Shown here in pieces: positions 1-64,000 of a stretch of 64,000 bases of DNA (position 1 is the first letter of the stretch; the number at the start of each line of letters is the position of its first letter). Source of the DNA: Patescibacteria group bacterium (GTDB lineage: Bacteria; Patescibacteriota; Minisyncoccia; Minisyncoccales; Staskawiczbacteraceae). Location of the stretch: NCBI GenBank assembly GCA_038063015.1, contig JBBTVX010000001.1, positions 69,202 through 133,201 on the forward strand, in the 5' to 3' direction. The notes beneath the pieces are model-generated. The model did no database searches, was not told the origin of the DNA, and was given only the letters and a program-made list of their open reading frames with translations. Made by a program: the position numbers and the translations under genes.

Positions 1-7637: not shown

Positions 7638-8762
7638 TTATTTAATTTGCGAAATGACAAAATCAGCTATATCTTCGGACGCATTGGGCTTTTGAATTTT
7701 TATGCAACTCTCTTTCATTTTTGCTAATTTATCTGGTTGTGAAAATAAATCAATAACTGCCTCAATTGTCTCTCTTGTATTTTTAACTTTAATTCCTGCC
7801 TTGTTATTAACCAGATAATTTACATTGTCTTCTTCTTGGCCGGGAATCGTTTTATAGACAATCATTGGCAATGCCTTAACTAAACATTCAGCTGTCGTCG
7901 AACCTCCGGCTTTAGATAAAATTAAATCGCTAGCAGTCATAAATTTTTCTATGTCATTTACTAGCCCGAAAACCCTTACATTGGCGTTTTTTTTCAATTC
8001 TGAATTTTCTAATTTTTTCTGTAAATTTTTATCACGGCCGGCTATAACAATAAACTGCGCTAAGCTATTTTTTTCTTTTATTCCCAAAATAACCCTTAAC
8101 AATTCTTTATATTTTAACTGGCCCCCTATAATCAGTAAAACAGGCTGAGAAAAATTAAAATTTAAACTTTCTAAAATTTTCTGGCGGTCTAACAGTTGAT
8201 TGAATATCGGCCTGACTGGAATGCCTGTAGTTTTTATTTTATCTAAATTAACTTTATGGTCAAGTAGCGACTTTTTTATTTCTTCGTTAGCTACAAAATA
8301 ATAATTAATATCTGGACTATGCCATAGGGAATGAAAACCAAAGTCTGTGCAAACGTTGGCAGATAAAATATCTATAACTTTTTTTTCTTCAATTAAAGAC
8401 GCCAACTGCAGTGGCAGGGGGTTTGTCGCTAATATAAAATCCGGAGCAAAATCTTTAATGAAAAAAATAAATTTGCCCTTTTTTACAAAAAATAAAGTTA
8501 TTCTTTCTAAAAATTTCTGGATCAGTTTATTGTTATAACTATTATAAAATATTTTAAAAACAAATGGGGCTTTGGCTACAATATGATTATAAAAAAAGAG
8601 GTATCCATGTCTAAGCGGCCCATAGAGGAAATCGAATGCGTCAGCATCCTTTATTTCAACTTCCGGATATTTTTTTGAAAAAACTTCCACAAGAGCCTTG
8701 GCTGTTATTAAGTGGCCCATGCCCGGCTGGCCGTGTAAAATTAAAATCTTGTTTTTTTTCAT
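7638..8762 (-). CDS. GT28-type glycosyltransferase (MGDG synthase/UgtP-like)
   Basis: The N-terminus reads ILILHGQPGMGHLITAKAL, and the C-terminal half is MurG/UgtP-like (GGSTTAECL). Confidence 0.7.
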   Translation of the reverse strand: MKKNKILILHGQPGMGHLITAKALVEVFSKKYPEVEIKDADAFDFLYGPLRHGYLFFYNHIVAKAPFVFKIFYNSYNNKLIQKFLERITLFFVKKGKFIFFIKDFAPDFILATNPLPLQLASLIEEKKVIDILSANVCTDFGFHSLWHSPDINYYFVANEEIKKSLLDHKVNLDKIKTTGIPVRPIFNQLLDRQKILESLNFNFSQPVLLIIGGQLKYKELLRVILGIKEKNSLAQFIVIAGRDKNLQKKLENSELKKNANVRVFGLVNDIEKFMTASDLILSKAGGSTTAECLVKALPMIVYKTIPGQEEDNVNYLVNNKAGIKVKNTRETIEAVIDLFSQPDKLAKMKESCIKIQKPNASEDIADFVISQIK

Positions 8763-8764
8763 CT

Positions 8765-9022
8765 CTATTCTATCTTATTATTTTTCAAAATTATTAAATA
8801 AAGCCCTGCCGTAAAAAATATTGAAAAAATATTCCCTGTAAAACTATTAAATATATTGGGATAAAATAAATCTAAATCCAAAATATTAAAATAGTTAACA
8901 ATATACAAATCTCCCGAGACGAGCGCAAAATAAAAAATAATAAGCATATGAACTATAGCCGAAAAAAGCATCAATATAAACAGCGCGTTTATATATTTAT
9001 TTTTTACAATTTTTATATTCAT
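8765..9022 (-). CDS. Small hydrophobic membrane protein
   Basis: 85 aa with 2-3 predicted TM stretches. It overlaps the upstream gene by 4 nt, suggesting an operon. Confidence 0.45.
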   Translation of the reverse strand: MNIKIVKNKYINALFILMLFSAIVHMLIIFYFALVSGDLYIVNYFNILDLDLFYPNIFNSFTGNIFSIFFTAGLYLIILKNNKIE

Positions 9023-10026
9023 AGATTAGAAAATAAATTACTGGCTTCGTTCCAGATTTCTGGACGATTTTGCGTTTTTTTCATCCAATACCACCATTCA
9101 GCGCCCCAAAGATAAAATTCTTTCAAACCGGTTTCTTTGGCGTATTCAATATTCTTTTTAAATTGTTCTAAATTCATTGTTTTTTCCTGCTCTTCTAAGG
9201 AAACATCATAAAAAAGCTTCTGCGCCCATGGCTCGGCTTGTAATTCTGTGGATATTACATCTTTGCCAAATATTTTTTTAATAATTTGAGCCTTTCTCCA
9301 ATAATGGACTGGCGGCAAAAATGAATCAATATAAAAACCAAAAATATCGCTTATACGACCCCAAACCTTTCTATACATAGTGGTTCCAACTATATCTCCT
9401 ATTTTTGCCGCTCCAAACCACATTGACTGTTCTCCTGAATCCGAAATAATAATTTGTCTTGTAGAATCAAGCGACTTTACCAATTCTACCTCTTTCTTTA
9501 AAAAATTTTTATCGTACCATGGACATTGGCCGAATTTAAAAAGCGGCTCGTTTTCCACCTGCCATACGGCGATAGCATCATTGTCTTTATATCTCAAAAT
9601 AATTTTTTTTATATATTTCAAAATTTCATCCTGTTGTTGTTCTTTGGAAAGTCCATTCGCCCAATTAGGAATATGGCACTCCGGCCAGCGACCTGTTTTC
9701 ATTCCAACTACATAAATAATTTTTGCGTTTTTTCGCTGAGCCTGTTTTATTTGCCAATCAACGTCATTAAAAAAATAATCGTCTTTTTTGCCCCCGATCC
9801 AGTCCCATTGAGTAAGTAATTTTATATTCTTTACCCCAAGATCGTCAAGTATTGCCAAATAAGTTTCTCGCCAATCAAGTTTTAAAGACTCGGCCTGCAT
9901 TTGAGAAAAATTGACTCCCCATATAATATTTTTTTGTTTTGGCGCCTTGCCAATAAAAAAATAATACAAAAAAATTACAAACAATACAAATAAAACTAAA
10001 ATTATTATTTTAAGCATTTTTTTCAT
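9019..10026 (-). CDS. Membrane-anchored TIM-barrel glycoside hydrolase (clan GH-A, GH5-like)
   Basis: N-terminal TM segment. WQVENEP is the acid/base Asn-Glu-Pro motif typical of clan GH-A. Confidence 0.5.
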   Translation of the reverse strand: MKKMLKIIILVLFVLFVIFLYYFFIGKAPKQKNIIWGVNFSQMQAESLKLDWRETYLAILDDLGVKNIKLLTQWDWIGGKKDDYFFNDVDWQIKQAQRKNAKIIYVVGMKTGRWPECHIPNWANGLSKEQQQDEILKYIKKIILRYKDNDAIAVWQVENEPLFKFGQCPWYDKNFLKKEVELVKSLDSTRQIIISDSGEQSMWFGAAKIGDIVGTTMYRKVWGRISDIFGFYIDSFLPPVHYWRKAQIIKKIFGKDVISTELQAEPWAQKLFYDVSLEEQEKTMNLEQFKKNIEYAKETGLKEFYLWGAEWWYWMKKTQNRPEIWNEASNLFSNL

Positions 10027-10031
10027 TTTTT

Positions 10032-11315
10032 TTATTTACCGTCTATTATTTTTTCAATATTATAGGTTCCTAGTTTCTCTATTTCAATAAACCCTTGCAT
10101 TGCAATTTCTGCAAAATTGCCGCTATTTAATAAATCAAAAAACCATTGGTCAGTATGTTTCGGATTTTCTTGTATAATCCCCGCCCCAATATGTAAAAGC
10201 CATTTTTTATTAAAATCCTCTTGCGAACCAATAGGAGGGGCGATAATAATAGGAATTCCCAATCCCGCATAAAAAGAAAGCTCTGATGGTTTAGTCCATA
10301 AAACATCTGTCTCTCTCAATGCTTGATTAAACTTTTCAAAATACTCATTTGTTGTTTTGGCAGATAGTATGTGAACCCATCCATCTAATTTTAAACCTTT
10401 AATATTGTCTGCGAAGTATTTAGTTAATTCCCCCCTTGTTCCCACAGCAATAATTATTCTAAGTCTGCCTGCTTTTATTTTATTTTTTAAACTATTCACT
10501 GCGTTTAACCCTATTTCTTTTTGAGCGCCGGCCCCGCCCATAGAAAACATTATTGTTAAGGGGTGGTCTGATTTTTCAGGCAAATCTCCCAAATAACTCT
10601 GAATCAAGGGCTTATATAATTTTCTATAATTTTGTTTTGGGTCAAGGTTTACAATACGATTTCTTAAATCTTTTTTTAAAATTTCCATATTTTCGCCTAT
10701 ATTCTCTTTTGGCAATGGGTAGCCGGTAAAAAATATGTTTTTAGAGTTTATTCCATAAAGTTTCAATCTGTCTCTTGCCCATGTGCATGGAGTAAAATAC
10801 TTAATTTTACTATTTTGGGGCGTTAAAGAAGCCCATGCTCTGGCAACGTCAGCATCGCAAACAACGCAATAAATATCATTTGGATATTCAAATTCCTCTG
10901 CCATAAAAGCCGGCGTAAAAAAAGTACTGATTATCGGCAAAGAATTTTTTTTAAATCTCAAAATCAAATCTTTTCCCCATCCTCTTTTAATAAAAGAAAA
11001 AATGCTCCTTATGTTAATATCCGGCCGAGACAAGTCTCTTTTGGGATAATAATCAAGAATTATTTGAAATTTATTAAAAAAAGAGAAAGCCATATTGCCA
11101 ATCAACGGAATCCTCTTAAATCTTGAAATAAATTCATAAAAAATTCTGGTCCTTTGCCAAAATTTTTTGTCTTTTTCCGGAATCCCGTCATAACTATTAG
11201 CGTTAATAATTTTTCCGCTAAAAGCTATTTCTCTTAACGGGTAAGCGGTTCTCTGATGGCCATATCCCATATCAGCCGCTATAATCCATGCCTTTTGTTT
11301 ATTATCGTTCGCCAT
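10032..11315 (-). CDS. Putative GT-B-fold glycosyltransferase (distant MGDG-synthase-like)
   Basis: The N-terminal AADMGYGHQRTA resembles the G-x-G-H motif of MGDG_synth/MurG-like enzymes. This is weak, motif-level evidence only. Confidence 0.35.
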   Translation of the reverse strand: MANDNKQKAWIIAADMGYGHQRTAYPLREIAFSGKIINANSYDGIPEKDKKFWQRTRIFYEFISRFKRIPLIGNMAFSFFNKFQIILDYYPKRDLSRPDINIRSIFSFIKRGWGKDLILRFKKNSLPIISTFFTPAFMAEEFEYPNDIYCVVCDADVARAWASLTPQNSKIKYFTPCTWARDRLKLYGINSKNIFFTGYPLPKENIGENMEILKKDLRNRIVNLDPKQNYRKLYKPLIQSYLGDLPEKSDHPLTIMFSMGGAGAQKEIGLNAVNSLKNKIKAGRLRIIIAVGTRGELTKYFADNIKGLKLDGWVHILSAKTTNEYFEKFNQALRETDVLWTKPSELSFYAGLGIPIIIAPPIGSQEDFNKKWLLHIGAGIIQENPKHTDQWFFDLLNSGNFAEIAMQGFIEIEKLGTYNIEKIIDGK

Positions 11316-11437
11316 ATTTTTTTTAAGATAAGATAGGTTATTATATCATATTTCTTGCTCTCTTGAAAATTTTTAATATTCTGATAATATAGAAAATAGA
11401 TTTGGAGTAGTTTTTTTGACAAAAAGGAAGGTGGAGC

Positions 11438-11902
11438 ATGGAACAAACTTATAGGGCAATAAAAACAGAACCCACAACGCTCGCTATTTATTGTCCGGAC
11501 CCAAAATTTCAATTTGCCTTTAATCGCTTTTTTATGGATGACTTAAATTTAGTTTATGGCCAATTTATACCAATTGTCGTAGCTGGCGGGCCGGGTTCAC
11601 TAGCTAATCCAATAATGACAATAGAAAGGCAATTTTTGAGCAGTCAAATCATATTCTTTCTTAGGCATTTTCCATCTATTAAATCAATTATCCTCATTAA
11701 TCACGAGGATTGCGGTTTTTATGGAAAAATCCTCAATCTGTCTGGTAAAGAAAAAAATCGAGAAAAGGATGACGCTCCTGTCGCCGCTAAGGCCGTAGTT
11801 AATCGTATCGCCTTAGAAGAAATTAACGGCATTGAGGTTGCGGCATTCTACGCTAAGTTCGCAAATGCGGACAAAAAAGAAATAGCTTTTGAGAAAATGT
11901 AA
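11438..11902 (+). CDS. Hypothetical protein with beta-carbonic-anhydrase-like Cys/His motifs
   Basis: YCPDPK (C-x-D-x-K) and NHEDCG (H-x-x-C) have the spacing seen in beta-CA zinc sites. GGAAGGTGGAG RBS. Confidence 0.3.
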   Translation: MEQTYRAIKTEPTTLAIYCPDPKFQFAFNRFFMDDLNLVYGQFIPIVVAGGPGSLANPIMTIERQFLSSQIIFFLRHFPSIKSIILINHEDCGFYGKILNLSGKEKNREKDDAPVAAKAVVNRIALEEINGIEVAAFYAKFANADKKEIAFEKM

Positions 11903-11955
11903 TCCGTCTTTGGCGGAAACAAAAGCCGCAAGGGTTTACCCTGGCGGCTGTTTTT

Positions 11956-13485
11956 TTACTTTAAAATTTTTAATTTTTGATTTTTCTGCAACCAGCGCGC
12001 AATCGCGCCTAAAATCAAATAAAAAACAATGAGCCATATCCAATGAATGTTTTCTATTGTTTTTATTGCCCAAGGCTTAGAAAAAATATCTATTATTTTT
12101 ACAAAATAAGCAAGCAGAAACCAGCAGGGTATGGAAACAATCCAGCCTAAAAATTGAGACGCCACTCCCAAAATAGATGACAAAAAACCAAAAATCATAA
12201 GCCATGAAACAATTGGTAAAACTAAAATATTTGTTACAGGAGAAATAAAAGATACGTTGCCAAAATTATAAACCATTATAGGCAAGGTAAAAATCTGGGC
12301 GGCAAGCGTTGTTGAAATAATGCCTGCTAAATTTTCTGATTTCTTTTTTATAAATATCTTCAAAAAATCTTTTATAAAGGGCTCTAAATATATAATGCCC
12401 ATAACTGCTAAAAATGAAAGCTGAAATCCGACATCATAAAATAAAAGCAAGGGGTTAATAAAAAGCATTACAGCTCCCGCCATTGCTATTACCCTTGAAC
12501 CCATGCTTTGCCTGCCTAATTTTTGAGCCAGAAGAAAAAGCGAGCCCATAATTCCTGCCCTCGTTCCGGATGCGGGCAGACCAGTAAGAATAATATAAAG
12601 CCAAATAAAAATAATTGAGATATAAAAGGCCTGTCCGCGCCACAAACCCAGGGCCAACAAAAAAGACATTAAAATTGCTCCTAATATAACAACATGCGTG
12701 CCGGAAACAGCTATAACATGACGAAGTCCGGTAATGTTTAATTTATTTTTTAAATCCTGCGACATCACGCCATTATCGCCGAGCACTGTTCCTTCTAAAA
12801 TCAAGCTCTGGGGCGGAGAATAATTTTTGCGGATACTTTCTCTTAATTTCTGCTTAAAAAACAAAATACCAGAATAAATCCGCTGGCCGACTGAATATTT
12901 TTTTTCATCGTCTATCAGTTCAATTTTCGGAAAACCCATCACAGAATAAATTCCATCTTTTAGCAAATAGTTTTTATAATTAAAATCTTCGAACTCCTGC
13001 GGAGTTTCTAGTTTTCCCGTAATTTTTATTTTATCTAAATATTTATATTCTGGATAGCGACCAACCGTAACCAAAATTATTCCATCTGGTTTTTCTGTCC
13101 TTACTTTTAACTTCTGAAAAGTATCCCTGACATCCGGTTCGCCCGTAACTGTTCCGATTAAAACAACTTCCCCCTTATTATTAAGCTTGCTTAATTCGTT
13201 GTTTAAAATATAAAATTCGGAAATCTGGTGCCTTAAAATTCCTATAACCAAAAATAAAACGCAAAATCCTGCCATGGCAAAAAGTTTCGTTTGTTTATGC
13301 GATCGCATTGACAAGGTCAGAGAAATAAAAATCAATAAAACCCCAAAAAATAAAAAAGCCCGCAAAAATATCTGCGGGATTTCCCAGCCATAGGCAGATC
13401 CGCCTTGGGCGGATATTGCCGAATTTATAAAAATACCGACAATAAAGGAGAGGCAAAAATAAAAAAGTATTTTTGACGGAGTCAT
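11956..13485 (-). CDS. comEC: ComEC/Rec2 DNA-uptake channel (no metallo-beta-lactamase domain)
   Basis: Polytopic membrane protein with a DUF4131-like N-terminus and the competence-domain motif ITGLRHVIAVSGTHVVIL. At 509 aa it lacks the C-terminal MBL module. Confidence 0.8.
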   Translation of the reverse strand: MTPSKILFYFCLSFIVGIFINSAISAQGGSAYGWEIPQIFLRAFLFFGVLLIFISLTLSMRSHKQTKLFAMAGFCVLFLVIGILRHQISEFYILNNELSKLNNKGEVVLIGTVTGEPDVRDTFQKLKVRTEKPDGIILVTVGRYPEYKYLDKIKITGKLETPQEFEDFNYKNYLLKDGIYSVMGFPKIELIDDEKKYSVGQRIYSGILFFKQKLRESIRKNYSPPQSLILEGTVLGDNGVMSQDLKNKLNITGLRHVIAVSGTHVVILGAILMSFLLALGLWRGQAFYISIIFIWLYIILTGLPASGTRAGIMGSLFLLAQKLGRQSMGSRVIAMAGAVMLFINPLLLFYDVGFQLSFLAVMGIIYLEPFIKDFLKIFIKKKSENLAGIISTTLAAQIFTLPIMVYNFGNVSFISPVTNILVLPIVSWLMIFGFLSSILGVASQFLGWIVSIPCWFLLAYFVKIIDIFSKPWAIKTIENIHWIWLIVFYLILGAIARWLQKNQKLKILK

Positions 13486-14198
13486 CTTGTCTGGCAGATT
13501 TTAAAATAGGGAGAAATTTCTTTTACGATATTATTTAAAAAGTCTTTCGGGTGCGGCTTTATCTTTTCAAATTCAGGGTCAAGAGTTTTTTCCGGCCTAA
13601 AATTTTGCAAATAATATTTCACATCAGGACCGCCTATCCACTTTGCAATTTCCAAGAAATTTTCTTTTGAATGAACTCCGGGCACCACGGTTGTGCGGAA
13701 TTCAAAATCTATTTGATTTTTTTTCAAAAAATCAACGCTGATTTTTATATCTTCTTTCTCTACGCATTCGCCAAAAAGTTCTGAATATTTTTCTAACGGA
13801 AGCTTTATATCCATAGCAACATAATCTATTTGTTTTTTCCTAACTAAATCTTTAAGCATTTCCGGATTGGAACCATTTGTGTCAAGCTTTACCAAAAATC
13901 CCATTTTTTTTATTTTTTCTATAAACTGCGGCAAGTCTTTGCTTGCTGTCGGCTCTCCCCCGCACAAAACCACGCCCTCTAATAATCCTTTTCTTTCTTT
14001 TAAAAAACTAAAAAATTCTTTTTCTGAAATCCGCGGTTGTTTTATAATTTTTTCAGGCAAAACAAGCTCTGCCGAATAACACCAGGGGCATCGAAAGTTG
14101 CAAATAGCCAAAAAAACCGTACAAGCCAATTTGCCGGGATAATCTATTAAAGTAGTTTTTTGCAATCCGCCGATAATCATGGTAAATTTATTATACAA
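13482..14198 (-). CDS. nrdG: Anaerobic ribonucleotide reductase activating protein (radical SAM)
   Basis: CNFRCPWCYS radical-SAM cluster motif. It sits directly downstream of nrdD. Confidence 0.85.
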   Translation of the reverse strand: MYNKFTMIIGGLQKTTLIDYPGKLACTVFLAICNFRCPWCYSAELVLPEKIIKQPRISEKEFFSFLKERKGLLEGVVLCGGEPTASKDLPQFIEKIKKMGFLVKLDTNGSNPEMLKDLVRKKQIDYVAMDIKLPLEKYSELFGECVEKEDIKISVDFLKKNQIDFEFRTTVVPGVHSKENFLEIAKWIGGPDVKYYLQNFRPEKTLDPEFEKIKPHPKDFLNNIVKEISPYFKICQTR

Positions 14199-14241
14199 AA
14201 AAACCCTTTTTTAACAAAGAGGCTTTAATTTTTTAAGAAAA

Positions 14242-16359
14242 TCAAACCGATGCCGGAGTTTTGTATTCTTTTCTTTCCGCGTATTCCTGTTTTTTACCGT
14301 TATTCCATTGCTGTATCGGCCTTATATATCCCACAATTCTTGAATAAACTTCACAAGGCTGGTCTACTGTGCATTTCGGACATTCAAAATGCTCGCCCGA
14401 TAAATATCCGTGCGACGGACAAATTGAAAAAGTCGGAGTTAGGGTAATATACGGCAAATGAAATTTCTCAAATGCTTTTTTAACCAGATTTTTCGCCATT
14501 TGCGGGTCTGAAATTTTCTCTCCCAAAAACAGATGAAGAACAGTTCCGCCCGTATATTTTTTTTGCAGTTCGTCTTGAAGTTTTAATGCCTCAAAAGCGT
14601 CGTCTGTATAACCCACTGGAAGATGAGAAGAGTTGGTATAATAAGGAATTTCTTTTGTGCCGGCTGTAATAATATCCGGATATTTTTCTCTGTCGGATTT
14701 TGCCTGACGATAGCTTGTCCCTTCGCCGGGCGTCGCTTCTAAATTATACATATTGCCGGTTTCTTCCTGATATTTGACCAATCTGTCTCTCATAAAATCT
14801 AAAACCTCAATAGCAAACTTCTTGCCTGTTTTTGAGGCGATATTTTCTCCTAAAAAATTTAAAAGCATTTCATTTGTTCCCATTAAACCAATAGTACCGA
14901 AATGATTGCCGAAATAAGAATCGCGAATTTGCTTAACTGACGATAAATAATGTTTTGAATAAGGATAAAGCCCTTTTTCTATAAAATTATCCAAAGCTTT
15001 TCTTTTAATTTCCAGGCTCTCTTTTGCCAAATCCATTAAATGGCTTAATCTGCCAAAAAAATCTTTTTTGGTTTTGGAAAGATAGCCAATCCGCGGAAGA
15101 TTGATGGTGCAGACGCCTATTGAACCGGTTAACGGTTGAGAACCGAATAATCCGCCGCCTCTCATATAAAGCTCTTTATTTGACAAACGGAGCCGGCAAC
15201 ACATACTTCTGAAATCTTCCGGCTTCATATCTGATTGTAAAAAATTTGAAAAATAATTAATTCCATATTTTGCGGTCGCCTCCCACAATGAATCCAGATT
15301 CGGGTTTTCCCAATCAAAATCCTTTGTGATTGAAACTGTGGGAATGGGAAAAGTAAACGGCCTGCCTTTAGCGTCGCCCTCCATTAAACCTTCGTAAAAA
15401 GCTTTAAGAAACATATCTATTTCCGACTGAAATTCTCCGTATGTTTCTTTTTGCACTTCGCCACCGATAATCACAGGCTGTTTCGCTAAAAACGACGGAG
15501 CTTTAATATCTAAAGAAACATTTAAAAATGGAGTTTGAAAGCCGACCCGAGTCGGCACCATGCAGTTAAATAAAAACTCCTGCATTGATTGTTTTACCTG
15601 CTTATAACTTAAACCGTCATAACGGATAAAAGGAGCTAAAAGCGTATCAAAATTTGAAACAGCGTTAGCTCCGGCGGTTTCGCCCTGAAGGGTAAAAAGA
15701 ACATTAACCAATTGGCCAAGAGCAGTTCTAAAATGTTTTGGCGGCTTGCATTCTATTTTACCCGGCACTCCGCCGAATCCGCGCATTAAAAAATCATAAA
15801 GGTCCCATCCGGCGCAATAAGGAGCGAGTATTTCTAAGTTATGGATATGAAAATCTTCATTGATTGCCGCGTCTCTTACCTCTTTGGGATAAATTTTATT
15901 AAGCCAATATTTTTTAGAAACATACGAGCCGACATATTGATTCAACCCTTGTAAAGAATATGTCATATTGGCGTTTTCTTTTACCTGCCAATCAAGCTCC
16001 TTTAAATAGCTGTCAATTTTTTCGCTGGATTCGTCTGTGGCAATTCCTAATTCCCTAATTTTTCTTCTTTGCTCCCTGTAAAGAATATAAGACCTGGCTG
16101 TTTCCACAAGCCCTTCCAAAATTAAAACTTCTTCAACAATGTCTTGAATCTGCTCAACTGTCGGAATCTCGTCTTTTTTAAACCTTCTGTTTAAAATCTG
16201 TAAAACTCTAAGCGAGGCTTTTTTGGATTTTATTCCATCGCCTTGGCCAGTGGCTGTAATCGCTTTATAAATAGCGCCGGTGATTTTTTCCTGAACAAAA
16301 TCAACTATTCTCCCGTCTCTTTTTTGAACTTTTAAAATATGGTTTCCTATTTTTTTCAT
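14242..16359 (-). CDS. nrdD: Anaerobic ribonucleoside-triphosphate reductase with an ATP-cone
   Basis: 705 aa. N-terminal ATP-cone (VQKRDGRIVDF), a C-terminal Cys cluster (CPKC...C) and a glycyl-radical-type tail (SRIVGY). Confidence 0.9.
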   Translation of the reverse strand: MKKIGNHILKVQKRDGRIVDFVQEKITGAIYKAITATGQGDGIKSKKASLRVLQILNRRFKKDEIPTVEQIQDIVEEVLILEGLVETARSYILYREQRRKIRELGIATDESSEKIDSYLKELDWQVKENANMTYSLQGLNQYVGSYVSKKYWLNKIYPKEVRDAAINEDFHIHNLEILAPYCAGWDLYDFLMRGFGGVPGKIECKPPKHFRTALGQLVNVLFTLQGETAGANAVSNFDTLLAPFIRYDGLSYKQVKQSMQEFLFNCMVPTRVGFQTPFLNVSLDIKAPSFLAKQPVIIGGEVQKETYGEFQSEIDMFLKAFYEGLMEGDAKGRPFTFPIPTVSITKDFDWENPNLDSLWEATAKYGINYFSNFLQSDMKPEDFRSMCCRLRLSNKELYMRGGGLFGSQPLTGSIGVCTINLPRIGYLSKTKKDFFGRLSHLMDLAKESLEIKRKALDNFIEKGLYPYSKHYLSSVKQIRDSYFGNHFGTIGLMGTNEMLLNFLGENIASKTGKKFAIEVLDFMRDRLVKYQEETGNMYNLEATPGEGTSYRQAKSDREKYPDIITAGTKEIPYYTNSSHLPVGYTDDAFEALKLQDELQKKYTGGTVLHLFLGEKISDPQMAKNLVKKAFEKFHLPYITLTPTFSICPSHGYLSGEHFECPKCTVDQPCEVYSRIVGYIRPIQQWNNGKKQEYAERKEYKTPASV

Positions 16360-16513
16360 AATTGTTTTTTAATCCTCAGCGATAAAAAAATGGGCTAAGC
16401 CCTTAAGCGCATTATTCCATTTTACCTTAGTAAAAAAGCGGGTCAAGCCCCACCTCAAACTCAAAATCTGTGGATAATTGATATTTTTGTCCCATTTGAA
16501 TAAGCGCACAACA

Positions 16514-16541
16514 AAAAATACCCTTTTTTAGGGTATTTTTT
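16514..16541. terminator. Bidirectional intrinsic terminator
   Basis: AAAAAATACCC-TTTTTTA-GGGTATTTTTT. Confidence 0.6.
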
Positions 16542-16551
16542 GTTGTAATTT

Positions 16552-16776
16552 TTAAATTGCGGCTATTTTTGCCATAAAATAATCGAACTTTTCCTTACTG
16601 ATGTCTACAAATGCTTTTATTTTTCCAGAAACCTTTCTTTTTTTCTTTCCGACATTTTTGTTCTTCTTTGAAACAGGTCTTTTCCTTTTTGCGATAATTT
16701 TTTTCTTAGCAACTGGCTTTTTCTTTTTGATAATTGTCTTTTTAGCCGCGACTTTTTTCTTTTTATTTTTTTGCAT
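16552..16776 (-). CDS. Lysine-rich basic protein (histone H1-like composition)
   Basis: 74 aa, mostly K/R/A/V repeats, with a short structured C-terminus. A terminator lies downstream. Confidence 0.5.
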   Translation of the reverse strand: MQKNKKKKVAAKKTIIKKKKPVAKKKIIAKRKRPVSKKNKNVGKKKRKVSGKIKAFVDISKEKFDYFMAKIAAI

Positions 16777-16865
16777 AATTTTATCGAATTAAATAATTTT
16801 CTATCTTACAAAAAATTAAAATTTTATTAAATCCGATGAACTTTTTATATTTTTGTCGCGACCTT

Positions 16866-17309
16866 TTAAATCTCACCAATTCTTTTTTCTCTGTCTTCTT
16901 GTCTTTTTTGGTTCAATTTTTTTATTGCTTCAGATTGTTCCCCCTCTATCTCTTTTCTTTTTTCATCTAATGCTAATGCTAATTCTTCTTCCATGGAAAA
17001 CCGTCGCTTATCTTCCGGGTTTCCCTGTTGTTCTTGCGCCTTTCTTCGTGCTTTTAGTAAGGTTTCTAAATATACATCGGTGTGGCTTCCTTTAATGTCT
17101 TCTCTCCCAAATATTTCTTTTATTAAATCTTCATGTCTTCTATGGCGCTCTTGGTAGCGATTCTCTATTTCTTCTTTTCTTTGTTCGTAATTGAATCCCT
17201 CCTTTTCTCCCTGTTGGCCTAAATTTTCATCTAATTCCAGACCTTTCTCCCCTGATACTGAATTTTCTTCCTCTGGGGTCAGTTCCTCTGCTCTGTTTAT
17301 TTCTGCCAT
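16866..17309 (-). CDS. Highly charged E/K/R-rich hypothetical protein
   Basis: 147-aa ORF. No motif was recognised. Confidence 0.45.
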   Translation of the reverse strand: MAEINRAEELTPEEENSVSGEKGLELDENLGQQGEKEGFNYEQRKEEIENRYQERHRRHEDLIKEIFGREDIKGSHTDVYLETLLKARRKAQEQQGNPEDKRRFSMEEELALALDEKRKEIEGEQSEAIKKLNQKRQEDREKRIGEI

Positions 17310-17406
17310 GATAATTTTTAATTTTAAATTTTATGATTTTATTACTTTCGACCTTTATTTTTTCATTTTAATTATATCATAAATATTTATCGCGCGGGGT
17401 ATTGTG

Positions 17407-18339
17407 TTAAATTTTTGTGGCGATTACTGTAATTTTTATTTCCCCTTTTTTAAGAGTGTTATCTTTTACCGCTCCGAAAATTATTTGGGCTTTAGGGTCA
17501 ACGTTTTTTGTAATAACTTTTGCCGCCTCTTGAATCTCGTTCAAAGTAATATCTTGGCCTGAAGCGTTAAATAAAACTCCCTTTGCTCCTTTGATTGAAA
17601 AATCCAATAAAGGAGAATTAATTGCTTTTTCCGCCGCATCTATGGCGCGATTTTCGCCCTGGGCTCTGCCTACCCCAAAAAGCGCGCGGCCTGAATTTTT
17701 CATAATTGACAATACCGAAGAAAAATCAATGTTTATAATTCCAGGGACTAAAATTAAATCTGTTATACCTTGTACTGCCTCTCTTAAAACTTCGTCACAA
17801 ATTAAAAAAGCGTTTGAGACAGTTGTTTTTTCGTCAATTATACTTAAAAGCTTATCGTTAGAAATGATTATTAAAGAATCAACTTTTTCTTTCAATTTTT
17901 GCAAAGCGTTCTCTGCAACTTTTTTTCTTTGTTCTCCTTCAAAAGAAAATGGAGTTGTGACTACCGCTATGGTTAAAATGCCAAGATTCTTTGCGAGCTC
18001 GGCAATAGTTGGCGTGGCTCCGCTACCAGTCCCGCCACCGAATCCACAAGTAATAAAAACCATATCAGAACCCTTTAGAATTTCTGATATTTCTTCTCTT
18101 GATTCTTCTGCGGCTTTTTTTCCCAATACAACATCCATCCCTGTGCCGAGACCCTTTGTTATATCCTTCCCTATGAGAATTTTTTTTGGGCACCCCTTGG
18201 GTCCTTTACAAAAATGAAGGGCCTGAGCGTCGGTGTTTATGGCAATTAATTCTATTCCCTGAATATTAAATTTTGCCATTCTGGAAACTGTATTAGAGCC
18301 AGACCCTCCTATTCCGAACACTTTAATTTGCGGGTTCAT
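17407..18339 (-). CDS. ftsZ: Cell division GTPase FtsZ (short form)
   Basis: GIGGSGSNTV and GGGTGSGATP tubulin signature. Confidence 0.95.
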   Translation of the reverse strand: MNPQIKVFGIGGSGSNTVSRMAKFNIQGIELIAINTDAQALHFCKGPKGCPKKILIGKDITKGLGTGMDVVLGKKAAEESREEISEILKGSDMVFITCGFGGGTGSGATPTIAELAKNLGILTIAVVTTPFSFEGEQRKKVAENALQKLKEKVDSLIIISNDKLLSIIDEKTTVSNAFLICDEVLREAVQGITDLILVPGIINIDFSSVLSIMKNSGRALFGVGRAQGENRAIDAAEKAINSPLLDFSIKGAKGVLFNASGQDITLNEIQEAAKVITKNVDPKAQIIFGAVKDNTLKKGEIKITVIATKI

Positions 18340-18355
18340 ATCTTTACCTGCGGGA

Positions 18356-19570
18356 TTATGGAATAAAAACTCTAAACATTTTTCTGAGTTTTTGACCTAA
18401 TCCCTTGATAAATCCCAGTATACCTTCTTTGTCTGCTCCGTCAATATCTAATCCTCCCAAAACTAAGCCAACAATTGTGGCTAACGAAGGGTCATCTTCA
18501 ATGCCCGCAATTCCTTTTGGACTTCCTATGCTACAAGGAAGTTTTAATTGTTGTTTTGCTAATTCTTTTATTTTTGACAATTTGGCGCCGCCTCCGGATA
18601 AGACAACTCCTCCTGGTAATAATTCCTGACGCCCTATCTTTTTTAATTCTTTCTGAATTAAATCAAAAATTTCAGAAACCCTTGGTTCAATAATATCTGT
18701 TAAGTTTTTCTTTGTAAAAGACAAGTCCTGGGTCTTATCAATATTTTCTATTTTTTTAACAGACTTGTCTGTTTTGACAAAAACACAAGCGCCGTGCTGT
18801 TTTTTAATGGACTCGGCAACGCTTACTTCTGTGCGCAAACCAATGGCGATATCATTGGTTATATTAGCTGAACCAATTGGAAAAACAGCAAAATGAATTA
18901 AATCTCCCTCTTCAAAAACCGCCAAACTGGTTGTAGCAGCTCCCATATCAATTAAGGCGACACCCAATTCTTTTTGTTGCGGAGTCAATACTGCGTCAGC
19001 GGCGGCTAAGGGAGATGTAATAATATCGTCAATTTGCAGTTTTGAATTTAAAACTGCTTGAGATAAATTTATAAAATCCGACTGAAAATAACAAAGCAAA
19101 AGAACCTTTGCTTCTAATCTTGTACCTGTTAATCCAAAGGGTTGTTTTATTCCTTTTTGGTCGTCAATAATAAATTCTTTTGGAAAAACATCCAAAACGT
19201 CTTCGTTGGAAGGGATATTAATTGCTTTGGTTGCCTGCAATACTCTGTCTATGTCTTCTTGAGAAATTATTCTATTGGCCCTAGACACAGAAATTATTCC
19301 ATCAGAAGGAGTAACGTAGAGACGACTACCCCCAAGATTAACAAAAACAGAATTAATTTTTCTGCCCAAGTCCCTTTCAACTTCTGATATTAACAAATGA
19401 ATATTCTTTGAAGTTTCTTCAGCATTAACAACTGCGCCCTTTCTTAAACCAAAAGAAGGCATTTGAGCATAATGTAAAACCTCCAACTCTTTTCCTTTTT
19501 TTTGGACAACCAAAACCTTGATAGTATTTGTCCCAACATCCAATCCTGTAACAATATGACCTTTAGCCAT
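18356..19570 (-). CDS. ftsA: Cell division protein FtsA (actin-fold ATPase)
   Basis: GLDVGTNTIKVLV..., DMGAATTSLAV and GGGAKL motifs. It is adjacent to ftsZ. Confidence 0.9.
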   Translation of the reverse strand: MAKGHIVTGLDVGTNTIKVLVVQKKGKELEVLHYAQMPSFGLRKGAVVNAEETSKNIHLLISEVERDLGRKINSVFVNLGGSRLYVTPSDGIISVSRANRIISQEDIDRVLQATKAINIPSNEDVLDVFPKEFIIDDQKGIKQPFGLTGTRLEAKVLLLCYFQSDFINLSQAVLNSKLQIDDIITSPLAAADAVLTPQQKELGVALIDMGAATTSLAVFEEGDLIHFAVFPIGSANITNDIAIGLRTEVSVAESIKKQHGACVFVKTDKSVKKIENIDKTQDLSFTKKNLTDIIEPRVSEIFDLIQKELKKIGRQELLPGGVVLSGGGAKLSKIKELAKQQLKLPCSIGSPKGIAGIEDDPSLATIVGLVLGGLDIDGADKEGILGFIKGLGQKLRKMFRVFIP

Positions 19571-19575
19571 AAAAA

Positions 19576-19989
19576 TTAAACTGCCATTGATAAATAATGT
19601 TTTTCCTTCTCCTCCATTCGCATTGCTTCTTTCTTTGATTTTTCATGTTCATATCCTAAAATATGCAAAATGCCATGCGTAAAAACTTTCATCATTTCTT
19701 TTTTTGCGGGAACGCCGTATTTTTTGGCATTTTCTTTGACAACTTCCGGACAAATAACAATTTCTGCCACCCCCGATTTAAAATCTAAAGTTTTACTAAA
19801 AGAGAGAACATCTGTTGGTTTGTTCTTTTTTCTATACTTTTGATTCAGCTTTTTAATCTCGCCAGAACTAATAAAAGCAATAGATATGTTTTCTCTTTTT
19901 CTATTTTCGCCTTTTAACACTTTTTTTGCAACCCCTGTCAAAAACTTTTTATCCACAGCAAAATTAGTAAGATTATTTATCTCAATCAT
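19576..19989 (-). CDS. ybeY: rRNA maturation endoribonuclease YbeY
   Basis: HGILHILGYEH zinc-binding motif. Confidence 0.9.
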   Translation of the reverse strand: MIEINNLTNFAVDKKFLTGVAKKVLKGENRKRENISIAFISSGEIKKLNQKYRKKNKPTDVLSFSKTLDFKSGVAEIVICPEVVKENAKKYGVPAKKEMMKVFTHGILHILGYEHEKSKKEAMRMEEKEKHYLSMAV

Positions 19990-20129
19990 TTCCTTATTTT
20001 ACACCATTTTTCAAAATACAACAAAAAACCGATGCGATATCTCCCCGGTTTTTTCTACTTAGTTTAGCCAAGTTTCTTATTCGACTATTTTATTGGGAGC
20101 GGTAAAATGGTTATCCACAGATTTTAATA

Positions 20130-20157
20130 TTGACTTAATGCCTTAATATGATAATAT
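20130..20157 (+). promoter_or_regulatory. Candidate extended -10 promoter (TTGACT-16 nt-[TG]A-TAATAT)
   Basis: The hexamers were read directly. The promoter points into the 3' end of the minus-strand NYN gene, and a hairpin plus T-run follows about 40 nt downstream. Confidence 0.3.
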
Positions 20158-20198
20158 ACAAATGTAAGCTTGACTGCTTACTAATCACGCGGTCCCGC

Positions 20199-20900
20199 CT
20201 AAACAGCGGGATTTTCGCTTTTATAATGTCTTTTACCGGTATAAAATTGGCCAAAATTAAAATATATATCTTTAATGTGGTGCAATTCTCCTGCCACCAT
20301 GTCGCGAACACCAACAACACAAATCCTTTTACCTTGAACTTTCAATCTTTCTAATGGATTTAACAAATCAGAATCTCCAGAAAAAAGCATAATAGCCGAA
20401 ACTTTTTCCGAATCATCCATCATGTCCATTGCTATTTCAACGTCAAAATTACATTTCGGTTCATAAATTTCTGATTCTATTTTTTTAATCTCTTCAATAA
20501 GGTTGATTAATTTTTCGTTGACCTGTTGATTAAATAAATTTATAGTGGAACGTTTAAAAAGAAGGGCTTCGTCTATTGTCTTTTTTATAAATTTTACCCT
20601 CTTTGTTCTCAAATTAGCTCCCGTGGCTAAAATACGTTTTTGAAAAATATCGGATTTTTTGATTTCATCCTCGTTCTGCTCGTTTTTTCCATAATATATT
20701 TTTACCTCCTTAATATTGGAAAAAAATTTTAATTGGGCAACTATATCTTTAATCCTGAACTTCCAGCTCAAAACATCCTGCCAATAAAACATATTTACTA
20801 AATCTAAATAAGCAATAATAGCCGTTTCTTTTTTAATCCACTCCAAATAATCTTCTCTGACTATAAATTTATTTAGAATATTTTGAGGAATATCAATCAT
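20199..20900 (-). CDS. NYN/LabA (DUF88)-domain putative RNase
   Basis: The C-terminal half reads SAIMLFSGDSDLLNPLERLKVQGKRICVVGV, typical of LabA-like NYN domains. Confidence 0.65.
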   Translation of the reverse strand: MIDIPQNILNKFIVREDYLEWIKKETAIIAYLDLVNMFYWQDVLSWKFRIKDIVAQLKFFSNIKEVKIYYGKNEQNEDEIKKSDIFQKRILATGANLRTKRVKFIKKTIDEALLFKRSTINLFNQQVNEKLINLIEEIKKIESEIYEPKCNFDVEIAMDMMDDSEKVSAIMLFSGDSDLLNPLERLKVQGKRICVVGVRDMVAGELHHIKDIYFNFGQFYTGKRHYKSENPAV

Positions 20901-21174
20901 TTTAATTATGTTTATATTATATTGTGCCTATTTTAGTTTAATTTTTATTTTAAGGTCGGATTTAAAAATGATACCGTCTTTATTATTAAGCGCCGTATCA
21001 TTTTCGCTTCATTTAGGTTGATTTTTTTTCTCAATTAATTTTTTCATTAACTAATTGTTTTTTATTTTTTCTCGCAATCTTACAAAATAAATATACCTTA
21101 CTTCATATCCTACTTGTAAATTCTCAATAATTTTGTCAAATTTATTCTCAATTTCTGATTTTAATTCTTCATAT

Positions 21175-21732
21175 TTATGAAAACCAGGGGGGGTAATCAA
21201 TTGTATATACAATCCACACATGCCCGCCATTCATATTTAACTGTCTTATGGCTGTTTTAATATGATAGTTAAATTTTTTAACCATCACATTGGCGGCTAA
21301 ATCCATAAAAATTTTAATCTTACTTTCGTCCCAAACATTAGATATCATACAACAGCGACGTTTGCTAATATCGTTTAATCTGTTTTTTTCAACATTACTA
21401 TTATTAATTGTTTTCACTTCTACATGAATGCCATTAGAACAAAAATCGGGCGTAGATATATTATTATTTTCTTCTAAGAAATTAACACTATCGTAAAAAG
21501 CATAGGCAATGCTTATTTCGTGGAGCGCGTCATTGTGTTGTGAGTGTGTTTCATTCTTTTTCTTTTCTATTTTATTTTTCAATATTCTTTTATTCTTGTC
21601 TGTTAAATTTGAAATATAGGAGCCCAAATTCACCATCCATTTTTCTTCAATTATGTCTCCGCCGCCTCTTGTCATCAGATAATCTGCAAGACCTATTTCA
21701 ATGAGTGAATTATATGAATTTGATTCTACCAT
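21175..21732 (-). CDS. Putative PD-(D/E)xK-fold nuclease, ORF ends right after a G7/C7 homopolymer
   Basis: TPDFCSNGIHVEVKT fits D...E-x-K. One C fewer in the C7 run (complement of 21187-21193) would extend the frame by about 44 codons, to 21051. Confidence 0.45.
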   Translation of the reverse strand: MVESNSYNSLIEIGLADYLMTRGGGDIIEEKWMVNLGSYISNLTDKNKRILKNKIEKKKNETHSQHNDALHEISIAYAFYDSVNFLEENNNISTPDFCSNGIHVEVKTINNSNVEKNRLNDISKRRCCMISNVWDESKIKIFMDLAANVMVKKFNYHIKTAIRQLNMNGGHVWIVYTIDYPPWFS

Positions 21733-21740
21733 ATGTGGTT

Positions 21741-24431
21741 CTATTTATTTTCTACAATTTTAATTTCTTCGGCGGTTAAACCGTATAACCTATAAACCTC
21801 CGCATCGATTTTTTTGTCGGTTTTTTCAATTTCAGATTTTATTGAATTCCACTTATCTGAATTTTCAGCAATTTTTTGAAGGTCTTCATTTAGTTTAAGC
21901 ATTTTATCTGCTAATTTCACCAACTCGTCGTGTTTCGCTTTTTCTTTTTTATTTGAAAAATTAATTTTATAAATCGGCAGGGTTTTTAATAACGATTGTG
22001 TTACAGCAATGTTTGATGTTGAATTTTTAACAATAAAATTAATAACGGCGGAGTTCAAAATTACTAATAAATATTTTATATCGTATCCGTTTTTGGGAAG
22101 GATAAGATTGTCTTGCAAAAAATAATATCCTGTATCGTCATATGTGGCAACAATTTGACTACCAGTAATCATTCTTACCAGTAATTTTTCTTTTGTTTCA
22201 AAAAATTTCGCTTCTTTTGGCGCGGCCGCTTGTTTCACCTTCATTAGTTCTGGTCTATACCAAACATACTCATTATTCCAACTTAATGAATATCTCCCAA
22301 CATCTCTACCTCTTAACAACTTTCTATCATTTTCATTGTTTGTTTTCTTCTTTAAAAATTTTATATCGTCTCCTGTTCTTAAACCACCAATAATTTTACC
22401 TACTTCGTTTAACAAAATGGAATTTTTAAATATCTTATTAATAATATTTTTTGTTTCAGGATTATTAAAAATATTAAACCCTTGTTTAAAATCAACATCT
22501 TTTTGACGTATTTTGCTAAAAATAATACTTTTTGTATCCGTTATATTCTTGACTACATCAACAAAATTATTATCTAACACTTTTTTATTTAGTTCTTTCT
22601 GACAGATCAAAACCACATTTGATATTTGAGCACTTTCAAACACTTTTAATCCTTCTTCAAAAAATAAAACGTCTTTTAACGCACAATCATTAAAAATTTT
22701 AGCTCTTAAAGATACGAAACTTGGCGTTTGCAACCATGTATTTGGTATTATAAATCCTAGAAATGCTTCATTTTTTAATATATTAATAGCTTTTTCAATG
22801 AAAAATGAATAAATATCGGAATGATTTGTGTCAGTTAGGTATTTTTCCCAATAAAAATGTCTTTCCTCGTCGTTCAAATTCCTTGATTGTATATATGGCG
22901 GATTGCCAATAACCACATCAAACCCGCCTTGGGCAAAAACTTCAGGGAATTCTTCCTGCCAGTTAAATGATTTTTTATCTCGGAAGTTTTTGCCAAAATA
23001 TTTTTTAAGCTCTTCGTCTGTTCCGGAAATCAATGAGTTGCCGTTTTTTATATTATCCAAAAATGGAAGTTTTTGGTTATCTGTTAAAGAATTTATCAAC
23101 AAATTTAAACGCGTTATTTCAATTGCCTGCGGATCTAAATCTACGCCGTAAATATTATTTTTCAATATCTGTATTTTTATTAACATCTCGCTGAATTTGT
23201 CTTTTTCACTGCCAAGATTTAAATACTTTTCATATATTAAATTGAGTACTCTTATAAGAAACGAGCCTGAACCGCAAGCAGGATCTAAAACTTTAATTTT
23301 TTGTATATCTCTTATACTTTTACATCTATCAAGAACGGGTCCAAGGGCATTTTTAACAATATAGTCAACAATAAAAGGTGGTGTATAATAAATTCCTTGT
23401 TCCTTCCGTTTTTTAGCATCCTTGCTCACCGTAATTCCTTTTTTTGATTGAGACAAACGATGTGATAAATAACTTTCATAAACAGCGCCTAAAACATCTG
23501 GTGACATCGCCTTAAAGTCATACTCATAGTAGCCGGGTTTACCATAAAGTTTATTTATCGCTTTTTCGGTTGCACCGCTATGATCTTCCCATTCTTCAAA
23601 AGTATGCTTTTTAAACAGGTTTGAATTATAAATTTCATCAAGCTCCCTGAATTTTTTTATCATTGATTGGTAAAGGCGGCCTCCGCTTTCTTTTCTCGCC
23701 TGCCTTACCATGGGAATTAAAATTGCTTCTTCAACTTTTCTGTCTTCCGCAACTCTGATAAATATCAATCTATCTAAAAGTTTTTGCACACCCTCGTCAA
23801 GCGTGTCTGAATCCACCGACGAATTCCATTGGCCCAATTCATTTGTTAAGATATCTCTACATTCTTGTAAATCTTTGTATAAAAGCGAACTTATGGGAAC
23901 TTTTTGCAATTTTTTTCCATGCTCTTCCGCATATTTATCAATTAAATCGTTTTCAAATGATTCCCTTGAAAGAAGCCATAATTGCTCAAATCTTTTTATA
24001 TATTGATTATATGGAATATCAAATAATTTTTTATCGGCCAGACTTTTATTAATCTCTTGGGCATTAAAAACAATTAAACCCTCAAAATCTGTAAGTATAG
24101 CCCAAACAACTCCTTTATTGAAAGAATAACGAATTGCCTGATGGGCATAGTCTTCCTTAAACAAATCAACGCTGATTTTTTTTGCTTCCAGATAAAATTT
24201 AACTCTATCGTTTAAATAAAAACCATAATCTACTCGTCCAGACGACTCAATATGTTCTTCGGCTGAAACTTCTTTTTTCTCAAAGGTGTTCCAACCGAGT
24301 GCTTCAAAAAGCGGAAGAATAAAATCTTTTTTTGTTTCTTCTTCGCTGTAAGACTTCAAAATACCTGAATTTTTGGCTTTTTCGTATTTTTCAACAAGCT
24401 TCTTTATTTTTTGTTTGGTTTCTTTTTTCAT
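21741..24431 (-). CDS. Type IIG restriction-modification enzyme (fused PD-(D/E)xK nuclease, N6-adenine methyltransferase and specificity region)
   Basis: N-terminal RVDYGF...LEAKK nuclease motif, VLDPACGSGSFL SAM motif I, VIGNPPYIQS motif IV, and a long C-terminal TaqI/Eco57I-like region. Confidence 0.85.
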   Translation of the reverse strand: MKKETKQKIKKLVEKYEKAKNSGILKSYSEEETKKDFILPLFEALGWNTFEKKEVSAEEHIESSGRVDYGFYLNDRVKFYLEAKKISVDLFKEDYAHQAIRYSFNKGVVWAILTDFEGLIVFNAQEINKSLADKKLFDIPYNQYIKRFEQLWLLSRESFENDLIDKYAEEHGKKLQKVPISSLLYKDLQECRDILTNELGQWNSSVDSDTLDEGVQKLLDRLIFIRVAEDRKVEEAILIPMVRQARKESGGRLYQSMIKKFRELDEIYNSNLFKKHTFEEWEDHSGATEKAINKLYGKPGYYEYDFKAMSPDVLGAVYESYLSHRLSQSKKGITVSKDAKKRKEQGIYYTPPFIVDYIVKNALGPVLDRCKSIRDIQKIKVLDPACGSGSFLIRVLNLIYEKYLNLGSEKDKFSEMLIKIQILKNNIYGVDLDPQAIEITRLNLLINSLTDNQKLPFLDNIKNGNSLISGTDEELKKYFGKNFRDKKSFNWQEEFPEVFAQGGFDVVIGNPPYIQSRNLNDEERHFYWEKYLTDTNHSDIYSFFIEKAINILKNEAFLGFIIPNTWLQTPSFVSLRAKIFNDCALKDVLFFEEGLKVFESAQISNVVLICQKELNKKVLDNNFVDVVKNITDTKSIIFSKIRQKDVDFKQGFNIFNNPETKNIINKIFKNSILLNEVGKIIGGLRTGDDIKFLKKKTNNENDRKLLRGRDVGRYSLSWNNEYVWYRPELMKVKQAAAPKEAKFFETKEKLLVRMITGSQIVATYDDTGYYFLQDNLILPKNGYDIKYLLVILNSAVINFIVKNSTSNIAVTQSLLKTLPIYKINFSNKKEKAKHDELVKLADKMLKLNEDLQKIAENSDKWNSIKSEIEKTDKKIDAEVYRLYGLTAEEIKIVENK

Positions 24432-24540
24432 AACTTTTCTTAATTAAACCACTAATTTAAGAAATTTGCAAGGAGATCAAATAAGCTGTTTCTATCCTAT
24501 CTGAACGCCCCAGACGCTGTTCGAGGCGTTGGTTGTACAC

Positions 24541-24572
24541 AAAAAACCGAGGTGATGATTTCTCGGTTTTTT
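24541..24572. terminator. Intrinsic terminator downstream of yqeY
   Basis: AAAAAACCGAG...CTCGGTTTTTT. Confidence 0.6.
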
Positions 24573-24589
24573 GTGTTATTTGTTGCTCT

Positions 24590-25090
24590 TTATTCAGACA
24601 GCGTTTCTTTTATAATTTTTGAAATTTCGCTGTTGTCCGCTTTGCCTTTTACTTTGGGCATTAAATCCGCCATTACTTTGCCTATGTCTTTCATTTCTAC
24701 GGCTCCTGTTTTTTTTACCGACTCTTCAACTATTTTTTTTAACTCTTCCGCTGGAATCTGCTCCGGCAGATATTTTTGCAAAATTTCTATTTCTTTTTTT
24801 TCTTTATCTGCTAATTCCTGCCTGTCGCCTTTTTCATATAAAACAATAGCGTCTTTTCTTTTTTTAATTTCAGAAGAAATTGTATTAATAATTTCCTCCT
24901 CTAACAATTCCGACTCTTTTTGAAGTTCTTCTTCTTTCAGCTCTGGTTTTGCTTTTGAAATTTTATATCTTTTTTCTTTTTCCTTGGATATTATAGCCGC
25001 CAAAACCATACGTAAGGAGCCAGAGGCAAGTTTGTCTCCGGCTTTTAAAAATTCTTTAACGTCATTTTGAATTTGCTTTTTTATCTCCAT
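24590..25090 (-). CDS. yqeY: GatB/YqeY-domain protein
   Basis: 166 aa ending ...MKDIGKVMADLMPKVKGKADNSEISKIIKETL, typical of YqeY. Confidence 0.8.
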   Translation of the reverse strand: MEIKKQIQNDVKEFLKAGDKLASGSLRMVLAAIISKEKEKRYKISKAKPELKEEELQKESELLEEEIINTISSEIKKRKDAIVLYEKGDRQELADKEKKEIEILQKYLPEQIPAEELKKIVEESVKKTGAVEMKDIGKVMADLMPKVKGKADNSEISKIIKETLSE

Positions 25091-25323
25091 AAGTTAACGC
25101 GGCCTACTTTAGGCTTTTCTAATTTATCTTGACGCTTTTTTTCTGCTCTTAATTCAACCCTTCTTAAAGCTGACCTTTTTTTAGCCAAAGCTGATTTTGC
25201 TCTCTTTCTAAACTGTTTGCCCCTTACTTCAAGCAAAACGCCCGACTGACGCACCACTTTTGTAAAACGATGAACCAAACTTTGAGAGCTTTCTCTTTCT
25301 TTCCTTTTTACTTCTAATGCCAT
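25081..25323 (-). CDS. rpsU: Ribosomal protein bS21
   Basis: 80-aa basic protein. SLVHRFTKVVRQSGVLLEVRGKQFRKRAKS resembles the S21 core. It is adjacent to yqeY, as in many bacteria. Confidence 0.6.
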   Translation of the reverse strand: MALEVKRKERESSQSLVHRFTKVVRQSGVLLEVRGKQFRKRAKSALAKKRSALRRVELRAEKKRQDKLEKPKVGRVNLWR

Positions 25324-25347
25324 ATTATTATTATTTTTAATTTAAAA

Positions 25348-26619
25348 TTATTTTTTAATCTTATTTTTCATTTCTTTTACGACCTTGTTAAGCTTTATCT
25401 CTTTTTGAACGCCAGTTTCCATATCCCTTAAAGTAATAAAATCTTCTAACGCTTCTTTTTGCCCAAAAATCAAAACCCATCTTATTCCCATTTTATTGAC
25501 TGTTCTTAATTGAGCCCTTAAAGAATCTTTTGAAAAAGACTCGGCTACAGGAATTTTTGCATCTCTAAATTCTTCAAAAAGTTTCAGTCCTTTTCTTTTT
25601 GCCAGTTGTCCCAGCTGAGCTAAAAAGATTTTCGGCTCTACTGCTTTTACTGTTTTCACTTCTCTGGTTTTCATTAAGCTCATAATTCTTTCTATGCCTC
25701 CGGCTGATCCACAAGCAGGAGTGTCTCTCCCTCCCAAGGTTTTAGCCAAATTATCATATCTGCCTCCGCCAAGCAAAGAACCCTGATTTTGTCCCTCTTC
25801 TGTTTTTTCAACAATTTCAAAAACAGTTTTTGTATAATAATCCAAACCCCTGACCAAATACGGATTTAAAGTATATGGCAATTCCAATTCGTCTAAAAAT
25901 TCTAACACTTGCTTAAAATGGGCATGACAATTTTCACAAAGATGGTCGATTATTTGAGGGGCGCCCGCTTTTATTGTCTGGCATTTTTCTTCTTTGCAAT
26001 CTAAGATTCTTAAAGGATTTTCTTTCAGCCGCCTTTGGCAATCAGAACATAAAGAAGATTTTTTTGATTTGAAATAACTTGCTAAAATCTTTTTGAAATA
26101 AGGCCTGCATTCAGAGTCGCCGATACTATTCACTTCAATGGTTATGTTTTTAAAAGAAAGTTCTTTCAAAACATCATAGCTCATCTGTATAATCTGACCG
26201 TCAATTGATGGATTTTGTTCTCCTAACGCTTCAAAGCCAAATTGGTGAAATTGCCTGAAACGTCCGGCCTGCGGTCTTTCGTGGCGAAAAAATGGACCAG
26301 AATACCAAAGTTTTACGGGTTGAGGAAGATTATGCATTCCGTGCTCAACATAACTTCTCATTACGGGCGCTGTGCCTTCTGGTCTTAAAGAAACTAAATC
26401 TCCTCCTTTTGTTTTAAAAGTATATGTTTCTTTCTCTACAATATCAGTTGCCACTCCCACTCCCTTGGAAAAAACCTCGGCGAATTCTAAGATTGGCGTC
26501 TCTATTTTAGAAAATCCATAATAATTAGCAATGCTTTCAACTGCTTTGTTAACTTTTTGAAAATAGGGCTGGTCCGCCGGCAAAATATCGTGCATTCCTG
26601 TTATGGTTTGAATTTTCAT
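25348..26619 (-). CDS. hisS: Histidyl-tRNA synthetase
   Basis: Class II aaRS motifs (LRPEGTAPVMR, FRHERPQAGRFRQFHQ, GGGRYD). Confidence 0.95.
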   Translation of the reverse strand: MKIQTITGMHDILPADQPYFQKVNKAVESIANYYGFSKIETPILEFAEVFSKGVGVATDIVEKETYTFKTKGGDLVSLRPEGTAPVMRSYVEHGMHNLPQPVKLWYSGPFFRHERPQAGRFRQFHQFGFEALGEQNPSIDGQIIQMSYDVLKELSFKNITIEVNSIGDSECRPYFKKILASYFKSKKSSLCSDCQRRLKENPLRILDCKEEKCQTIKAGAPQIIDHLCENCHAHFKQVLEFLDELELPYTLNPYLVRGLDYYTKTVFEIVEKTEEGQNQGSLLGGGRYDNLAKTLGGRDTPACGSAGGIERIMSLMKTREVKTVKAVEPKIFLAQLGQLAKRKGLKLFEEFRDAKIPVAESFSKDSLRAQLRTVNKMGIRWVLIFGQKEALEDFITLRDMETGVQKEIKLNKVVKEMKNKIKK

Positions 26620-26623
26620 AATT

Positions 26624-27232
26624 TTAATAATTTGGAACAGTAATTTTAGATAATGCCACTACTGGCAGAACGCGTAAAAACACCTTGCCAATGATATTTT
26701 TAAGCGGTACGCTTCCCCAAGCTCTTGAATCATAAGAAAATTCTCTGTTATCTCCTAAAACAAAATATTCATCTATGCCTAAAGAAAGTTTTAATGTTCC
26801 AATAGTTCCAGACGGATTGGGGAGATACTTTTCGTTTAAAACATGATTACTATTATCTTTGTATATTGTGACTTTTCCGTCTTTAACCTCTACTGTTTCG
26901 CCGGGTAATCCGATAATTCTTTTTATAAATTTTTGCGTTGTATCTTTTGGATACTTAAAAACAATAACGTCCCCTCTTTGGGGGCTTGAAAATCTATAAG
27001 AAATTTCGTCAACAATTAAATAATCGCCTTGCTGAAAATTAGGAATCATTGATTCTCCTTTTACGATAAACGGCTGAAATAAAAAATAGCGGATAGGCAA
27101 TACTATCACCGAGGCGATAATAAATATTTTTACAACCTCCCAAGCAAACAGCGAATATTTTTTAATTACACTTGTTTTTGTTTTATTTTGTTCGCTATTT
27201 GGTTGATTGTTTATTTCTGTGATTTGTTCCAT
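26624..27232 (-). CDS. lepB: Signal peptidase I
   Basis: GESMIPN (catalytic Ser), RGDVIVF and GDNREFSYDSR boxes. Confidence 0.9.
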   Translation of the reverse strand: MEQITEINNQPNSEQNKTKTSVIKKYSLFAWEVVKIFIIASVIVLPIRYFLFQPFIVKGESMIPNFQQGDYLIVDEISYRFSSPQRGDVIVFKYPKDTTQKFIKRIIGLPGETVEVKDGKVTIYKDNSNHVLNEKYLPNPSGTIGTLKLSLGIDEYFVLGDNREFSYDSRAWGSVPLKNIIGKVFLRVLPVVALSKITVPNY

Positions 27233-27373
27233 TTATTTATAAATTGATTTTATTTTAACATATTTTAAAGCTATTGCAAGCCCATAAAAAAACCTGTAAA
27301 AAAAGAGGGGCTGAGACAAACCTGCCCAGCCCATGATGACTAAAAAAAAGAAAGTGAACGCGGTGAGTATGGC

Positions 27374-27628
27374 TCACCTACGACTACGATGCGGTCGATA
27401 CGGCGACCGCTCCGGCCTCTTATGTTTCGTTCTGTCCAAATGACCATTGTGGTCATTTTTAAACTTCCATAAAAAGACGATACATCTAGATAGATGTGCT
27501 GAAACCTCGAACTCTTTTTCTAAGAGTTCACATAGCTCTTCAATAGAAGCCTTACCGTTAAGGCGAGATACTTCTTTGAAGAGAAACCTCTTGTATTTGG
27601 GTTTCAAACGAACTTTCGTCTTGGACAT
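27374..27628 (-). CDS. Small basic hypothetical protein (84 aa) with visibly higher G+C
   Basis: The internal ATG at 27628 is preceded by AAGGA. A GC-rich hairpin plus T-run lies downstream (about 27300-27345). No family was recognised. Confidence 0.45.
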   Translation of the reverse strand: MSKTKVRLKPKYKRFLFKEVSRLNGKASIEELCELLEKEFEVSAHLSRCIVFLWKFKNDHNGHLDRTKHKRPERSPYRPHRSRR

Positions 27629-27816
27629 AGGGTCGATCCTTCTAAGGGAGAAGAGAAGTGTGAAAACAGTGCCTCTTCTCTGCCCTAACAACCCCACCAT
27701 CACGAATTGACTATGTGTGCTCTATAAGCTCACCCCCCTTCCTTGTACAATGTGCTACTATGATGTTGCTTTTAATATTGTATATCTATCAAAAAACAAA
27801 GTCAAATTTTTCTATA

Positions 27817-27978
27817 CCTTGAGTTGCGAAATGCCTTCCGAATGATTTTATTTTGGCTTGCGGGCGAGGCGAAGTAAAAATTTTGAGGCATATACAGAGT
27901 ATTCTGCCGAACAAATTTTTACGAAGCCGCAGCCCAAGCCAAAATACAAAGAGTTGAAGGTCATTTCGCAATTCAGGG
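27817..27978. repeat. About 160-nt foldback (whole-element palindrome), copy A, apex TATACAGAGTAT
   Basis: The outer arms CCTTGAGTTGCGAAATGCCTTC / GAAGGTCATTTCGCAATTCAGGG pair over about 22 bp. The inner arms TTTTGGCTTG.. / ..CAAGCCAAAA also pair. Track ORF 27789..28055 is an artefact of this element. Confidence 0.6.
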
Positions 27979-28042
27979 TATGTAAGATTGAAAAATAAAA
28001 CTAAAAAAGGTAAGTTAAATAAATACATTATAAATAAATAAT

Positions 28043-28612
28043 ATGATGACAACAAAAATAATCATCGGGCTGGGCAATCCCGGCAAAAAATTTGAAGAAA
28101 CAAGGCATAATATCGGTTTTTTAGTTTTAGATAATTTTGCGGAAAAAAATAATTTCCCGCAATTTATATTGCAAAAAAAATATAAAGCATTGGTTTCAGG
28201 GGGAATTATTAACGAGGACAATGTTATTTTAGCTAAACCTCAAACCTTTATGAACGAATCGGGCAAAGCAATCAAAGAGCTTTTAAAAAATAATAAATCG
28301 CAATTAAATAGTTTAATAGTTATCCACGACGACATTGATTTGCCTGTTGGAAAAATAAAAATAATAAAAGAAAGAGGTTCAGCCGGCCACAAGGGCGTAG
28401 AATCAATAATTGAAAATATTGGAAACAAAGGACTAATAAGAATACGGATAGGCATCGCGCCGCAAAATGAAACAAATGCAAAACAAATCGTACTGAAAAA
28501 ATTTAATAAGAAAGAAAAAGAAACTATGAATAATGTAAATAACAAAACGGTCGAAGCGCTTGATTTTTTACTCCAAAATGGATTGGAAAAAGCAATGAAT
28601 AAATATAATTAA
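28043..28612 (+). CDS. pth: Peptidyl-tRNA hydrolase
   Basis: IIGLGNPGKKFEETRHNIGF and HDDIDLPVGKIK motifs. Confidence 0.95.
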   Translation: MMTTKIIIGLGNPGKKFEETRHNIGFLVLDNFAEKNNFPQFILQKKYKALVSGGIINEDNVILAKPQTFMNESGKAIKELLKNNKSQLNSLIVIHDDIDLPVGKIKIIKERGSAGHKGVESIIENIGNKGLIRIRIGIAPQNETNAKQIVLKKFNKKEKETMNNVNNKTVEALDFLLQNGLEKAMNKYN

Positions 28613-28625
28613 AAAAGAGAAGACT

Positions 28626-28784
28626 GGTCGCTAAGCAATCTTTTCGTAAGCGAAAATTAAATATTTTGAAGCGAAAATTTGGGAGAGCGAGGAGGTTTAT
28701 ACAGAGTATAAGCCGACGAGCTATCACAAATTTGCAGCCAAAAGATTTAATTTGCAGTAGAAAATGATTGCTGAGCGAGCGGTC
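28626..28784. repeat. About 160-nt foldback, copy B, same apical TATACAGAGTAT motif
   Basis: The arms GCTAAGCAATCTTTTCGTA / TAGAAAATGATTGCTGAGC and GCGAAAATTAAATATTTTG / CAAAAGATTTAATTTGC pair. Copy B shares the apex and sub-apical GCGAGG...GCCGA with copy A. Confidence 0.6.
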
Positions 28785-28790
28785 ATGTAT

Positions 28791-30836
28791 ATGGACTTGA
28801 TTATAGTGGAAAGCCCGACTAAGGGCCACACAATTGAAAAATTTTTAGGAAAAAATTATAAAGTTTTGTCTTCTTTCGGCCATGTAAGAGATTTACCAAA
28901 AAGCAGGTTGGGGGTGGATGTTGAAAAAAACTTTGAGCCGGAATATGTTGTGCCGACAAAAGCTAAAAAATTAGTGTCTCAATTAAAAAAAGAGTCTGCT
29001 AAAGCAAAAAATACTATTTTGGCAACCGACGAAGACCGTGAAGGAGAGGCAATCGCCTGGCATCTAAAAGAAGCTTTAAAACTGGACAGTCCTCAAAGAA
29101 TTGTATTCCATGAAATAACCAAAGAAGCAATCCAGGAAGCATTAAAAAATCCGAGAGACATTGATATGAATATGGTTGATGCCCAACAAGCCAGAAGGGT
29201 TTTAGACAGAATAGTGGGGTACAAACTCTCTCCGTTTTTATGGAAAAAAATAGCAAGAGGATTATCGGCTGGCAGAGTGCAATCAGTAGCCGTCAGATTA
29301 GTTGTTGAGAAAGAAAGAGAAATTGAAAAATTTATTGCCCAAGAATACTGGCAAATAGAAGCGCTTTTAAAAAAAGGGGCCGATGAATTTTCTGCTATGT
29401 TAATTAAAAAAAATGAAAAGGTTATTGATAAACTAGAAATTAAAAATAAAGAAGAAGCAGACGAGATTCTAAGCGAACTTAAAGGGGCAGAATATACAGT
29501 TGAAAATGTTGAAAAAAAAGAGGAAAAAAGAAATCCTTTTTCTCCTTTCACTACGAGCACACTGCAACAAGCTGCTTGGCAAAAATTTCATTTCCCCGCC
29601 AAAATGACAATGCAGACAGCTCAACGGCTTTATGAAGAAGGACATATCACCTATCACAGAACAGATTCTTTGAATCTTTCTGAAATATCTTTGTTCGCTG
29701 CCAAAAAATTTATTGAAGAAACATTCGGTAAAAATTATTGGGCTGGATTTTTAAGAAAATACAAAGCGAAGGGCAATGCGCAGGAGGCCCACGAAGCAAT
29801 AAGACCAACCCATGCCGACAGAACACCGGAACATCTAAAGGATATAGACCCAAGACAATTAAAACTCTATACTTTAATCTGGCAAAGATTTGTCGCCTGC
29901 CAAATGGCGCCAGCCATATTTAATTCTATTTCTGCAGACATCAAAGCAAAAAATTATATCTTTAGGGCAAATGGCCAAACTTTAAAATTTGATGGTTTTT
30001 TAAAAATTTACCCGACAAAATTTGAAGAAAAAGAATTGCCTCTTTTGGAAAAAAATGACGATTTAAATCTTGTAAAATTAGACAGCTTTCAACATTTTAC
30101 AGAGCCACCAGCAAGATATAATGAAGCGAGCTTAATCAAGGCGCTTGAAAAGCGCGGCATAGGCAGACCTTCTACTTACGCTCCGACCCTAACTACCATA
30201 CAAACCAGAAATTATATTGAAAAAAATGAACAAAAAAAAATTTTCCCAACCGAAATGGGGATAATGGTTAATGATGTTTTGATAGAAAATTTTCCAGAAA
30301 TAGTGGATATTGATTTTACAGCGAAATTAGAAAAAGAATTAGACCAAATTGCTGAAGGAAAAGATACCTGGGTCAAAACCTGCCGAGATTTTTATACTCC
30401 ATTTTCAAAAAACCTTAAAGAAAAATATGAAAATGTTTCTAAAAAAAGGTTTGCAGAAACGCCCACAGACAGAAAATGCCCAAAATGCAACTCGCCTTTA
30501 GTAGAAAAAATGGGTAGGTTCGGCAGATTCTATGGTTGCTCCAAATTCCCCGATTGCAAACATACGGAACCAATAAAAAACAACGGCATAGGAATTAAGT
30601 GTCCAAAATGTCTCGCTTCGCGAGATCTGGCGAAAACAGACAAAATTGGAGAAATCGTCGGTAAAAAAACAAAAAAGGGAAAAATATTTTATGGCTGCGA
30701 TCAATTTCCAAAATGTGATTTTGCCGCATGGGACAAACCCATAGATGAGTCGTGTCCTGTATGCGGGTCTATTTTAGTGGAAACAAAAAGAAAAATTGCA
30801 AAATGCAGCAACAAGGAGTGCGGCTACAAAAAATGA
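28791..30836 (+). CDS. topA: DNA topoisomerase I with C-terminal zinc ribbons
   Basis: The start was chosen at MDLIIVESPTKGHTIEKFLG (Toprim). The track start at 28764 lies inside foldback B. The active-site region reads ITYHRTDS, and the tail has several CPKC/CPVC fingers. Confidence 0.93.
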   Translation: MDLIIVESPTKGHTIEKFLGKNYKVLSSFGHVRDLPKSRLGVDVEKNFEPEYVVPTKAKKLVSQLKKESAKAKNTILATDEDREGEAIAWHLKEALKLDSPQRIVFHEITKEAIQEALKNPRDIDMNMVDAQQARRVLDRIVGYKLSPFLWKKIARGLSAGRVQSVAVRLVVEKEREIEKFIAQEYWQIEALLKKGADEFSAMLIKKNEKVIDKLEIKNKEEADEILSELKGAEYTVENVEKKEEKRNPFSPFTTSTLQQAAWQKFHFPAKMTMQTAQRLYEEGHITYHRTDSLNLSEISLFAAKKFIEETFGKNYWAGFLRKYKAKGNAQEAHEAIRPTHADRTPEHLKDIDPRQLKLYTLIWQRFVACQMAPAIFNSISADIKAKNYIFRANGQTLKFDGFLKIYPTKFEEKELPLLEKNDDLNLVKLDSFQHFTEPPARYNEASLIKALEKRGIGRPSTYAPTLTTIQTRNYIEKNEQKKIFPTEMGIMVNDVLIENFPEIVDIDFTAKLEKELDQIAEGKDTWVKTCRDFYTPFSKNLKEKYENVSKKRFAETPTDRKCPKCNSPLVEKMGRFGRFYGCSKFPDCKHTEPIKNNGIGIKCPKCLASRDLAKTDKIGEIVGKKTKKGKIFYGCDQFPKCDFAAWDKPIDESCPVCGSILVETKRKIAKCSNKECGYKK

Positions 30837-32626
30837 ACGAAATACAAAAAATTATAAAAAACAGCTCTAACCCAAAATTAATTGAGGATGCTTTTGAATT
30901 TGCCAAAGAAGCTTATAAAGAAAAAAGGCGACTTTCCGGCGAAAATTATATTGAGCATGCCCTAAGAGTGGCTTCTGCTTTAGATAAAATGGGACTAGAC
31001 CCACTAACCGTTGCTTTCGGACTTTTACACGATGTAATAGATGACATGCCTGCTCCGACTAAAAAAAACGAGCTTTCGGGAGTTGAAAAAAAGTTTGGAA
31101 AAGAAATAACGAACTTAGTAGAAAAAATTTCAGATTTAAATAAAATCCGCTATTCTTTAGCAATCAATTTAAAAGAAAAAAAAACACTTGCTAAAGAAAA
31201 GGTTGAAAATTTAAGAATGATGTTTCTGGCAATAGCGGGAGATTTAAGAGTAATTTTGATAGAACTTGTCTCAAGGCTTGATGGTTTAAATTTTTTACAT
31301 TATTTACCTGAAGAACAACAAAAATTATACGCCATAGAAACTTTACAAATTTTTGCGCCGACAGCTAACAGATTGGGATTATCTGGAATTAGAAGAAACC
31401 TTGAAGATTTATCTTTTTCTTATTTGTTCCCAAAAAGATTTAAATGGCTTAAAGACAATATAAAAGAAGAATATGAAGAAAAAGAAAAATATCTTAAAAA
31501 GATTTTACCGCAATTAAAAAAACATCTAAAAAAAGAAAGATTAAAATTTGTAGATATAAACTATAGGGCAAAATCATATTGGAGCACCTACCAAAAACTT
31601 ACAAAACATAATATGAGTTTTGATAAAATTCATGACTTAATTGCTCTAAGAATAATCGTTAAAGACATAAAAGATTGCTACAAAACTCTTGGAATAATCC
31701 ACAAATATTACAAACCCATATCTGAAGAAATTAATGACTACATAGCCAAACCAAAATCTAATGGATACAGATCTTTGCATACAACTGTTTTTTGCGAAAA
31801 AGATAGAATAACAGAAATTCAAATAAGAACTGAAGAGATGCAGAAAGAGGCGGAATACGGTGTTTGCGCCCATTGGTCTTATAAAGAAAAAATTAACCTT
31901 AAAAATGAAGGAGAAAAATTTAAATGGATAAACCCCATTAGAAGCCAGGGAGAGTTAGAGAAAATACAAAAAAAACAAACTTCCAATGGAGTGAAAGAAA
32001 TTCCTGAATTTTGGAAAACATTTAAAGTTGACTTCTTTTTAAACCAAGTTTTTACATTCACCCCTAAAGGAGACGTAATCGTTTTAGCAAAAGGGTCAAC
32101 TCCAATTGATTTTGCTTATGCTGTGCATTCTGATATCGGCAGCCACTGCGAATCTGCGAAAGTTGGAGGCAAGATAGTTCCGCTTTCCCATATTTTAGAA
32201 AATGGCGACGTGATTGAAATTACTGTCAATAAAAATAAAAAACCGTCAAAAGACTGGCTAAGGTTTGTTAAAACAAGTTTGGCAAAGTCTCAAATTAAAA
32301 AAACAGTTGCCCAGGATGAGCCGTCTTTTTCTTTTACCATACCCCGTTTTATAAAAAAGAAAATTTTTGAAATTACGGAAAAAGTTAAAAAAAGAAAAGA
32401 GGAAAAAATACAAATTAAAAAAGAAAAGCCAAGAGAAATTTATCTTGCCGGCCAAAAGGGCATAATGGTAAATATGGCAAAATGCTGCAATCCCCAGCCG
32501 GAAGACGAAGTTAGGGCATACCTCACAAAACACAGAGCCGCTGTTTTACACAAAACTTCGTGTGAAAACTTCCAAAAATTAGCCAAAAAATTCCCGGAAA
32601 AAATTATCAGCGCCTCGTGGAAATAA
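30833..32626 (+). CDS. RelA/SpoT-family bifunctional (p)ppGpp synthetase/hydrolase
   Basis: The ATG overlaps the topA stop (ATGA). HD domain (LLHDVIDD), synthetase motif (YRSLHTTV...EIQIRT) and TGS domain (FTPKGDVIVLAKGSTPIDFAY). Confidence 0.9.
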   Translation: MNEIQKIIKNSSNPKLIEDAFEFAKEAYKEKRRLSGENYIEHALRVASALDKMGLDPLTVAFGLLHDVIDDMPAPTKKNELSGVEKKFGKEITNLVEKISDLNKIRYSLAINLKEKKTLAKEKVENLRMMFLAIAGDLRVILIELVSRLDGLNFLHYLPEEQQKLYAIETLQIFAPTANRLGLSGIRRNLEDLSFSYLFPKRFKWLKDNIKEEYEEKEKYLKKILPQLKKHLKKERLKFVDINYRAKSYWSTYQKLTKHNMSFDKIHDLIALRIIVKDIKDCYKTLGIIHKYYKPISEEINDYIAKPKSNGYRSLHTTVFCEKDRITEIQIRTEEMQKEAEYGVCAHWSYKEKINLKNEGEKFKWINPIRSQGELEKIQKKQTSNGVKEIPEFWKTFKVDFFLNQVFTFTPKGDVIVLAKGSTPIDFAYAVHSDIGSHCESAKVGGKIVPLSHILENGDVIEITVNKNKKPSKDWLRFVKTSLAKSQIKKTVAQDEPSFSFTIPRFIKKKIFEITEKVKKRKEEKIQIKKEKPREIYLAGQKGIMVNMAKCCNPQPEDEVRAYLTKHRAAVLHKTSCENFQKLAKKFPEKIISASWK

Positions 32627-32669
32627 TCTTGAAAAATTTCTAAAATGTGATAAAATTAAGCATAAACAA

Positions 32670-32752
32670 GCCGAGGTGGCGGAATGGCAGACGCACGGGA
32701 CTCAAAATCCCGCGATCGCAAGATCATGAGGGTTCAACTCCCTCCCTCGGCA
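32670..32752 (+). tRNA. tRNA-Leu (anticodon CAA), type II with a long variable arm, no encoded CCA
   Basis: Acceptor stem GCCGAGG/CCTCGGC, anticodon loop CTCAAAA, variable arm GATCGCAAGATC, and T arm GAGGG-TTCAACT-CCCTC. Confidence 0.9.
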
Positions 32753-32766
32753 CATTAAAAAAAGAG

Positions 32767-33321
32767 CTAATTAGGACGAGGGAAATTATATCTTTTAATA
32801 ATTTTATAGGCGTTTTTTCTAAATAATATATTTAAAATATATCCCGTTAAAATACCCAAGATAGCGCCTGCTAAAATATCAGACGGCCAGTGGATGCCGA
32901 CAAAAACGCGGGCTAAAACAACAAGTAAGCTGGCAATATAAAATATAATTCCGATTTTTTTGTTATAAAAATAAACAATTGCGGATAAGGCAAAATAAAA
33001 GCTGGCGTGGCCGGAAGGAAAAGAGGCTTCTTTCGCGTCATAATCTATGAGCAAGTTTACGTTATTTGTAATAAACGGCCTTGGCCTGAACCACATCCAA
33101 CGGATAATTTCGGCTAATATAAATCTTGTAAAAGCCGCGACAATGACGGCCTCTAACGCCATTTTCCAATATTTCTTGAAATTTATAACTAAAAAAAGAA
33201 CCAAAACTGCGGCTAAAATGTATTCTGAATATTTAACGATAAAAAATCCAATAAAATCCAGCCAATACCATTTAAAAGCCAGTCCGTTAATTAAATTAAA
33301 TAGATATAAATCTATACTCAT
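32767..33321 (-). CDS. PAP2-family lipid phosphatase (undecaprenyl-diphosphatase-like)
   Basis: PSGH and SRV..G.H...D motifs (FPSGHASF, ARVFVGIHWPSD). Confidence 0.8.
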   Translation of the reverse strand: MSIDLYLFNLINGLAFKWYWLDFIGFFIVKYSEYILAAVLVLFLVINFKKYWKMALEAVIVAAFTRFILAEIIRWMWFRPRPFITNNVNLLIDYDAKEASFPSGHASFYFALSAIVYFYNKKIGIIFYIASLLVVLARVFVGIHWPSDILAGAILGILTGYILNILFRKNAYKIIKRYNFPRPN

Positions 33322-34565
33322 ATTGGGAGGGGGAATTTTTTACAAAGATTTTTTATTTCTCCGCGAATTTTCTTTGCGCTTTTTGGATTTGAAATAACCT
33401 CGTTTATCCAGCCTGCTATTTTTTTCATTTCTTTTTCTTTCATTCCTCTTGTTGTAATTGCCGGCGTGCCCATTCTTATGCCAGACGGCTTAAAAGGCGG
33501 AGCGGGGTCAAAAGGAATACTGTTTTTATTTATCGTAATCCCGGCTTCCTCCAATAAATCTGCCGCTTCCTTCCCCGCTATATTTTTGTTTCTTAGGTCA
33601 ATCAGAATTAAATGGTTTTCCGTTCCGCCGGATATTATTTTAAAGCCGTATTTTTTTAGTTCTTCGGCCAGCGTTTTTGCGTTTTTTACAATTTGGCTTG
33701 AATATTTTTTAAAAGCAGGGGCTGACGCTTCTTTCAAGCAAACTGCAATCCCGGCTATCTGATGCATATGCGGTCCGCCCTGAAATCCCGGAAAAATTGC
33801 CTTATCAATTTTTTGTGGCAATTCAGAATCTTTTTTAATACCCCTTTCCGTTACCATAATCATTCCCCCTCTCGGACCTCGCAATGTTTTATGGGTTGTA
33901 GTGGTAATAATATGAACATAAGGAACGGGGCTCGGGTGAGCTCCGCCAACTACCAACCCTGCAATGTGGGCAATGTCGGCTACTAAATATGCTCCAACTA
34001 AATCTGCGATATCTCCAAGTCGTTTCCAGTCAAATATTCTTGGATAAGCAGTAGCTCCCACGAAAATAAGCTTTGGGTTGTTTTCTTTGGCTAATTTTTC
34101 AATTTCGTCATAATTTATCAAGTGCGTTTTTTCATCAACGCCGTATTGCATCGATTTAAAAAACTTTGCAGAAAAATTTACTTTCCAGCCATGAGTCAAA
34201 TGGCCCCCCATAGGCAAAGCCATCCCCATTACTGTGTCTCCCGGCTGGCATACGGCCATATAAACAGCGGCATTGGCAGGTGAGCCGGAATATGGCTGAA
34301 CATTGGCGTGGGGAACGCCAAATAGTTTTTTTGCCCTATCCCGACAAAGATTTTCCAAAACATCATAATATTTACAGCCGTTATAATATCTTTTTCCGGG
34401 GTATCCTTCTGTGTATTTATCAGACAAAACAGAACCAAGCGCTTCTCTTACGGCCGGCGAAGAATGATTTTCAGACGGAATCATTTCCAAAGATGTCTTT
34501 TGCCTTTCTGTTTCCAATTCAATTAGTTTTGCAACCTGCAAATCTTGTTTTTTTAATTTTGCCAT
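33318..34565 (-). CDS. glyA: Serine hydroxymethyltransferase
   Basis: TTTTHKTLRGPRGG PLP-lysine motif. 415 aa. Confidence 0.95.
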   Translation of the reverse strand: MAKLKKQDLQVAKLIELETERQKTSLEMIPSENHSSPAVREALGSVLSDKYTEGYPGKRYYNGCKYYDVLENLCRDRAKKLFGVPHANVQPYSGSPANAAVYMAVCQPGDTVMGMALPMGGHLTHGWKVNFSAKFFKSMQYGVDEKTHLINYDEIEKLAKENNPKLIFVGATAYPRIFDWKRLGDIADLVGAYLVADIAHIAGLVVGGAHPSPVPYVHIITTTTHKTLRGPRGGMIMVTERGIKKDSELPQKIDKAIFPGFQGGPHMHQIAGIAVCLKEASAPAFKKYSSQIVKNAKTLAEELKKYGFKIISGGTENHLILIDLRNKNIAGKEAADLLEEAGITINKNSIPFDPAPPFKPSGIRMGTPAITTRGMKEKEMKKIAGWINEVISNPKSAKKIRGEIKNLCKKFPLPI

Positions 34566-34628
34566 ATTGTTTTTCCTCTTTAATTATATTTTAGTATATC
34601 AAATTCCCCTTTTTATTCAAACAACAAC

Positions 34629-34658
34629 AAAAAAAGCTCAGCGACGTTGTTGCTGAGC
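34629..34658 (-). terminator. Intrinsic terminator of the ClpP-like gene
   Basis: GCTCAGC / GCTGAGC stem followed by T7 on the minus strand. Confidence 0.65.
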
Positions 34659-34668
34659 CTATACTAAG

Positions 34669-35265
34669 TTAAGTCGGTTTTTTGACTATTTCGTCAATAA
34701 AACCAAATTCCTTGGCTTCTGGCGCAGTAAAAATCCTTTCCTCCTTCCACCACTTTTTAATCAGTTTCAACGGCTGACCACTTCGCTCGGCAATACCACT
34801 TATCTCTTTTTGATGATAGGATATCCTTTTCCTTAATTCATCAATCTGCTTTCTCCCCAACCTAACAGTATCTTCAGAAACAATTTTTGCATCAATAATA
34901 TTATCAACCCTTATAGTCAGACTGCCACCGTGGAACATCAATTTAGCATTAGGATAAGCCATCCGCCTATGGCAGGCCTGGATAACAGCAAATGCCGCAG
35001 AATAAGCAACACCGGTCACAACTCCGTAAACCGGCGCTGCCGAATTTTTAATATTGTCTGAAATATTTTGTGCAGTATCCCCAGAACCCCCACAAGAATC
35101 GACAAAAAGGGTTATCGATTCAGAACTAACAGCATTCAAATACAAAATAGCTGCGGAAATAATTTGCTCTTGTATTTCCGGATCAGTGGCTACGTCTCCT
35201 ACTAGAATAATTTCTCTTCTAGCGAGAAAAGGCCTTAGTTCGTCAAACCCTTTTGGATAAATCAT
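34669..35265 (-). CDS. ClpP-fold (S14-like) serine protease, stand-alone, higher G+C
   Basis: The start was chosen at MIYPKGF (AAGGAAACAG upstream). Contains FVDSCGGSG, GVAYSAAF (candidate Ser) and LMFHGG (candidate His). Confidence 0.6.
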   Translation of the reverse strand: MIYPKGFDELRPFLARREIILVGDVATDPEIQEQIISAAILYLNAVSSESITLFVDSCGGSGDTAQNISDNIKNSAAPVYGVVTGVAYSAAFAVIQACHRRMAYPNAKLMFHGGSLTIRVDNIIDAKIVSEDTVRLGRKQIDELRKRISYHQKEISGIAERSGQPLKLIKKWWKEERIFTAPEAKEFGFIDEIVKKPT

Positions 35266-35361
35266 TACTGTTTCCTTCCGCAAATAGAGGGTACGGAGCA
35301 AAAAATCTCTCTAAAGAACTAATTTAATAGATAACATTTAATCATTATCTTGTCAATATTT

Positions 35362-35400
35362 TTACAAAAACACCAGTTTCGTTTCCACAAAACTGGTGTT
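35362..35400 (-). terminator. Intrinsic terminator of the HD-domain gene
   Basis: AACACCAGTTT / AAACTGGTGTT stem followed by TTTTGT on the minus strand. Confidence 0.6.
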
Positions 35401-35416
35401 GACTAAACAAGGAGTA

Positions 35417-36169
35417 TTACTTTTCAGCTCTATTCAGAAAATCATTAATATGATTTTCCATAAACTCTTTCCGGTCAGCAACTACCTTTCTCATTTTCCC
35501 CCTTTCAAAAAAGGGGGAAACTGGCGCAAGAACTTGATCAGTAACAAGAAGTTGAAAAACCAGATATCCGAACACTGATTTATCCCTCATCTCAGAACGC
35601 ATATCAGGAGTAATGTCCTCTCTTGTTTTACTTCTGAATAAATTAATAATTTTTCTTTCAGACCATTTTTCATTGGGTAGAGGAAGGTCGGGAATCTCAA
35701 AACCTTTAATTTGTGTTACGCGTTCATGTGTTCCTTCTTTAGTCAAATGATCAAGATGGTCAATCGACGAAAGCAATTGCAAACACAGATTCTTATAATC
35801 TGAATCATCAATCGGCTTGTCCCTCTTTTTCACGCCGCTTGAGTGATTGGCAACAGCATAAAGAAGCCATTTTTTTTGAAGACCAGATAAGAAATCAAGC
35901 TTTCCTTCCGCAATAAGCTTTTTCAACAATTTTTCGGACTCTTTTTGATGATTAGGACCAGGGTTTTTAGATATCCCAATATCATGCAAGATAATACCGC
36001 ATTCCAAAACTTCCCACATTCCATCAAAATCAGATTGATCTTGATTAGATTCTCGCAAAATTTCAAAATCTTTATACATTCGTTCACAATGCCAAACTCT
36101 GTCTTCGTACTTTTCAAGCATTTTCCGGGCAATACTCCACAACTTTTTTTTTGTTGCTTTAGATAACAT
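35417..36169 (-). CDS. HD-domain phosphohydrolase
   Basis: The start was chosen at MLSKATKK (GGGGGAAGTGAG RBS). Contains a W-H-C...ILHDIG (H...HD) motif. Confidence 0.55.
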   Translation of the reverse strand: MLSKATKKKLWSIARKMLEKYEDRVWHCERMYKDFEILRESNQDQSDFDGMWEVLECGIILHDIGISKNPGPNHQKESEKLLKKLIAEGKLDFLSGLQKKWLLYAVANHSSGVKKRDKPIDDSDYKNLCLQLLSSIDHLDHLTKEGTHERVTQIKGFEIPDLPLPNEKWSERKIINLFRSKTREDITPDMRSEMRDKSVFGYLVFQLLVTDQVLAPVSPFFERGKMRKVVADRKEFMENHINDFLNRAEK

Positions 36170-36279
36170 CTCACTTCCCCCTGCTTTTTTCTTTGATTTC
36201 AAGGAACAATTCTATCTCACCTTAAGATAGATTATGGCATACCATAATATTATCATGTTAATATATATTTTAAAATATG

Positions 36280-36867
36280 TCAACCCCTTAATACTTTTTT
36301 ATTTTTTACCGACAAATCAATGATTTTTGATGGTTTTGATTTTAATAGGTCGCCTCCATCAATTATTAAATCAGGCTTATTTTTGTTATCTGCAAATTTT
36401 GCAATAATTTCTTTTATTTTCTTTATTTCCGGCTTACCTGAAATGTTTACCGATGTCTGCGCCAGTGGTTTGTTTATTTTTTTCAATAAATCATTTAAAA
36501 ATTTATATTTAGGAATTCTTATCCCAATAGTATTATTTTTACCAATTACCAGCTTGGATAAATTTTTACTTGCTTTTAACTTTAAAATGAACGTATATTT
36601 TCCCGGCCAATGCTTTTTAAGAATTTTTTCTTGGTCTTTTGTTATTTCTGCTAGCTCTTTTGCCGCCTTTATATCTTTTACAAAAACAGGCAATGGTTTT
36701 GACCTTGCCCTTTTCTTTATTTTAAAAATTTTTTCAACAGCTTTTTTGTTTCCAGCATCTGCCAAAAATCCGTAAACAGTGTCTGTGGGGAATATAACAA
36801 CGCCTCCGTTTTTAATAATACCCGCTGTTCTATTTACTGCTTTTTGCCCCAACTTTATAACCTCCAT
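36280..36867 (-). CDS. tsaC: L-threonylcarbamoyladenylate synthase (TsaC/YrdC)
   Basis: VIFPTDTVYGFLAD, plus SKPL and TSVNISG motifs. Confidence 0.85.
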   Translation of the reverse strand: MEVIKLGQKAVNRTAGIIKNGGVVIFPTDTVYGFLADAGNKKAVEKIFKIKKRARSKPLPVFVKDIKAAKELAEITKDQEKILKKHWPGKYTFILKLKASKNLSKLVIGKNNTIGIRIPKYKFLNDLLKKINKPLAQTSVNISGKPEIKKIKEIIAKFADNKNKPDLIIDGGDLLKSKPSKIIDLSVKNKKVLRG

Positions 36868-37594
36868 TTTTTAAAAAATTAGAAAATTTTAAAACATCTC
36901 CCGGGTTTCCAAAATCAATCCAGCAATCTTTAATTTTTTTAATTTTAACTTTTTTGTTTTTTGCCAAATATGAAATTGCGTCCGTAATTTCATATTCTCC
37001 GCGCGGAGATTTTTTAATTTGCGATATATTTTTAAAAATATCCGGAGTAAATTTGTATAAACCGGCGTTAATCAAATTCCCTACGTATTCTTTTGGCTTT
37101 TCAATAATTTTTTCCAAAAAATCGTCTCCGTCTTCAATTAAAACTCCGTATTTTTCAGGGTGATTATGCAAAAGCCCGGCCGCATAATTATAATTATCAT
37201 CAATATTCATTTTTTTTAAATCCCTTATTGAATAAAGGTTATCGCCGTAAAGATAGAGAAAATTTGATTTTCCAACAAGGTTTTTGACGCATTTTATCGG
37301 GCAGGCTGTGCCATATTCTTTTTCTTTGGGGCCTAAAATTTCATATTGGCTTACAAGACTTATTTTGCACTTTTTATTTTTAAGGCAAGAGCTGTAATCA
37401 TTCAAAAATTCTTTCATTAACTCTTCTTTATACCCTACAACTAAAATAATTTCTTTGTATCCCGCTTTTAAAAGATTGTCTAAAACATAAGCCAAAAAAG
37501 GCCGCTCGCGGACATTAATAAGGTGTTTTGGCTTATTATTGGATAAATGAAGCATGCGGGTGCCCTGACCCGCAGCAGCTACGACAGCTTTCAT
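36830..37594 (-). CDS. Sugar-phosphate nucleotidyltransferase
   Basis: N-terminal MKAVVAAAGQGTRM (G-x-G-T-R) signature. Confidence 0.75.
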   Translation of the reverse strand: MKAVVAAAGQGTRMLHLSNNKPKHLINVRERPFLAYVLDNLLKAGYKEIILVVGYKEELMKEFLNDYSSCLKNKKCKISLVSQYEILGPKEKEYGTACPIKCVKNLVGKSNFLYLYGDNLYSIRDLKKMNIDDNYNYAAGLLHNHPEKYGVLIEDGDDFLEKIIEKPKEYVGNLINAGLYKFTPDIFKNISQIKKSPRGEYEITDAISYLAKNKKVKIKKIKDCWIDFGNPGDVLKFSNFLKNGGYKVGAKSSK

Positions 37595-38160
37595 ATTTTT
37601 TTCGCAAGATTAAAGGCTTTCTTGTTTAGTTCTAAATATTTTAATGGAATTATTTTTTCCAGCGCTTTTTCAACTGACTCTGGTTTTAGGGGAAGAATTC
37701 CTTTAAAAACGCAGTGCCCTAAAAGATATATTGAGCTTACAACTTCGTTATTTAGTTCTTTTTTACAAATCTCCGAGGCCGGAACCAAATGAAGGTTTTT
37801 TTTAACTAAATTGTTTAAATTTTTTGCAACATAGTCTTTGGAAACTTCTTTGTCAAAAAAAATAAAATTATCGTTAACGGCAAAAATTGTTTTTGGATTT
37901 TTATAAACAATAGCCCTTAATCCTTCTGTCATTTCCAAAGATAAAACCAAATCTGCTTTCCCGAAAGAAAACAGGGGAGAGTAAACCTTTTTTCCAAATC
38001 TGATAAATGCCTCCACGCCTCCGCCCCTTTGCGAAAGCCCGTGAAGCTCCGAGGATTTTATATCATATCCATCAATAAAAATAGCTTCGTTTATTATGGA
38101 AATTAAAGTAATTATTCCCTGCCCGCCGGTTCCGGCTATAACAATGTTGAATGGTTTCAT
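37591..38160 (-). CDS. iorB: Indolepyruvate:ferredoxin oxidoreductase beta subunit
   Basis: IAGTGGQGIIT motif, about 190 aa, directly downstream of iorA. Confidence 0.75.
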   Translation of the reverse strand: MKPFNIVIAGTGGQGIITLISIINEAIFIDGYDIKSSELHGLSQRGGGVEAFIRFGKKVYSPLFSFGKADLVLSLEMTEGLRAIVYKNPKTIFAVNDNFIFFDKEVSKDYVAKNLNNLVKKNLHLVPASEICKKELNNEVVSSIYLLGHCVFKGILPLKPESVEKALEKIIPLKYLELNKKAFNLAKKI

Positions 38161-38173
38161 TTAATTAAATAAT

Positions 38174-39817
38174 TTAATGTTGTTTTGATTTTTGCCTTTT
38201 TTCCAAAAGAGCGCATATTCTTTTGCAAATTATTACTGAAACTTCATCTTTTGCTAAAAATTCCTTAACCGTATCCTCTAATTCTTTGGCATTTATCGGG
38301 TCAAATAGTTTTATATGCTTTACCCCGCAGGACTTAACTATTTCTTCTATTTTTAATTCTTCTGCAAGCTCCCCCATAGCATTTTGGCCCATTCCCGGAT
38401 TTTGCTGGTGTCCGGTCATAGCGGTAATTCTGTTATCTAAAATAATTATTAATGGACTTGATTTATTATAAACAGCGTTAATAAGCCCCGGGATGCCGGC
38501 ATGGAAAAATGTTCCGTCTCCTATTATAGAAATAACTTTTTGCTTAGTGCTCTTGCTTACTCCGTGAGATATGCCCATAGAGGCTCCCATAGAAAAAAGA
38601 TAATCTTGTATGTTATGGGGCGAAAGGCCGGCTATCATATTGCATCCTATGTCTCCGCCAAAAATTGTTCCTTCCGGCGCGATTCTTTTTATTACAGGGA
38701 AAACATACCAATAAGGACAGCCCTCACATAATCTGGCTGTCCGGCGCGGAATTTTTACCGGACTTTCTGTTTTTAAATAATTTTTAAATTTTAAATTTTT
38801 AATTTTAGCAATAGCAACGGCAACTTTTTCGGGATTTAACTCTCCTATTTCCGGCAAAACATTTTTTCCAAAAATCTGAACCTTTAGGTTCGCTTCTTTT
38901 GCAATGGCCTTTATTTCTTTTTCCAAATAAGGATCGGTTTCCTCCGCAATCAAAATCTGTTTCAATCCTTTTATAAAACTTACAATTTTTTTCTTTGGCA
39001 ATGGATAAAAAAATCCCAGCTTTAAAACCGGCGCCTTCAATCCAAACTCCTCAACGGCTTCAATCGCGTGCAAATAAGGAACCCCGGAAGCTATTATTCC
39101 AAACTTTTGAGACGCTGAATTTTTTATTACTTTATTTATTTTTGATTTTTCGGCAAAATCAGCTATTTTTTCTGTTTTTTCCAAAAGTTCTTTTTTCATA
39201 GTAAGAACCCTTGGAGGCATTGTGCAAAACTGATGCGGATTTTTAATAAATTCTCCCAATTTTTTGTTTTTGGGTTTTATTTCCTGATCCATATTAACTG
39301 GCATTCGCTGATGGTTGGTCCTGGTTGTGGTTCTTAAAATTACAGGCGTTTTAAATTTTTCTGAAATCTCAAATCCTAATTTTGTAAAATCGTAACACTC
39401 TTGCGGGTCAGCGGGTTCCAATATTGGTATGCGGGACAAATAAGCATAACCCCTTGAATCCTGCTCTGTTTGCGCCGAGCTATGGCAAGAGGGGTCGTCA
39501 GCCACAACAATAACCATAGGTGCCTTTGTTCCTGTGTAAGCAAGGGGAAACAAGCTGTCAGAACAAACATTTATGCCAAAACTTTTCATATTTACCAAAG
39601 ATTTTAATCCGGAAAAGCTGGCCCCTATGGCTGATTCTAAGGCCACTTTTTCGTTGGCAGACCATTCAGAATATACGCCAAATTGTTTAGCAATTTTTCC
39701 AAATTCATCCCCTATTTCAGCTGAAGGACAGCCCGGATACCCGGAAACAAAATCAACACCCGATTCTATCGCGCCTCTGACTATTGCCTCGTTTCCAAAT
39801 AATATTTCTTTTTTCAT
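38174..39817 (-). CDS. iorA: Indolepyruvate:ferredoxin oxidoreductase alpha subunit (TPP-binding)
   Basis: ATG chosen at 39817 (MKKEILFGNEAIVRGAIESGVDFVSGYPGCPSAEI). TPP motif GDGTFFHAG. Confidence 0.8.
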   Translation of the reverse strand: MKKEILFGNEAIVRGAIESGVDFVSGYPGCPSAEIGDEFGKIAKQFGVYSEWSANEKVALESAIGASFSGLKSLVNMKSFGINVCSDSLFPLAYTGTKAPMVIVVADDPSCHSSAQTEQDSRGYAYLSRIPILEPADPQECYDFTKLGFEISEKFKTPVILRTTTRTNHQRMPVNMDQEIKPKNKKLGEFIKNPHQFCTMPPRVLTMKKELLEKTEKIADFAEKSKINKVIKNSASQKFGIIASGVPYLHAIEAVEEFGLKAPVLKLGFFYPLPKKKIVSFIKGLKQILIAEETDPYLEKEIKAIAKEANLKVQIFGKNVLPEIGELNPEKVAVAIAKIKNLKFKNYLKTESPVKIPRRTARLCEGCPYWYVFPVIKRIAPEGTIFGGDIGCNMIAGLSPHNIQDYLFSMGASMGISHGVSKSTKQKVISIIGDGTFFHAGIPGLINAVYNKSSPLIIILDNRITAMTGHQQNPGMGQNAMGELAEELKIEEIVKSCGVKHIKLFDPINAKELEDTVKEFLAKDEVSVIICKRICALLEKRQKSKQH

Positions 39818-39892
39818 AATAATAATTCTACGGTTTCGCAAATTTAATTTAATTCTATCATATCATAAAAATTCTTTGTCAAAAACAAAACA

Positions 39893-42352
39893 TTAAATTT
39901 TTGATGAAAAGTCTGTTATCACAAAATTTATCAGCCGGCCCGGCACGAATATAACTTTTTTGATTTTTTTATTGTTCAGCCATTGCTTTATTTTTTCTCC
40001 TTTTAAAGCGATTTTCTCTGCTTCTTTTTGGGTTGCGTTAGCCATAACTTCTATTTTGTCGCGAACCTTTCCGTTAATTTGAATTATAAGCATTATTTTT
40101 TCTTCCTCAATTAGTTTTGCATTATATTTTGGCCACTTTTGACTGCAGCACATTCCTTTAAACCCCAGATCAGACCATAGCTCTTCAGCTAAGTGGGGAG
40201 CAAAGGGCGACAATATTTTTAAAAAATCTTCCAAATCGTCTCTTTCCAATTCCCTGCCTTGCACATTGCACGCATTTATAAATTCCATCATAGAACTGAC
40301 AGCAGTATTAAATTTCATTGCCCCGATATCTTCTGTAACCTTTTTAATTGTTTTGTGCAGAGCTTTTTTTAACGCTTTATTGTTGCCAGACTTGTTAGAA
40401 TCTGCAACGTTTGATAGCCTATAAATTTTTTCAATAAATCTTCTTGAACCCACAACTCCTTTTGTGTCCCAGGGAATCATCTGGTCAAAGGGGCCCATAA
40501 ACATTTCATAAATCCTTAAAGTGTCTGCCCCGTATTCTTTTACAACATTGTCCGGATTTATTACGTTTCCCTTTGATTTTGACATTTTAATCCCGCCTTC
40601 GCCCAAGACCATTCCGTGAGAAGTTCTTTTTTTATATGGCTCGGGCCCAATTGACTTTGGTACAGCTCCGATATCCCATAAAAATTTAAAAATAAATCTT
40701 GAGTAAAGCAAATGCAAAGTGGTATGCTCCATTCCTCCGTTATACCAATCAACCGGAAGCCAATATTTTAATGTTTTGTCAGCGGCCAATTTTTTATTAT
40801 TTTTTGGGCCGCAATATCTTAAAAAATACCAATTAGAACCTGCCCAATTAGGCATTGTGTCTGTTTCTCTTCTTGCAGGACCTTTGCATTTTGGACATTT
40901 TGTATTAACCCAATTTTTTATTTCAATTAAAGGAGATCCTCCTGTTTTTGTGGGTTTGTAATTTTTAACTTTCGGCAATTCCACCGGCAAATCTTTTTCA
41001 GGAACAGGTTGCCAACCGCAGTTTTCACAAAAAATTAACGGAATCGGCTCGCCCCAATAATGCTGCCTTGAAAAAACCCAGTCTCGCAGTTTATAGCTTG
41101 TTTTAACAGAGGCCATTCCCTTTTCTCCCAGCCAGGAGATAATTTTAGGCCTTGCTTCGGCCGAGCTTAGTCCGTTAAACTGCATTGAATTATAAAGCGC
41201 GCCCTCGCCTTCATAGCATATTTCCAAAGTCTTAACTTGGGACGCAATATTTTTGTCAGCTGGCTCTATTGAAGTTCTAAGAGGTATGCCATATTTTTTA
41301 GCGAGTTCAAAATCCCTTTTATCATGAGCGTCTGCGAAAACAGCTCCGGTTCCATAATTTTCCAAAACAAAATCTGCAATCCAAACAGGCATTTCCTCTC
41401 CTGTGGCAGGATTTCTTACCGTAATTCCTTTTAACTCAACCCCGGTAACTGATTTCTTTTCGTTTGTTCTTTCTATATCAGAAGCGATTTTTGCCGAGGC
41501 TCTGTACTGCAAAACTTCTTCTAAATCTTGAATTTTATCTTTATGCTTATCTATAAATTTATGTTCTGGAGCCAATATTAAAAATGTCCCGGAAAATATG
41601 GTATCTATTCTTGTGGTGAAAACTTCTAAAAAATCCTCGTCGCCCTCAACAGAAAACTTAACCAAAGCCCCCTCTGATTTTCCAATCCATTCTTTTTGCT
41701 GAATTTTTATTTTTTCCAAATAGTCAACTAAATCTAAATCTTCAATCAATCTTTCCGCATATTCTGTGATTTTTATAAGCCATTGTTCTTTTTCTTTTTT
41801 TTCAACTTTTTCCCCGCATCTTTCGCATTTCCCAAAAACCACTTCTTCATTAGCTAAGCCGGTTTTACAAGAAGGACACCAATTAATATCTATTTTAGAT
41901 TTATAGGCTAACCCTTTTTTAAACAACTGCAAAAATATCCATTGAGTCCATTTGTAGTAAGCCGGGTCGGTTGTATTTATTTCCCTTAGCCAGTCAAAAG
42001 ATATTCCTATATTTTTAATTTGCCTTCTAAAATTATCTGTATTTTTTTGGGTGGCCGTAGCCGGGTGAATTCCTTTTTTAATTGCATAGTTTTCAGTGGG
42101 CAAGCCAAAAGCATCCCATCCGATCGGGAATAAAACATTATAGCCCTCCATTCTTTTTTTTCTGGCCAAAATATCTAAGGCGATATACGGCCTACAGTGG
42201 CCAACGTGAAGCCCGTCTCCCGAAGGATAGGGAAACTCCACCAAAAGGTAAAACTTCTTTTTCTTTGAGCCGTTTTTCGCTTGAAAAACAGCGGAATTAT
42301 ACCACTTATCCTGCCACTTCCTTTCAATTTTCTGCGGATTATATTTTTTCAT
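39893..42352 (-). CDS. leuS: Leucyl-tRNA synthetase
   Basis: HVGH (HIGH) and KMSKSKGN (KMSKS) motifs. 819 aa. Confidence 0.95.
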   Translation of the reverse strand: MKKYNPQKIERKWQDKWYNSAVFQAKNGSKKKKFYLLVEFPYPSGDGLHVGHCRPYIALDILARKKRMEGYNVLFPIGWDAFGLPTENYAIKKGIHPATATQKNTDNFRRQIKNIGISFDWLREINTTDPAYYKWTQWIFLQLFKKGLAYKSKIDINWCPSCKTGLANEEVVFGKCERCGEKVEKKEKEQWLIKITEYAERLIEDLDLVDYLEKIKIQQKEWIGKSEGALVKFSVEGDEDFLEVFTTRIDTIFSGTFLILAPEHKFIDKHKDKIQDLEEVLQYRASAKIASDIERTNEKKSVTGVELKGITVRNPATGEEMPVWIADFVLENYGTGAVFADAHDKRDFELAKKYGIPLRTSIEPADKNIASQVKTLEICYEGEGALYNSMQFNGLSSAEARPKIISWLGEKGMASVKTSYKLRDWVFSRQHYWGEPIPLIFCENCGWQPVPEKDLPVELPKVKNYKPTKTGGSPLIEIKNWVNTKCPKCKGPARRETDTMPNWAGSNWYFLRYCGPKNNKKLAADKTLKYWLPVDWYNGGMEHTTLHLLYSRFIFKFLWDIGAVPKSIGPEPYKKRTSHGMVLGEGGIKMSKSKGNVINPDNVVKEYGADTLRIYEMFMGPFDQMIPWDTKGVVGSRRFIEKIYRLSNVADSNKSGNNKALKKALHKTIKKVTEDIGAMKFNTAVSSMMEFINACNVQGRELERDDLEDFLKILSPFAPHLAEELWSDLGFKGMCCSQKWPKYNAKLIEEEKIMLIIQINGKVRDKIEVMANATQKEAEKIALKGEKIKQWLNNKKIKKVIFVPGRLINFVITDFSSKI

Positions 42353-42486
42353 ACCCCTGCTTTAAGTTACAAAATTATTAACATATATTAGCATACTTTT
42401 CTAACAAAAAAAAGATGGTGCGCTACAACAAAAAAGCGGGTATTGGAAAAATCCTCACCGCCATAATTTCAATATAATGATTTGCT

Positions 42487-42987
42487 CTAAGAGAAAAGAG
42501 CAAATGCCTTAACTACAGCTTCTTTTTCGTCTGGAAACATTGCGACTGTTTTCCGATCAGGAATCCCTTCAGTCTTATTAAATGATGTGACATCAACAAT
42601 GTCGTCAACTTTATGTTTTTGCAAAAAACGGAGAGTGCCGCTTCCAGGTTCAAGCCTAATTGCTATAAGGAAAGTGTGGTCAATCTTAATTGCAAAAATA
42701 ACAATTTCTTTGTTTTTCTTTTGAAGTCGCAGGACTTCAAAGGGGCTGCTGGTAAGAAAAATCCGGGCAAACTTTTCGCCTAACTCCTCTTCTACTTCCC
42801 GATGAATAGCAAGGTAAAACCTTTCGCCTCCCTCCAGTTTTCCGTGAGCCGTAACCTGGCAAGCACCAGGCCATGATTCTGGCTGCATTTTTTCAAAATT
42901 GAAATAACCCCGTTCTCTTAATACTGCACAAATGCCCATTCCCGGGATCTCGGTTAAAACAATCAAACCAACGCTTCTCTCTGACAT
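42487..42987 (-). CDS. NUDIX hydrolase, higher G+C
   Basis: The Nudix box reads HGKLEGGERFYLAIHREVEEELG. It has its own TTGACA-17-AATATA promoter and a GGAGGTG RBS upstream. Confidence 0.75.
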   Translation of the reverse strand: MSERSVGLIVLTEIPGMGICAVLRERGYFNFEKMQPESWPGACQVTAHGKLEGGERFYLAIHREVEEELGEKFARIFLTSSPFEVLRLQKKNKEIVIFAIKIDHTFLIAIRLEPGSGTLRFLQKHKVDDIVDVTSFNKTEGIPDRKTVAMFPDEKEAVVKAFALFS

Positions 42988-43079
42988 TCTGCACCTCCAA
43001 ATAGCTAAAGTTAGAATTTCAAAAAACTACTTGTATATTAAACTAATTTTATAAATTGTCAAACAACCAACCACTGAAT

Positions 43080-43898
43080 TCAAATTTTGAAAAGTTTTTT
43101 GGCGTTTTGGGTGGTTTTGTCAGCAACCTCATCAAAATTTATTCTTTTTATTTCGACAATTTTTTGGATAACGTGTTTTATAAAAATCGGTTCGTTTCTT
43201 TTGCCGTTTTCCTGCGGAGGAGTTAAATACGGACAGTCGGTTTCAGTTAAAATTCTCTCAAGCGGACACTCTTTTATAACTTCGTCTAAGTTTAATTTAA
43301 AGACAATTCCATTAATTCCAATATAAAATCCCAAATTCAAATATTGGCGCATTTGTTCAGCGGTTCCGGTAAAGCAGTGTATTATTCCTTTTATTTTTGA
43401 TTTTAATTTTAAAATTTGTAAAACATCTTCGTGCGCCATTCTGCAATGAATAATAACTGGTAAATCTAATTCTTCTGCTAATTCTAATTGTTTTATAAAA
43501 ATTTGCTTTTGAAGCTCTTTAAATTTTTCCAATTTTACTGTTCCTTTCGGGCGATAATAATAATCCAGTCCGATTTCGCCTATAGCCACTACTTTTTTAA
43601 ATTTTGAAAGCTCTAAATATTTTTCCTTATTAAATTCTTCGCCGAGCGGCTGAAACGCACCCTCTTCGCTATCTGTTTTTAACTTCATCAAATCTGTTTT
43701 TATATGTATCGGATGCATCCCAATAGCGGCATATATATTTTCGTTTTTTTCTGCCAGTTCAACTGCTTTTTTACTGGTTTCATATTTTGTTCCGACATCA
43801 ATGCAAACAACGCCCTCTTCTTGAGTTCGTTTTATAACTTCTTCTCTGTCGTTATCGTATGCTTTAAAATTTAAATGCGAATGCGTGTCTATAATCAT
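43080..43898 (-). CDS. tatD: TatD-family metal-dependent hydrolase/DNase
   Basis: IIDTHSHLN..., GEIGLDYY and HCF motifs. Confidence 0.9.
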   Translation of the reverse strand: MIIDTHSHLNFKAYDNDREEVIKRTQEEGVVCIDVGTKYETSKKAVELAEKNENIYAAIGMHPIHIKTDLMKLKTDSEEGAFQPLGEEFNKEKYLELSKFKKVVAIGEIGLDYYYRPKGTVKLEKFKELQKQIFIKQLELAEELDLPVIIHCRMAHEDVLQILKLKSKIKGIIHCFTGTAEQMRQYLNLGFYIGINGIVFKLNLDEVIKECPLERILTETDCPYLTPPQENGKRNEPIFIKHVIQKIVEIKRINFDEVADKTTQNAKKLFKI

Positions 43899-43911
43899 GT
43901 TTCTATAATAT

Positions 43912-43946
43912 CAAAGAAAAAGACGGATAACCAGCGGTTATCCGTC
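43912..43946 (-). terminator. Intrinsic terminator of csrA
   Basis: GACGGATAACC-GCT-GGTTATCCGTC followed by TTTTTCTTT on the minus strand. Confidence 0.75.
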
Positions 43947-43979
43947 ATGCGCTTTCGCGCCTATTGCGGCGATGGTGCG

Positions 43980-44252
43980 TTAGGTGGGATTAGGAAGCGC
44001 GGGACCGTCTTCCTCTGCCGCTTCCGCGAGCAACGCGTCCGGTTTTGTCTTTTTTGTCTCCGGTCGCGGAGCCGTCTTAATGGCTTCTTCGCTCCTCCGG
44101 ATCGCCTCGTACACCTCAAATCGGTGTACAGAAACTTCCTTTGGGGCTTCCACCCCTAGTCTCACCCTGTCCCCACAGATTTCCACAACGACAATCGTAA
44201 TGTTGTCGTTGACAATAATACTCTCACCTCTTTTGCGGGATAGCACCAACAT
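43980..44252 (-). CDS. csrA: CsrA/RsmA RNA-binding translational regulator with a ~35-aa charged/Pro-rich C-terminal extension
   Basis: MLVLSRKRGESIIVNDNITIVVVEICGDRVRLGVEAPKEVSVHRFEVYE. The RBS context AGAAGGAGTAG contains GGA. Confidence 0.9.
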   Translation of the reverse strand: MLVLSRKRGESIIVNDNITIVVVEICGDRVRLGVEAPKEVSVHRFEVYEAIRRSEEAIKTAPRPETKKTKPDALLAEAAEEDGPALPNPT

Positions 44253-44382
44253 GTTCTACTCCTTCTTTCTTTCTTCAGCGGGGGGTCTCGCTCTCTCAAG
44301 TCGTCGTGACCTGATAAAAAAAGCGCTAATCATATTGTAGCAACAAATATAAAAGAAGTCAAGCCGAACCACAAAAATAATT

Positions 44383-44529
44383 TTACTCATCGGGCTTCTC
44401 TGATTCCAAATAAGACCGACCGTGTTTTTTGAGAAATTTTGTCCGAGATGTTAAATTGTGATAAATAAAAATTACAGAAACAATAAAAATTATTGTTTTT
44501 CCTGTTATTAAAAACAAATCTGCAAGCAT
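44383..44529 (-). CDS. Possible 48-aa membrane peptide upstream of csrA
   Basis: It is below the track length cut-off. GAGGAG lies 6 nt upstream of the ATG. Translation: MLADLFLITGKTIIFIVSVIFIYHNL..., which is hydrophobic. Confidence 0.3.
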   Translation of the reverse strand: MLADLFLITGKTIIFIVSVIFIYHNLTSRTKFLKKHGRSYLESEKPDE

Positions 44530-44581
44530 CGCATACTCCTCTGGTTGTATTGTTATTTCAAGGTTCTAAAAATAATTATTT

Positions 44582-46012
44582 TTATTTTACAATTTTAGGA
44601 AACAATATTTCTGATTTTTTTTCTTTAACCGCTTTTTTAATCTTTTCTGCAGTTTGAGGTAAAAATGGCCAAAGCAAATCACTTATTTCGTTTAACGCAT
44701 AGAATAAATCCTTTATTGTTTCTGTATTTTTTGTCTCCCATAATTTTTCGTCATTTATATATTTATCGCAATAACTTATCAACTCCCACACAACTGCTAA
44801 TGCCTCATTGAACCTAAACTTTTCTAATGCCAATGCGCAATTATTCTTTGTTTCCTTTATTTTTTTACTCATCTTTTTTGTTGGTTCTAATTTGTTTATT
44901 TTTATATTTCCTGCTATGCCTAGCACCCTTGCTACAAGATTACCTATTCCGCCAGCTAAATCAGAATTATACTTTACTTCAAACTTTTCATAAGTAAAAT
45001 CGCCATCCTCTGTCGGAGAAATTTCTCTTAACAAATAATACCTAACCGCATCTTGGCCATATTTTTTGACTAATTCAAATGGATTAATTACATTGCCTAA
45101 AGATTTGGACATCTTTTGTCCAGCCACATTGATAAACCCATGTATGAAAATTAACTTTGGCAATTTTAATTTAGCCGAAAGAAGCATTGCTGGCCAATAT
45201 ATCGCGTGGAATTTTACGATGTCTTTACCTATACAATGAACATCTGCCGGCCAATATTTCTTAAATTTTCCGCTATTTTCAGCATATCCAAGGACTGAAA
45301 TATAATTTGAAAGAGCGTCTGGCCAAACATATATTATTTGGTTTTCATCATTGGGCGTAGAAAATCCCCAATATTTTTCTTTCTCTCTGGAAAAACTAAC
45401 ATCTTCTATTCCTTGCTCAATCATGCTTAAAATTTCATTTTTTTTAGATTCTGGAATAATTTTTATTTCGCCTTTATTGATTACCTTTTTTATTTCTGGT
45501 AAATATTTTGACAGCTTAAAAAAATAATTTTCTTCTTCTATTAATTCCGGCGCTTTTAAATGAACAGAACACTTGCTATTAACTAAATCCTTTTGAGTTA
45601 TAAACGCTTCGCAACCAATGCAATATAGGCCTTTGTATTTTTTTTTATAAATATCCCCATTTTTTTCTAATTTTTCCCAAATCTTTTTTACCGAAGGCCA
45701 ATGCCTAATTTTATCAGTAGTTCTTATAAAATCATCGTTTGATAAGTTGAGGGTTTGCTTTAATTCTCTAAACTTTTTTGATATTTCATCGACAAATTCT
45801 TCCGGATTTTTATTTAATTTTTTAGCCATTCTTAACGTTTTCAAGCCATGTTCGTCTGTGCCAGTTAAGAAAAAAACATCCTCTCCTAGGGAACGGCGAT
45901 ACCTGGCTAAAACATCTGCTTGAATTAACTCAAAAGCATAACCAATGTGCGGAGGCGCATTTGTGTAAGAAATACTAGTGGTAATATAAAACTTTTTCTT
46001 TTTTCTAAACAT
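44582..46012 (-). CDS. metG: Methionyl-tRNA synthetase (short form)
   Basis: The ATG at 46012 (MFRKKKKFYITTSISYTNAPPHIGY) is preferred over the track's GTG at 46045. KMSKSLGN motif. Confidence 0.9.
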   Translation of the reverse strand: MFRKKKKFYITTSISYTNAPPHIGYAFELIQADVLARYRRSLGEDVFFLTGTDEHGLKTLRMAKKLNKNPEEFVDEISKKFRELKQTLNLSNDDFIRTTDKIRHWPSVKKIWEKLEKNGDIYKKKYKGLYCIGCEAFITQKDLVNSKCSVHLKAPELIEEENYFFKLSKYLPEIKKVINKGEIKIIPESKKNEILSMIEQGIEDVSFSREKEKYWGFSTPNDENQIIYVWPDALSNYISVLGYAENSGKFKKYWPADVHCIGKDIVKFHAIYWPAMLLSAKLKLPKLIFIHGFINVAGQKMSKSLGNVINPFELVKKYGQDAVRYYLLREISPTEDGDFTYEKFEVKYNSDLAGGIGNLVARVLGIAGNIKINKLEPTKKMSKKIKETKNNCALALEKFRFNEALAVVWELISYCDKYINDEKLWETKNTETIKDLFYALNEISDLLWPFLPQTAEKIKKAVKEKKSEILFPKIVK

Positions 46013-46062
46013 AAGATATAATATATTATTACATGATTCTAACACTTTTTTAGAAAATTTCC

Positions 46063-46512
46063 ATGATTTTAACGCCTCATCTGCTTTTAGGAGCCGCTAT
46101 CGCTTCAAAAATAGAATACGCCCCACTGGCGATTCTTCTGGCTTTTTTAAGCCATTATTTTTTAGATTTAATTCCTCATATTGAATATCCTATTGATAAT
46201 ATTGAAAAAAGGCAATGGCAGAAAGCATTGCCTGATATTTCAAGGGTGTTTTGGGATTTTTCTTTTGGCATATTATTAATTTTAATATTTTCAAATAATC
46301 AACCAATAATTTTTGTTTGCGCATTCTTCGCTATATTGCCTGACGGCTTTAACTTTTTGGATTATTTCTTTTCAAATAAAATTTTAAAAAAATACAACAA
46401 TATCCACCATAAAAAAATCCATTTTCTAAAGCATAAAAAAATCTCCGTTTTTTGGAGAATTTTAAGTCAACTTTTGACGGTTTTTATCTCTATCCTTTTG
46501 TTAAAGTATTAA
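46063..46512 (+). CDS. Membrane protein, YdjM/DUF457-like metal-dependent hydrolase
   Basis: The pattern HLLLG...SHYFLDLIPH is embedded in TM helices. Confidence 0.4.
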   Translation: MILTPHLLLGAAIASKIEYAPLAILLAFLSHYFLDLIPHIEYPIDNIEKRQWQKALPDISRVFWDFSFGILLILIFSNNQPIIFVCAFFAILPDGFNFLDYFFSNKILKKYNNIHHKKIHFLKHKKISVFWRILSQLLTVFISILLLKY

Positions 46513-47526
46513 ATCTTCTCTTCTTTTTTCTAAAAACTCTTTTAAAAATTCGTAGACGATTCCAAAAACTGGCACGGCAAAAATTGTGCCCAAAAATCCA
46601 AAAATCTGAGACCCTATAAGCAGGGCTAGTAAAACCAAGACCGGCGGAAGATTAATCATTTTCTTCATTAATATAGGTGTTAAAAGGCTGTTTTCTATCA
46701 ATTGAATCATTGAAAAAGCAACTAAAACATAAAATACTAAAAACCAAGAAGTTGAAGAGGAAACAACAAATACAAACAACAAAACACTGGTTATCCATGG
46801 CCCTATATACGGTACAAAATTTAAAATTCCAGCCAATAAGGCCAGTATAAAGGCGTATTTTATTCCAAATATATAAAATACAATAAAAGAAGCAACCCCC
46901 ACAAAAAGACAAGCTAAAATTCTTGCTCCAAACCAACCGGCAACTTTGCTTTGAGCTCTTTTGAAAAGAGCTATTATATATGCTTCATATTTTTTAGGAC
47001 TTAATAGCACTAAAACTTTTTCCACACCGCCTTCTTCTAGAGAAAGAAAAAAAGAAATTGTTAAAATAAAAATAGTTGAAGAAAGTCCGCCAAAAAAGGC
47101 CAAAAGGGCGCTTACAACGCCCTTGGAACTTTTTTCCAAATTACCAGTTAAAATACCTGTAACCTCTTGAAATCCCTCGGAAACATCGAATCCAAATTGT
47201 TTTAAAATGGGACTAATGCGCTCAAAATAATCTGGCAGAGACTGCGAGAACTGTTTTATTTCATAAATAAAAATAGGGGCCGTTAGATAAATTAAAATGC
47301 CTAAAAAACTAAAAATTGACAAATAAATCAAAATTATCGCGATAATTTTGGGGATATAAATCTTCCTTAAAAAATTAACAGCAGGCTGGAGTAAAATAGA
47401 AATCACAAGCGCAAAAAAGAACCAGATTGCAATATCTCTGGCAAGGTAAATAACATAAAAGATAAAACTAGCTATAAAAAATTTTATAATTGTTTCCCAA
47501 GAAACATCTAATGTTTTTTCTGACAT
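46501..47526 (-). CDS. AI-2E (PerM/YhhT) family transporter
   Basis: 341-aa polytopic protein with the ...FVPYIGPW... motif. Confidence 0.75.
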   Translation of the reverse strand: MSEKTLDVSWETIIKFFIASFIFYVIYLARDIAIWFFFALVISILLQPAVNFLRKIYIPKIIAIILIYLSIFSFLGILIYLTAPIFIYEIKQFSQSLPDYFERISPILKQFGFDVSEGFQEVTGILTGNLEKSSKGVVSALLAFFGGLSSTIFILTISFFLSLEEGGVEKVLVLLSPKKYEAYIIALFKRAQSKVAGWFGARILACLFVGVASFIVFYIFGIKYAFILALLAGILNFVPYIGPWITSVLLFVFVVSSSTSWFLVFYVLVAFSMIQLIENSLLTPILMKKMINLPPVLVLLALLIGSQIFGFLGTIFAVPVFGIVYEFLKEFLEKRREDLIL

Positions 47527-47540
47527 GTTTGTTGCGTCTA

Positions 47541-48815
47541 TTAAATCTTCAATAAACGTTGAAGGTTTTCTTTTTCATTAGAAGGCCCTATCACAGCCAA
47601 ATTAAGATTTTTTGGCAAAAATATATCCTTCGCTACCTTATTTATATCATTTACAGAAACTTTATCAATCTTTTCAAATTTTTCTTCCAAAGTTAAAACT
47701 TTTTTTTCCAGTAACTCTTGAGAAGCATAAAAAGACGCCTGGCTGTCTGATGACTCTAAAGACAGCGTTGATGTCCCTTTTAAATAATCTTTTGCCTTCT
47801 GAAGTTCTTTTACCATGATTTTTTTATTTTTTAAATCCTTATATTCTTTCAAAATCAGCCCGACTGATTTTTCTAAATTTTTATGGTCTATTCCGGCCTG
47901 AGTTACCAAATATCCAGTATCTGAAGCGGCATCAACCGAGGTGTGAATATAATAAGCCAAGCCCTGTCTTTCCCTAACTTTGATAAAAAGCCTTGAACTC
48001 ATATTACCGCCCAAAATTATAGACAACAAGGATAAGGCGGTTTTTTGGGGATGGAATAAATCATAAGCCCTCACACCAAGACAAAAGTGCGTCTGGTCTG
48101 TTTTCTTAAAGTGCAACATCGTCTCTGGTTTTTGCTGCGTTTCCTTTACTTTTATTTTTTCTTTAGCTTCTCTTTTTTCTATGTTTTTGAAAGAGCTCTC
48201 TACTTTATTTTTTATATCTTCTGAATCCATGTTTCCCGCGACGCAGATAACGGTATTTGATGAAGAATAATGATTTTTATAATAATTTAAAACTTTTTGG
48301 CGATTAAAATTTAAAATATTTTCTTTTTCTCCAATAATTCTCCAGCCAGCTGGCTGATCTCCATAGAGTAATTTTTCGAAAAGCTCCGAAACGTAGGCAG
48401 TTGGCGTATCTAAATACATATTCATTTCTTCAATTATCACGTCTTTCTCTCTTTGCATCTCCTTTTCGTCAAATTTGGAGTTTAAAAACATATCTGAAAT
48501 CCAATCCAAGGCAAGAGTCAAGTGTTTATTATCTACTTTGGCCCAAAAACCAGTAACTTCTTTCGAGGTAAAAGCATTATACTCTCCGCCGACCATATCT
48601 AAAGTCTCGGCTATTTTTAAGGTATTGGGTCTCTTTTTCGTGCCCTTAAAAAACATATGCTCCAAAAAGTGCGAAATACCATTTATCTCCTTTGTCTCAT
48701 ATTTTGAACCGGTACCAACCAATATCAAAACCGTTACGCTATTGGTATTTTTTAATGGAACCGTAATCAATCTTAATCCGTTTTTAAATGTAGTTTTTTC
48801 AAAAATATTATTCAT
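47541..48815 (-). CDS. M16-family zinc peptidase (pitrilysin-like)
   Basis: HFLEHMFFKGT (HxxEH) motif. Confidence 0.85.
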   Translation of the reverse strand: MNNIFEKTTFKNGLRLITVPLKNTNSVTVLILVGTGSKYETKEINGISHFLEHMFFKGTKKRPNTLKIAETLDMVGGEYNAFTSKEVTGFWAKVDNKHLTLALDWISDMFLNSKFDEKEMQREKDVIIEEMNMYLDTPTAYVSELFEKLLYGDQPAGWRIIGEKENILNFNRQKVLNYYKNHYSSSNTVICVAGNMDSEDIKNKVESSFKNIEKREAKEKIKVKETQQKPETMLHFKKTDQTHFCLGVRAYDLFHPQKTALSLLSIILGGNMSSRLFIKVRERQGLAYYIHTSVDAASDTGYLVTQAGIDHKNLEKSVGLILKEYKDLKNKKIMVKELQKAKDYLKGTSTLSLESSDSQASFYASQELLEKKVLTLEEKFEKIDKVSVNDINKVAKDIFLPKNLNLAVIGPSNEKENLQRLLKI

Positions 48816-48819
48816 TTTT

Positions 48820-49524
48820 TTATTTAAAATATTTGTCCGTTACCTTTTTGTCAGTTTTAAATACTCGCGCAATTTTCCATTTAATCCAAAATAAAAACAT
48901 TCTTAAATAACCCTCCTTTTCGTACCTCCGTAAAGAGGTAATCACATGACAATTGTCTAAAAATTTATACACCGCTCCAGCTTTAATGGCTCTTTTAATA
49001 AAATCGTTAAGCTCGCCGATTCGCATATCTTTATTAAAGCCGTTTATTCCTAAAAAAACTTCCCTGCTGCAAAAAATAAGAGCGAGAGAACCTTTGTGGA
49101 GTTTTGTTTTGTGAACAAAATTTTTAAAAGCAAAAAATATTTTTGCTCTTAATTTTTTGTCTGCTTTTTCGTCTATTGTCGCGGCAGAGCACACGCCAAC
49201 AATATTATGATTTGCGTTGGCAACAACTTCTTGAATCGTATTATTGGAAATTTCCGTATCGGCATCTAAAAATACAAAAACATCTCCAGTCGCTATTTTG
49301 GCCCCCTCGTTTCTAGCGACGCTTGGTCCAATCGCCTTTGTAAAATTTAAAACTTTTGTGGCGTAGCGCTTTGATATTTCAAAAGTCTTATCTTCTGATC
49401 CATTTACCACTACTATTATTTCCGGCAAATGAGCCGCTGTATTTTTAATGGATTCAAGCGTTTTCTGTATAAATTTTTCCTCGTTATAAGCGGGAATTAT
49501 AACCGAAATCTTTTGATTGTTCAT
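48820..49524 (-). CDS. Family 2 glycosyltransferase
   Basis: The start was chosen at MNNQKISVIIPAYNEE. FLDADT motif. Confidence 0.8.
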   Translation of the reverse strand: MNNQKISVIIPAYNEEKFIQKTLESIKNTAAHLPEIIVVVNGSEDKTFEISKRYATKVLNFTKAIGPSVARNEGAKIATGDVFVFLDADTEISNNTIQEVVANANHNIVGVCSAATIDEKADKKLRAKIFFAFKNFVHKTKLHKGSLALIFCSREVFLGINGFNKDMRIGELNDFIKRAIKAGAVYKFLDNCHVITSLRRYEKEGYLRMFLFWIKWKIARVFKTDKKVTDKYFK

Positions 49525-49525
49525 T

Positions 49526-50520
49526 TTAAAAAGCCTGATATTTTTCTGCAAATAACTCATAAAATAATCTTTTTTTAATCTTATAAGTATTCCCATGTTT
49601 TAGCAAGCCCAAATAAGAATTAAAAGTTTCTGCTTTGCTATTGTATTTTATCCTATTAAACACTCTTCTCTTGGTGGCGGGTCTTAATATCTTGTAATCT
49701 GGAAAATTTATCCAGCCAAGAAAATCAATGCCAGAATAAATTGTCTTAATAAAAACTTTATCTGGATGCAATGTGAGTTTTAATTTATTCTGCAAGAAAT
49801 TTCCGATTATTGGAATCAAATTTTCCAAATGATCTCTGTTTTGAGACAAAATAACAAAATCGTCTGCGTATCTTATGTAATATTTTATTTTTAATTTATG
49901 TTTTATAAATTGGTCAAACTCGTTTAGGTAAATATTGGCGAATAATTGGCTGGTTAAATTTCCGAGCGGCAAGCCGTTTGGTTTAAAACTTTCAATTATT
50001 TCTCGAGAAGATTTAAGATATTTTTATCAGTAATGTGTTTTTGTAAAATCTCAATTAAAGTTTTTTGGTCAACGCTGGCAAAAAACTTTTTAACATCGCA
50101 CTTTAAAATCCAACAGGGTTTAGTGTTGTTTTTTGAAACAATACGGCTGAAGTCTCCAAATCTGTTTATTGCCTTGTGCATTCCCTTATTATTTCTGCAG
50201 GAAAACGAATCTGAAATAAATGTTTTATCAAAAAACGGGTATAATATACGATATACGGCATGGTGTAATAATCTGTCTCGGACGTCGGCTTTATGTATTA
50301 TCCGTGGCTTAGGGTCGTTTATTCTAAAACGTTGATATCCACCATGTTTGTAAACATGATTTTTTAAATCTTCATACAGTGATAAAATATTATCCATTAA
50401 ATAGAACGAAAACTCGCAAACGTCTTTTTTATTCCTCTTTCCCTTAATGAATTCTTCCCAAGCAAAAAGTAAATTATCAATACTAATAATGTCTTCAAAT
50501 TTATAAAAATTATTTATCAT
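49526..50520 (-). pseudogene. DGR-type reverse transcriptase, split into two ORFs (49996..50520 and 49526..49972) by a 1-nt frameshift in an A-run
   Basis: LPLGNLTSQLFANIYLNEFD is the DGR-specific (I/L)GxxxSQ motif, and YADDFVILS is the catalytic motif. Adding one A in GAGAAATAATT (complement of 49994-50007) gives the continuous reading LEKIIESFKPNGLPLGNLTSQ. Confidence 0.85.
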
Positions 50521-50527
50521 TTATATT

Positions 50528-50932
50528 ATGAACCAATTAAATTTTCACAATCAAAATATAAATAATAATACGGCTTCTAATCCCCCCCCCAGCCAATTTA
50601 GCTTAGGTATTATTCAAAAACTAACTCAGGTTTATAAATTGTGGCACGAATATTTTCCCTGTTTTCCAAAAAGTTCAAGATATACTCTCGGCGTAAAAAT
50701 TGACTCTTTGTTTTTGGGAGTAATTGAAGAAATAATAAAAGCAAGTAGTTCGGACAAAACAGAAAAATTAATCTTTCTTAGGGTTGCTTCTGTTAAATTA
50801 GACCTGTTGAAATTTTTTTTGCAAATTGCTTGGGAAATAAAATCTTTAAACCACAAAAAATATATAAATCTTTCTGAAAAACTAAATGAAGTTGGAAAAA
50901 TGCTGGGGGGATGGATTAAATCGTTAAAGTAA
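50528..50932 (+). CDS. avd: Four-helix-bundle protein (Avd, DGR accessory variability determinant; 23S rRNA IVS protein family)
   Basis: YKLWHEYFPCFPKSSRYTLGVKIDSLFLGVIEEI...LDLLKFFLQIAWE is typical of the family. The gene lies next to the RT and TR. A C9 tract at 50582-50590 encodes PPP. Confidence 0.8.
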   Translation: MNQLNFHNQNINNNTASNPPPSQFSLGIIQKLTQVYKLWHEYFPCFPKSSRYTLGVKIDSLFLGVIEEIIKASSSDKTEKLIFLRVASVKLDLLKFFLQIAWEIKSLNHKKYINLSEKLNEVGKMLGGWIKSLK

Positions 50933-50953
50933 AAACCACCTTAAAAAAGGTGG
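50929..50953 (-). terminator. Hairpin plus T-run on the minus strand immediately 3' of the TR
   Basis: CCACCTT-TTTT-AAGGTGG followed by TTTTT on the minus strand. On the plus strand it is followed by A's, so it is a poor avd terminator. Confidence 0.45.
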
Positions 50954-50967
50954 AAAAATAAAGAGAG

Positions 50968-51095
50968 TTGCGGGAGGCGACGAGCCGACAGTTAGGATTG
51001 AAGTCGTTATCAAGCCAGTTGTAGCTCAGATACCAGCGGTTGCCGTTCCAATAAAGGTAAAACACATAGCGGTTGCCATTCGGACTCTGCCAAAC
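50968..51095 (-). repeat. DGR template repeat (TR)
   Basis: 128 nt aligning without gaps to 51507-51634. The minus strand reads ...AATGGCAACCGC...TGGAACGGCAACCGCTGG...TACAACTGG..., which is rich in AAC/AAT codons. Confidence 0.85.
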
Positions 51096-51389
51096 AAAAA
51101 TGTATAAAGCGTCATCTATATCACTGCCCCTTGAATACTCTCGGAGCTGTATCTAATTCGGTATCTAAAATACCTTAACGCCCTATACCAAGTATCTTCG
51201 TTTTTTACTAATCAGGAGCGACTCTTCCAGGGGCCGTAACCACTGGAATTCTGCGCTTTCCTGAAATATAGAATTCGGCCACCTGAAGTCGTAACCGTTG
51301 CATTACAAATTTATCTGTTTTTATACTTCATCCCATCATCCACTGACCGCAGACTTATTAGCCTAATATCCAATTTTAATTTTATCATA

Positions 51390-51436
51390 AAAATACAAAA
51401 AAAGAAGTCCTGTTTTGCAAAAGCAAAACAGGACTT
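51390..51436 (-). terminator. Intrinsic terminator of the DGR target gene
   Basis: AAGTCCTGTTTTGC-TTTT-GCAAAACAGGACTT followed by CTTTTTTTGTATTTTT on the minus strand. Confidence 0.75.
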
Positions 51437-51499
51437 TACGCCAAGGATTCAAGGAACCAAAATTTGTGGAAAACCAAGGTTCCAAGCACCCAAGTTTTT

Positions 51500-52057
51500 C
51501 TAATACTTGCGGGAGGCGACGAGCCGACAGCGGGAAATGAAGTCGTTATCAAGCCAGCTGTAGCTCAGATACCAGCGGCAGCCGTACCAATAAAGGTCAA
51601 ACACAGCGCGGTAGCCACTCGGACTCTGCCAAACTTCAGGAAATACTAAGTAATATTTCCTCCAGTCAGCGGGAATCCTATCTTGATCCCGAAGCATGGC
51701 TTCGGCATGACGAAGTCCGGTAAGAATGCCTTGTTTTTTGGCTATCTTAACCATTTCTTCGCCACCGAGGCAACTTTCTCCCGGTTCCAGAAACTCCGCC
51801 AGAAACGACTCGAATTCGCCTTCTTCGGCGACAACCGGCTCGAGACATTCCCAGTTAGTCATATCGCGTTCGACGTTAGCAATGAGTTCGAACACGAGAT
51901 CGACCACGACCTTAGCCGCGCTGATCAGTACTAACATCAACTTATCCAATATGCCATCGGCATTTTGGCCAAGCGAGGTGACGTGGCTGGGGGTGAAACC
52001 CTTGGCCTCAAAAGCTTCCATCAACTGATGCGTCTGACCCTCAGAATAAGAAGACAT
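51500..52057 (-). CDS. DGR variable (target) protein with a C-terminal CLec-like variable region; no signal peptide seen
   Basis: The start was chosen at MSSYSEGQ (AAAGGA RBS). The C-terminus WQSPSGYRAVFDLYWYGCRWYLSYSWLDNDFISRCRLVASRKY is encoded by the VR. Confidence 0.8.
   Translation of the reverse strand: MSSYSEGQTHQLMEAFEAKGFTPSHVTSLGQNADGILDKLMLVLISAAKVVVDLVFELIANVERDMTNWECLEPVVAEEGEFESFLAEFLEPGESCLGGEEMVKIAKKQGILTGLRHAEAMLRDQDRIPADWRKYYLVFPEVWQSPSGYRAVFDLYWYGCRWYLSYSWLDNDFISRCRLVASRKY
51507..51634 (-). repeat. DGR variable repeat (VR)
   Basis: There are 14 mismatches to the TR. Ten of them fall at TR adenines on the coding strand. The 24-nt GC-rich 3' end is identical in both (IMH-like). 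Confidence 0.85.
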
Positions 52058-52207
52058 GTCTTCTGTCCTTTCTGGCACGTGTGCCAACAAATCAAGCTTG
52101 ACTAACCGACATGGCAGTCATAGCCAGAAAACAACAAATTTCTTTATTGATTTTTGGCTATGACCGCCAGTTTTTCAAATATTTTTATTAAAAAGAACTA
52201 TATTTTT

Positions 52208-52236
52208 TATATTAACATATCTATATATCTTGTCAA
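52208..52236 (-). promoter_or_regulatory. Candidate promoter of the DGR target gene (TTGACA-16 nt-TAATAT on the minus strand)
   Basis: The hexamers were read directly. It leaves a ~150-nt leader containing the 52113-52168 hairpin. Confidence 0.4.
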
Positions 52237-52324
52237 ATCATCATATTAACTCTCTCCTGTTTCATCGTGTCGCGGTCTTTTTTTATTATAGCACAATAAT
52301 ATATTTTATAGTATTAATAACATA

Positions 52325-53935
52325 ATGAGTAAAAAATTTAATCTATTTTTATTAAATTCAACCACCGACCTTCATCCAAGGACGTGGATTTGCGCGGGTG
52401 GAAAAAATATTGGCAGGTTATTTAAAAAGTTAAAAAAAGAAGTTGTTAAAAGTAAAAAATTTTGCAAACAATGGTCATATAATAATTTAAACAATAATCT
52501 CAGATGTTCGCCATCCACAATCAAAGAAACCCTACGATTAGAACGCAAATTTTATCCAATTCCTATAATATTAGAACTACTAAAATTCACTAAAAATAAA
52601 AATAAGTTTTTAAATATATTTAAAAATAACATTGAATATTTAAAGGTAAATTCTGCCTCTGCTAAACCTATAAAAGCTGTAAACAGATTAAATAACAATT
52701 TAGCTAAAATTTTAGGAGCATTTATGGCCGATGGCAGCCTTAGTGTGCAAGTTATATTTTCAGACAAAGATCCTATAAGGTTAAAAATATTAGAGCGGAA
52801 ATTGAAAAAAATAAAAATTCATTATTCTGCAGGTAATTGCCCGTCCAGAAATCAGCGCTACCTCAGCATACAAGTTAACTCTAAAAATTTAAGATTTCTG
52901 AACGAATTTCTCAAAAATTCGGGCCTCTTAATTCAAACACATTATAGTATAGGGCTTACTGATGCGTATAAAGATAATGTTGAAATGTTTACTAAGTGGA
53001 TAAAAGATGAATTTAATATTAATCCAAACCGATTTGAAAAAAAGAAAAATGCATGGCGCGTCTGCTTTTCGAATAAAATTTTGGCTAGATATTTGATCAT
53101 ATTTTTTGAAGCTATTCCGGGACCAAAATGTTTTACCGCTTTTGAACCTAAAATTATAAAAACATCTCATCTGGGGATAAGGAAATCTTTTGCCAGAGGA
53201 GCATTAATGTTTGATGGGTGCGTTTCAAAAAATAATAAAATTTTATTCAGTACGGTTAGTAAAAATTTTCATAGTTCCATAAAACAAATATGGCTAAAAG
53301 ATAAAATTAAATTTGGAGAATCGATACTTACACGAAAATCTGGCTATAATAATAAAATTACAGCATATAATCTTTTTACTACCGCAGAAAACAAAAAGAA
53401 TAAACTTTTCGCTTATTTCGAACCAAACACTCAAAAATGGAAACTTCTTTGCTGGCTAAGCGGCAATCTAGAAAACCCTCCAATTATTAAATCTGAAAAA
53501 TGTTTTTCTATATATGAACTAATAAAATTGATAAGGAGGGCTAAAATTTGTGATACGAATTTCATTAAAAATCATTTTAAATTAACCCATACTACAATTA
53601 GAATTTATTTAAAAATTTTGAAAAATCAGAGAAAAATAAGATTAACAAATAAACCAAAAAATTTAAGCATTTATATTGATCAAAATGCAACAATCTTTCT
53701 GGAGAAAAACTTTCACAATGCAATGTTCAATAAAATAAAAATTGACTTTGGGAATTACAAAAATTGTGCGAAATTCTTGGATATCCACAAAGCAACCTTT
53801 TCCAATTGGCGAATAAAAAAAACCATGATTCCTCTTCGCGTCCTTAAACAATTTTGTAATGTATTAAAAATTAATTTTAATAAAGTTAGTAAAAATGTAG
53901 AAAAAATTGACAGAGAAATCGCGGAAATTATTTAA
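52325..53935 (+). CDS. Free-standing double-motif LAGLIDADG homing-endonuclease-like protein with flanking HTH-like regions
   Basis: LAKILGAFMADGSLSV and SFARGALMFDGCVS form two LAGLIDADG-type motifs about 160 aa apart. The gene is very AT-rich. Confidence 0.65.
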   Translation: MSKKFNLFLLNSTTDLHPRTWICAGGKNIGRLFKKLKKEVVKSKKFCKQWSYNNLNNNLRCSPSTIKETLRLERKFYPIPIILELLKFTKNKNKFLNIFKNNIEYLKVNSASAKPIKAVNRLNNNLAKILGAFMADGSLSVQVIFSDKDPIRLKILERKLKKIKIHYSAGNCPSRNQRYLSIQVNSKNLRFLNEFLKNSGLLIQTHYSIGLTDAYKDNVEMFTKWIKDEFNINPNRFEKKKNAWRVCFSNKILARYLIIFFEAIPGPKCFTAFEPKIIKTSHLGIRKSFARGALMFDGCVSKNNKILFSTVSKNFHSSIKQIWLKDKIKFGESILTRKSGYNNKITAYNLFTTAENKKNKLFAYFEPNTQKWKLLCWLSGNLENPPIIKSEKCFSIYELIKLIRRAKICDTNFIKNHFKLTHTTIRIYLKILKNQRKIRLTNKPKNLSIYIDQNATIFLEKNFHNAMFNKIKIDFGNYKNCAKFLDIHKATFSNWRIKKTMIPLRVLKQFCNVLKINFNKVSKNVEKIDREIAEII

Positions 53936-55250
53936 TCGATTTTCCAAGTGATAAAAATTTTTCTCCTCTTAAAATTTTATCTACGGTTTCTTTAACCTTT
54001 ATAATATTTATCCTTATCTGTTTCATAGTATCTCTGTCTCTTAAAGTAACTGTATTATCACTTAATGTCTGAAAATCTGCCGTAACTGACAGAATAGTGC
54101 CTATTTCGTCTTGAGAATAATATCTCTTTCCGATATTGCCCCTATCGTCAAAAGCAACATTAAAATCTTTTTTCAACATATCATACACTTCTCTCGCTTT
54201 TTTCACAAGCTCCGGTTTATTTTTTAAAAGAGGAAACACAGCAACTTTATAGGGAGCCAGGCTCGGTTTTAATTTTAAAATTACCCTTTCTTTTTCCTCA
54301 ACATAAGCGTCGCACAAAACAGCCAAAACCGACCTATCTACGCCCCAGGTTGGTTCTATAACATGAGGATATAATTTTTCGCCCGTCTCTGCGTCTTCAT
54401 AGGGGGGCTCTGCAAAATGATTTTTCAAGTCAAAATCGGTTCTGTAGGCTAAACCGTAAAGCTCGTCTCTGCCAAAAGGAAAATCATATTCAAAATCAAT
54501 TGTCTTTTTAGAATAATGAGCTCTATTTTCTGGAAGACACTCGCATTCGTGAATATTTTTTCGGTTGATACCAAGCAAATCAATCCAATTCCACATTTCT
54601 TTTTTCCATTCATCAAATGATTTTTCCCAATTTTCTTTTTTTATAAAATATTCAATTTCCATTTGTTCAAATTCTCTTGTGCGAAAAATAAAATTTCCCG
54701 GAGTGATTTCGTTTCTAAAGGCTTTTCCGATTTGAGCTATTCCAAAAGGAATTTTTTTCCTTGAAGTTTCTAAAACATTTTTAAAGTCAACAAACATTGC
54801 CTGCGCGGTTTCCGGCCTGAAATAAACCGTGTTATCGGCATTTTCAACAGGACCTAAAAAAGTTTTGAGCATTAAATTAAATTGTTTTGGCTCTGTCAAT
54901 TCTCCTCCGCAATCGGGGCATTTATTTTTTTCCAAATGGTCCCTTCTAAATCTGCGGTGGCATTTTTTGCATTCTACTAATGGGTCGTTAAAAGTTTCCA
55001 TATGTCCTGAATTCTCCCAAACTTTTGTATTCATTATTAAGGCCGCATCTATGCCGACTATATCGTCTCGATTATGCACAAAATGTTTCCACCAAAAATT
55101 TTTTATATTATTTTTTAATTCAACTCCCAGCGGCCCGTAATCAAACGAATTGGATAGTCCTCCGTAAATTTCCGACCCGGGGAAAACAAAACCTCTTCTC
55201 TTGCATAAAGAAACTATTTTTTCCATTAAATTATTTTCTGTTTTTTTCAT
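53928..55250 (-). CDS. glyQS: Glycyl-tRNA synthetase (alpha2 type)
   Basis: MEKIVSLCKRRGFVFPGSEIYGG... and FRNEITPGNFIFRTREFEQME. The ATG at 55250 is preferred because the track start at 55292 overlaps the upstream gene. Confidence 0.93.
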   Translation of the reverse strand: MKKTENNLMEKIVSLCKRRGFVFPGSEIYGGLSNSFDYGPLGVELKNNIKNFWWKHFVHNRDDIVGIDAALIMNTKVWENSGHMETFNDPLVECKKCHRRFRRDHLEKNKCPDCGGELTEPKQFNLMLKTFLGPVENADNTVYFRPETAQAMFVDFKNVLETSRKKIPFGIAQIGKAFRNEITPGNFIFRTREFEQMEIEYFIKKENWEKSFDEWKKEMWNWIDLLGINRKNIHECECLPENRAHYSKKTIDFEYDFPFGRDELYGLAYRTDFDLKNHFAEPPYEDAETGEKLYPHVIEPTWGVDRSVLAVLCDAYVEEKERVILKLKPSLAPYKVAVFPLLKNKPELVKKAREVYDMLKKDFNVAFDDRGNIGKRYYSQDEIGTILSVTADFQTLSDNTVTLRDRDTMKQIRINIIKVKETVDKILRGEKFLSLGKSIK

Positions 55251-55270
55251 AATTTTATTTATCTTATCTT

Positions 55271-56125
55271 TTATTCTAATTGATTTATGCATTGAATTCC
55301 ATTAAAACATTTTCCTGCGGGACATTCGCAATTTTTTACTTGTTTTGCATATTTGGGATCAGGGGTGCAAGCGCAACCGCCCACAATACAATTATTATAA
55401 AAATCAACCGAGCTGGAACAATAACAAGTTATTGTTGACACTTTCCCGCCAGAAACAATACAGCTTTCTTCTTTTGTCGCTGTTCCCCCCATAAAAATAA
55501 ATGTAGAAAGCATTAAATGTGATATTTTGTTATTATTAATTGGATCTTGCAAATTTGGATTTTCTTCAGCTATGGGAAAAGAGAAACGATAAATATAATC
55601 GTTAGTGGCCACATAAATCCATTCTTGATTTTGGTCATAAACAAAAACTTCATTTAACTCGTAAGCCGAAAATCCTGAAATAGTTAATTCTTGACTGGTT
55701 TTATAGCTAATTCTGCCAATATCTTCTAATGTATTTTTCTGTAACATTTGTTGAACAAAATCCTTTGCTGATAATTTTTCTGGGTTTGCTTGAACTCTAA
55801 TCTCAAAATCAAAAATCTTTGTTTGGGGAGCTGGAGCAATAAAATTAATCCTGTCTTTTACTTCGGGCAAAATATTTACCGACCAATCGGCGGGATGTTT
55901 TGTTTGAAAACCATAATCGTAATTTGAGTAAGTTTGCCAATCAGCGGTTTCGTCTACCGGCGTTTTATTTTGATTTGCTTGATAAGATATTACTTGCTCT
56001 TTATTCTGCGTTGAATAAAAATAATTATACGCCATAAACCCCGATATTGCCAAAACAGCTATCAAAATAACTATTTCTACAACTGCTAAAATTGAAAATC
56101 CCTTTTCAAAATCTTGATTTTTCAT
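55271..56125 (-). CDS. Membrane-anchored hypothetical protein with a Cys-rich C-terminal module
   Basis: N-terminal TM segment (FSILAVVEIVILIAVLAISGF). There are 11 Cys in the last ~65 aa (CIVSGG...CYCSS...CIVGGCAC...CECPAGKC...C). Confidence 0.5.
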   Translation of the reverse strand: MKNQDFEKGFSILAVVEIVILIAVLAISGFMAYNYFYSTQNKEQVISYQANQNKTPVDETADWQTYSNYDYGFQTKHPADWSVNILPEVKDRINFIAPAPQTKIFDFEIRVQANPEKLSAKDFVQQMLQKNTLEDIGRISYKTSQELTISGFSAYELNEVFVYDQNQEWIYVATNDYIYRFSFPIAEENPNLQDPINNNKISHLMLSTFIFMGGTATKEESCIVSGGKVSTITCYCSSSVDFYNNCIVGGCACTPDPKYAKQVKNCECPAGKCFNGIQCINQLE

Positions 56126-56132
56126 ACTTTTA

Positions 56133-57809
56133 TTATTGCACTATTCCGCCCCCGGAGCCGCTTGGGTCGTCGGGCAAACTGGTGTTTATCGGCAGGGCTT
56201 TACCCTGGGTGATAGCTCCTGTAAATTGGTCTTCCGCAGAAATAGTCACCTCGCCAATAATAGGGACCGTCCCTCCTTTTTGGGAATAATCGGGGATTAA
56301 GGAAGCCTGAAAAGAAAGAGAAGGAGCATTGCTTGAAATTCCCGCATCAACCGCAATAGTTGCTCCGCCAGAAACATTCCAAACTATTTCCCGGCTATTA
56401 TTATCAAATGAAAAATTTGAAAATTCATTTTCTGGCGAAACTTTTCCGGTCAAACTTACATTTCGCGGCAAAATTGCTCTTACTTTTGCGTTTTTAATAT
56501 CGTTAAAATAGTTTTTGATATCCCAGGTTATCGTATAAGTTGTCGACGTATCGGCTATCGGCGGAATAGGGCCTGAATTTGTAATTCCGGCTTGGCTTGA
56601 ATAAAAACCTTTTTGTAAAACTTCTAATTTTGAATTGACTTTTGTTTGAAACTCGTTGCTGATTTGAGAAATATCGACTTTATTTTTTATTATTGTATTA
56701 TTATTTTCCGAATTAGATTGGGTCCAGTCGTTTTTTAACTGAACATCAAACTCAACCTTGCCCTCTTGCTGGGGGGCTAAATATCTCAATTCTGGCACTT
56801 GTTTATAATCCCAAGCAATTAATTTATCATTTGACCGAACTTCGCCCGTTAAAGATTTAATGCTTTGCATATCTATGGCTTGACCGTCTAATTTGGTTAA
56901 TAAAAATAAATTGTCAAAAGAAGTAGACCCGATGTTTCTAAAGAAAATTTCATAATGTAATTTTTCTCCGGGAGAAGCAACGTAATTTGGATAACCGTTA
57001 ATTTGCTGTGATATAAAAATTAAAGGCTCAACAACGGACAATTCTTTATTTGTATCTTTTATTAAAACAAATACGCCATCCTGCCATATGCCGAGTTTAG
57101 CTCCAAAACTTAAGCGCTGTCCTGTGTCAGCGGTAATTCTACCGTTAACTATTATTCTGCCACCTTGCGCTTTGTTCAAGGTTGAGATTTTCCATTCAGA
57201 TTTATCTAAAGATGAGGGAATCGAACTTTCTAATTGAAAACCAGTTATTGAATCAATTTTTATACTAAGATTCTCTAGGGGATAATCTATATTAGAAAAA
57301 TAGTTAAGTGAATATTGTATCTCTTTTCCCCTTTCTACCTTTGATGCTAAATCAAAATCTAATGTTATGGGCACAAAATTAATTTTTGTGGTAAATGTGG
57401 TGTCTGATTCAAAACGAACTGTTAAATTTTTAGGCGCATAAGAGAGCCATGCTTTGGCAACCTTTAAATCATTTTCGCTGCCCAAAAGACGTGTTTTAAA
57501 TTTTACAAAATCTTCATCTCCCGGATAAATATCTTTTAAATCTTGGACAAATCTTGTTTTTCCATCTTCAGTTAAAGAGTATTCGGGAAGTTCAAAAATA
57601 AGCCTTGGCTCCTGTAAAACAGAATTGCCGTTATTTTTGTATTTAACGGTATATTCTATTTCATCCCCCATTTTGATAGAATCGACTCCTAGGATCTCCA
57701 GTTTTAAAACCTCTTTTGAAAAAACATTATTACGGTAAAGCCAAAAGCCAAAAAAACCTCCGATTATAACAACTAATATTAAAAATATAAAAATTATTTT
57801 TTTATTCAT
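56133..57809 (-). CDS. Membrane-anchored surface protein with repeated beta-rich (DUF11/CARDB-like) domains
   Basis: N-terminal TM segment and repeated ~100-aa segments with a ...Y.I.Y.N.G... pattern. The assignment rests on pattern only. Confidence 0.45.
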   Translation of the reverse strand: MNKKIIFIFLILVVIIGGFFGFWLYRNNVFSKEVLKLEILGVDSIKMGDEIEYTVKYKNNGNSVLQEPRLIFELPEYSLTEDGKTRFVQDLKDIYPGDEDFVKFKTRLLGSENDLKVAKAWLSYAPKNLTVRFESDTTFTTKINFVPITLDFDLASKVERGKEIQYSLNYFSNIDYPLENLSIKIDSITGFQLESSIPSSLDKSEWKISTLNKAQGGRIIVNGRITADTGQRLSFGAKLGIWQDGVFVLIKDTNKELSVVEPLIFISQQINGYPNYVASPGEKLHYEIFFRNIGSTSFDNLFLLTKLDGQAIDMQSIKSLTGEVRSNDKLIAWDYKQVPELRYLAPQQEGKVEFDVQLKNDWTQSNSENNNTIIKNKVDISQISNEFQTKVNSKLEVLQKGFYSSQAGITNSGPIPPIADTSTTYTITWDIKNYFNDIKNAKVRAILPRNVSLTGKVSPENEFSNFSFDNNSREIVWNVSGGATIAVDAGISSNAPSLSFQASLIPDYSQKGGTVPIIGEVTISAEDQFTGAITQGKALPINTSLPDDPSGSGGGIVQ

Positions 57810-57829
57810 ATTATTTATTATATACTTAA

Positions 57830-58591
57830 TTATACGCTTGCGGAGCGACTAGATAAAATATAGCAACAATAATTCTCTGATATTTCTTTAAGTAAGTTTA
57901 ATGAAAACTTATCAACCTTCAATTTGGATAGAATCTGCCAATCTCCTTTAAAAATCAACCTTAATATTTTAACAATATCCGAATTAATTCTTTGATAATA
58001 CTCAGGACAAGCCTCTTTTTTTTCTATGTTATGGTTAGAACAATTTTTACAAATAGTTCCGCCGTCTTTATTTGAAAAATAGAGAAGATAGGGGTTCAAC
58101 TTTAATCCACAAACCACGCACTTTTGAGTTTCGGGATGATATCCTATTATAGATAAAAAATTCCAAAGAAAATAATAATAAATTAATTGGACGCCAGAAG
58201 CTTGCAAATTAGAGTTGTTTAGTTTATTCAACGTCTCTTTTAATAAAGTAAATATGGACTCGTCTTTTTCTTGGCCTTTGATAAAATTATCTAAAATCTC
58301 GCTTATTTTATAACTGATTTTTAATCTGGCGGGATCTTGCATTATATTTCTAAATTTTTCTATTGTAATTGTATTAGTAAGGGTTTTGCGATTTTTTCCT
58401 TGAATAAAATCAATTTCCGATAAAGAAAAAATTTCTGTTCCTTTTCTTAATTTTGAGGTTATCTTTCTTATGGCTTTGCCAAAAATTTCTAGTCTTCCAA
58501 AATCATAAGTAAAAATTGAAAAAACTCTGTCTGCCTCAAAAATGTCCTTCTTTTTAAAAATAAAACCCTGCGTTCTATAATAAACTGCCAT
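57830..58591 (-). CDS. recO: DNA repair protein RecO
   Basis: OB-fold N-terminus (GFIFKKKDIFEADRVFSIFT) and a C-terminal Cys4 zinc motif (CVVCG...CKNC). Confidence 0.8.
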   Translation of the reverse strand: MAVYYRTQGFIFKKKDIFEADRVFSIFTYDFGRLEIFGKAIRKITSKLRKGTEIFSLSEIDFIQGKNRKTLTNTITIEKFRNIMQDPARLKISYKISEILDNFIKGQEKDESIFTLLKETLNKLNNSNLQASGVQLIYYYFLWNFLSIIGYHPETQKCVVCGLKLNPYLLYFSNKDGGTICKNCSNHNIEKKEACPEYYQRINSDIVKILRLIFKGDWQILSKLKVDKFSLNLLKEISENYCCYILSSRSASV

Positions 58592-58594
58592 ATA

Positions 58595-61504
58595 TCAGAC
58601 TTTTTTTATCTTTAATAATAATTTTTGCTGGTCAATCTCTATCTCTTTTTCTGGAACAAATTCTGCTTCTGACTTTTGTTCTAGATAAAAATCTTTCGCC
58701 TTAATTTCTTTTAATAAAAACCCCTTATTTTTCTCTAAAATTTTGTTCATCTCTGGTCTGCTAGAAAAGAAAACTAAAATTTTGTTTTCCGGTTTCAGCC
58801 CTGCCTCTTTTCTCATATTTTGAATACACCTGATTATATCCCTTATTGCTCCCTCTTCTTTCAACTCTTGTGTAATTTTCGTATCAAGTTCTATTTCATT
58901 TTTAATTTTTGCTCCAAAAACAATTTCTTTAGTATTAACCTCGTCTTTTATCAATTCTAAAAGTTCTTTGTCGCTCTCAATTTTCGTTTCTTTATTTTTT
59001 ATTTTTATCAAAGCAATGGGCTGTCTTACTTTAATTGTTTTTTCCGCCCTTTGGGCTAACGCCAAATTAACAATATGGCGCGTTTCATCCATTTTACCTT
59101 CAAGTTCTAGGTCTATATAACCTTCGTCTTTTAATTGTGGCCAGTTGCACAAATGAATTGATTCTGGCATATTGTTTATTTTTAAATTTTGATACATTTC
59201 TTCTGCAAAAAATGGCATTATCGGACTTATTAATTTTGTAATACTCAAAAGTGTATAATAAAGAGCTGACATCGCCTCTGATCTCTCTTGGCTATCATCG
59301 TGGAATCTTTTCCTTGACCTTCTTATATACCATAAAGACAAGTCATTTATGAAAAAATCTTCTACGGCTAAAACTACTTTAGCAACATCGTATTTTTCAA
59401 GATTAAATTCGCAAGCGCCGATTAAGTGGTCTATTTTTGACAAAATCCATTTGTCTAAAACGTTTTTCGGTTTTGGGTTCAAATCTATATTTTCAAACTC
59501 TTCTTTTTTAACATATGTATTAAAAAAAGTATAAACATTATAAAGTGTTAATAGTTTTCTTTTTACTTCGTCGGCTGTATTATAACCAAAATTAAGATTT
59601 TCTGCTGGATTTTGTTTTGAATACATCCAACGCATTGGATCGGCTCCAATCTTTTCTACGGCCTCGTCAAACCAAATGGCGTTTCCTTTGGATTTATGCA
59701 TCTCCTCTCCTTTTTCATCACGTACTAAAGCATAACCAAAAATTGTTTTCATCGGATTTGTATCTTCTAAGACAGCTGACGCCACCAACAAAGAATAAAA
59801 CCAATTCTTAAATTGCCCGGGAAATGATTCGCAAACTAATTCTACAGGAAACCATTTTTTCCAATAAAGTTTATCAGAAAAATAATTTGTAGTAGAATAC
59901 GAAACTATGCCGGCATCCAGCCATGGATTCCCGACATCTGCTATTCTGGAAATCAATTTATCGCATTTCTTACATTTAATTTTAACACTATCAATCCATG
60001 GCCTATGGGGAGAATTGTCTTTAAACTTTTCCCATCCTTCAACTGCTCTTTTTTCTAATTCCTCTTTTGAACCAATAACCTCAAAATTTCCACACTGACA
60101 TTCAAAAATAGGCAAAGCTAAACCCCAATATCTCTTTTTTGAAATCAACCAATCGTGCATATTTTTCAACCAATCCAATTCTCTTTCTTTGCCAAAAAAA
60201 GGAACCCAATTTATTTTTTTAGTTATTTCAATTAATGATTTCCTCAATTTTTTCATTGAAATATACCATTCGTCAACAACCCTCCAAACTAATTCTGTCT
60301 TGCATCGCCAACAGGTGGGATAACGATGGGTATAGTCTTCTATTTTATAAAAAAATTCGCCGGCTCTATAATTTTTAAAATAATCAAAAATTATTTCCGG
60401 ATTTTGTTTGGCATTTTTTCCGGAAAATTCCTCCATTCCTTCCAAATACACAGCTGACTCGTCAATCACATCAATTACTGCTAAATTTTCTTTTTGGCTG
60501 ATTTTAAAATCCTCCTCGCCAGCTCCCGGAGCGCAATGAATAATTCCTGTTCCCTCAGTTTCGGTTACCAAGTCTTTGTCTAAAACAACCGTGTGAAATG
60601 TTTTCTCGTTTTCGCTTCTAACATTTCTTACTATTTCTAAATTATCAAAAGGAGCCTCGTATTTTAATCCTTTCAAAAATTTTCCCTTTATTGTTTTTTT
60701 GAGTTTAAATTCTTTTTCCAATATACTTTTAGCCAAACTTTTTAATAAAATTAATTTTTTGCCGTCCGCTTCAAAAATCCCATAATCAAAATCCGGATTT
60801 ACAATCAAAGCCACGTTGGCAGGTATTGTCCAAGGAGTTGTTGTCCAAACCAAAAATTTTACGCCTTTTAATTTCCCGGCTATAATAGGAAGCTTGAAAT
60901 AAATTGCTTTATGAGTAATTTCTTTGTATTCTTCTGTTAAAATTTCATGCTGAGAAATAGCGGTGCCGCACCTTGGACACCAAGGAACCGAATCCTTGCC
61001 TTTATATAAATATCCCTCTTGCCAACATTTTTTTAAAAAATGCCAAATAGCATAATTGTTTTCATCAGACATTGTGTAATAAGAATTTTCCCAATCCATC
61101 CATTGGCCCAATCTTATTGACTGCTGCGTCTGTATGGTTGAATATTTTTCAACTCTTTCTTTGCATTTTTCAACAAATTTATCAATTCCATATTTTTCAA
61201 TATCTTTTTTATTTTTAAAACCAAGCTCTTTTTCAACTTCAACTTCAACCCATAGTCCCTGGCAATCAAAACCATTTTGATATCGCTGGTCATAACCTTG
61301 CATTGCCTTATATCTTTGAAATAGATCTTTATAAGTTCTTCCCCAAGCATGGTGCGCGCCCATTGGATTATTGGCTGTAATGGGGCCATCTAAAAACGAC
61401 CAGCGTTTTTTGCCTTTGTTCTTTTGACGAAGTTTTTCAAAAATTTTGTTATCAGACCAAAACTTCAATATTTTATTTTCATTCTCCGGAAAATTATATA
61501 CCAT
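58595..61504 (-). CDS. ileS: Isoleucyl-tRNA synthetase
   Basis: Class I aaRS of 969 aa with an N-terminal HIGH-type region (ITANNPMGAHHAWG), a KMSKS-like MHKSKGN motif and a CP1 editing insertion. Confidence 0.95.
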   Translation of the reverse strand: MVYNFPENENKILKFWSDNKIFEKLRQKNKGKKRWSFLDGPITANNPMGAHHAWGRTYKDLFQRYKAMQGYDQRYQNGFDCQGLWVEVEVEKELGFKNKKDIEKYGIDKFVEKCKERVEKYSTIQTQQSIRLGQWMDWENSYYTMSDENNYAIWHFLKKCWQEGYLYKGKDSVPWCPRCGTAISQHEILTEEYKEITHKAIYFKLPIIAGKLKGVKFLVWTTTPWTIPANVALIVNPDFDYGIFEADGKKLILLKSLAKSILEKEFKLKKTIKGKFLKGLKYEAPFDNLEIVRNVRSENEKTFHTVVLDKDLVTETEGTGIIHCAPGAGEEDFKISQKENLAVIDVIDESAVYLEGMEEFSGKNAKQNPEIIFDYFKNYRAGEFFYKIEDYTHRYPTCWRCKTELVWRVVDEWYISMKKLRKSLIEITKKINWVPFFGKERELDWLKNMHDWLISKKRYWGLALPIFECQCGNFEVIGSKEELEKRAVEGWEKFKDNSPHRPWIDSVKIKCKKCDKLISRIADVGNPWLDAGIVSYSTTNYFSDKLYWKKWFPVELVCESFPGQFKNWFYSLLVASAVLEDTNPMKTIFGYALVRDEKGEEMHKSKGNAIWFDEAVEKIGADPMRWMYSKQNPAENLNFGYNTADEVKRKLLTLYNVYTFFNTYVKKEEFENIDLNPKPKNVLDKWILSKIDHLIGACEFNLEKYDVAKVVLAVEDFFINDLSLWYIRRSRKRFHDDSQERSEAMSALYYTLLSITKLISPIMPFFAEEMYQNLKINNMPESIHLCNWPQLKDEGYIDLELEGKMDETRHIVNLALAQRAEKTIKVRQPIALIKIKNKETKIESDKELLELIKDEVNTKEIVFGAKIKNEIELDTKITQELKEEGAIRDIIRCIQNMRKEAGLKPENKILVFFSSRPEMNKILEKNKGFLLKEIKAKDFYLEQKSEAEFVPEKEIEIDQQKLLLKIKKV

Positions 61505-61514
61505 AATTTAAATT

Positions 61515-62084
61515 TTAATCAAATTTTTTGAGTTCACAGTTTGAAAGTAATTTTTCGTCAGTAAAAAATTCAATGCTCTTTTTTAGAGAATATCCTAAAA
61601 ATATGCCCTCAAGAATAAAAAGCGGAGCTTGGTGGCTAACTATTAAAATTTTTTTATTCGAATAAGTTTTTTCCATATCCTCTAAGAAATTATTAACCCT
61701 CTTCAAGGTATCTTCGTAGCTTTCGCCCCGAGGAACTTTTTCTTTTATTCTTTTTTCTTTACTGGCAAAATGACCGATAAAATCAGCGATGGGTTTTGAA
61801 TTAAAAGTGCCAAAATCAATTTCTCTCAATCTTTTATCAAAATTCACCTTCTTTTTTAGTTGCTCTGCGATAATTTCAGCTGTCTGTTTCGCTCTTAAAA
61901 CGTCTGAAGAGAATATCAGCTCAATATTTTCAGACAAAATCTTTTGGGTAACCCGCCTTGCTTGTTTGGTCCCCGTTTTTGTCAGGGGATTAGCGCTTTT
62001 TTCAGGCCATGAAGAAACAAATCCTTTAACGTTTGACACCGATTCTCCGTGGCGTAATATATAATACTTATTGTTTAGTTTCAT
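61515..62084 (-). CDS. Histidine phosphatase (phosphoglycerate mutase-like) family protein
   Basis: N-terminal YILRHGES (RHG) motif. Confidence 0.8.
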   Translation of the reverse strand: MKLNNKYYILRHGESVSNVKGFVSSWPEKSANPLTKTGTKQARRVTQKILSENIELIFSSDVLRAKQTAEIIAEQLKKKVNFDKRLREIDFGTFNSKPIADFIGHFASKEKRIKEKVPRGESYEDTLKRVNNFLEDMEKTYSNKKILIVSHQAPLFILEGIFLGYSLKKSIEFFTDEKLLSNCELKKFD

Positions 62085-63781
62085 TACATTTTATTTAAAA
62101 TTTTTATTCCAAGCATCCACATTCCATTTTTCATAATTGTGACAAATGCGTTTGTTAAAGCGACTTTATATGGTGAAAACTCATCTTTTTTATCTACGAT
62201 TTTATTCTTTGTATAATAACTATTAAATATTCCGGCTAACTCCGTAAGGTATAAAACCAAATAGTGCGGCTCGTAATTCTCCCCTGCTTGCAAAACTACT
62301 TCGGGAAAATAACTCATTGATTTTTCAAGTTGAGTTATTTTATCTGGCGTTTTTTTAAAAGATGGCTTGATTTTTTCTTTTTTCGCTTTTCTCAAAACCG
62401 ACATTGCCCTTGCGTAAGAATATTGAAGATAGGGGCCCGAGTCTCCTTCAAAAGAAATTGATTTATCAAAATCATAAATAATATCTGACCCGATTGACTG
62501 CTTTAAAATTGAATACTTTAATGCCCCCACGGCAACCTTCTGCGCAATATCCAATTTTTCTTTTTCCAATAAGTTCCTGTCTTTAATTTTTTTCTTTACC
62601 AATCCTTCAACTTTTTCTATTAATGATTCGCCGGTTATAACATTTCCCGTCCTAGACGACATTTTTCCTTCGGGCAAACGCAACATTCCATGTCCGATGT
62701 GTTTTGTTTTCTTTGCTAAATCAGGATTAATTTGCGCCATTGCGCAAAGCATTACCTTGAAATATTCATTAACCTCGTTGCCTGTTACAATAAATGACTG
62801 GTCATAAGCATACTTTTTGTATTTTATTTCAGCTAATCCCAAATCTTTTGCCTCATAAGTGGGCAATCCTTCAGAATTAATAAAAACCCTTGTGTGAAGC
62901 CCGTATTTTTCACCCTTAAAAATAATCGCCCCGTTTTCTCCTTTTTCAAAAATTCCGTTTTTTAATCCTTTTTCTATAATCTTTTTTCCGATTTCCCCTG
63001 TTTGGCTTTCAAAAATAAAATAATCAAATTTTGTGACCAATTTTTTATAAAGCTCGTCAAAGTGCTCTAAGCTCCACTTTTTTCCTTTGTCGTAAATTTT
63101 ATTAATCTCTTTATCGGATCGTTCAAAAATCTTTCTATTTAACTCGATAATTTCTTTTTTTGCGTTTTCATCCTCTTCATATATTTTAGAGCCATGTACA
63201 TATGCTAATCCTAAAAATTTTGTTTTTTCAGAAAGCAAAGCCGCGTCTTTTGGAAAACTATTTTTATTCTGCAAAATTCCCCACACTGCCTTTGCCACGC
63301 CAATTCCCACGTCAGACTGATAGCAAACCCTTTTAACTTTAGCTCCCTGAAATTCAAAAATACGGGATAGCGATTCACCAACAGTATTGCTTAGTAAATG
63401 CCCGATATGAAATTCTTTTAAAATATTCGGGTCTGTATAATCTATAATGACTTTCTTGTTTTTTAACTCTTTCCCCTTCCCATAATTTTTATTGATATTT
63501 TTTAAATTATCCGTAAAAGCTTTATCTGCGACAAAAAAATTAATAAACCCGGGGCCGGCTACTTCAATTTTTGAAAACAGATTATTTTCTCCAATTTTTT
63601 CTTTTATTAATTCGGCAACTTCCCGCGGATTTTTTCCCAGTTTCTTTGCCAAACCCAGCGCAACATTCGTTGAATAATCGCCGTATATTTTTTCGCCGGG
63701 AATTTCAACAGAAAAATCCGCGTTCCCCTTTGACGGTCCTTTGGTCGCCTTCTCTATTATTTTTTTAATTTCCTCTCTCAT
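62084..63781 (-). CDS. argS: Arginyl-tRNA synthetase
   Basis: PNILKEFHIGHL (HIGH) motif, a C-terminal DALR anticodon-binding region, and a terminal M. Confidence 0.95.
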   Translation of the reverse strand: MREEIKKIIEKATKGPSKGNADFSVEIPGEKIYGDYSTNVALGLAKKLGKNPREVAELIKEKIGENNLFSKIEVAGPGFINFFVADKAFTDNLKNINKNYGKGKELKNKKVIIDYTDPNILKEFHIGHLLSNTVGESLSRIFEFQGAKVKRVCYQSDVGIGVAKAVWGILQNKNSFPKDAALLSEKTKFLGLAYVHGSKIYEEDENAKKEIIELNRKIFERSDKEINKIYDKGKKWSLEHFDELYKKLVTKFDYFIFESQTGEIGKKIIEKGLKNGIFEKGENGAIIFKGEKYGLHTRVFINSEGLPTYEAKDLGLAEIKYKKYAYDQSFIVTGNEVNEYFKVMLCAMAQINPDLAKKTKHIGHGMLRLPEGKMSSRTGNVITGESLIEKVEGLVKKKIKDRNLLEKEKLDIAQKVAVGALKYSILKQSIGSDIIYDFDKSISFEGDSGPYLQYSYARAMSVLRKAKKEKIKPSFKKTPDKITQLEKSMSYFPEVVLQAGENYEPHYLVLYLTELAGIFNSYYTKNKIVDKKDEFSPYKVALTNAFVTIMKNGMWMLGIKILNKM

Positions 63782-64000
63782 TGTATAATGGTGCCGATAA
63801 ACGGCTTGTTATTTAAAAAATCTTCTAGCCGTTCCAGGTTTTTTCCGTTAATTATAACTACTTTTAATTTTAATTTTTCTGCCACCTTTGAAGCCCTCGG
63901 GTCAAATGGCATAGATAATCCAGGCGACCACTTGTCTCCAACAATTTTCCTAAAATCCTTCCAATTTATTTCTTTTATTTGTTTTGCGTCTGGAAATTTG
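63778..64000 (-). CDS. pyrH: UMP kinase, C-terminal part (5' end beyond the right edge)
   Basis: The reverse strand reads ...KFPDAKQIKEINWKDFRKIVGDKWSPGLSMPFDPRASKVAEKLKLKVVIINGKNLERLEDFLNNKPFIGTIIQ-stop. The stop overlaps the argS ATG (ATGA). Confidence 0.6.
   Translation of the reverse strand, partial: KFPDAKQIKEINWKDFRKIVGDKWSPGLSMPFDPRASKVAEKLKLKVVIINGKNLERLEDFLNNKPFIGTIIQ

Follow-up and report, generated by a model that had tools for sequence, protein, structure and literature searches.

Is the diversity-generating retroelement (DGR) found in a genome of groundwater Ca. Staskawiczbacteria a working hypervariation system, or is it the remnant of one? An earlier note on the 64-kb stretch of DNA analyzed here in its entirety (the window) had described the locus as a complete DGR. 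We find that its parts are present and that its reverse transcriptase (RT) gene is broken.

Parts and layout of the element

The element is a DGR of a type that is common in the CPR (Patescibacteria). RT, Avd, the template repeat (TR), a target gene bearing the variable repeat (VR), mismatches biased toward adenine and a shared, IMH-like 3' end were all found, as the earlier note had proposed (Table 1). The component parts and the adenine bias are direct observations. The note was also right that the class is not new, as CPR bacteria are already known to hold DGRs in abundance. The gene order is target-VR, TR, avd (opposite strand) and RT, and of the loci examined, those related ones with complete cassettes have the same layout of target, TR, reversed avd and RT. 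The 64-kb window contains neither another RT nor another Avd or TR, and a tRNA is its sole Rfam match at gathering thresholds. A neighboring 536-aa protein was considered as a LAGLIDADG protein and rejected, with no support in Pfam, NCBIfam or PHROGs.

Table 1 Features of the DGR locus, with positions counted from the first nucleotide of the window
Feature	Position	Strand	Details
RT gene, 3' part	49526–49999	-	-1 frame; IIESFKPNGLPLGNLTSQ ... YADD ...; RVT_1 profile positions 119–203
RT gene, 5' part	49996–50520	-	174 codons, premature TAA end; RVT_1 profile positions 8–100
Frameshift site	49996–50004	-	GAG/AAATAA; homologues GAG GAA ATA ATT, 1 nt lost
avd (bAvd accessory protein)	50528–50932	+	PF22296, E = 1.3e-18; NF033474 DivGenRetAVD, 80.1 bits
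Homopolymer C9 (avd sense) / G9 (RT sense)	50582–50590		Between avd domain and RT start
Hairpin CCACC-N8-GGTGG and U run	50926–50953	-	15 nt past TR; from terminator scan
P4 3' strand, CUCUCUUUAUUUUU	50954–50967	-	Immediately 3' of TR; pairs with leader at ~51195–51206
TR	50968–51095	-	28 adenines, 8 AAC/AAT codons; last 24 nt identical to VR (IMH*-like)
Structured 5' leader of TR RNA	51096–51371	-	Helices P1–P6 and P4 5' strand at ~51195–51206
Putative extended -10, TGATAAAAT	51379–51387	-	Candidate separate TR-RNA promoter
Target-gene intrinsic terminator	51405–51436	-	14-bp stem and T run; stem covaries across loci
Target gene, 185 aa	51500–52057	-	N-terminal helical region and C-terminal 120-aa VR-carrying domain
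VR	51507–51634	-	Last 24 nt (51507–51530) are IMH-like segment
Long hairpin in target 5' UTR	52112–52169	-	Inverted repeat, 27-nt arms, 85% complementary
Target promoter TTGACA-16-TAATAT with TG	52209–52236	-	Top promoter-scan match, 10/12

A repeat finder returned the same TR/VR coordinates as the earlier note (128 nt, 89% identity, gap-free), with the VR forming, as claimed, the last 128 nt ahead of the final codon and stop of the 185-aa minus-strand ORF. When the TR was compared with the whole window using blastn, only the TR itself and the VR were matched (E = 9e-45), the next-best matches being 11–17 nt long. The 24-nt 3' end CTGTCGGCTCGTCGCCTCCCGCAA is the same in TR and VR, again as reported, and the flanks of the two repeats diverge immediately past it.

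The VR had been said to show different residues at the AAC/AAT codons of the TR. Of the 14 mismatches, 10 fall on TR adenines (28 A in 128 nt; hypergeometric P = 3e-5) and four at other bases (T27G, T36G, C99T and T101C). Some DGR detection pipelines demand an adenine share of 75–80%, and the window locus, at 10/14, falls below this. Its adenine specificity (71%) is the lowest of the family, with 13/13 to 21/22 at other loci; in 15 other loci of the same layout the TR/VR pairs are 110–139 nt long and 77–100% of the mismatches are on TR adenines. The TR of the window carries a change from TCC to CCT that none of the three VR alleles reflects. This mutation accounts for two of the four non-adenine mismatches, but not for T27G and T36G.

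The 134-aa protein that had been called Avd-like matches the Pfam bAvd family, and its score against the NCBIfam model passes the cutoff of 80 bits. Its gene is read from the plus strand, whereas RT, TR and VR are on the minus strand, an arrangement that had been overlooked. The inverted orientation is found in every related locus examined, and avd on the opposite strand is the usual layout of CPR DGRs. The poly-G tract between the avd domain and the RT start is conserved across the clade at lengths of 5–12, and differs in length between near-identical loci (9 vs 10, 11 vs 12). Only at some of these lengths is avd in frame with an upstream ATG, and in the window it is in frame.

The target protein is small and lacks a transmembrane segment. 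The GC content of its gene is 51%, compared with 35% for the window, and the target genes are GC-rich throughout their length. The promoter is conserved upstream of homologues, and homologous loci retain the 5' UTR hairpin, with covarying stem positions. The earlier note saw no recognizable N-terminal domain or signal peptide in the target, and the protein has no match in Pfam, NCBIfam or PHROGs. The protein belongs to a family of ~401 members without Pfam annotation. An AlphaFold2 (AF2) model of the C-terminal domain, built from a 97-sequence alignment, has a pLDDT of 92.7. In a Foldseek comparison, canonical C-type lectin domains and Bd2740-C of Bdellovibrio come nearest to this model (TM 0.44–0.56, probability at most 0.84, E at least 0.26), so the predicted fold resembles C-type lectin domains only weakly. 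The VR encodes the last beta-strands of this compact alpha/beta domain, in which variable positions alternate with invariant residues of an aromatic scaffold (W, Y, L). Known DGR variable proteins are absent from the top 50 Foldseek matches for the domain. The full-length model (pLDDT 69) gave no useful Foldseek match in PDB or BFVD, and no chain was matched in a sequence-profile search of the PDB using the target family.

The split reverse transcriptase gene and the state of the cassette

The DGR-type RT motifs GNLTSQ and YADD noted previously were confirmed, the first of them within LPLGNLTSQ. Membership of the DGR clade is defined by [I/L/V]GxxxSQ in motif 4 together with YxDD, and the window RT has both. 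The description of the DGR as complete does not hold, as the RT frame is broken by a deletion of 1 nt near 50001/50002. The RT therefore occupies two ORFs in different frames (50520 to 49996 and 49972 to 49526), which the earlier note had overlooked. At the split, homologues read L-[KEQR]-E-I-I. Using tblastn, RT residues 174–331 map to 50002–49529, and the frame-repaired RT aligns without indels to 10 intact homologues; the deletion is also backed by nucleotide comparison with 7 RTs of the family. An alternative genetic code was rejected, given that the blocking stop is TAA and that the neighboring genes are all normal in table 11.

Intact close homologues of the RT number >100. The best 120 of 8000 scored are 67–81% identical and are single ORFs, 113 of them 318–357 aa long. 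Among the RT matches listed, all are full-length save three short entries, none is split, and the few that are named at source carry Patescibacteria-group names.

Sister contigs carry the same target gene with other VR alleles, which bear on the history of the element. In one VR allele (contig L001) 15 of 15 differences are at TR adenines (P = 3e-12), and in another (L057), compared with a TCC-type TR, 11 of 11 are. As these sister alleles differ at TR-adenine sites only, the element must have been active in the past. The current TR mutation is younger than any of the three VR alleles, which argues against recent homing. One VR is unchanged in three backgrounds, those of the window, L019 and P0002. 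On the sister scaffold L019 the RT allele is intact; it shows full identity over its first ~340 nt and about 75% identity beyond, and contigs L001, L003 and L004 end at this breakpoint. Because the L019 scaffold is interrupted by Ns at the poly-G, its RT-SHMT adjacency and divergent avd 5' end should be treated cautiously. Across the comparison set we observe a frameshift in the RT, a mutation in the TR, target genes left as orphans at syntenic positions, and leader remnants. The earlier reading of the locus as a clear hypervariation system stands for the past, through the sister alleles, but probably not for the present, given the broken RT and VR alleles older than the TR mutation. We consider it probable that this is a Patescibacteria-lineage DGR in which the 1-nt RT deletion is fixed and the cassette most likely off or decaying, its VR alleles being the record of earlier activity.

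The DGR could still function if a -1 ribosomal shift occurred at GAG-AAA-UAA, or if a paralogous DGR RT-Avd encoded elsewhere acted in trans. The 3' part of the RT keeps all catalytic motifs and has no further lesion, so either the inactivation is recent or an unrecognized recoding could still permit expression, and the in-frame avd is compatible with function. However, the frameshift context contains neither a slippery heptamer nor a long homopolymer and no homologue among those listed is split, and on these grounds programmed frameshifting was rejected as the main reading. For action in trans, the TR leader is conserved among ~70%-identical RTs, so that a paralogue might recognize it, and some related contigs hold two DGR RTs (for example P0103 and P0151 on one 222-kb contig), but the window itself offers no second RT, Avd or TR. 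The age of every VR allele relative to the TR mutation, and the VR shared unchanged by three backgrounds, also speak against continued function, which we regard as unlikely.

It is very improbable that the split reflects an assembly or sequencing error in an ordinary intact DGR. Coverage of related contigs, as given in their names, is low (3–15x) and homopolymer-type errors do happen, but the missing base lies outside any long homopolymer and the exact truncated 174-aa product is present on 7 contigs. On the related contig L002, the RT 5' ORF is 100% identical to that of the window and the sequence is identical at the frameshift site. The labels 'retron-type' or 'maturase family' given to homologous RTs in some databases could suggest that the repeat is instead a partly duplicated gene, or a piece of a pseudogene, that happens to adjoin an RT of retron or group II type. 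This reading is effectively refuted by mismatches that are adenine-biased in the window and near-exclusively so in 15 related loci, and is further opposed by the DGR-specific Avd model, the RT motif LGNLTSQ and the lack of any Rfam group II or retron RNA.

The TR RNA and a proposed mechanism

In the model of the TR leader, which has 64 pairs, 97.6% of cells are paired, compared with 43–52% in slid controls. Double changes are seen at 27 pairs, compared with 4–7 in the controls. This covariation is an observed property of the aligned leaders. A leader covariance model (R1) matches the window at 51100–51208 with 96 bits. The long-range helix P4 has 11 pairs, with 98% of cells paired over 10 loci. 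In relatives the covariation-supported leader is 230–300 nt long, and the helix brackets the TR. The leader has no match in Rfam, and a permissive Rfam scan of 50850–51550 gave chance-level matches alone, with the RT-1 to RT-19 motifs absent. The hairpin past the TR is kept across loci with wholly different stems (CCCATC/GATGGG, CTTCCGC/GCGGAAG); it is terminator-like and may be a binding stem-loop for Avd. The extended -10 block follows the target terminator directly and is conserved in 11 of 11 aligned loci. It may serve as a promoter for the TR RNA, with transcription predicted to start at ~51370. No conserved structure was found in the antisense-avd region, and an Sp-like RNA within antisense avd was rejected (consensus energy -6.5 kcal/mol, covariation term positive).

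These features suggest how the cassette would have worked. The TR would be transcribed as its own unit from a promoter near 51380, giving a transcript that probably comprises a folded leader of ~275 nt, the 128-nt TR, a short leader-pairing tail, and the hairpin with its U run. RT and Avd would copy the TR into cDNA, misincorporating opposite adenines, and the cDNA would replace the VR, anchored by the common GC-rich 24-nt 3' end. Replacement would recode ~12 positions of a small lectin-like binding domain, the function that we infer for the target, which is probably intracellular. In the window genome the fixed RT deletion would most likely leave the cassette off or decaying, and the VR alleles in the population would be products of earlier activity that were later reshuffled by recombination.

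More tentatively, we raise the possibility that in this CPR lineage the RNA for priming and positioning moved from the spacer (Sp) downstream of the TR, where it lies in the Bordetella element, to the 230–300-nt upstream leader, closed by a leader/3'-tail duplex around the TR, with the transcript ending in the post-TR hairpin and a hypermutable poly-G/C tract at the avd-RT junction switching expression of the machinery. In that case the DGR ribonucleoprotein of the lineage would be a rearranged form that is also subject to its own phase variation.

Significance and comparison with known systems

Taken alone, the window DGR adds one more example, and a degraded one, to an abundant CPR class and leaves the overall picture unchanged. 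The comparison set is of more use than the single locus. It appears to catch DGR loss in progress, it defines an unannotated target family of ~400 members with a confident domain model, and it supplies a covariation-backed secondary structure of the TR RNA for the inverted-avd architecture. To our knowledge, how DGRs prime and terminate has been modeled mechanistically for a single phage element only. The covariation-backed structure makes it testable how priming and termination proceed in the CPR lineage without a downstream spacer RNA.

DGRs of CPR bacteria have been described as 'B3 architecture' (Wu et al. 2018, PMC5758913) and as 'DGR clade 2' (Roux et al. 2021, PMC8144416). The window DGR resembles them in an avd/TR order and orientation unlike the Bordetella type, as far as B3 can be compared by its description (PMC5758913), in an RT that is 67–81% identical to Patescibacteria RTs among the matches listed, in a small target without a transmembrane segment or known domain, and in its groundwater source. 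It differs in its frameshifted RT. A limited search of the literature on CPR DGRs found no mention of a structured TR leader, an avd-RT poly-G or GC-rich targets.

Small DGR variable proteins with a CLec fold include AvpA of Nanoarchaeota (PMC5006420) and TaqVP of Thermus aquaticus (PMC6328139). Unlike these, the window target lacks a sequence match in the PDB and adds a family-specific helical N-terminal region. Its modeled domain is similar to theirs in a C-terminal VR that encodes the last beta-strands and in an aromatic scaffold with variable sites.

The DGR of Bordetella phage BPP-1 has the order mtd-avd-TR-brt, and its RNA has been described (Handa et al. 2018, PMC6182149; Handa et al. 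2024 preprint, 10.1101/2023.10.23.563531). The window DGR shares with it a TR/VR pair with adenine-specific changes, Avd, and a GC-rich common 3' end (IMH/IMH*-like). In contrast to BPP-1, avd is inverted and sited between TR and RT, and past the TR there is no structured Sp but a stretch of ~40 nt, the end of which is the hairpin resembling a terminator; conserved RNA structure in the window lineage is mostly 5' of the TR. BPP-1 also has a stem-loop just downstream of its TR. Similar to the 'cPRT Stop' duplex of BPP-1, the window duplex joins a strand from ahead of the TR to one from beyond it, although here the 3' strand lies directly after the TR and the 5' strand ~100 nt before it.

The repeat pair and its target gene

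The element is a genuine diversity-generating retroelement (DGR) of a type already known and common in the CPR (Patescibacteria), as the earlier note had recognized from the sequence. Roux et al. assign elements of this kind to a DGR clade confined to Patescibacteria, in which targets typically have neither transmembrane segments nor known domains (PMC8144416). Titles of the genome records with target homologues name Ca. Staskawiczbacteria, Parcubacteria or Patescibacteria, and the near-identical contigs derive from Hainich groundwater metagenomes.

We recovered the template repeat (TR) and variable repeat (VR) where they had been described, as direct repeats of 128 nt with 89% identity and no gaps; no further sequence like them occurs anywhere in the 64-kb window. 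The 128 nt of the VR run up to the final codon of the 185-aa target ORF, and the TR copy is intergenic. Ten of the 14 mismatches fall on TR adenines, which make up 28 of the 128 TR bases (hypergeometric P = 3e-5). The identical 3′ end was borne out, the final 24 nt being the same in both repeats, as was the variation of VR residues at the AAC/AAT codons of the TR: in a comparison of homologues the hypervariable positions coincide exactly with these codons and alternate with invariant W, L and V. In the ~60 nt directly 3′ of the VR and stop codon, CTTGG is repeated four times exactly and twice as a variant (TTTGG, CTTGA). These columns are invariant over 11 loci, with a small covarying hairpin among the repeats in most relatives, and the repeats may be a target-recognition element.

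The target family comprises about 401 proteins, roughly 185–195 aa long, and none of them has a Pfam domain or is informatively named. The lack of a recognizable domain in the target, first noted from the sequence, holds for NCBIfam and PHROGs as well, and no signal peptide or transmembrane segment was seen by eye. The full-length AlphaFold2 model was mediocre; residues 66–185, modelled with 97 sequences, reached a pLDDT of 92.7 and a pTM of 0.85. The predicted domain consists of two short strands, three helices and five strands in that order, and in the model the VR covers the final four strands plus the C-terminal half of the one before them. The best Foldseek neighbour was the C-terminal domain of Bdellovibrio Bd2740 (probability 0.84, TM 0.53/0.56, E at least 0.26). 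Canonical C-type lectin domains (BDCA2, MCL, rhodocetin and CD72) scored TM 0.44–0.50 (E at least 0.26), and none of the DGR variable proteins with a solved structure was among the top 50. For the modelled domain, a fold like that of C-type lectins (CLec) is plausible, not established.

The N-terminal peptide encoded by the first 13 codons, MSSYSEGQTHQLM, is identical across subfamilies that are otherwise only ~30% identical. The target promoter and 5′-UTR hairpin are kept upstream of homologous targets in most other genomes compared, and the hairpin covaries. Over their whole length DGR targets have a GC content of 50–57% and GC3 of 0.53–0.72 in genomes of 32–43% GC, in a comparison that took in the window target and those of loci L005, L006, L009, L051, L052 and L054, unrelated families included. 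Neighbouring genes have GC3 of 0.24–0.34 and, unlike the targets, the reverse transcriptase (RT) and accessory (avd) genes are not GC-rich. One idea is that a recombination hot spot with GC-biased gene conversion raises the target GC.

Coordinates of the features discussed (window positions unless a related contig is named)
Feature	Position	Strand or sense	Remarks
Target gene	52057->51500	(-)	185 aa
Target N-terminal peptide	52019-52057	(-)	
Target promoter and 5′-UTR hairpin	52112-52236	(-)	strong promoter TTGACA-16-TAATAT, long hairpin
VR	51507-51634	(-)	
CTTGG repeats	51440-51500	(-)	
Target-gene terminator	51436-51405	(-)	covarying across loci
Structured TR leader	51096-51371, plus 50926-50967	(-)	covariation
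P4′-P5-P6 model match	51100-51208		
TR	50968-51095	(-)	
C9/G9 homopolymer	50582-50590	poly-G in RT sense	between avd domain and RT start
RT ORFs	50520->49996 and 49972->49526	(-)	different frames
536-aa ORF	52325-53935	(+)	between GlyRS and target
RT-allele and SHMT comparison regions	L019:1432-4133 vs window 49560-50520 and 32859-34568		same aquifer
Orphan target homologues at syntenic DGR sites	L005:6001-6567, L006:6001-6576, L009:2039-2125, L040:5655-5757		
Tandem duplication in L001	L001:4650-7550		

The reverse transcriptase and accessory genes

The earlier note had described the DGR as complete. The RT does carry the DGR-type motifs LPLGNLTSQ and YADD, and the 134-aa neighbouring protein is Avd-like, with a match to Pfam bAvd (E = 1e-18) and a score that barely clears the NCBIfam DGR-Avd equivalog model. 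The RT coding sequence is broken, however, into two ORFs in different frames. With one base restored between GAG and AAATAA, the RT protein aligns to ten close homologues without an indel, and comparison with related RT genes, in which the break site reads ...L-[KEQR]-E-I-I..., shows that one nucleotide was lost there. A conserved recoding signal was rejected: the site is not slippery, and the break is lineage-specific, since each of the best 120 of 8000 scored homologues (67–81% identical) is a single ORF, and 113 of these measure 318–357 aa. Assembly error was rejected because the truncated product of 174 aa is predicted in exactly this form on seven contigs and the sequence of contig L002 is identical at the break. 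We conclude that the DGR is not complete, its RT being a recent pseudogene.

The scaffold L019 carries the same target as the window, a TR, avd and an intact 335-aa RT, which is identical to the window RT over the first ~340 nt and about 75% identical over the remainder. The gene for serine hydroxymethyltransferase (SHMT) follows directly after this RT and lies 15 kb away in the window; the L019 scaffold has an N gap, so this adjacency is tentative. Contigs L001, L003 and L004 all end at the breakpoint (~340 nt), as would be expected if two RT alleles coexist.

The avd gene is on the plus strand, with RT, TR and VR on the opposite strand. This inversion is not an anomaly, since the order target, TR, avd (reverse), RT is the same in all related cassettes retrieved. 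At the avd–RT junction a poly-G run followed by ATTAGARG is found across the clade, with lengths of 5, 7, 9, 10, 11 and 12 that differ between near-identical loci (9 in the window and 10 in L001 and L057; 11 in L013 and 12 in L039) and that are unreliable, as they come from low-coverage assemblies and two scaffolds break at the run. The avd gene is in frame with an upstream ATG at some lengths only. The tract may act as a switch for phase variation or as a promoter-spacer element.

Past diversification and apparent loss of the cassette

In the sister contig L001, with 99.3% identity over 6 kb, the target protein is the same for 144 residues and differs only in the VR; at the DNA level, 15 of 15 differences between this VR and the adjacent TR are at adenines (P = 3e-12). 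Contig L057 has a third VR allele, with 11 of 11 differences from the same template type at adenines. TR/VR pairs of 110–139 nt are present at fifteen further loci with this architecture, and 77–100% of their mismatches fall on TR adenines. The system therefore did diversify the target gene.

At TR positions 99–101 all three VR alleles have TCC and the avd-proximal TR has CCT in every contig, a change that accounts for two of the four non-adenine mismatches of the window and not for T27G and T36G. The window VR is unchanged in L019 (~97.7% identical over shared segments) and nearly unchanged in the related target protein P0002, which has a different middle region. The target alleles of the population are put together as mosaics from N-terminal, central and VR modules (P0002, P0003); the central 62 residues of P0003 are exactly as in the window target and its N-terminus is different. 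As judged from these sequence comparisons, the TR mutation missing from the VR alleles, the shared VR and the mosaic targets argue against recent diversification in the window's population. They are most simply read as recombination reassorting older VR alleles during decay of the machinery, and the element is most likely a record of earlier diversification.

Contig L001 also contains a tandem duplication of target, leader and TR, with its junction at a 13-nt microhomology and a coverage of ~6x. Its two TR copies differ, and at positions 99–101 the upstream copy (AAT TCC AAC), alone among the TRs found, agrees with the VR alleles.

About half of the target homologues are without TR, avd or RT nearby. 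Locus L005 (GlyRS, target, M16 peptidase) has the synteny of the window minus the cassette, and L006–L008 have the target between LeuRS and POR (pyruvate:ferredoxin oxidoreductase), a site occupied by a full DGR in L052. The leader covariance model gave weak remnants downstream of two orphan targets (36 and 25 bits). From the orphan targets at DGR sites and these remnants, DGR loss that leaves the target behind appears recurrent.

Relative to the syntenic L005, the window has an insertion with a 536-aa ORF. Two LAGLIDADG-like motifs were seen in it by eye (ILGAFMADGSL and FARGALMFDGCV), and it has no significant match in Pfam, NCBIfam or PHROGs.

The structured leader of the TR RNA

The 400 nt between VR and TR are conserved far above the level predicted from the ~50% target identity. 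Downstream of the target terminator comes a conserved TGnTAnAAT block and then the conserved leader, in which helices P1–P6 were predicted by RNAalifold on ten loci. In this structure 97.6% of cells are paired, a percentage inflated by deriving the structure from the same sequences, compared with 43–52% with slid partners; the compensatory-change counts are the stronger evidence, with changes on both sides in 27 pairs versus 4–7 in slid controls. The observed values were reached by 0 of 500 shuffles.

Helix P4 pairs the leader bases AAAAAAYRAAGA with UCUYUUYRUUUUU, which falls in the 14 nt immediately after the TR. Because the leader thus pairs with sequence directly 3′ of the TR, P4 brackets the template. 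Next, 15 nt after the TR, come a hairpin whose sequence varies and a U run. All examined DGRs of the RT clade have the leader upstream of the TR, including L051 and L052 with unrelated targets. A covariance model of P4′-P5-P6 has a single match in the window (96 bits), and its matches in related loci are directly upstream of the TR at all positions checked, non-seed members included. The leader has no match in Rfam, and no conserved structure was found in the antisense-avd region between TR and RT.

The leader RNA, the candidate homopolymer switch and the GC-rich targets are leads of moderate interest from the comparative data. In the Bordetella DGR, the spacer downstream of the TR is involved in the 'cPRT Stop' duplex, formed by sequences upstream and downstream of the TR, and in an Avd-binding stem-loop, the primer strand and RT-binding elements (10.1101/2023.10.23.563531). 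For 207 of 278 DGRs, predictions that took in only 40 nt upstream of the TR gave comparable duplexes and stem-loops (10.1101/2023.10.23.563531). In contrast to the Bordetella element, this CPR lineage has most of its RNA structure upstream of the TR, with a downstream tail of ~40 nt.
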